A stretch of DNA of 64,000 nt. Source: Salisapilia sapeloensis CBS 127946 (lineage: Eukaryota > Protista > Oomycota). Both the position numbers and the translations under genes were made by a program. The DNA lies in contig JAADVB010000046.1 of assembly GCA_023334545.1 (NCBI GenBank), positions 1 to 64,000 of the forward strand, in the 5' to 3' direction. Positions 1 to 64,000 of the stretch are shown here, in pieces; the first letter of the stretch is position 1; each line of letters begins with the position of its first letter. The notes below the pieces were generated by a model, which made no database searches, was not told where the DNA came from, and saw only the letters and a list, made by a program, of their open reading frames with translations.

Positions 1-1
1 G

Positions 2-289
2 AAGGTCGGAGGTGAGACCGTCTTCCCGTACTCGTTGGACCGTTTCTCAGATGACAAGATTGAGCGAAAGGGAATGGACGAATGTTCCTCCGGGTTGGCT
101 GTACCACCACGTGGGCTGCATGCATCCTTGTTTTACGTCCAAACCCCAGAGGGCGATATTGATTACCTTAGCAAACATGGCGGATGTCCGCCACATTATG
201 GCACCAAATGGGGATCCAATGTCTTTATGTGGAATGCGGATGCGGACGAAGGATATGATACGCATTCGGTCAAGAAAAAAGAAGAATAA
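2..289 (+). CDS. Prolyl 4-hydroxylase alpha-like 2OG-Fe(II) dioxygenase, C-terminal fragment (5' end outside window)
   Basis: Frame from base 2 reads KVGGETVFPY...SLFYVQ...LSKHGGCPPHYGTKWGSNVFMW. GGETxFP, HGGCP and KW are P4H motifs. Stop at 287-289. Confidence 0.8.
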   Translation, partial: KVGGETVFPYSLDRFSDDKIERKGMDECSSGLAVPPRGLHASLFYVQTPEGDIDYLSKHGGCPPHYGTKWGSNVFMWNADADEGYDTHSVKKKEE

Positions 290-748
290 TACAATTTGGT
301 AACTACAATTCATAAGCACTCTGCATATGACAATCATATAAATCGCTTTAAATTCACGAACCAACAAAGGCAGAGATCTGCCTCGGCATGTATGCACTAC
401 TTTGGTGTCTCAATCATACCAAACAGTTCCTTCATTCAACCGTATCCTGTATACATTCCTAAAGTTTGCGATCACAAGTTGACTGCACCTAGACATAAAG
501 CAAGATGCATTCTAAAATGAAATTTTCCATCGCTTCAAGGGTATTGAACGACTCTACCAGTACATTGGTGCAGAGTGCTTCTGCAATCAGGTACACCCAG
601 AGCTAAATGCTATCTACCTCGCACATTTCCATTTCGTTGCTCGATATTGTGTCGTGAAACCTATCTCTGATTGGCTGCTTCCGTAAAACCTTTCAATATA
701 TACTTTACGCAAGATGTTTGAGAAGCATACTTGAGCCACACATTACCC

Positions 749-758
749 GCTCATTCTT
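749..758 (+). promoter_or_regulatory. Oomycete-type initiator (INR) upstream of ATP synthase b
   Basis: GCTCATTCTT lies ~40 nt upstream of ATG 792 and matches the GCTCATTYY core. Confidence 0.5.
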
Positions 759-791
759 GGCCCCCTGTATTCCGGACTCTGAAATAAAAGT

Positions 792-1867
792 ATGTTGAGC
801 CGTGCCGTCTTCCGAGCTGCCAGCCAGCGCGCTGCGCTAGCACGCACCTCTATGCGATCTGCTGCTATTCACAGCAGTGCCCCTGTTGCTTCTGAAGAAG
901 GCAAGGAGAGCGCCAAGACGCCGTACCTTGCTCCGGAAGCGCTCCAGAAGGAGGGTCTCCTCGCCCAGTTCGGTCTCGACGACTGGAAGATCTCGGCCCC
1001 GATCGCCGCTGCACTTGCCATCCCGCTCATTAACAATGGCGTACGTGCTGCTTTATACTAGGTCACAAGGGACAAATCGTATTAATTAAGACTGGACTAT
1101 TGCATATAATAGGTGTACGTGATCAACGAAGAAACGCAGTTGGCTTGCTGCTTCTTCCTCTTCGGTACTTCTCTGTACAAGTACGGTGGTGACATGATTG
1201 CCTCGTACTTTGACGACGCCGCTGCTGCCATCCTCCGGTAAGAAGACACGATTTGGTTTATCGTACCACATATGACGAGTAATCGAATGAACGCTATAGC
1301 GAGCACAACGAAGTCGAAGACTCGAACTTGTCGCTTGCCAAGGAGACGCTCCAGACGCACGAATCTCTTCTCCAGATCCACGAAGATGTTGCTGCTGTCG
1401 CCGAGGCCCACAAAGAAGCCGTCGACCTCATGTGCCAGGTCCAGGCCTACAAACTCCGTCACAAGACCCGCGAGGCCTTCATCCGTAACCTCGAGTCCAT
1501 CCGTGAGACCGAGACGTCGTACAACCAGCTCCTCCAGAAGGACATGGTCGCCTCTTCCACCGCCAAGGTTCGTGCGATCATCGAAAAGGGCGACAAGTCC
1601 CTCAAGTCGGCTGCTTTCAAGAACGCTCTTGACGTCCTCTCGGACGCCAAGGTCGATGACAGCAAGGAGGATGACGTTGCTGCGTTGTTTGTCAAGGAAC
1701 TCCGTTCGTACGCTTCTGAATTGGAGGCCAAGGAGGGCCAGACCATCAAGCTGTCGGCTGAAGAGCAGAAGGAGCTCCAGGCTGACTTGGACGCTTACGC
1801 CAAGCGCTTCGACCTTGAAAGTGCGGAGCTCAAGGCTGCTGACGAGATCAAGGTCAAGCTCATGTAG
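792..1867 (+). CDS. ATP4: Mitochondrial ATP synthase subunit b (F0), nuclear-encoded, 3 exons (792-1040, 1113-1237, 1300-1867)
   Basis: Arg/Ala/Ser-rich transit peptide MLSRAVFRAASQR. GT-AG introns join to give ...PLINNG|VYVINEETQLACCFFLFG..., followed by a helical stalk region. Confidence 0.85.
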
Positions 1868-2097
1868 ATGCTGAAATGCTCAAGAGCGCGTTCGCAGTGC
1901 GATAAGATGAAAAATGCAAGGAGCCATTGCTCTCAACTGGTCATCGTTGCCTTTATTTGCTTCTTATCTTTCGTGCCTACTTGTGGAAACTTGGATATAT
2001 GAGCTTGAAACAGGAATTGGAAACCTAGCTTCAAGGTAGGGATAAAGGATACTTTGGTAGAGCACTTGCCTCGGCATTATCATTCGATCGTACATCA

Positions 2098-2757
2098 CTA
2101 AAAGCGTTTGGCATGACTGAAAGATGAGGTTGGTCCTGTTCGGAAGCCAGTGCAGTCTAGTTCGTAGATTGGTCCAGGTGCTCGACCTCCGACTGATCCA
2201 CCACTTGGTCGAAGTCGCTTTTCAGTACCAAACGTTGTGTTCACATGCTCTCTCGAGTCTTTAAAGGATCCTTTCAATGCGATATTCGGACCTGGGCTGT
2301 TCGTTGTCATGCTGAGTGGTGGACGAACACTCGTTCCGAAAACGGAAGATCGATCCGGATTTATCGATGCTGGTAGGTCGTAGACTGGACCCGGAGATAA
2401 AGTGGCGTTACTTTGGCTATCAGACCTAGGTGCGTTGCTGAAACCTATCACGGGAGCCGTACGTTTTGGGGAGATCGGCTGCGTACCACAAGCGGAAACT
2501 GGGCGGTATGACCCAGGACCAGCACAAGGGTTGGCCCGCTTCTGGCTCGTGTCCCAATCAGCTCTAGTGCTCGTACCGAAGCTCTTCTTTTGACCAGCAC
2601 CGACACTAGATGGAAGTGTATAGAGAGCATCTGTGGCGTTAGTGGATTGCTGCCATTGGAATCGACGTTCGGTCGGTGTGTAGGTTGATATGGCATGGTG
2701 GACACCGTATTTGGAAGGAGTGTCGAACAAGCACTTGACAGGCTTGGAAGGGTCCAT
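2098..2757 (-). CDS. Sperm-tail PG-rich repeat (STPG / ODF3-CIMAP1-like) flagellar protein
   Basis: Single 219-aa ORF with repeated PGPGSY, PGPVYD, PGPNI and PGPIYE motifs, each followed by an FG/FS-x-x-x-R motif. Confidence 0.8.
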   Translation of the reverse strand: MDPSKPVKCLFDTPSKYGVHHAISTYTPTERRFQWQQSTNATDALYTLPSSVGAGQKKSFGTSTRADWDTSQKRANPCAGPGSYRPVSACGTQPISPKRTAPVIGFSNAPRSDSQSNATLSPGPVYDLPASINPDRSSVFGTSVRPPLSMTTNSPGPNIALKGSFKDSREHVNTTFGTEKRLRPSGGSVGGRAPGPIYELDCTGFRTGPTSSFSHAKRF

Positions 2758-2798
2758 GATGAACTTTAGTGAGGGATAAGCAGCTATTGAAAGTCACC

Positions 2799-2813
2799 TT
2801 AATGTGAAATGAC
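2799..2813 (-). promoter_or_regulatory. INR+FPR core promoter of the STPG gene
   Basis: Minus strand reads GTCATTTCACATT ~45 nt upstream of ATG 2757, a near-consensus TCATTYYNCAWT. Confidence 0.55.
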
Positions 2814-3441
2814 AATCATAACTAGCTTCATCCGACTCTGGTCCTAAGAAGATGAAGCATTGAAAGGATCCAATGGTGCCTTCGTGGTCTGCTAATATCT
2901 CCACTATATGCTGCCATCATACAGCACAGTTTCGAGGGAGGTCAAATGAATATAAATAGATTCTTGCTTTGGAAACGCACTTTGTTCTTGAATTTCTATG
3001 CTCGCTCGTCTCTAGGATCTCTTGTAAATGCTAACGGAGGACATAAATGAAGGTTTTGGCTTCCTGGATGGCTATTAGCGATCTAAAAGAACTTTTAATA
3101 GTGTGAATATAAGTGAATGGAAACTCAGCAGACGATATCAAGTACATGTGCAAAGTTTAATATTATGTCTGAAGCGATAACCAGCTATTTATTAACGCAT
3201 TGAAAGGACCTAAGACTGCCAAAAGTGGATTCGAGGCATTGCATGCGAGTGTTGCGCGTATATTGACTCCAATTACCACATTGGTCATTTTGACAGGGAC
3301 ATCTCGGATGTGCTGACCATGAAAACTGTCAATCTTTGATTTCGTACAAGACCATCTCAACATGGAAGAGAATGTATTTCATCCTTTACAAGCTTGACGT
3401 TAGAGGTTCTTTGTACTGCCATGGAGTTCGACGTAAATGTG

Positions 3442-5245
3442 CTACTCAACGACGTTATACTTGCGCCATTTGTACCAGTTGCTACTCGAGTCATTTTGAT
3501 TTCCTCGTTGCGGCCAAATGGGTTGCGTCAACCCTGCATTCTGTTGCAACTTTGGTGCTTGATACGGCGATTGAAATACTGTTTTAAGATTTTCATTGTT
3601 TTCTAGAACAGAAGCTTTTTGACGATAGAGCATCGCAAGATGTGTAGTCTGTGCAATTGCATTTTGCAATCGAACGCTCTTCCAAGCCTACGTTGTGTAC
3701 GAGTTAAATGCAAATAAGAATTTGTTTCATATCTAGTAGACTTTTATTGCAAATACTGCAGATTTTTACCTGGAAAACTTTGTGTCGTATCGTTCGACTT
3801 CTGCCTCGAGCAGACATTTTCAGCAGCCCTCGCACGGTACTTTGCATGTTTGCTAACTCTTTCTCTATCTCTTTCACTTTATCGGCTGCCTTCTTCTGAC
3901 AAAGTCTTACTTCTAGAGCGCATCGATCTTCTCGCTGCTTGCACGCTGTTGACATCTATTTAATTCATAATTAGTGGTAACCTGATCATTGCAAATCCTT
4001 GAAAAGCATAACACGCCAAACCTGGCGTAGATAATGCAGCACATCATGCTGGTATATTGCTAGCTCCCGTGGGTAGTTAGAAATCTCGTTTTTTATCAAT
4101 TTCATCATGCTCGTCATATCTTTTGCCTTTTCGTTTAAGCTTTCTCCATATTCGTGAAGTTTCTCTTGTCGGTGCGTACAATCTTTTCTCATTTGGGCAA
4201 TAGCAGCTTCCTTTGACTGCATCATCAACAGCTTCCAACCTCCAAAGAGTGATTGCATCGTCATGAAAGATTCTTGATGTATCAGCTGATTTTGTTTCCA
4301 GTTAAAAAGTCTGGATCGTGTTTGAAGGACGCGATTGAGTTCCTGCTCCATCAACCGTCCTTCATCTTTTAAATTATGTGTGTATCTCGTCTGCTCCTCG
4401 ACTTGTGCTTGCTACATAAACATAAATCGTCTGCGAGAAGTAGGTATGAGAGAAAGAATGGAATCGATTACCAATTTCTCCGTAGTATGACGTAGACTTT
4501 TTATTTCGTCATCGCGCTCGTTGGCCTCGCTTTTTAAAGAACAGATCTCGATCGACTAGAAGTCATTCAGTTTAACCAGACCTGAAATAGCGAAAATATA
4601 AATTACTTGTTCTTGTATCTGGCTTTGCTTCTCTTGTAGACTTACTCGTAATGCTTCTTTTTCTTGATTCAATCCATGTATCTGCAACTCTGTATATTGG
4701 ATCTAATGTATCCCTTAGTTAAAGAAGAGTATTTAAAAGCTGAAAAATAAGCTGGATACTTGAGCTTTGTGGATCGTTTCATTTTTGCTAAGTTGATCCA
4801 TATCAAGTTGCAAAGCACGCTTTTCATCACTTAGAACAGCATGTTGGCCCTGAAGTTGCTCCATGTTCTACGTGAAAATACTAGTAGGTACTCTTTATGA
4901 TTTATAATGACAGCATTGCAATACCTGCTCATACGCTTCCCGAGCAAGTTTTGCGTCAATGTCTGCTTGCTCGATTCTAGATATCCTTGCCTTCAATTCT
5001 CCTTCGAGCTGACAATTTCGAGTGCGCAGCTTAGCAACTTCTAAGAGTAGCTCCTGTGCATTTCGGTTCGCACTACTTGTCTGCTGCTTATAAGACTCTA
5101 CTTCTTTCCGATGAAGTTCCAGCTCTTTCTCTCGAACCCGCTCAAGCTAATAAATTATTGCTAAATATATGAAAAGTAATGAGATAGAGGACGGACAGTA
5201 GACCTCATGCAGACGATAGTGCACATTGGTCTCGTTGTCTATCAT
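3442..5245 (-). CDS. Multi-exon coiled-coil protein of unknown function
   Basis: Exons MIDNETNVHYRLHE|LERVREKELELHRKEVE...YEQ| join ORFs 3986-4354, 3704-3955 and 3442-3669 through GT-AG introns. Heptad-rich in E/K/L/Q, with F-x-x-W-K motifs. Start could instead be 5338. Confidence 0.6.
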
Positions 5246-5383
5246 CTCTCTCTCTCTCTGCTTCTTCAATGTCGAAGAAATGACATCGATAACGGTCGAA
5301 AGCGTAGCAAGTGAAACGAATGAAACGCAGATTGGCATAAATGCAGGATTTCCATTGCTTATGCCCTCAAGCCTATCATCTTC

Positions 5384-6325
5384 CTACTCTTCGTGATCTT
5401 TGATCTGAGTAAACCATGGGACGAATGCAGACACTTGCTTCTGGTAGTCCCGATACGCTGGATACTTGGACACGGAGATGTATTCTGTGAAGGGAACAGA
5501 CCCGGAGAAGACGGACGTAAGCAGAAGGCATCCAACAATCGATGGATTGATCGCTACATTCGACGCAGCAACGCTAAAGCCGTAGAAGACGTACCAGATA
5601 CTCAATTCAGCAAAAAAGTTCGGGTGACGACTGTACTTGAACAGTCCACTACGGTTAAATCCGATCTTGTAGTCGCCCGTGAGTTTCTCCTTGTTGTTGA
5701 TCAGCTCGTATTTGCGGGTGTAGTATGTCCATTGCTGCTGGTCTGCTACTGTTTCCAAAAGTAAGAAAGCAAGGAACAGAGCTGCAGACACTGCATCGAC
5801 AGCATTTAGATCCCAACTATCATAGCGATTGGTGTAGGCAATGTAGGCAGGCGAAGCAATGAGGAACAAGAGGACGAGCTGGAAGATGGTGATGAAGACG
5901 ATGTTGAAGATCTGGTAGAAAATCCAGTGCATCTTTTCCCGCAGGACACCCCATCGGTAGTCCTCTTCACTCAGTCGATAGCCTCCTTTCCGACCGAAAT
6001 TGTACGTGAGACGAAGTCCCCACAAGACCGACAGAATGGACATGAGCACAAGACGCGGCTGGAATTGGTTGTCCTCCAAATACGCTTTGTACGCAAAGTG
6101 GACAACATAGACGAACGGAGTGATGGACCACAACCGATCGACGTGCGAGTAGTTTCCAGTCAGGACACTGAGTATCCAACAGACAGCAATGACCAGAGCG
6201 AGGAACTGGAAAGCTAGGCCAAGTGCACTTCCAGATTCATACGAAAGTGGCACTTGCGAAATCGCTTCATTCGAGGCAATACGGATGTGCTCGAAAGCGC
6301 CATCCCAAGTCGTAACGTCAGCCAT
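5384..6325 (-). CDS. DUF1295 / steroid 5-alpha-reductase-like membrane protein
   Basis: Multiple TM helices; motifs VDRLWS, WGLRL, EDYRW, ETVADQQQW, GLFKYSRHPNFFAE, TEYIS and YxDYQKQV. Confidence 0.85.
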   Translation of the reverse strand: MADVTTWDGAFEHIRIASNEAISQVPLSYESGSALGLAFQFLALVIAVCWILSVLTGNYSHVDRLWSITPFVYVVHFAYKAYLEDNQFQPRLVLMSILSVLWGLRLTYNFGRKGGYRLSEEDYRWGVLREKMHWIFYQIFNIVFITIFQLVLLFLIASPAYIAYTNRYDSWDLNAVDAVSAALFLAFLLLETVADQQQWTYYTRKYELINNKEKLTGDYKIGFNRSGLFKYSRHPNFFAELSIWYVFYGFSVAASNVAINPSIVGCLLLTSVFSGSVPFTEYISVSKYPAYRDYQKQVSAFVPWFTQIKDHEE

Positions 6326-6529
6326 CGAAACGAGATTGACAAATGACCGAGTATGCTGAGGATGATGACACACTTGTTCTCAAGTAAGGATGGGTCGGCA
6401 TCGGCATACAAAAAGCAAGTACAGCAGCTATCTGATAACGAGCTAAAAGCGCGCCTTTGCCACCTAAATCGTGTCTTTCCAGTACGTTTTATGCTAGACG
6501 TCCCACTGTCCTACTGGAATGGTTTCATT

Positions 6530-6551
6530 TGAACCCATTTGAACCCATTTG
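6530..6551. repeat. Tandem 10-bp direct repeat (TGAACCCATT)x2 in the divergent promoter region
   Basis: tttgaacccatttgaacccatttg lies between the divergent DUF1295 and acyltransferase starts. Confidence 0.8.
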
Positions 6552-6640
6552 TCAAGTTGACGCGTTTCTGTCATCTGTAAACTGGACCACTTTTAGACGT
6601 GAAATTAGTAGGGAGAAGTAAGTCGAAGGATTTTGTCTCG

Positions 6641-6656
6641 GCTCATTCCCGAGTTT
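6641..6656 (+). promoter_or_regulatory. INR+FPR-like core promoter of the acyltransferase gene
   Basis: GCTCATTCCCGAGTTT lies ~40 nt upstream of ATG 6695. Confidence 0.55.
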
Positions 6657-6694
6657 CGATCCATTTCGACTTTAGCAGGACACCCGACAGCACC

Positions 6695-8119
6695 ATGATC
6701 GTGCTGCTACATTCACTTTTGAACCTCCTCTGGATTCTATGCAATAGCGCTTTAATCAACTTTTGCCAATTTGCACTATGGTGCCTCGTGCGACCGTTTA
6801 GTCGTGCCTCCTACCGCTACCTCATGGGGTACACTTTTCTTCCAACTAGCTATGACAGAAATTGGTCAGTGGACTAACGTATCTCGTGGTGGTGTATAAC
6901 TATAGGACGACGATCCAAGCGTTGTGGGTCGAAGTCACGAATACTTGCTTTCCTCGCACGAAGCTCCAGATCACGTACAGCTCTATCGATACAAGTACGC
7001 GTCTCGTGCATCTCTAATTGCATTGGTATAGAGGAGACATTCCGTTTGACACGGACCGACCGGCCATCATTCTCTGCAATCACCAAGTCGATGCCGACTG
7101 GTGGTACATTTGGCAAGGTATCTAGCTTACCACCTAGGACGATAAACCCACATACTCATACGAGAGTAGCTGCAAGGGCCAGTAGTGGAGCTGGAAACAT
7201 CAAGATCGTGTTGAAAGAACAGCTCAAGTACGTCCCAATCATCGGATGGGGCATGCGTCTCTTCGAGTTCCTCTTCCTTCGCCGCAGTCTTGCCCACGAC
7301 TCGCACAACATTAAAAGTATTCCGTCTCCTATAGCCAGTTCTAGTCACGTGCTAAAGGGTTCATGATTAGAGTATATGAAAGGCTTGATCGACGACGAAT
7401 TCCCCTTCTGGCTCGTCTTCTTTCCGGAAGGAACGACTATGAATGTTGAGTCTCGCGTCAAGTCCAAGGAATTTGCCAAGAGGTCAAACCGACCAGAGTT
7501 TAATCGTCTCCTCCTCCCACGCTCCACTGGCCTCGACATTGTCCTCGATGGTGTCAAGGACGCAAAGCCAGATATATACGACCTCACCATGGCGTTCCCG
7601 TCGTACTCGGGCGAAGTACCGACGGCAGCTATGGGCTACACTCGCCGAAATGATACAGAGATTCCGTCCATGAAGAGTTTATTAAGTGGAAGAGGGCCAG
7701 AGGTGGTGCACATGTACGGTCAAAAGTATGCGTATGAAGACGTAGCAGAGAATGTGGAGGCGTTTTTGGATGAGAGATGGAAAGAGAAGGAGGAGCGACT
7801 CAACTACTTTATTGACAACCAGAAGTTTCCTCGAGACGAACTCCTCCGCCGGACGATCAGACTGCCATTGTCGTACACGGCGGTTATTCGCCTCTGGATC
7901 GGATTTACCTGTCTAGCGTTTGGATTGCCAGTCGTGGTTATCAGTTTCTTCCCGCTGTACACGGTGTGGGTCGTCTACTGCTTCGTCAGCTCCGTGTATG
8001 ACCGTACGACGAGCTTTTGGTGGCCGTACATTTCGAACCTGTTGCTCCAACCGTCCAAAACTGGTAATTTATTCAAGCTCAAGACGGAGAGGCAGCGGAA
8101 TGTTCCTGTAGATGATTAA
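6695..8119 (+). CDS. Lysophospholipid / lysocardiolipin acyltransferase (AGPAT/LCLAT1 family), multi-exon
   Basis: Motif NHQVDADWWYIW (NHx4D), then KEQLKYVPIIGWGMRLFEFLFLRR, FPEGT and LLLPRSTG, with C-terminal TM helices. Confidence 0.85.
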
Positions 8120-8951
8120 GTCTGCAGAGATGTGAGAGACGGAAGTAATCAAAGCTTCCGTTTCTTGTTGCATCAGGTAGATCAAGGTGCGAATTGAAAC
8201 TTTATTGATGATACGAATCTGGTCTTTGGTAGTTGGCATAGGTCTGTTTCTCATAATGCTGTCTTGTCATTCTTGCAAATGAAAAACAAAGATGTAAAGT
8301 AGAACCGCAAGGTTTCTTTGACGTCGAGTTGGATAAAGCAGTCGCTTTGGTGCGAGTCTCAACGAAGGTTTATATCGTACTAGAGTCTGTGAACACTGTG
8401 TTTTGGGATACTTCGTATGTGGGATGGAGATTTGTTTACTAGAGAATATTCTCTAGATACTTGATGCCTCAACTACTTGCTCTCTTTAATAAACGCATGT
8501 GGAACTGCATCTTCAAAAACAAGAAGCTAACGTTCGAGACATGCTGTGTGATGGCACAACATACAGTCATCTAGTGTCTAGTCAATACGTTTAGCATGAT
8601 ACTACGGTATCCTGGGCTGCATGCAGTTTGTCGACCGTAATGATGATGATTGAAACACGATGGTCATCCACTTCAGTCATCCGTCGCTAAGCGTTCATTT
8701 CTAATCACATATCGACAGCATCAGATGTCATCGACGTTCTGGGCATAAACAATCATATAGACAAGGCAATAGTCGTCATAGCTCCATCGTGGCGATGTAG
8801 ACTCCTGGATGCGAGTGCTCATGAAAGACAAGAAAGATCAAAAGTATCATGCAAAGAAAGCAGCTAAGGCAGAAGAAATCTAACGAGGTTCGAACTAGAG
8901 CATGCATTGTTGCGGCAACGGCCTTATAAAGTAGATTCTTCTTCCTCTTCC

Positions 8952-11900
8952 TCATTCCGTAGAAACTCTTCATGAAGATGTTGAAGATGCTTCCTCAAGG
9001 CTACCACGGCCACTTAAGTATGAATTAAGTCTTGCATGAACCATACTATTCTTATACGTACATTGGACATCCATATCAGCGTATCGAAGGGCAAGCAGTC
9101 GATGTAGCAGACGCTTATCATACCTCATCGGAGGGTAATTCAGTCCATTCGATTCATTCACTCCTGTCATATTAGCAAGACGGTCGTATGTACTAAACGC
9201 TTCTTGTATAATATCTTGCGGTAACCCACACATCGCTGCAGTCTTAATCCCATACTGCCCCGTCGATGGACATGGTCCATCCTCTACTTTATGTCTCAAC
9301 TGAACGTAGTTCTCATGCTCCTCAGATGCCAAATGGTAGCACCGACAGGACGAATAGAGTTCCGCAAGTCGGTTTAGACTAGTGTAGTGGGTTGCAAAGA
9401 GTGTATACGCTCCTTTGGCAATGAGCTGTTCACTCACGGACCAGGCAATAGCGGATCCTTCATCATTCGCCGTCCCTCTTCCCAGCTCATCGATCAGAAC
9501 GAGAGACTGAGGTGTGCATGTATCTAGTATAAAAGCTGTTTCGGACATCTCGACGACAAATGTACTCGCGTTCTCTTCCATATTGTCCGATGTGCCGAAG
9601 CGAGTACAAATGCGATCTCGAATCGGGATGAAAGCTTTCGACGCTGGCACGTAGCTCCCCATCTGTGCTAAGATCGTGATAAGCGCGACGGTACGAAGGT
9701 ACGTAGACTTGCCAGCGCAATTGGCTCCTGTGATGACTAGGACCACATCAGTTATGTAGCTTGTAATGAATAAGTCGCATGAGGTACTGTGGAAGCGAGT
9801 GAGAGGATCGAAGAACTTGGTAACGTTTCGTCAGTACTCTTTCTTTGGGATCATGTCGAATGGAGTGTACCGTATCGTTTGCGACGTAATTCGGTCCGTC
9901 GAGTACTCTTTCAACGAGTGCATGTCGGCCGGCTTGGATGACAAGGTTGCCACGCTTGTTCAGCTTTGGACGGACATCTATTCGTCCCATAAGGATCCGT
10001 CATGCCTCGAGTAAAAGGTATCTGTGTCATGTATACATGGTTGAGTAGGAGGAGCTAGAGCCACGACGTTGACAAAGCTAACAGAAATACACGTCGTCAA
10101 GCACGGAATGACTTGGTTGTGGAAGAGATGTAATGAAACCTGAGAAGCATGTCTAGGAGAGCGATGCTCTCGGCCATGGCGTACATGGTCGCAGCGTATG
10201 GTCGAATGTTATTTAAGAGATCTTGCACTGTATCTGCTGATCGCTTAAAGACAGCGTTCATGGACTCATGGGCACGAGCATTTAGCGACTGGAGCTCCCT
10301 TGTCGTGCACATAATCTCTAGATTTATACATCCAGATCATGTATTCAGTTTATTGTTTTATTGAAAAAGCATATCGATACCTTTGTTCGTATGAACGACT
10401 TCGATGTATCCTGTTGGGATTTGGGCGCTTCCTGCTTGTAGTTTTAAATGATACCCACGGCGTGCCCTGTAGAGAAAGTTCTAGCTTAATATGCACTAGA
10501 TGGAATTTACTTCGTTGTTGATCCGTACGTATAATGAAGTCGGATCGGAAGGTCGCTCTGATCCTCATATCGATGTGCGACTTCATGAATGCGATTGACC
10601 GTATCCAAGTATGTTCTTCGGGCGACGTCGAGCATGCCATCGATACCAGGTCGCACGGCAAAGCTTTCCTGAATACGTTTCTGAGCTGCCGATCGACATA
10701 CTTGTACACTACGTCTCATGAGAATACTATCCGATACGACCAATCTGCTTGATCATTTTACTTTTCACTGAAAACACGGTCGATTTCATTCCGAATGACA
10801 TCAAACGTATCATTTTGAAGGCTTGAAATTATAGTTAACATGTATTAGTCGAGTTTTAAAGAGAATTGAAGGCTAGAGTACCTTTCGATGATAGCATGCA
10901 AGAGAGCAGGGGTCTCTTCTAGCTCACGTCTCGATGACGTGAGCGCAGACGCTAGTTGTGGTAGGCATGCTAGCACATTTTTAAGTGATATCACGCTCGA
11001 AATGGCAGAGCGTGAGATCGCAGCCGTTGTCTGCTTTGGAACGACAACAAGTTGGTGCTATTAAACAAAAGGATCAGCCTGGTAAGAACTTTAGCGAAAA
11101 CGACGTTGTCGATACCAGGATTCGATCAAGTGCTTTGAAGTTTTGAAGCTCCTCAGTTACGTCAAAGAACCACCCAGGATTGTCTAGGAAGACACTAACC
11201 ATTTCTTGACGGTCGTGACTACTCAAGATTATCATGTGGGACCCATCAAGGAGTACGAACGGGAAAGCGTACATGGTTTTAAGATGGCATGTCGGCTGTA
11301 AGATCTACAGACTAGGATGATGATATGAAATACGCTAGTGTTGGATGTGTACAACTTACAGTGGAACGAAGTAGGCGGTATCCCGTTGACGTCTGCGTGG
11401 TGTCCAGGATCCCACAGAGCGACTAAATCAGCTAAAGCTTTCAGTATAAGGCGCTTCAAATGTTTATAAGGCGCAGGGCTGAACCTGTTTGACATTCGAA
11501 TTACGAGCGTTTCGAACGAGTTCGAGTGCTGAAATGGTCGATTGGTCCAAGAGGAGCTTTTGAGACGATGGATTTAGCACCACCTGCATGTACGAAATAA
11601 ATACGGCAGCTAGGTAACAGAAGAGAGTCTAGTTTACCTTGACTGTATTGGAAGCAATGTGCACGCCTTGCGTATATTCAATATATCGCAGCAGCGATGA
11701 GGTTGCAGCCATGGCAACGTAGTTCTAGCATTGAAGGTCATGCAAATACGATCATATCAGACAAGATACACAGCGGAAAATGTACCTGGCTGATGTTGAG
11801 ATCGACATGATTTAGCTTTATACGCCTCAAATCTTCTGTGCCTTGCGTTTGGCTACCCAAAACAAGTTGTAGGATCAAAACAGATCGATAGCTATAATTA

Positions 11901-12416
11901 CACATAGACGAACTTGAAATACTTGCGCTCAAGTGGAACAACACGGCACATCGATGTGCTAAAGTGCTTCATAACTTCTTGATTCAACCCGTGAGCGTTC
12001 CGAGACTTCACGACAAGTATTTCGGATGGCTATTACCATGATAATCACAGTCTTGAGACCACTGCAAGCATAAAGTATATCGATGTAAAAGGTAACCTGG
12101 TATGTTTGCAAAAGCGAAATGGCTTCTGCATAAGAATGGGAGTCAATGATTGTCCATATCAAGAGTTCGTGCGGTGCAGATAAGTCCATGGCACATAATC
12201 CTGAGCAAAGTAGCGGATGAAAAGCTTGCAAGTGCTACGAAAAACAAGATGGAAACCGATCTCTCGTGCCCGTGTTTCAGCTGTAGAGATTACGATAAAT
12301 GGCTCGTTCGGTAGGGCGAATGACTTTGAGGTCCTAGAATATACTGTCGCGGCACTAGTACCCGCATTAGGCATTAACGTCTCCGCGCGGTTTTCCATCT
12401 TCAACTGTTGCTTCAT
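8952..12416 (-). CDS. MSH4: MutS homolog 4 (meiotic crossover factor), highly intron-rich
   Basis: Walker A ITGANCAGKSTYLR, AQMGSYVPA, STFVVEMSETAFIL, LIDELGRGT and FATHY. N-terminal ETRAREIG|LCAMDL is typical of MSH4. The last exon gives ...QLAVVALRKHLQHLHEEFSTE*. The exact 5' end is uncertain. Confidence 0.85.
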
Positions 12417-12927
12417 CAACTATATGTCGTTGTTATTGTGGGATGATTCATAATAAATACATCTATAAATTGAAAAGTTGCTTAGGTTAGTTTTGTAGGT
12501 AGAATTCCTACATCCAAGCTATATCCTATGCTTTTCTTGCCAGATCATAAAGAGAGGACGACAGTAGCAAGACCGATTGGACAACGCATTCATTGCTTCT
12601 ATACAGAAAGAATTGAGACTGCAACTAGAGAAGAACTGCAAATATGAGTGATGTACGTTTATGTTAATGCTGTCGACCTAGATAACACGTAGTGCATTCA
12701 CTCCAATACCTGTAACATGTAGTATTGAGTATATACAAATTTTATACTAGGAGTGTTTAAATGAAGAAACTGCGTATGATTCTAATAAAACTTCGGATAA
12801 ATCTACATTTTTATTTATCTTGGCCAAAGCAGGTTTCAGACTACTTGGAGGCAACGCTTATATTTCGTATTAATCTATGTAAAAGCTTGAGCGTCTCCGT
12901 ACGAGCCATCGTGCGACGACGATGAGA

Positions 12928-13838
12928 CTATTCCTCCACCCCAACCCAGCTTTGGAACGTGAGGATAAACTCCTGGAAAGTGATAGTACCATCGTGATCA
13001 ATGTCCATTTCTTTAAACCGCTCAGTATGAATATCCCTGGTCGTCGCACCGGTACGCTTCCTTTCCAGCGACGACTTTCTTGGTGTATCACCTTCCATTT
13101 TCATGTTTTTGCGTACTTCACTCATTTGAATCGTGCCGCTCGCATCATCGTCGAAGAGCAAATAGGCCGATATCATGATGTCAAAAGCCTTGGTAATTGC
13201 TTTGCCTGGTTTGTCATCAGATCGCGATTTGGAGTCCATGTCTATAGCCGTTATTCTGTCATTATGATCTGGAACTCCTGGAGGCAAGTCCACCGTTTCT
13301 TGTGTATGCGGGACGTAAAGAGATACTTTGTCAAAGTTCTTGATGAGGCCAAGTAGATGGCCAATGGCTAGTGACACAACAAATTCATTGTTGCTTAATG
13401 CTTGATCACGCACCATATCGGACTCGTAGAATATTTCTCTCATGTCTTTTTCTTCCATCATCGCTCCTAAAGATTCCATCGCAGCTTTAAGTCCGTCGTA
13501 ATCCAATCCATTCTTCTCTTGCTACAACATCGATAAGTATTTGTCTCACAGTTGATGACATCAAATTACTCGTGTACACTAGAAAATTGCTGGTAGATGG
13601 AATGGAGAATCTGTAGACCATTTCGAGCGACACCAAACTTCATAGCTATCTGCTCAAAGTGGAAAGACTTGGGTTTGGATGACTTGTCATTGCGTTTAAG
13701 CTCTTGAAGCGTTATGATTAACCGCGCATCAATTCCTGTTGTTGATACTCTCCTCGCGGATGATCTGGCGCTAGCTGCTTCACTCATTACCGGTGGATAC
13801 GCATGCGTCTGTCTGCCCTTGATGAGTCCGCCTCCCAT
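12928..13838 (-). CDS. EF-hand calcium-binding protein (calmodulin-like, similar to plant CML21/22), 2 exons
   Basis: EF loops DDDASGTIQMSEV and DIDHDGTITFQEF; C-terminus FQEFILTFQSWVG; one intron around 13520-13580. Confidence 0.75.
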
Positions 13839-14096
13839 CTTCTGTCGGTTGTCAGAATCCACACTGCAGATCGCTACCCACCTTTATCCTCAGAATAGAG
13901 GATGCCTTGTGACTTTTTGGTATGATGTTTCTCTGGTTTATAAATACATTTCAAAGACCCAGCACCTTTTTTATTATCCATTTCATTTCGTCTCGTCTTA
14001 CTAGTAATCTGGCTTTATTCCGGCCAGGACATGACGCCCGTAGCATCTCTTATGATCGGCGTTAGGTTGCTTTAAGTTGGTTTGGATTTCTATAGT

Positions 14097-16745
14097 TCAT
14101 CTTCGTTTTGTTTTATCTTGCGTGGTTATCGCATTGCTGCAAGGCTCCTCCGCCAGTTTCTCGAGCTCCTCCATCGTCTGTGGGTGTTGACTGAAAATCT
14201 CATCCAGTCGCTTTCGAAAGGCCTTGACAACTTCCCCGAATTCCATGTACCCTGCATCCAATGCGACGAAGAGGGCATCGAGGACGGGGAAAAGGAGACA
14301 AAACATCTTTTCAAAAACATAGTTGTCCGTGTCTTGTAGCAAATCATCCCACGTCTCGTATGTCGATAACGCGGCAGGTTTCTTCGGTGGATCCGTATCA
14401 TTATTCGTGACGTTAGCAGCAACAAGATATGTAAACGTCTTCATGGCGTTTGGAGAGCATCCTTCTGAGTGGGTGCCAGCATCGCCAAGACCCAAGACCT
14501 CGGACATCATGGCCACGACATTAATGCATGCAATGGCGAGTGGGTAGTTCTTCATGTCTCCTTCGCTTACGCCATACCGTCTCCGCTGTAGTATATCGAC
14601 GAACTTTTCCGAGGGGTATTCGAAAAAGTATACGAGGCAGTAGAGACCTAGTAATCCACTGGAGCGAAGGTCGGATGCTGGTCCTCCTCTTTGAAAACCT
14701 AGCTCTAACCACTTGGGGTCATTGTTACCAGTGTATTCGTCCGTCGGGAACGCTTTCGACCATAATCTCTTTAGCATCAATTCCATCGTCTTTTGATCCT
14801 TCGGTGGTCCATTCGTCTCTGGCTTGACATTCGCACGCAAAAGCCGACGTAACCTCCCGACGGAAGTCTGATACGCCTTTCGAATCCGATTGCGTTTGCG
14901 TAGCTCACTTTCGATGATCCCAGGAGATAACGTCGCGGCGTATGAAACAGCTCGGAACCATGATCGGCATTCATCCGGACTGTTGCAGCCTAGAACAATG
15001 CGTCCGAGGACTAGAAGACTTTTGTCTTCTCTACATGAGATCGGGAGACCTGCCAGTGACAGGGCGTACCATGGTCGGGTGTAAACGTCTCCGTCTTCCG
15101 GGTAGAACACGATGCAGTTCTCATGCAAGCAGACGAGCAACCGACCTTTTAATGTTGTGTTAAGCACCAAGTGCTTGAGGTCTGGCGATATGTTCTTCCG
15201 TTCTAAAACGCTCGTCTTGAGTACAAGGCGAGGCGACCGTTCTTCCAAGTCGCATCCGCTAATCTTATTATGCAAAATCTTGGTCATCAACGCCAGCAAG
15301 TCATCTCGCCCTTCATGCGTGTCCAGGAAGAGTTGCCACGGACGTTGTCTGCTTTTAAAGTGGAGCACGATGCCGTGCTCTTCGTTCAAGCCTTTATGAT
15401 GGCTCTTGGAGACAGACAAGAGGTCAGTGAATGGAATCGTCGTGATCGTTTCACCACGACGAGAGTTTGTCAACGTCCGTTCAGCAAAGTTTAACTCTAG
15501 CACTCGAGTCCGTAGGCGTGAACCACTGTTTGCCTTGCGAACTCCGTAGCGTAAGAGGAAGCCTCGGATGCCTCGATCTGCCCAGATGCGCTCCAAGTCA
15601 GATAGACCTTCGAGGGCAGACGCGTTGCCTGCGTTGATGGTAGTTTGGATGGCACGTGACCATTCCGTCAAGTCGTACGCAGACAAGGCTGCGAGAAGGA
15701 TCTCGTGGTTGGAAGCATCACCAGATGTGGCGATACGGAACTCGTGCTCTCGACCGGGTTTTGGTGGCACGACGCATCGAGAGGTAGATGTGAGAACGAT
15801 GGTTTTCACGGGAGAGTTGCCCGTGTCGTCTTTGCTGTAAGTTAGGACCGGGCCTTCCGGTAGAGATTGTAGTGTGAACCATCGACGGTGCCACTTCGGA
15901 ACGACATTTGCCTTCTTGACGAGCCACCCTTGCTTGATAGCAGTCGAGTCGAGCCGTTTACGACTGGAGACACGATATGACGCAAAGGAGGCACGCAATT
16001 TCCGACTATCGATTTTCCCTCGACTATCCGACCTAGAAAGAGACGTATCGACGACGTTGGCACTTAGTTCGTCAAAGAATCGATCTCGACCGAGATCAGC
16101 GTCAAAATTTGATGCTTCATTCGCATCCATGTGGACGGATTCTCGACGAGATGAGGTGCGAATGCAGTCAAATGGAAGTTGATCTGTCAATTCGTCGTGG
16201 AGCTCACCTTCGATACTAACGCCAGAGGACTCCAATGTGCCGGATAATGGAGGCAGTGTGCCGGATGTGAGGAGTGGAGAATCGTCTTCGGAATGCCCAG
16301 AACAGGATAAGTCGGTTAGTTCCGAATCACTCTGTCGATGTGTGTCGAATGAGTTGGCGAGATCAATGTCGAGGAGTGCATGGTCCGTATAGTCGGTTTC
16401 GGCTTCTACGTTGCGATAGCACGAGTCAGCTAGAATACTCGGGTGATACATGTGATGTCGAAGAATTACCTTCAGTGGTCTGTGTATTGTTCGAAGTACA
16501 GGCCATGTCCGTGTCTTTATCTGCCGTGTCGGATAGTGCCATAGAGAGCCGAAGGTCGGAGGGGATGTAGGTGAGCCGCAGCGAATCCATATCCGACGGT
16601 CGTTCTTCATGCTCATCGACTCCATCAATAAGTGACTAAATAGAGCATGCATCCGTTAGTTGAATCCGAGTAGAGTATGAGAAAAATCATGTACATCGAG
16701 CGTATAGAGGTACTCGTCCGAGACTTCATAAGGTGCTTGTGCCAT
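14097..16745 (-). CDS. PH-domain + ELMO/CED-12 domain protein, 3 exons
   Basis: PH domain KQGWLVKK...WHRRWFTL...EWSRAI. ELMO domain LWSKAFP...WLELGFQRGGPASDLRSSGLLGLYCLVYF, YPLAIACINV. 5' exons MAQAPYEVSDEYLYTLD|SLIDG...TTE|ADSCYR are joined by GT-AG introns. Confidence 0.8.
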
Positions 16746-17060
16746 TTTGGAAAATGAAGACGAAATTCGGAAAGTTGGAATCGGGTGATTGTTGCCCGAT
16801 CGAGTGCCCGACACAAGTGCGACGAAGCTCAAGAGGCTGGTAGGAAGAAATGCAGCACGCAAGGAGCACACCGCCGCCTCTTTCCCAATACCAACTCCTC
16901 GAGGGCACAATCGAACGACCCGCTCTTCGTCGAGTGGTACTATGTACCTGCACTGATCCAAATTGACAGACGGTGGTGCCTCATAGAGAGATACTGTAGT
17001 GTCGAAGAGTATGTTGCGCCGCTAGTCAACAATCCGTTGCTACTGGATTGCCAATAAAAT

Positions 17061-18011
17061 CTATCTACGTTTCAAGGCTTTCGCAACGATACGCTCAAGG
17101 ATTGAGTGAAAGAAACGTCGGATTGCGCGTTGACGGAACAACAATGTTCGAGCGATACTTGATGAGTACTACCTTTGTGCTATATTCGTCAGCTGTGGAA
17201 AGCACAAACTCTGTTGATGCTGCTCTTTCGTCGAATAATAAGAGGGCTATTCTGGCGCAATATTACTGTTTTTGGCTTCGCCAGCACATGACCGTTGTGC
17301 ATGGAAACGACATGGCAACACTCAACGGCCACATCGGTTTCCATTGCCAATATGACTCTACTTTTCTTCCGCCCCTTGCTTGCAGAAACTTCTCGGTCTA
17401 GTTCTTACACTTGTGAAGAATGTACTCGAACTAACATGGCTAGTGAGCGTTATGCAAGTACGCAAATTACAAGCTGACTAGTGTCAGCTATCAAGATAAC
17501 CTCGACGACTTTCTTCTTGCAGAGTGTATCTACTAGATATCGCCTTGCGCATGTAAGTCAGATAGTTGTGCTCATTTAGAAATTTAGATAAATAGTAAAA
17601 GTCTGAGTCGGATGTTTGTCGTGAACTTCTGTCCTGTGGCTTTGTCTCCACAGCGAAAAGCGTGCCTATTAGCTCTGTTTACCATCGTGCATACACACTT
17701 TACTCTGCAATTGCCTACTTGATAGGGGTGTGAAATACCTTGCAGAAACTGTAGAGATTCCCGTGCTACCTTGACCTACCTTTTCTACGATTGTCCCATG
17801 TCCAAATAACATGGATGAGGTTGTTCCTGAGAAGCCATAAACGATCGTCGAGACAAAGCTAGAAACTTGGCCACCCTACTCGAGCTTTTCACTAGTTGAA
17901 TTTAGAGCTATGATCTATTTTACGTTCAACTTCCAAGATTGCGCGTATTTTGCGGTTCAGTAGATACAGGTTTTGTAGACCAAAGGCAATTTTGCGTGAA
18001 AGTGTATGCAT
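17061..18011 (-). CDS. Putative multi-exon hypothetical protein, head-to-head with CSN6
   Basis: Several stop-free minus-strand segments bounded by AG/GT (GTLFAVETKPQ...YLDS, IALLLFDERAASTEF, ARTLLFRQRAIRRFF). No family recognised and the splice model is unresolved. Confidence 0.3.
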
Positions 18012-18076
18012 ACAGCAGTTTGTTTACTGAGACAGTTCTCAACCGAATAGGACTCGGATCGATCATATTATCGGAC

Positions 18077-19259
18077 ATGGATACGGAGATGCAGGACGCT
18101 TCGACAGTAGGAGAGACCGATTTGGTGGTTCAAAAGGAAGAAGATAATGGAGAACGTAGTGTCGAGCTTCATCCTCTCGTAATTATGAATGTTGCGGACC
18201 ATTACACGAGACTCAAGTGTGCTGGGTCTGTGGATGTTGGCGACGGAGACGGAGTGTCGAACGATCGTGTCCTTGGCATCCTATTTGGTGTCCAGGATGG
18301 ACTCAATGTATCTGTGTACGACAGCTTTGAGTTTAAGTACCAGGTTGTGAACAAGAACATCGAAATCGACCGTGAATTCGCCCAATCACGTATCGGACAA
18401 AGTACATTATCGTCTACTTTTACTAGTAGAAACTGCATTTCTCATCTCTCTCCTAGTGTCACAAGTATTCCCTGGCTTTGAACTGCTTGGATGGTACTCT
18501 GTTGGAAGTCATGTTCGTCAAAGTGACTTGGCAATCCATCGACTGGTATGCCATGTGTGCGTTTGATACGAACGAAAACTAACGCAGCATGTAGATTCTG
18601 GAGTTTAATGAAAGTCCACTCTATCTCTTGATGAACCCCGAGACGACGACAAATCAAGAAAAGAAGAAACTACCAATTGAAATGTTCGAGTCAAAGTTGC
18701 ATGTACTGAATCAAATTCCAACCATGCTCTTCGTCCGAACGTCTTTCAAGATCGAAACGTCCGAGACGGAGAAACTAGCTGTAGATCACATTTCGAAAGT
18801 GGCACCACAAGGAGCAGCTAACCGGTCCTCCCGTACGTTTTAATCCTCTTTTCTGTTTATAGGAAGCTAATATACAGACATGTACTAGTACACAACTACC
18901 TGGGCAACATCCGAGACGCTGTCAAGATGTTGGATCGGCAAGTAAACACGCTCATCACAGTTCTCGTGGCCATGCAAAAAGGTACATTCAAGGTACAGAT
19001 CATTTCCGTGAAGCTAACCTGTCGGATTGTAGGTGAAATCCCGATGGACTACAACCTCGCTCGACAGATTTCCAGTGTATGCAACCAACTTCCAGCCTTT
19101 GACGCCGCTGCCTTTGACAAGACCTTTACTACGGAATACAACGACTCGTTGCTCATCGGGTACCTCGCCGCCGTCACGAAAGGAGCTGCAGATACGAACA
19201 CCATCATCGACCGCTTCAACCTCACTCGAGACCGTCATTCACGAGGCACACTCATCTAA
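18077..19259 (+). CDS. COPS6: COP9 signalosome subunit 6 (MPN- domain), multi-exon
   Basis: VELHPLVIMNVADHYTR, RVLGILFGVQDG, DSFE, QVFPGFELLGWYS, IETSETEKLAVDHI and EYNDSLLIGYL. Confidence 0.88.
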
Positions 19260-19420
19260 TAAAGCTCCCACATCCTATTGGAACGTTTCGATACTATCTC
19301 TCTACATTAAACGACCTTCGAGCAACCTCTTGTCCTATTAAAATTGTATTGTAATCTCCAAATGAATGCATCTACTCCCCACCACGGAATCATAAATCCA
19401 CTTGATCACCGCTTGCCACG

Positions 19421-20782
19421 ATGCCCATTGATCTCAATCGACTGCGACAGGAGCGAGGTGGGGACCCGGATGCCGTTCGGGAAGACCAGCGCAAGAGGTT
19501 CAAGCCTGCGGATGCCGTTGACAAAGTCCTGGCTTTGGACGAACAGTGGCGACAGAAGCAGGGCGAGGCCGAGACGCTCAGTATGAACATGAACGCTTTG
19601 CAAGCGAAAATCAAGGAATTGTCCAAAGCCAAGGAAGACTTTTCGGCCATTAGTGCCGAAAGAAAGGAATTGGCGCAGAAATTGCCCGGGTTGAAGCAAG
19701 AGGCGGAAGATATTCGTCTTGCTTTGGAAAAAGAGCTTTGTAATCTAGGCAACACGGTCGATGATAGCGTCCCTGTTTCTCAGAATGAAGACGATAATGA
19801 AATCGTACGTCAATGGGGCACTCCCCTCCAATCGGAGAACTTGCAGTACCACCACGACCTCTTACATCGCATCGGTGGGTACGAACCGGAGCGAGGCGTC
19901 AACGTCGCTGGTCACCGCGCCTACTTTTTAACTGGCGCTGGGCTCATGCTGGAGCAAGCCATCATCTCTTACGCGTCTGCTTTCCTGAACGCTCGCGAGT
20001 ATACGCTCGTGAAGCCTCCTTTCTTCATGAACAAGGACATGATGGGCCAGGTGGCGCAGCTAGGAGACTTTGACGAACAGCTCTACAAGGTCACGGGAGA
20101 AGACGAAAAGTACTTGATCGCGACGTCCGAGCAGCCTCTTTGCGGTTACCACAAGGGTGACTGGATCACTGAAAGCTCGCTCCCGCTAAAGTATGGTGGT
20201 GTATCCACGTGCTTCCGGAAGGAGGCCGGATCCCACGGAAAGGATACGTGGGGTATCTTCCGCGTGCACCAGTTCGACAAGGTCGAGCAGTTCTGTCTGA
20301 CGGACCCGGAGTCGTCGAACGAGATGCACGAAGCCATGCTCAAGACGGCGGAGGACTTTTACCAGTCGCTTGAGCTTCCGTACCGAGTCGTGAACATCGT
20401 CTCGGGCGAATTGAACGACGCTGCGTCGAAAAAGTATGACCTCGAGGCGTGGTTCCCTGCTCACAAGGAGTACCGGGAACTCGTGTCGGCGTCCAACTGC
20501 ACGGACTTCCAGGCTCGTGCAATGGAGATCCGATGCGGCGTGAAGAAGCAGAACGAGCGGGAGAAGAGGTATGTCCACATGCTTAATTCGACCTTGTGTG
20601 CGTCGACTCGTACCGTGTGCTGCATCTTGGAGAATTATCAGGATGAGAATGGTGTCGTGGTGCCGCAGGTCCTCGTGCCGTTCTTGGGTGGCAAGACATA
20701 TCTTCCATTCACGCGTGAAGCCAAGGTGAATGTCCAGGCGACCAAGATGCAAAAGGCTGCCAAGAAGAAAGGTAAAAAGTAG
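19421..20782 (+). CDS. SARS: Seryl-tRNA synthetase, cytosolic
   Basis: Intronless 453 aa; N-terminal coiled arm, LIATSEQPL, motif 2 FRKEAGSHGKDTWGIFRVHQFDKVEQF, ELVSASNCTDFQAR, motif 3 HMLNSTLCA. Confidence 0.97.
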   Translation: MPIDLNRLRQERGGDPDAVREDQRKRFKPADAVDKVLALDEQWRQKQGEAETLSMNMNALQAKIKELSKAKEDFSAISAERKELAQKLPGLKQEAEDIRLALEKELCNLGNTVDDSVPVSQNEDDNEIVRQWGTPLQSENLQYHHDLLHRIGGYEPERGVNVAGHRAYFLTGAGLMLEQAIISYASAFLNAREYTLVKPPFFMNKDMMGQVAQLGDFDEQLYKVTGEDEKYLIATSEQPLCGYHKGDWITESSLPLKYGGVSTCFRKEAGSHGKDTWGIFRVHQFDKVEQFCLTDPESSNEMHEAMLKTAEDFYQSLELPYRVVNIVSGELNDAASKKYDLEAWFPAHKEYRELVSASNCTDFQARAMEIRCGVKKQNEREKRYVHMLNSTLCASTRTVCCILENYQDENGVVVPQVLVPFLGGKTYLPFTREAKVNVQATKMQKAAKKKGKK

Positions 20783-20821
20783 ACATGGTAACAAGGTTCT
20801 TTTGTCTTTCCACTCTTGTAT

Positions 20822-21813
20822 CTAAACCACTTGCGGAAGTGCGAGCTTGTGGATAAAGTTGCGTACTTCACAGTAGCGAATGTTTTCGTCCATGACATCG
20901 GCGTCGATGCCCAATTTCCATGCTAGATCATATCGGTTCGGGTCGATATGGAGGTTCTCGAGGTCATCCACGTACCGCAAGCAGTCGTCCTTGGACTGGA
21001 AGAAGCCGAGACTAACGAGTTTATCCGTTCGGCAGTACGTCAGTCGAGCGAGTTCATGCAAATCGTACTCGGGGTGGTACTGAACGGCCCAAAAGTCGCC
21101 CTTCTTATGTCTCAATGCCACTGCCTGGATGTTCGTGAAGGCATTTGAGGCGAGACATAGTGTACCAGGCTGGACGTGCGTGATCTCGTCATTATGAGAG
21201 GTGAAAGCATCAAAGACACTCGGTTTGCCTTCGAACATCGGATGAGCTCGACCTTCTGGAGACAAGATGATCTTTCGAGAGAGGCCCATCTCGCGACCAC
21301 GAGGGTTGGCAGCACAGACACCGCCGGCAGCTGCCACAGCGATTTGTGCGGCCCAGCAAGATCCGAATTGGGGCAGACCGACCTCGAAGATTTCATCCGC
21401 GAGCTTGAGTTGGCGGGCGACGCGAGGGTCATCCGTCTTGTGGACCGTCAAGGAGCAGCCTGTCCATGCCACGGCGTGGTACTGCAAGCATAATGTTAGA
21501 TAGGAGCCGATTGGAGAAGAGTAAAACGATGTACATTGGATAGGTCGGGCATGGAAAAGGACTCGTCGGACGGGTAGATGACGTCGCATTTGACATTGCC
21601 GCCTGGAGTGCACTTTGCAAGCATCTCACGGTATAGTTTGCCTGCAGTGGAGGCACCACCAGCTTCCAGGTCAGCACGACCGTCTTCTGAATACCCGTCC
21701 ACAATGAGCATGGACAGAGGTTTTTGAGTCGTAGAGACCGAGCGAGCGAGAGGGGAGTTTCTGCCATTGGCAAGGCCCTTGCTAAGGAGTTGAAGACCTC
21801 GAGTGGCTATCAT
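20822..21813 (-). CDS. Class I glutamine amidotransferase-like protein with putative mitochondrial transit peptide, 2 exons
   Basis: Exon 1 MIATRGLQLLSKGLANGR...LIVDGYS, intron about 21485-21535, then WTGCSL, nucleophile FGSCWAAQ and QYHPEY (His-x-Glu). Confidence 0.8.
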
Positions 21814-22540
21814 GATTGATGGGCGCTTGGGATGGGAGGAGCGAGCTGGTGAATGATCCGCACGCGATGCCTCTTCGTAAGGAATCTTGAAGGGATGCAA
21901 GCAGTGGTTGAGTGAATGTTGCTGGAAGATGAAGAAGTTCGAATCAGATCTGATTTTGTCTTGGTTTGGGGCGATTGATGTCCTTGTGTTTGTTTCTTTA
22001 CGAGGACAGTGTGTGTGGTGTGTATAAAATACCATACCAAGCATGCCTATTCGCATGCTATTCAAAATGCGGCTACTGTTGCCCTAAATATGCGCCATAA
22101 CGTTTGTGCATATTCTGGCAATGTTTGGCCAAGCAAAGACACAACCCGTCTCAGATTTCGGCGAGATTACCACTGCCTTCTCTACATTTCGAGTAGAATG
22201 TTTACCACGCATACCAATCACAAACGAAACAACTTGAGAGTATGAGTCCGATACCAACACAAGCCTAGGTTAAATGCGGATATGAGTAGAACGCTTGTTC
22301 ATCGTTAATATGAGAAGGGAAATGAAGGCGTTAAGTGTGACAACTTTTACCACATACTTGCTAGGAAGATCTACCACAAAACTGAAATTCTTTCAGTCTA
22401 ATATGCATTACAGGCGTCGTTTCCGATCCTTTGCATTTACGCTTATCTGATATAAAGTTATTTCATTGTAAATAATTTCATAACATAAATAAAAGTTATT
22501 TTTATCATAAATTTCAAAACTGCTAAAGTAACAGCAATCT

Positions 22541-23077
22541 TCAAGTATAAATTTCTGCAAGAGTTCCGGCTAAGAATAAATTATGAAAGCTCGATCCTTC
22601 ATGCCGCCACGAAGGCAGTGGTACTCGAGGCTTGTTGAGAATTAGAGTATCTGAAACAGCATAAACTGAGGTAGCTGGTCGTTTTTGGCAAAACTTCATG
22701 TCGTCTGTCTTGCAATAAATCAGCTTTATTTTATATGAGAGCTGGTCGGAACGTAAGCATGTACTCACATGTCAAAACACTTTTACAATTTCTCTCACGA
22801 TAGGAAGATTCTCTTTGGCATCCCTCGAGCTAGTTCTGTCAGTGAAAAAATATCCTTGATGATAAAAACGGATATGTATTTCTGGCAAAATGCACTGGCA
22901 AAATGCAGCTCGAACTGCCCATGTTGTATGTCTCTTCAATTCACTTTCGTATTGAAGGTAATAAAGGTTGCGTGAATTTAAAATATTGCCGACAACGTCT
23001 TTATACTCAAGCGTACAAGGCATTGTTGGTGAAGCCTTCAAGCACGCGCTTAATAGTGATATGAGTATGAAATACAT
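22541..23077 (-). pseudogene. Small secreted Cys-containing protein gene, apparently frameshifted by a 13-bp tandem duplication
   Basis: Signal-peptide-like MYFILISLLSACLKA; (CTGGCAAAATGCA)x2 at 22882-22907. Removing one copy lets candidate GT-AG introns join downstream exons in frame. Confidence 0.35.
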
Positions 23078-23418
23078 TTGATAAGTTACCGATGAGCATC
23101 ATATGATGCATAAAGACGCATTATAGTTCCAAGAGAGCAGCTAGTCGCTGTAGTGCTAGCTCCTGATTATCCTTTTTCCTAAAAGCATGTAGTTGACAGC
23201 ATAAAAACAAAGAGTGTGTTGTTTGTGTCGTATTGTGCAATGTCTTTAAACCGTTGACTGATTCAAACTCTTCGTCCTCGATCGACTGTCGTCGCTTTTC
23301 TCGATGGCAGCGACATTCAGGGGTTCCGAGTTTTGTCCAGCACAAAGGTATCGTTGGTATCCCTGCAATCCAGTGCAATACTTAGTCAACTCCGCCATAA
23401 AAACATCTTTTAGACCAC

Positions 23419-26334
23419 TTAAGAAGAATCACTCTCAACATCTCCAGCTTCATTTTCCATCATGTTGTCGCTCGAGTTTCTGTACATTAATGTAAACTAA
23501 TATGAATCTCATGAGAGCGAGAACGTCTATAGCCACTTACAAGGTATCAAGCTCTGAATCCCCGGCTTCACCCACTAGATCGTCGTCATTGGAGCTTCTA
23601 TAAGACGATGCTAGCTTTAGCCTACACCACGGAAGAGAACAAGTGTATCCTGATGTACGAAGAATCTGGCTGTGAGCCTTCGACTTCAGCTTCATCATTT
23701 ATAGGGTTGCCTGTCAAGTTCCTGCAAGGCAACACAAACGTTATTTAGCTAAATGTAATAAAGAAACTTGTGTCCACTCACATGTTTATGCCGATAGACC
23801 TTATGTAGGTTCTTGCTGCTGAAGATGTCTTATTAGAACCAATTCCTAGCAAAGAAGACTCTGGAAGAAATATTTTAGCACGCAGTCTGTTGTGCTGGAG
23901 GTACCTGTGTGATACAAAGTGCCCATTAATCGTTCGATATGTACTACAAAGCCTTTTATTCATGACATGAGACGTAGATTCATACACTGTCTTAATGTTC
24001 GGTATATCTGACGTGACATTGGACAGACTGCTGTTCTTCACGAACCTATGTAGACCCGAAACTCCATCGAAGTGCATAGCGCATTAATAGCCATGAGATA
24101 CGCACACTCTCTCTAGATTGGGCCACGACCCATTCCAATTCTCCAATTTCGTGTGTTGCGCGACCCTATCATTCATGTAAATGAGTTGGATCCCATACAT
24201 GTAAATTCAATGACGTACAGCTCCTTTGCCGAGCCGAGGGTATTGCTGTGCGGTGTACCAAGGAATGTGATCTGGTTATGACTCAAATCACTGATCAAAT
24301 TAGTTAATCGCATGATCTCCACAAGAGACATACAGACGCATACACTATTTCGAGGTGTTCGCACTTGTTCCAACGCAAGCTCTTCTCCGTAAGCCTGTTC
24401 CCTGACAGCGTACTGTAGTAAACACTTAAGACCTCAGCATATCTGGCTCTTTTACTATATGTGCTTTACAAAATCTTTAGCTTCATCTCCGAGCAGTCAA
24501 AATCCGTAAGAGTATTGTAGTCAAGATGTCTAGTTCATAAATACTTAGTCACCAATTCAAAAGCGGATTTCGAGTATTCAAATCCTACGCCGTACTGAAG
24601 TTGGGCGTCGTCGCTGTAAAGCTGGCCACACTGTTGTTGTACAGTTTTCTATAAGATGAAAGTGATAAAATGTGCGTCATGAATGGCCATATTCGAAGAC
24701 TTACAAGAACTTGAGGTGTATCCAGTTACCAGTCATATTGATCAATCTGCCGTTGACATTGGATCTAATCAGAGTTCATTAGCACACTCATATTTGACCG
24801 TTGAACTATATTTTCTAAATGAGAATTACAGTTCACTGAGCTTAGGGAATATTTTTGAATCGAATATCTTCATTAAGGTGTTGCTCATGTATCCATCCAA
24901 TTGAAACTTGAGTATGCATAGCATTTGTTGGTAGTCAAAATCGTGTGAGATGAACAATTGCTCTAGCTTTGGAAACATTCCCGATATTTTTTCAATAGGA
25001 TTCACGTTCAGCAAACTGCTTTACACATGAAACATAAGTCATTCAAACGAGACACTTAAATGTCGACATCTTACGCCTTAGTGAGATTCGGCATCGTAGC
25101 TTTCACTTCGGTGATGTCGTTGTTCCTTGAATACCTACATGTAGACAGGCTATGAATTATAGGTCACAAATTGATCATATTCGAACACATACAAGTACTC
25201 GAGGTGGTCCCATTTACCAGTAATAGTCTGTAATCTGCCGTTGTAGTTTGACCTAGTAAATATGTATGAGCAAACTATTATGAGATCTACTAAGCTGCAG
25301 TGCTAGTCCAGGGACATACAGTCTGCGAAGCTTGGGAAATTTATCTCCATCCAGATCCTGAAGCAAGGTATAGCTCATCCTTCTGTTCAGATCAAACTTC
25401 AGTAAGCATATTGTTTGTTAGTAGCCAATATCATATCAGACGCACAGCTCCTCTAACTCAAACGAGTTATCCGATATTTCTTCGATAGGGTTCATCTGCA
25501 GCCAACTTTGTATTTACAAGATGTAAGTCATCGAATCAAAACGATCGACTGTCTAACGCTTACGCTTGAGTAAAATTGTGCATCTTTGCCGTAAATTTGG
25601 AGATGCTATTCCTCCTGGATTGTCTACGTAAATACAAGCGATGAAATATACATCCTACATTGACCATAGCGAAAGACTCACAGGTAGTTGAGGTGGTTCC
25701 ATTCGCCAGTAAAATTCTCCAATCTGTCCATATTGCTTTCCCTGGTCGATTTTTGTTAGTACATTGATATTTAATCGTAGGAGAGGCATGCCGAGAGGAG
25801 CACTTACAGGTGGCGCAGTTTCGGAAACTGGTCTCCATCCAGACTCGTGAATAAGGTGCCCGCATATACCTGTTCATATGATTCCTTTGTAAGCGTAGTA
25901 CTTGCTACTACATAGTGCAGCATTAGACTTACAGCTCTTCTAGTTTAGGAAACACTCCCGATATCTCTTCGATCGGATTTTCAATCAGCCAACTATGTGT
26001 ATATCATGAGCCGATGTCCATTCATTAGTACGGATTTCAAGGTGTTCTACAGAATTTTGACGTGCTGAAACTTGGCTCAATCGAGCTTTGTGATCTTGTT
26101 TTCGCTCAATTTACTACAGTGCCAAAGCTTGAGAGATATCTTTTCATTAGAATTAAACCGATTCACATACATTTCCTTCTTCCTGAATGAAAAGATCATG
26201 TTTGAGAGCTCTTCATCATCAATACGCTTTAATCGATAGTCTGCAACACGAATGTTTGTCTCCTTGTCATATATGCCAGCCAATGCCCACAGCGAGAGAA
26301 TAGCGTATATGACTTCTCGATTGATGTACTTCAT
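23419..26334 (-). pseudogene. Secreted leucine-rich-repeat protein built from ~20 single-LRR phase-2 mini-exons; in-frame TGA in exon 2 and a 1-nt deletion in one exon
   Basis: Signal exon 26334-26171. LRR exons at 26113-26051 (TGA at 26077-26079), 25992-25933, 25869-25808 (62 nt), 25741-25682, 25623-25564, 25505-25446, 25382-25320, 25252-25193, 25134-25075, 25015-24956, 24892-24830, 24764-24705, 24648-24589, 24529-24470, 24412-24344, 24290-24219, 24165-24106, 24045-23986 and 23904-23782, then an acidic/Ser-rich tail. Motifs include xLxxNxI/L (WLIENPIEEI, DLSHNQI, YLQHNRL, NLTGNPI). The 3' exon structure below 23720 is less certain. Confidence 0.75.
24589..25992 (-). repeat. Tandem triplication of a four-exon LRR cassette (period 487-490 bp)
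   Basis: Homologous exon types recur in the same order three times: NPIEEISG(V/M)FPKL, M(S)xTL...FPKL, SNxNGRL...TGxWxHL and N.I/V..F/V.A..(P/H)N(F/L)T.A. Cassette starts are 25992, 25505 and 25015. Confidence 0.85.
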
Positions 26335-26868
26335 ATTCGTCGAATGAACGAAGTGGTTACTGATAAGAGAGTTGTAGAATGAGAAAGATTAAAATTAACT
26401 GGAAGTATTGGTCAGCGCAGAGCAAGACATTTTAGGGGATTCTCCATTCAAGAGGTACAATCCTCAGACTATACCGATGCTTAAGCTACATCAAATTAAT
26501 GAATTTCGCTGGCGCATATGCAGCCATAGACCTGTGCTAAAGCAGGTCACATACGTTCGTGACAACACATGATGCAAGTAGCCTAGCCAAATCTACAGAA
26601 CCAAGGAATCAAATTAAATGATCAAAACCAACTACTAGAATGTTTTTTAAACTGACAGTAACATGGATCCATCGATGTGTGTCCAATCTCTTGACTTCTT
26701 GATGGCTTGGGTTGCCAAGTTACTGTTCTTTGTCATCCATGTACAACTACGCGATGTGCTCGTAGCAGAGCAGACACGCAAAGCACAACCGAGCGACATG
26801 ATCTGTCTTTTTAAGATCTCGACACAAAAACGCACAACAAAAATAATTTTGCCACGAAGCACTCAAGT

Positions 26869-28395
26869 ATGGCTCGATTGGCATTGTCACTCTTCACGAC
26901 AGCCATTGCTGCGCTGTCAATTGGTGCAATAGCTCAAGACATATCTGATCCAGATGCTATTGACCAGCGAGGTGTCCAATTACTTCCAGACGACCTGTAC
27001 GAGTTTTTCCAGTGCCGTGTGTGCACGACACCGGAACTGCATGGCAGCGTAGAAGACTCTGCCTGTGACTACGAAACGGTCGACAAGGCTGTAACGACCC
27101 ACTTTCGTCCTCTCTTGAATGAACTCTCCCAGCTCTCCTTCTTTCGTTACTATAAAGTGAATCTAGGCAAATCATGTCCATTCTGGGATGACGATGACGG
27201 CATGTGTGCTAGCATCGACTGTTCTGTATGTGCATGTGATGACGCCGAGATCCCACCCAAGTGGTATCAACTGGATAAGCAGCGAAAGAAACAAGCAAGG
27301 ACTGCTGAAGTCACATCCAACGAAGACATGCAGGCTTGTGAGCAGCAGACTGGCGAGAGCGAACTTTCTCGCGTAGATCGTGCAAATGCCAAGGCAGGAG
27401 AGAACTTTGCTGCATGGGACGAACAGTCAAGTGCCGACGTATGGGGTAAACAGTTAGAAGATGACGAAGACATGGTATACATCAACTTGCTAGAGAACCC
27501 AGAGCGGTTCACTGGTTACAGTGGTCTCCAGGCGGAGCGTGTGTGGCACGCCATTTACGACGAGAACTGTTTCACACCTCCAAAGGGTCATGAAGCCAAT
27601 TTCACTGGCATGTGTCTCGAAGAACGAGTGTATTATCGTCTTATCAGTGGATTGCAGTCATCTATCAACACCCACATCGCTTTGCAGTATCGCTTTGGCG
27701 ACGTATGGGCGACGAACCCAGCGCTGTATGTCGAGCGTGTAGGTAGCCATCCAGAGAGACTAGAAAATTTGTACTTTGCCTACTTGTTCGTCATGAGGGC
27801 TCTAGGCCGATATCGTGAAGAGCTTCTGCAGTACGATTTCTCCACTGGAAACGATGACGACGATCGTCGGACGGTCGAGATCTTGAGGAAGTTGGTCTTG
27901 GACGATGAGGACCATACTGCGTGTCCGGAAGAACGTCACTCGGTGCTCACTGGTTTCGACGAGCAAGCTCTCTTTCGTGTACAGGAAGGCGAGCTTTCGT
28001 CTGATGAACTGGCGACTGCACAAGCACAGAAGAAGGAGCTAGAGGCCCAATTCCGAGCCAAATTCCAAAACGTCAGTCGGATCATGGACTGCGTCACGTG
28101 TGAAAAGTGCCGGTTGTGGGGTACCATCCAGACACTCGGTCTCGGAACGGCGATTAAGATCCTGCTTGTGGACGATGTCAAGAACCTCGCGCCTTTGCAG
28201 CGTAATGAGCTCATCGCGCTCATTAACGTTGCGAACAACTTGTCGAAAAGTGTCGATGGCGTCCGTCTCCTTCGTCAACAAGAGTTTTCTCATGCGATTA
28301 CACAGTTTACATTGACGACAGGTCTCATCCTTATGATTTGTCTCGTGGGAGCATTGATCCTACGCAAGTTCCGAACAAAAGACAAGACAGAATAA
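26869..28395 (+). CDS. ERO1: ER oxidoreductin 1 (ERO1) with signal peptide and C-terminal TM helix
   Basis: SFFRYYKVNLGKSCPFW, CASIDCSVCAC, YINLLENPERFTGYSG, CLEERVYYRLISGLQSSIN and MDCVTCEKCRLWG (CxxCxxC). Confidence 0.95.
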   Translation: MARLALSLFTTAIAALSIGAIAQDISDPDAIDQRGVQLLPDDLYEFFQCRVCTTPELHGSVEDSACDYETVDKAVTTHFRPLLNELSQLSFFRYYKVNLGKSCPFWDDDDGMCASIDCSVCACDDAEIPPKWYQLDKQRKKQARTAEVTSNEDMQACEQQTGESELSRVDRANAKAGENFAAWDEQSSADVWGKQLEDDEDMVYINLLENPERFTGYSGLQAERVWHAIYDENCFTPPKGHEANFTGMCLEERVYYRLISGLQSSINTHIALQYRFGDVWATNPALYVERVGSHPERLENLYFAYLFVMRALGRYREELLQYDFSTGNDDDDRRTVEILRKLVLDDEDHTACPEERHSVLTGFDEQALFRVQEGELSSDELATAQAQKKELEAQFRAKFQNVSRIMDCVTCEKCRLWGTIQTLGLGTAIKILLVDDVKNLAPLQRNELIALINVANNLSKSVDGVRLLRQQEFSHAITQFTLTTGLILMICLVGALILRKFRTKDKTE

Positions 28396-28433
28396 AAAGC
28401 AATATGATTTGGATGAATAGCTCTTGTATACAG

Positions 28434-30047
28434 TTAAGACCACTGGAGATGTCGATCCGAGTCGCCAATATCCCCTCCTTTTACGCGATCCGACATCTTG
28501 ACGTCATAGTACCCTACGCCAGGACTCTCGCTCTTCGTCACGAACGAATCGCGAGTGTACTTAGCTCTAGACATGGTCGCGCCTCGAGAAGACAAGGACG
28601 AAGGAGCTTCGTAGGTGGAGCTAGCGGATGCGTAGGATGGGGGAATGTAGCTGTATCGGCCGTTTAGACTGCGGTTGTGACGAGTGCTCGAATTGGACGT
28701 CTGGGACGACACTGATGCGTCGGAACGCGTACGATCTCGACGAGCGCCTCGTCGAGTGATACCTTGGTGACCACTAGTAGAAGAGTATCCAGAGATCGAA
28801 GAAGCATTGGATGATGCGTACTTGTGTCTGGACTTGGGCTGATAGCCATGCTTGACCTCCATGGCTTCCAACGCCTCTGGTGTCAGTCGCACCTTGGTCT
28901 TGGGTGTATTGTCATGCGGTAAAATATCAGGAGGGTCTTTTCCTTTCTTGGCACAAGTGGCTTTCAGTCGATCAGCAAATTGCTCCAAGCGACGTGCGAT
29001 TTGAATCATTTCTTGGTTCTTCTCTACTAGCTGCATCTTGAGTAGTTCTATATGCTTATACAACACTTGTTCATCTTCGTCACAAGACTCCTCCTGGTTA
29101 TTGTCGTCCACACTTGCTGTCGAGTACGTTCGTTGCGCTGGACGAGGAATGGAAGTTGGCACGTTTCCGACGTTCCGACTGCGTCTAGTTGGTGCAGAGT
29201 GCGGAGGTGGAGGGATACTACCACTTGATCGACGCTGATGGTTGTCCTGATTACTCGCTGGGATACTACTCTTTCGATTCTCAGCCACCTTGGAAGGCGA
29301 TGGACGGCGCAATGGAGTGTCGAAAACACTGCTCAGACGACGCTCATGCGTGTCTTCTTCCGGCTGAGGACCAGCGATAGGCTTGGTGCGCTCTTTGAAA
29401 CGGATTTCGAGAGGCAAATCAGCGTTCTTGATGATCGCATGCACCTGTAGCAGTCGTAACCCAGCCAATGGCGTGTCTCCAATCTGCATGACTGTCGTAC
29501 CAGGCACTAGACGTCGGTAGTGGGCTGGTACCGAATGGGGGTAGATGGTCGCAACGACAATGGACTTGCGATATTGCTTCATGGTAAAGCCAAGAGGAAG
29601 GCGATGAAACAGGACGGCAAACTCAACACTCGCGTCTCGATCGTCGCTTGTACTATCGCTACTGCTATCGTTATTCGCTTCAGACATGAAAGTCGAAGCC
29701 GTCAAGTCCAGCGGCTTATTCGGAGCTACAAGCCGGAGTTCAGCACGATCACCGTCACGAAACCAACGACCGACAGGTTCAGACAAGTTCACGTACTTTT
29801 GCACGCCTGGATGGAATATCTGGTCAAAGCCAGGCGTTTCATAAGCTGGGAAAGCGAGCTGATATTCAGCTATGGTAGCACTGATGAGGCTATCACACGG
29901 CCACTGCGTTTCCACAGAGGTGCGAAAGGAAGCTCCGACCGCTACGACTTCCAGTGTGACGGTTTTGCCAGAGCTCTGTCGAGACGATGTGGACGATTGA
30001 GACATCGACAACGAGTGATTGGCACTTCGAGATCTCGAACTATACAT
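28434..30047 (-). CDS. Hypothetical protein: beta-grasp-like N-domain, PDZ-like domain, coiled coil, Ser/Arg-rich tail ending in a PGxGYY repeat
   Basis: 537-aa ORF; PDZ-like LPLGFTMK...LVPGTTVMQIGDTPLAGLRLLQVHAIIKNADLPLEIRF; C-terminal SPGVGYYD. Confidence 0.65.
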   Translation of the reverse strand: MYSSRSRSANHSLSMSQSSTSSRQSSGKTVTLEVVAVGASFRTSVETQWPCDSLISATIAEYQLAFPAYETPGFDQIFHPGVQKYVNLSEPVGRWFRDGDRAELRLVAPNKPLDLTASTFMSEANNDSSSDSTSDDRDASVEFAVLFHRLPLGFTMKQYRKSIVVATIYPHSVPAHYRRLVPGTTVMQIGDTPLAGLRLLQVHAIIKNADLPLEIRFKERTKPIAGPQPEEDTHERRLSSVFDTPLRRPSPSKVAENRKSSIPASNQDNHQRRSSGSIPPPPHSAPTRRSRNVGNVPTSIPRPAQRTYSTASVDDNNQEESCDEDEQVLYKHIELLKMQLVEKNQEMIQIARRLEQFADRLKATCAKKGKDPPDILPHDNTPKTKVRLTPEALEAMEVKHGYQPKSRHKYASSNASSISGYSSTSGHQGITRRGARRDRTRSDASVSSQTSNSSTRHNRSLNGRYSYIPPSYASASSTYEAPSSLSSRGATMSRAKYTRDSFVTKSESPGVGYYDVKMSDRVKGGDIGDSDRHLQWS

Positions 30048-30399
30048 GGTTAAGGCCCTGCAGGTTTATGTAGAAAAAAAGTTGCAGTATTGATCAAAGC
30101 GTAGCAGAGGAAGCCCCGAGGGCTCCTCTACTTGGTACTGCTTACGGTATTTTTGGCGTTTGGTAGGGATGTGAAACGTCTAAGAAAAAGAAAAGAACCG
30201 ACTTGAGTCGTTGAAATGGATAAACTCATCTAGTGTATCCTTCTATGGACAGAAACGTCCCGCTAGATAATACTTTAGAATAGATGTGATTAGAAATGTA
30301 GCTGAAGAGGTTCAGATAGAGTAGAAGAACGTTCTTGTACGATAAAAGAGGATACGAGTAAAAAAAGTTAATGGAGTAATTTCGTAACTAGACGTCAAT

Positions 30400-32091
30400 T
30401 CATGCTTTCCGCCGGCGGTAGACTACGTATGGCGCGTACTGGACATTTTTTTCCGACAGGTAAGGTATGTAGAAAGACCGATAAGGCGCTTTCGAGTGCT
30501 CTGCATCGATAAAACCATACACTCCTAGTCGTTCCCACGTACCAGTGTTTTCCCACAACTTGACTTCCTCCTGGTCTTTCAACTCTAAATCGACGAAATA
30601 GTCACATTGATCCAATTCGACATATCGACTCGGCTCTTCCTCATTCCTGTCGTTCATGTGCGTTGGAATGATAGATGTAGCGTTCTCATGCGTTTCAAAG
30701 TGCTTTGGCAAAATACCAGTGAAACCAGACTTGACGAATGCTAGTTGGATCGAGTTGGACGGTAGGAAGAAGCTTGAGGGAAAGCGGTGCCATTCTTTCC
30801 CAACACAAACCGTCGTTACACGACGGTCTTCTGCACTGTACATGCTCTTGACGTCCTGTGGCAAGTGGTTTTCAGCTAGTTGGGCGTAGAGACGTAAGGG
30901 TGCACTATAGTTCTCCACTTTGCTAAAGATACTAGACAAGGAGGCAAGCGTGTAGACGAGTAATCCACATGAGATGGCAAAGTGGGTCAGACGACGTCCG
31001 ACTACCTTTTTAACGTGGTGTCCGACCGACCGAATGGTCATGGCTGCAGACAGACACAGGAGTGGGTAGATGGGGAAAAGGAACCTCTCTTCCTTGTGTG
31101 GCTGGAGCGTCATGATCATAAGCCAGAGGTACATGGGAGACAGGTACTTGAGTGCATGCAGTCGATTCCACTGTAAAAGAGCACCGAGAAGAGCGAGAGG
31201 TAGGAGAATGTTAAAGTTGAGAAGAAGGTTGAACAGGTAGTAGTACCAGCTATCGACACCATACAGCGTCGAGTCCTTGTCACTGCTGAAGACATTGTAC
31301 ACGACAATGTTCCATGCAGGCAGGACGAGTTGCTGGTAGTAGTAATAGTTAACGCCGACCTCTGCACCTACGACACCTAGCAGCATAAGAGCTCCGGCGA
31401 CGATGCTGCGAACGACGCCTTGATGATACATGGCTTCGACGGCAAATGGGAGGAAGAGAACCCCGACGTACGGCCAGCCACTCACCACAGCAACGATGCC
31501 ACAGAACATGGCAGCGTTGTACTGCTGGTCCATCCAGGCACCTGTGAACGCTGTGACGAGGTACATGACGGTGGAGCTGGGCAAGAAGGCAGTGCTGGAG
31601 TAGAACATGCCAGCATTAAAGACTAGAATCCATAGTAGATACCTCGCGGTGGCTCGACCAAAGCGTTTCCGGCATCTATCGTAAAAGTAGGCTTCGGAAT
31701 ACGCAGATGCGATGGCGAGAGCGCCTCGGAGGGCGTAGAACGTAAGCATCTTTTGCTCCGCCGTCGCATAGCCAGTGATGCCATTGCCTGATCCTAACGA
31801 AATGGCACTCCCCGCAAACCTCGACACGATTGCATGTGACCCAATGTATAGGTACGATCGCAAGGCGTACACAGGCGAGTATTCCCACGTCTGGAAGCCA
31901 AAGTTGTGCAGTAAAAAGTGCATGGGCTCCCAGTAATTATATACTTCGTCACAGTCATCGAGTGGTCGGAGCATGGCGGACATGACTCGAGGCAGCAGTA
32001 GTATCGACACGGCCGTTTCTCTCGACGGCGCCCACAGCCATCGCTCGACCTCGCGCTCCCCAATGGATCGCGTTCGCTTGGTCTTGGCCAT
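30400..32091 (-). CDS. ALG9: Alpha-1,2-mannosyltransferase ALG9 (GT22)
   Basis: DCDEVYNYWEPMHFL...GFQTWEYSPVYALRSY, FLPSS, QPHKEERFLFPIYP and VCVGKEWHRFPSSFFLP. Confidence 0.93.
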   Translation of the reverse strand: MAKTKRTRSIGEREVERWLWAPSRETAVSILLLPRVMSAMLRPLDDCDEVYNYWEPMHFLLHNFGFQTWEYSPVYALRSYLYIGSHAIVSRFAGSAISLGSGNGITGYATAEQKMLTFYALRGALAIASAYSEAYFYDRCRKRFGRATARYLLWILVFNAGMFYSSTAFLPSSTVMYLVTAFTGAWMDQQYNAAMFCGIVAVVSGWPYVGVLFLPFAVEAMYHQGVVRSIVAGALMLLGVVGAEVGVNYYYYQQLVLPAWNIVVYNVFSSDKDSTLYGVDSWYYYLFNLLLNFNILLPLALLGALLQWNRLHALKYLSPMYLWLMIMTLQPHKEERFLFPIYPLLCLSAAMTIRSVGHHVKKVVGRRLTHFAISCGLLVYTLASLSSIFSKVENYSAPLRLYAQLAENHLPQDVKSMYSAEDRRVTTVCVGKEWHRFPSSFFLPSNSIQLAFVKSGFTGILPKHFETHENATSIIPTHMNDRNEEEPSRYVELDQCDYFVDLELKDQEEVKLWENTGTWERLGVYGFIDAEHSKAPYRSFYIPYLSEKNVQYAPYVVYRRRKA

Positions 32092-32230
32092 CTCTAGGTC
32101 GCTCGAGTGTGTCTCGATGTGGTATGCTCATATACGGAGTACGCTAAGTTTGTGGACAACTACATATAAATACCAAGTGAAATTGACCGAAGAGGCCGTG
32201 GCCAGTCGCCGCCACGTTGCGAGCTCGAAG

Positions 32231-32246
32231 CGTCATTCCCAGATTT
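32231..32246 (+). promoter_or_regulatory. INR+FPR core promoter in the ALG9/purF divergent region
   Basis: CGTCATTCCCAGATTT lies ~45 nt upstream of purF ATG 32289. Confidence 0.6.
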
Positions 32247-32288
32247 AGGTACCTGGACACTTCTCCCTTCACCTCTGCATCCGACATC

Positions 32289-33908
32289 ATGTGTGGTATC
32301 ATCGCTGTGATGCTGGCGAACCAGTACGAGCACTGTAACCAGTACTTGTACGACGGGTTGACGGTGCTCCAGCATCGAGGCCAAGGTATTTTGGCTCGTG
32401 AAATCTGATTACGTGGTAGGCCCTAATGTCGCTTCGTGCACATGGTAGATGCGGCCGGGATCATGACCTGTGAGAAGAAGCGCTTGTTCCTGCGCAAGGA
32501 CAATGGTCTCGTGCGCGACGTCTTCAAGCAGACGCACATGCTCAACTTGCGCGGTCCCATGGGTATCGCACATGCGCGGTATCCTACGGCTGGCACGTCC
32601 TCGAGCTCCGAGGCGCAGCCGTTCTACACTAACTCCCCATACGGCATTGCAATCGCTCACAATGGCAACCTGACCAACTCACACGAGCTTGTCGACCAGC
32701 TCTCGAACTCCAACTTCCGTCACGTGAACACCGACTCGGACTCGGAACTGCTGCTGAACATCCTCGCCGACGAGCTCCTCACGAACGTGAACACTCCGTT
32801 AGGTGAAGACACCATCTTCGAGGCCGTCCGTCGCCTCATGCAGCGCTGCCGTGGAGGCTACACGGCCGTCACGCTCATTAACGGCTACGGTATCTTGGCC
32901 TTCCGTGACCCGCATGGCATCCGTCCGTTGGTCTTTGGCTCTCGTAAGAACGACCACGGCACGGATTATGCCGTGGCATCGGAGAGTGTGGCGCTTGACA
33001 CGCTCGAGTTCGATCTCCTGCGTGACGTTGCGCCTGGTGAAGCTGTTTTGATCAAACAAGGTGGAGAACTCACCACGCGCATGTGTGCCGACAATGCGAC
33101 GCTGAACCCCTGCATCTTCGAGCACGTCTACTTTGCCCGTCCCGACTCGTTCATCGACGGTGTCTCCGTCTACCAGGCACGTTGCAACATGGGCGAAGTG
33201 CTTGCGGAGCGCATCCTAAAGGAGCGACCGGACCACAATATCGATGTGGTCATCCCGATCCCAGACACGTCTCGTACGTCTGCGCTCGAGGCCAGTCGTC
33301 GTCTGAACATTCCGTACCGAGAAGGCTTTGTCAAGAACCGCTACATTGCTCGTACGTTCATCATGCCCGGCCAAGTCATGCGTAAGAAGACAGTGCGCAT
33401 GAAGCTGAACGCCATCAAGTCCGAGTTCCAGGACAAGACGGTGCTCTTGGTGGACGACTCAATCGTTCGAGGCACAACGTCTCGTCAGATCGTCCAAATC
33501 GCTCGTGAGAGTGGTGCCAAGGCAGTGTACTTTGCCTCTGCGGCTCCAGCGATTCGCCACCCGAACGTCTATGGCATCGACATGCCGACTGCGGAGGAGC
33601 TGATTGCTTACAATAAGACGGAGGAGCAGATCAGCAAAGAGCTCGGATGCGACTGGGTCATCTACCAGGACCTCAAGGACCTGGAAGAGTGTGTTCGTCG
33701 TCAGAACCCGAGCATCAACGGCTTCGACTCGTCTTGCTTTGACGGCAAATACGTCACGGGCGACGTCGATGAAGAGTACTTTGCTCGTCTCCATCGTGAA
33801 CGCTGTGACTCTCAGATGCGTGCCAAGAACACTGGCTTCGGTACCATGCCACGCACCATGTCGGACGAGACGATCGACATGTACAACGCTCCAGCCGTGA
33901 GTCAATAG
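32289..33908 (+). CDS. purF: Amidophosphoribosyltransferase (glutamine PRPP amidotransferase), 2 exons (intron 32386-32448)
   Basis: N-terminal MCGII (catalytic Cys, no propeptide), LQHRGQ|[44 protein letters not shown]. Confidence 0.96.
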
Positions 33909-33987
33909 ACTTAAAGCAAAAAGATAAACACACTCGTTCCTTGTCCAATCTGTCTTGTTGTGTCGCTTACATCTACTAGCGTTAAGA

Positions 33988-57167: not shown

Positions 57168-59898
57168 TCAATGACTACGCTGCACAGCCACGTTGGAATA
57201 CAACCGTGAGTACTTGGTCTCTGGCAGTGACGGCGGCACAGACGTCAGTGCTGTCTCGCTACCATCGTCCTTACACAGCAACGACACGACTTCCTTCCAT
57301 TCTCTAAATGCAATGTTCGTGGACACTTCGAGTCCCAAGCGATCCCGACCTCGTGGCGTGTAGTACTGCATCCAAAACCACAGCAGTCTCCTGAAGTTGT
57401 CTCGCACATACCCAGACCGTCCAGCTTTTTCCTCGTGCTCCTTGACCTCGTCCAGCAACTTTACCAAGTGTCCCTTTCGATATGCCAAGACCAATATCAC
57501 AAGAGCAGTGTTCAGACAGCAGAGGTTTTCATGCCCGACCTCTTCCAACGTGACGATGCTCATTAGATCACGTACGAGGCGACTTGTGTTGTGCGTGATG
57601 AATTCGTTCATCCGGTCTAAATCGGTATCCTCCACCTCTTCTTCTGCAGAGAAGAGGAGCATGGATCGAAGGAATACATTCGAGTCCACGAGGTTATTCA
57701 CAACGACATGCATGAATCGAACGAATTGATCGTCATCTAATGTCCGATGGAAGAGTAGCGTCGTATCAACATTCCCCTTCGTCATGTCTCCAAGCAGGTC
57801 AAACACTGATTGGAATCTACCCTTTGTACGGTAGCTTTCGTCTTCCAGCACTTCGTTCACGAGTGCTTGCAGAAGCGGAGTTCTAGCCACAAAGAGTTGC
57901 TCCTCTGGCTTTGCATGACGCAAGTATGCTTCGAGGCAAGAGGACAGCCAGAAGCGGTACGTGGAGCTCCACTTTTGTTTTGTCACTTCCTCAATCAGTT
58001 TACACAGCAAGCCTTTATCAGTATAATCAAAGTCAATCGGCACCGCGGCAGGTGCATCTAGTAGATCTCTCTCCCGATCACTCAAGAGCATTCTACGGTT
58101 ACTATGATCCTCTGCTTCACGGTCGCAAAAATTGTGTACGAGTCGCAGGAACTGGATCTTAAAAGAGCTTTCGAGTGTGCACTCGCAGCCAGGGCCGTGG
58201 AGAGGAGTCCGAGGACGCTCCGACTGATTTTCGTCCCATTCCAGCTTGTCGAACATGATCGTCAGGATCGGGATCAACCCCATCTCGGCCAACCGGTCTT
58301 GGTACTCCACCTTCCGCTTGCTGTTTAGTAGTGTGCACAAGACGAATAATATCTCGACACGGAAAGGTTGTAGTACGATCGCCTTTGTCAAGACCGTAGC
58401 TTCTGCGTTGATCCTACTCGCTCCCTCATCTGTCGCATGTTCCGTTGCGAGCATCATGTCCCGCAAGAGAGTGCTGGCGAAGGGAAAGTTGTTCTGACCG
58501 TGTCCATCGTTCCCTCTGTCTTCATTTCGACGATAGGAGCGATAGAGTCGAGTGAGGTCGCCGGTAGGAGCGACGGCAGGGTGTTGTAGCAAGTGGTCGA
58601 TTGTTTCCCAATCGCTTCGATCCGCGCTCTGGTGATGGAGCATGGCGAATTCAGCAGATGCAAGCACGTCTTCTGATGCTTGATTGTAGACCGGATCGAC
58701 TGCAAAATAATAGTTTTGGACCTGGATAATACGAAGCATGCGTTGCAAAATGGATGGCGTCTGGAGTAGGAGTGCATGGTTACGATCAACAGCAGTGTCT
58801 TGCCTTTTCATGCGTTGAGAACGAAGTTGCAAGAGTTCAAGAGAAGAAATATTGTGCGTGGACTCTAGGAACCGACGGTCCTCTGGTTCGAAAATGACAA
58901 GAGCTAAGATACGACAGAAGAAGGCTAATTGACGAGAGGAACAGGACTGGAGGATCTCGTGAATACGTGGGATGCGGGTGAGGTCGAAGCAGTCGTTCCT
59001 CATGGCTAGGATCTCTTCTACTAATGCTGCTGCATTTTCGAAATGAGCAGCATTCTCTAGCAGTTGGAAGAGGTAGATGATAAGTCCGTCTTTGGAGCAT
59101 AATTCAGCACCGAGCTCAGGAGACGAAAAGCATAGTTCTCGTAGCAACGCCTGTTGACTTCAAATTAATACCAATACTTATTGTCTTTATACGATACCAA
59201 CTTACCATGACGGAATTGAGGCAGGATTGGAACTTGATCGAGTTGGAGCGTGCTGACGACGGCGGTTGGATGGTCCAGTCGGGTTCGTCCCACATGCTAC
59301 GAATGTCATTACGTTGTCTATAGAGTGAGATCCTTTCATCCGCCACAAGATTGGCATTCGGTGTCCTCCGTCGCATGACGTCCAGTACTCTTAAAAGGCA
59401 TTCGGCCCCTCCCAGCTTGAGAAAATGATCCCGATCGGACGGAGACACCTCTGGTTCAAGACCAAAATCTTCTGTCTCTTCCGGAAGCATATGATAGTGA
59501 TAGTCTGACAATCGGTTCAATAGCTCTTGCAAGACAATGTGTAGTCGCTGAGGATGTGCTCCCGAAGCATCCATAATGTCATAAATTTCACGAATGATAC
59601 TCAGAAACGACTTCGGAGGGCGTCGATCACGTGAGTTCTTGCGAAACGTCCGCTCATGCTGAGCCACGAAAGCTTGAGGGAGGTCTGAAATGGTTGAAAT
59701 GGGTACCTGGGTTCCTTGTGGCTCACGAGCGTGGGAAGTTGGTATAGCAGGCAGAGTGAGCTTCCCAGTTAGCTGCATACGACGAACGGCATCACTCATT
59801 CTCCGCATGGGAGCCAACTTTGACTTCTCGCCAACTTCATCGGAGCTAAAGGCAGAGTCAATGACGGTGCGGTCTGTCGCTGACGAGGAAGACATCAT
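57168..59898 (-). CDS. TRPC4AP: TRPC4-associated protein (TRUSS / DUF3689), CRL4 substrate receptor, 2 exons
   Basis: FLKLGGAECLLRVL, LRELCF, LHGPGCEC...FKIQFLRLVHNFCD, YRFWLSSCLEAYLR, FDLLGDMTK, DSNVFLRSMLL, CLNTALVIL and NFRRLLWFWMQYY. Confidence 0.85.
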
Positions 59899-59987
59899 TC
59901 CGATAAGGAGGACGAGAAGACCGAGTTTGATTGTTTGGTTTTTCAGTCCATTTCACTGTACTTTTGTATTGAATCATTTTAAACGAA

Positions 59988-60759
59988 TCAAGAGGGTTGG
60001 TTTGGGAAGTAGCCAATCGATATGATGGTACTATTGTGGTACCAGACTGGTAACATAGCGGCTGTCCAGGGTTTCGATGTCGCGTCAATGCACAGCTTAC
60101 CAGCGTTAGCCTCGTTCGGAGATAATAGCTCAGGTGAATATTGAAATTTTAACCCTAGTGGACTTCGATGAGCATACCGACAACATCCTCCACTTGTCGA
60201 ATACGCTTTAAAAGTAGGATGAAGGGGTGATTGGACTAGCAAAAAGCTGGTGGAGATGAGGTAGGTTTCCAAGCCAGCAAGCACGGTTTCGTACGATTGA
60301 TGCATCCAGCTCTATCTATTGGTATCGGTCATCAAAGCCACCCCTTAAAATCCTTAGTACAAACCAAATTTCTTACGTTATCAGGCAGCGATATGAGTGG
60401 ATCACTTGCGAAGAGAGCGATAAAGAGTACATGGACGAGGCTGTCTACGACTCTCCAATCCCTTGTGCTGCTCTTCTGGTTATGCAACTTATCTTCATTC
60501 TACCCTTGTTTAATTTAAATACGACGGGACGCGAAGACTCTGCTTATCCAGTAATCGATTTGTGCGTTTCTCGAAGTGACCACACAAGTCGCAAATCACA
60601 GCACGAGCTTCCTGCCCTAGTCATGCCATCCACAATCCACACCGACATAGCACTGGCAGTTTGAGCAGCATCTGATACAGGGTGCTTCATCGAGTACCTA
60701 CACCAATCAAGATCTGAAGCAGGACAGACGGGTATGCGCATCACTGGCGCATATGACAC
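59988..60759 (-). CDS. Possible small multi-exon hypothetical protein
   Basis: Stop-free AG/GT-bounded segments (NEDKLHNQ...LPDN|GTAAG) and a 105-aa ORF; the splice model is unresolved. Confidence 0.25.
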
Positions 60760-60808
60760 ATCGATGTTTTGCCAATCTGTCGCGGCCTTTACTTCGCCGG
60801 TAGCTTAG

Positions 60809-60825
60809 GCCTCATTCTGAATTTT
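60809..60825 (+). promoter_or_regulatory. INR+FPR core promoter of the purine permease
   Basis: GCCTCATTCTGAATTTT lies ~65 nt upstream of ATG 60890, near consensus. Confidence 0.6.
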
Positions 60826-60889
60826 CCTCAGACCTTACATCTTCACTTGGGGGGCGGTCCCAATCAACAAACACCACACCTTACAAGCT

Positions 60890-62443
60890 ATGGAACATCA
60901 TGACCTGGAAACGTCGTTGGAGCGCGGCAAGAGTGCAGAGTATATGAGCGCCAAGTCACCTGGAATGATGCGCGAGTCGGAGTATCTAGCAGGCGACTCG
61001 CTCTACGCTCGGATGCAGCGACTAGCAGCAAAGCTTAAGATTGAGCAGCGTGGCGTCGAACGCGTGCCGGAGGACGAACGAACGGACACTTCGCTGCTCA
61101 ATGTTGGCTCCATGTGGCTCAGTGCGAATTTGTGCATCAGCTCATTCGCGATCGGCGTGCTGGGCAAGTCGTTATTCGGCCTTGGTGTCATCGATGCCAT
61201 GCTCGTTGTCATCATCGCCAATATGGTCGGCATTATCCCCGTGTGTTACTTCTCTTGCTTTGGCGCTGCCTTTGGACTTCGCCAAATGATCATTTCACGA
61301 TTCTGGTTCGGCATGTACGGCGCCAAGTTCATCGCTATCTTTAACGTCTGCGCATGTATCGGCTGGTCCGCAGTCAACTCGATCGTGGGTGCTCAGATGC
61401 TAAATGCCGTTAGCGATGATATACCTGGATGGGGCGGCATTCTGATCATCGCAGTAAGCACGTTTATCGTGACACTCTTTGGATATCGAGTGATCCATAT
61501 ATACAACTTTTGGGCGTGGATTCCCTGCTTTATCGTCTTCATGATCATCATGGTGCAGTTCATCGCCTCGGATGCGTTCATCAACATTCCCATGGGTACT
61601 GGTACTTCTGAAGTCGGCGGTGTGCTTAGCTTTGCGGCCGTCGTCTACGGATTCGCTACTGGTTGGAGTTCCTACTCGGCAGACTACACGGTCTACCAGC
61701 CTGCAAACCAAAGCAAGGCCAAGATTTTCTTCGCCACGTACATCGGCCTCATCCTACCGCTATTCTTCACACAGCTGCTTGGTGTCGCGGTGATGACAGC
61801 CACCGGTGTCAATGACGATCCAGAGACCAATTCTTACTTGAAAGGATACAATCAGAGTGGAACTGGAGGACTCATTGCTGCGGTTTTGGTTCCGCCCATG
61901 GGTGGCTTTGGACGCTTTTGTCTTATCATCATGGCGCTGTCCATCGTCGCGAACAACTGTCCAAACATTTACTCGGTCGGACTGACGCTCCAGGTGTTTG
62001 GCGACTGGACCCAGCGCGTGCCACGGTTCATTTGGACGTTCATTGGCACGATCGTGTACATTGCGATCGCGATTCCAGGCTATTCGTACTTTGAAGAGGT
62101 TCTGGATAACTTTATGAACTTCATTGCGTACTGGCTTGCTATCTATGCTGCTATCGCTTTCACGGAACACCTCTACTTCCGAAATGGCTTTGGTGGATAC
62201 AATCCGGATGACCATGCGGACGCTTCCAAGTTACCAAAAGGTTATGCAGCAATGTTTGCATTCTGCTGTGGCGTGGTCGCTGTAGCGATGGGCATGTCGC
62301 AAACGTGGTTCGTTGGTCCGCTCGCTCGCCTTTGTGGCGAAGCACCGACTGGAGGAGATATCGCGATCGAACTGGCTTGGGGTGTTAGTGTGCTGACATA
62401 CCTGGTCGCTCGGACACTTGAGATACGCTATTTGAACGATTAG
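60890..62443 (+). CDS. Purine-cytosine permease (NCS1 family, FCY2/FcyB/CodB-like)
   Basis: Intronless 517 aa, ~12 TM; IEQRGVERVPEDER, MWLSAN, FGLRQMIISRFWFG, GWSAVNSIVGAQ, WSSYSADYTVY, ANNCPNIYS and NFMNFIAYW. Confidence 0.93.
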   Translation: MEHHDLETSLERGKSAEYMSAKSPGMMRESEYLAGDSLYARMQRLAAKLKIEQRGVERVPEDERTDTSLLNVGSMWLSANLCISSFAIGVLGKSLFGLGVIDAMLVVIIANMVGIIPVCYFSCFGAAFGLRQMIISRFWFGMYGAKFIAIFNVCACIGWSAVNSIVGAQMLNAVSDDIPGWGGILIIAVSTFIVTLFGYRVIHIYNFWAWIPCFIVFMIIMVQFIASDAFINIPMGTGTSEVGGVLSFAAVVYGFATGWSSYSADYTVYQPANQSKAKIFFATYIGLILPLFFTQLLGVAVMTATGVNDDPETNSYLKGYNQSGTGGLIAAVLVPPMGGFGRFCLIIMALSIVANNCPNIYSVGLTLQVFGDWTQRVPRFIWTFIGTIVYIAIAIPGYSYFEEVLDNFMNFIAYWLAIYAAIAFTEHLYFRNGFGGYNPDDHADASKLPKGYAAMFAFCCGVVAVAMGMSQTWFVGPLARLCGEAPTGGDIAIELAWGVSVLTYLVARTLEIRYLND

Positions 62444-63009
62444 CGCTCTCTCGAAGAAGTCTCTAGCTACCAGGATGCAGCACAGACATATACGTATGTC
62501 TATTAATCTTTGTAGCTGTGACGTAAAACAATAAAAGAGCTCCTATTGCTCCAAACCATCCTCTCCTTGTACTTGTTTATCTTGTGGTAGATCAACGTCA
62601 CGTATATGTTCTAATGTAAGATCTTTGGCAAGATGATAGGATCTCGCTGTCAACGGTAGTACTCGTCGGTGAGACTGCTAGCTGTAAGGATTTGAATCGA
62701 TGAGTATATCTGAAGGGGCTTTGAATTATGCGGTAACTTTGGACTACAGGATGCAGAATTGACTATTGCCATGGTTTAAAATGATGTCTAGGGCGCCTAT
62801 GTAAGATGTAAGTTGAAGTTGCAATATGATGACGCCGCCTGAAAATGTATGTAAAACACCATTCTGATTCAGCATTTGTAGGTCAATTTTCCTATTTTGT
62901 CATTTGCTCGATCATGATCCCGACTCGATTTCTCCGTCCTGCTGCCCTCACAACGGGTACGCATTACACAATATTCTACAAAACCCAACAATCCCTCACT
63001 ATCGTTCTC

Positions 63010-64000
63010 ATGCACTGGCTTATTTGGCTTACAGGTCTGCTCGTCGCAGTAGGCTCTGCTACTAAAGGTCGCTGGTGGGACTGGGGAGTCGCTAGCTTTT
63101 CTCGTCTCGAGCAGCTAGAACGCAACATTTTGAATCGTGCCGTTCAGTCTCCCTACGAGCTGACAAAAGTTGCTGGACTCGGGACGGTGGTCGTGCCGTG
63201 CACAGATGAAGTAAAACGCAAGAATGGCTCGGCTGAAAATCTCGTCCTTATCCATGGCTTTGGTGGAGGCAATGCCATGTGGGCTACGGTAGCTATATTT
63301 AGTTCTATAGGTCATTTGGGACCTGCTTACGATGTATAATTATACTATTAGAACTTTGACGACTTGGCCAAAGAATACAATGTGGTACGTACTAATCTAC
63401 CTCTTGCTTATATCGACCTAGAATGATGTCATCTCATATACGGCACGACTGTAGTACGCTGTCGAGTGGATTGGTGTCGGACGTTCCGATCGTCCAGATT
63501 TCCATCATAAAGGAGTACGTTTTTCATTAAAACGACCTTATATCAGACCGAAACGAATATAACTCTACAACTGTATAGTACGATGAAGCGGACGCATTCG
63601 TGGTCAATGCATTTGAAGAATGGCGAAAAAATATGGGTCTCAATCAATTCCATCTATGTGGACACTCGATGGGTGCCATGTTATCATCTTCGTATGCTTT
63701 GAAACACCCAGAGTACGTCAGCCATCTCGTTCTCGCATCTCCTGCTGGCGTTGGTCACCCGCCGCCGCCTATCGATCCGTCCAAGCCGGAGGACATAAAA
63801 AAGAGTCAATCGTGGCTACGGAAGTTTATCTTTTACAGCTGGGAAGCTGGTGTCACGCCGATGTCTCTTATCCGAGCTGCTGGACCGTACGGACCACAGT
63901 TTGTCTCGAACATTTTGCACAAACGCATTGAGTTTATGCCGAAGACGAGTGCCATTCGTGATGGGTCGATTGACCTGGATGAACTGGCCGAGTACATCTA
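63010..64000 (+). CDS. Alpha/beta hydrolase of the ABHD4/ABHD5 (CGI-58) family, multi-exon, truncated by the window end
   Basis: LVLIHGFGGGNAMW, YAVEWIGVGRSDRPDF, nucleophile elbow GHSMG, and HPEYVSHLVLASPAGV. Start could instead be 62914. Confidence 0.85.

Follow-up and report, generated by a model that had tools for sequence, protein, structure and literature searches.

An oomycete gene with one 20-residue leucine-rich repeat per 60-base exon, present as a probably disabled copy in Salisapilia sapeloensis

The 64,000-nucleotide window analysed here (positions 1 to 64,000 of contig JAADVB010000046.1 of Salisapilia sapeloensis CBS 127946) contains a real oomycete gene for a leucine-rich repeat (LRR) protein, built on the plan of one 20-residue repeat per 60-base exon. 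The gene lies in a lineage-specific AT-rich insertion, with a GC content of 0.39-0.41 versus 0.51-0.53 in the flanks, which also contains a second small ORF, broken. Albugo candida and a second oomycete contig share the surrounding ELMO-JAB-SerRS-(GATase)-ERO1 block, and in neither of these does the corresponding gap contain an LRR gene. No transposon-like terminal repeats were found flanking the 5-kb insertion. Elsewhere in the window, SerRS, ERO1 and ALG9 are single ORFs; the best protein match of the SerRS is 78% identical, and the ERO1 has no exact public gene call. The features of the locus are as follows.

21814..26868, no strand: AT-rich, lineage-specific insertion of about 5 kb between the GATase and ERO1 genes
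26334 to 23419, minus strand: coding sequence of the LRR gene, ATG at 26334, TAA at 23421-23419
26171..26334, minus strand: exon 1, 164 nt, with ATG, a signal-peptide-like hydrophobic start and then a charged segment; ends in phase 2
26051..26113, minus strand: dead LRR exon, 63 nt, within intron 1; LRR-like peptide with an in-frame TGA and a poor donor
24530..25992, minus strand: four-exon cassette, three times in tandem, period 488-489 nt (repeat search and MAFFT); copies at 25992-25506, 25505-25016 and 25015-24530
25933..25992, minus strand: E2, 60 nt, LRR type A, cassette 1
25808..25869, minus strand: E3, 62 nt, LRR type B, cassette 1
25682..25741, minus strand: E4, 60 nt, LRR type C, cassette 1
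25564..25623, minus strand: E5, 60 nt, LRR type D, cassette 1
25446..25505, minus strand: E6, 60 nt, type A, cassette 2
25320..25382, minus strand: E7, 63 nt, type B, cassette 2
25193..25252, minus strand: E8, 60 nt, type C, cassette 2
25075..25134, minus strand: E9, 60 nt, type D, cassette 2
24956..25015, minus strand: E10, 60 nt, type A, cassette 3; donor GTTCAT
24830..24883, minus strand: E11, 54 nt, type B (diverged), cassette 3; ancestral acceptor lost
24705..24764, minus strand: E12, 60 nt, type C, cassette 3
24589..24648, minus strand: E13, 60 nt, type D, cassette 3
24529-24470, minus strand: E14, 60 nt, single LRR
24412-24344, minus strand: E15, 69 nt, single LRR
24290-24219, minus strand: E16, 72 nt, single LRR
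24165-24106, minus strand: E17, 60 nt, single LRR
24045-23986, minus strand: E18, 60 nt, single LRR
23782..23904, minus strand: E19, 123 nt, final full LRR and a 20-residue extension
23721-23659, minus strand: E20, 63 nt, terminal half repeat L-x-G-N-P
23597-23541, minus strand: E21, 57 nt, part of the acidic Ser/Asp/Glu-rich tail
23479-23419, minus strand: E22, 61 nt, acidic Ser/Asp/Glu-rich tail and TAA

The original prediction had placed a modular LRR gene at 23419-26334, and these coordinates fit a minus-strand gene running from ATG to TAA. The structure was read from genomic DNA, and the matching runs listed are three DNA contig sets, with no RNA run among them. It comprises 22 exons and 21 introns in approximately 2.9 kb; the 164-nt exon 1 is followed by exons of 60 nt (twelve), 63 nt (two), 54, 57, 61, 62, 69, 72 and 123 nt. 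The introns are all of the GT..AG type and 53-81 nt long, or 178 nt where the dead exon lies inside; their donors are mostly GTRNGT, several carry CTAAC or CTAAT near the 3' end, and they are similar to the 54-nt intron of CSE1, another gene of the window. The central claim, one LRR per symmetric phase-2 mini-exon, was borne out: 21 of 21 introns cut after the second base of a codon, twelve exons are exactly 60 nt, and each repeat has its own exon, with its intron in the same phase and at the same place. The junction codon encodes L, I, V, A, F or M at 18 of the 20 junctions after exon 1 and corresponds to the L4 position of LxxLxLxxN. The further claim that any intact exon is frame-neutral holds for internal exons generally, whose lengths are divisible by three, but not for E3, which at 62 nt shifts the frame. 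The least certain stretch of the model is its 3' end, E20-E22 (23419..23721), as the donor of E20 is GTACAT and the frame stops at about 23623 if this donor is unused. The GTTCAT donor of E10 can be compared with a GTGCAT donor used in the CSE1 gene; the 72-nt intron after E10 is open and in frame, and E10, this intron and E11 may work as one 186-nt exon.

The exon peptides identify the product as an LRR protein. The consensus of 16 of them is x-L-x-x-N-x-(L/I)-x-x-(I/F/V)-x-G-x-(W/F/M)-P-x-L-x-x, each of the 16 being preceded by a hydrophobic junction residue, and these tandem 20-residue repeats with an LxxLxLxxN-type conserved segment are those of the LRR superfamily. A profile of these peptides (n=16) matches LRR proteins in the PDB (repebody, internalin B/VLR) with E values of 4e-5 to 5e-4 and has no match in the 64-kb window outside the gene. 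A Pfam search with four unspliced ORFs gave no LRR match, an Atlas search with the 62-aa ORF returned generic LRR/FNIP-like clusters only, with scores under the reliable level, and no candidate came from word-based protein searches for either the 85-aa or the 62-aa ORF. A degenerate type-A exon pattern had 0 matches in a metagenome scan, and 0 of 149 pattern matches were confirmed in a search for related loci. For exon 1, an exhaustive search of 1.84 billion representatives found no homologue; its sole match (P0001) is a tandem-repeat ORF whose neighbours carry SRCR domains, probably in an animal genome, and was rejected as a chance match.

The predicted protein would have an acidic tail after about 17 repeats of 20 residues, whose short shape is like that of internalins and SDS22. 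A signal-peptide exon, as had been suggested, is plausible: a hydrophobic stretch spans residues ~8-22 (best 19-residue Kyte-Doolittle mean 1.2) and is followed by A-L-A as a possible cleavage site, both hydropathy and the A-x-A site having been judged by eye. No hydrophobic segment was found after residue 25 of the spliced product, which thus lacks a transmembrane helix after the LRRs such as is found in LRR receptor kinases and receptor-like proteins. In agreement with the prediction that kinase and GTPase domains are also absent, only about 60 acidic residues follow the last LRR, leaving no room for either, and the flanking ORFs (ERO1, GATase and small unnamed ORFs) supply none. The N-glycosylation sequons that had been taken to suggest an extracellular product are indeed present, 12 in all, but this number is marginally above that expected from composition (7.5 +/- 2.4), with 12 or more in 100 of 2000 shuffles. 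Because the sole hydrophobic segment is N-terminal, 12 sequons are present and there is no transmembrane segment, the product is probably secreted. On reading the sequence, no RXLR-type motif was found after the signal peptide. With two cysteines only and no Cys-rich caps, the mature protein differs from the majority of plant and animal extracellular LRR domains. The product may be a curved extracellular binding scaffold that displays its variable residues along the concave sheet; at predicted concave-face positions, 76% of comparisons show a difference, versus 50% at other non-core positions.

The proposed modular growth by exon duplication is evident in the cassette, which is triplicated in tandem. 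The gene would have grown by tandem duplication of an exon-plus-intron unit, and such growth would account for the separate 60-nt exon of every repeat and for the phase-2 intron cutting the motif at a constant position; the four-exon cassette would have been triplicated later. In contrast, the swapping of single exons that had also been envisaged finds no support in the exon order within the gene, which is strictly collinear, A-B-C-D three times, or in the exons outside the cassettes, whose mutual similarity is at background and among which E14-E18 are not alignable to the cassettes at the DNA level. Compared with one another, the cassette copies have identities of 0.68, 0.68 and 0.53 at the first, second and third codon positions, lowest at the third, and a dN/dS of 0.27-0.62; therefore, these exons evolved as coding sequence. 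This also disposes of the reading in which there is no gene at all but a 489-nt tandem repeat with open frames arising by chance, to which we give practically no credence. The identities of exons (61-64%) and introns (54-59%) between copies are close, as such a repeat would predict, and Tandem Repeats Finder returned nothing, missing the 489-nt repeat seen by the repeat search and MAFFT. The excess divergence at third positions, the significant LRR profile match to the PDB, the 21 consecutive GT..AG introns in one phase with a 1446-nt open spliced frame, and the confinement of conservation to exons in paralogous contigs already refute it.

Not every mini-exon of this copy is intact: E2 and E4-E22 are open, whereas an additional LRR-like exon at 26113-26051 has an in-frame TGA (26079-26077) and the donor GTAGAA. 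A paralogous contig matches 26048-26096, in the region of this dead exon, at ~84%. E3 lacks one base relative to its sister exon E7, and its inclusion shifts the frame although its splice sites are good (acceptor GAACAG, consensus donor GTAAGT). Alternative splice sites that might rescue E3 were considered and rejected, since the sole in-frame acceptor (25900) would give a 32-nt intron and no other donor fits. Over 23300-26500, an independent Logan contig of run X1 shows zero differences, confirming the sequence of E3. Stops arise if either the 63-nt exon or E3 is included, and omission of both gives an open frame of 481 codons. Since a frame-shifting exon with good splice sites occurs together with a dead exon, the main transcript, if any, should end prematurely, and it is probable that this copy was recently disabled. 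With moderate confidence, we consider the locus to be a recently disabled member of a lineage-specific oomycete family encoding a probably secreted, soluble LRR protein, its exon layout being the footprint of duplication. The copy would have been inserted into the conserved housekeeping block and then disabled, with 19 downstream exons not yet decayed.

The 19 consecutive exons E4-E22, still open and with usable splice sites, would also fit a functional gene that omits E3. Such a gene would treat the dead exon and E3 as parts of introns (178 and 191 nt) and produce one invariant mRNA for a secreted protein of 481 residues with 16 repeats. We regard this as rather unlikely, even though the frame is uninterrupted from ATG to TAA with both exons omitted, 19 of 19 downstream exons are intact, the donor of the dead exon is already degenerate, and the cassette exons show purifying selection. 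The difficulty is E3 itself, which keeps a good acceptor and a consensus donor, so that its inclusion is to be expected where short introns are recognised singly.

Other members of the putative family are visible as nine further matching pieces in other contigs of run X1, with ~80-88% identity to single exons; among the matches listed, the paralogous pieces are on six contigs. The original prediction called for a search for paralogues with a changed exon arrangement, and one contig gives a hint of this, with E2-like and E9-like exons 313 nt apart versus 801 nt here; this looks like a difference in cassette number through unequal recombination. The prediction further regarded the gene as possibly a splice-diversified recognition system, in which skipping or choice of exons would give many binding surfaces per gene, as proposed for the brown-algal ROCO genes. 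This gene offers no sign in its sequence of diversification by splicing, and we think such a system very unlikely. Very short introns favour recognition intron by intron, under which exon skipping is rare, and the introns here are of 53-81 nt; furthermore, the symmetry of the exons is fully explained by the duplication history. The phase-2 introns throughout, the nearly universal exon lengths in multiples of three and the location of both lesions in exons of frame-neutral ancestral length do accord with it, and alternative LRR-exon transcripts have been reported for Ectocarpus ROCO genes (PMC11378527). A decaying LRR gene fits this copy at least as well as a diversity system, and under the duplication reading preferred here the frame-neutral layout would be a footprint of history and no working generator of diversity. 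Still less probable, in our estimation, is a family acting as a combinatorial system, in which regulated skipping of 60-nt exons would bypass damaged E3-like ones and yield many secreted surfaces; if true, it would mean a splice-based repertoire for recognition or evasion among organisms whose genes are otherwise known to have few introns.

The layout of one repeat per exon is already known in LRR genes of brown algae, ciliates and vertebrates. The parallel with Ectocarpus that had been drawn is sound as to architecture, as the LRR exons of brown-algal ROCO genes are 72 nt long, in phase 2 and of type I, with the repeat GxxPxxLxxxxxLxxLxLxxNxLx (PMC3341825, PMC11378527). Like the present gene, the LRR-ROCO genes of Ectocarpus and Saccharina are stramenopile genes with one LRR per exon of fixed length divisible by three, all in phase 2, and they show local tandem duplications and non-coding LRR relics in introns, comparable to the dead exon at 26113-26051. 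Their exons, however, encode 24 residues and end after N-x-L-x, whereas each exon described here has 60 nt for 20 residues, with the intron placed five residues ahead of the Asn, inside LxxL|xLxxN. Therefore, the brown-algal and oomycete layouts arose separately. The oomycete gene also differs in having no ROC-COR GTPase domain but a signal-peptide-like N-terminus, and with the intron elsewhere in the repeat it is an analogue and not, by descent, the equivalent of the Ectocarpus system that had been suggested. For the brown-algal genes, but not for this one, there are records of scrambled exon paralogy and of alternative transcripts.

Similarly, LRR genes of Tetrahymena consist of arrays of exactly 90-bp exons, in thousands of genes per genome, with over 96% of the introns in phase 2, a "junction" amino acid spanning two exons, and species-specific expansion through repeated duplication (PMC6564038); the differences are that this is a ciliate with 90-bp exons, while the oomycete exons are of 60 nt and the visible family is modest. 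The ectodomains of the vertebrate glycoprotein-hormone (LH/FSH/TSH) receptors also have one LRR per exon, with all introns in phase 2, which has long been taken as a sign of growth from one prototype exon (cited in PMC11378527), but these receptors are seven-transmembrane proteins with repeats of ~24 residues and Cys-rich caps, unlike the present product with no anchor and two Cys. Internalins and SDS22-like proteins have short LRRs of 20-22 residues whose shape, L-x-x-L-x-L-x-x-N-x-I-x-x-I and then a short variable part, is also that of the repeats here; the similarity is confined to the repeat consensus, the oomycete repeat having 20 residues and ending in G-x-(F/W)-P-x. ZtLRR of Zymoseptoria tritici, a secreted LRR-only protein of a filamentous plant pathogen, combines a signal peptide with a bare LRR domain (bioRxiv 10.1101/2025.08.22.671746); it is a fungal protein and is likened to the oomycete product by architecture. 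By this analogy, the oomycete product could possibly be a functional analogue of ZtLRR, binding or mimicking host surface receptors. Any host-directed role of the protein is purely conjectural.

Oomycete genes are usually intron-poor, and since few introns are typical and the neighbouring SerRS, ERO1 and ALG9 genes are single ORFs, a gene with 21 introns in 2.9 kb is conspicuous. It will escape gene callers and ORF tracks, and therefore the family is probably absent from secretome and effector catalogues for such genomes. The locus by itself reveals no new mechanism, and the class of architecture is known. It is a further independent case linking LRR arrays with symmetric phase-2 exons, one whose exon length (60 nt) and intron position are both new, and it bears on the growth of repeat proteins through exon duplication, with three stages side by side in one gene: a triplicated cassette, an intron possibly turned exon, and two decaying exons.

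The chained gene model spans 23419-26334, the interval given by the original prediction and here found to mark the two ends of a CDS, and the anatomy of one leucine-rich repeat (LRR) per mini-exon with phase-2 introns was also described correctly.

26334 to 23419, minus strand: CDS of the LRR gene, start codon ATG at 26334, stop codon TAA at 23421-23419, 22 exons (E1 to E22, 5' to 3') chained through GT..AG introns

E1 is 164 nt long, 12 exons are exactly 60 nt, and the remainder measure 63 (two exons), 54, 57, 61, 62, 69, 72, and 123 nt. All 21 introns are in phase 2, after the second codon base, and the residue whose codon is split, position four of the LRR core LxxLxLxxN, is L, I, V, A, F, or M at 18 of the 20 junctions downstream of E1. 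Introns measure 53-81 nt, apart from the first, which reaches 178 nt because a further LRR-like exon, the dead exon, sits within it. Their donors are mostly GTRNGT, several have CTAAC or CTAAT near the 3' end, and by sequence they look like ordinary introns of their own genome. The genes adjoining the LRR gene are single long ORFs, and 21 introns within 2.9 kb are therefore locally exceptional. A handy local standard for a working S. sapeloensis intron lies elsewhere in the window.

36413-36466, minus strand: 54-nt intron of the CSE1/exportin gene; donor GTGCAT, branch site CTAAC

A four-exon cassette that repeats every 488-489 nt is present three times in tandem, as E2-E5, E6-E9, and E10-E13.

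Type A, minus strand: E2/E6/E10, 63-73% identity
Type B, minus strand: E3/E7, 67% identity; E11 diverged
Type C, minus strand: E4/E8/E12, 65-72% identity
Type D, minus strand: E5/E9/E13, 55-62% identity

The remaining exon pairs are at the shuffled background (46 +/- 6% identity), and the A-B-C-D order is kept strictly in all three copies. Exon shuffling within the gene, as originally proposed, was thus not borne out, and the alignments identify the array as a segmental triplication rather than a permutation of single exons. Between copies, introns are 54-59% and exons 61-64% identical, which indicates that the triplication is old; since intron position and phase are common to all four exon types, the one-repeat-per-exon unit is older still than the cassette.

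Alignment of 16 exon peptides gave the 20-residue consensus x-L-x-x-N-x-(L/I)-x-x-(I/F/V)-x-G-x-(W/F/M)-P-x-L-x-x. Their profile matched solved LRR proteins with E values from 4e-5 upward: repebodies derived from internalin B and lamprey VLR came first, followed by VLRs and fibromodulin. When the entire window was translated in six frames, the profile had no match beyond the LRR gene. Identity among the three cassette copies was 0.68 at each of codon positions 1 and 2 but 0.53 at position 3, and dN/dS over the concatenated exons was 0.27-0.62; therefore, the exons were under protein-level constraint after duplication. Judged on these sequence features, 23419-26334 is a coding LRR gene. In pairwise comparisons (the pairs being non-independent), residues predicted to lie on the concave face differ in 76% of cases and those at other non-core positions in 50%, as is usual for an LRR binding surface.

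The sole hydrophobic segment of the product lies at the N-terminus, with a best 19-residue Kyte-Doolittle mean of 1.2, and precedes A-L-A; these features would fit a signal peptide. The hydropathy scan found no such segment further along. The absence of TM, kinase, or GTPase domains was upheld, and a receptor with such a module is ruled out for this locus. The product has only 2 cysteines, and its last 75 residues include 18 D/E and 2 K/R. The N-x-S/T sequons that had been taken to suggest an extracellular product are present, 12 against 7.5 +/- 2.4 in shuffles, but 100 of 2000 shuffles also reach 12, and secretion is plausible only. The only match to E1, the protein P0001, was judged spurious; it adjoins SRCR-domain genes in a probable animal genome, and its repeat unit opens with a signal-peptide-like segment.

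L001, 7456-15121 (GCA_964260595.1, contig CAXVOG010000774.1): P0001 gene call, 533 residues, about 10 tandem copies of a 64-residue unit

Similar layouts are known elsewhere. Brown-algal ROCO genes carry one LRR per 72-nt phase-2 exon, with scrambled exon paralogy, alternative transcripts, and LRR relics within introns (PMC3341825, PMC11378527); in Tetrahymena, LRR exons of 90 bp number in the tens of thousands, and a phase-2 intron precedes more than 96% of them (PMC6564038); and the same phase-2 layout is attributed to gonadotropin receptors in work cited in PMC11378527. The LRR gene shares this principle with the brown-algal genes but differs in its details: its exons are typically 60 nt rather than 72 nt, its introns precede the Asn by five residues, whereas those of the brown-algal genes come after N-x-L-x, and, unlike the ROCO family, it has no ROC-COR domain and a signal-peptide-like start. 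Therefore, it is an independent instance and not a ROCO member. A full-text literature search found no paper on such a layout in oomycetes, which does not prove that none exists.

The seryl-tRNA synthetase (SerRS) of this oomycete shares 75-78% identity with its counterparts in Phytophthora, Pythium, and Albugo, and 66-68% with those of Saprolegniales. The SerRS matches included no identical sequence, and an exact search for the ERO1 of the window returned no public gene call, which suggests that the genome is not represented in the protein collections. Albugo candida (L003) and another oomycete contig (L002, SRR15309574) keep the gene order ELMO/PH-JAB-SerRS-(GATase)-ERO1 (window 19421-28395); there, the interval ahead of ERO1 measures 81 nt and about 440 nt and lacks any LRR exon. 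The same interval in the window is 5 kb, with a GC content of 0.39-0.41 versus 0.51-0.53 in the flanks, and contains the LRR gene and one further small broken ORF. The LRR gene therefore arrived at this site in a lineage-specific manner. In Albugo, the GATase gene between SerRS and ERO1 is missing, and the gene directly after ERO1 has a Cas12f1-like_TNB (PF07282) domain match. With the small ORF, a second lineage-specific, broken gene, possibly for a secreted product, lies beside the LRR gene.

22541-23077, minus strand: pair of small ORFs with a hydrophobic N-terminus, immediately 3' of the LRR gene and within the AT-rich insertion that holds it
22882-22907: perfect 13-bp tandem duplication (two copies) within ORF 22772-23077

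Two exons of the LRR gene carry lesions.

26113-26051, minus strand: dead exon, LRR-like, 63 nt, with an in-frame TGA at 26079-26077 and a GTAGAA donor
25869-25808, minus strand: E3, 62 nt, 1 base shorter than its sister E7 in alignment

A 43-kb Logan contig from the DNA run X1, possibly the same sample as the assembly, spans 23300-26500 with 0 differences, and the lesions are thus not an artefact of the window's assembly alone. Inclusion of either exon leads the frame into stops. When both are omitted, the frame stays open over 1446 nt (481 codons) as far as the TAA, as would be expected if the gene were still functional and spliced around them; E3, however, retains a good acceptor and a GTAAGT donor, and we consider such a functional gene rather unlikely, although it is the main alternative. 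Rescue of E3 by an alternative splice site was rejected, as no plausible site was found. In the third cassette, E10, the following intron, and E11 may work as one 186-nt exon, because this 72-nt intron is open and in frame, its donor is weak (GTTCAT), and the ancestral acceptor is lost. A TCATTC element 7-12 nt upstream of the ATG (region 26335-26352, minus strand), which we take to resemble the oomycete initiator core, hints that a candidate promoter is still present.

Nine further X1 contig pieces match the LRR gene, nearly all at less than 90% identity. Among the matches listed, six other X1 contigs carry single exons (about 80-88% over 49-101 nt), similarity ends at exon boundaries, and E1 with its 5' flank, the dead exon, E2, E8, E9, and E10 are covered; by these alignments, paralogue exons are conserved and introns are not. 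Cassette copies are about 62% identical to one another, less than these matches are to the LRR gene, and the paralogues therefore split later than the triplication. The sole hint of rearrangement is one contig in which E2-like and E9-like exons lie 313 nt apart, the spacing of one cassette, versus 801 nt in the LRR gene, which suggests a change in cassette number via unequal recombination. No RNA run matching the gene was listed in a search of indexed runs; about a quarter of the sampled words are exonic, so that strong expression in any indexed run should have exceeded the threshold, which is weak evidence that the gene is expressed little or not at all. A system generating diversity by splicing, also raised in the original prediction, appears very improbable.

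Thus, the original observation was confirmed and its interpretation supported only in part. The LRR gene is probably a recently disabled member of an LRR family that is specific to its lineage and whose products are probably secreted; the symmetric mini-exons may be read as a record of growth by duplication of exons and later of cassettes.
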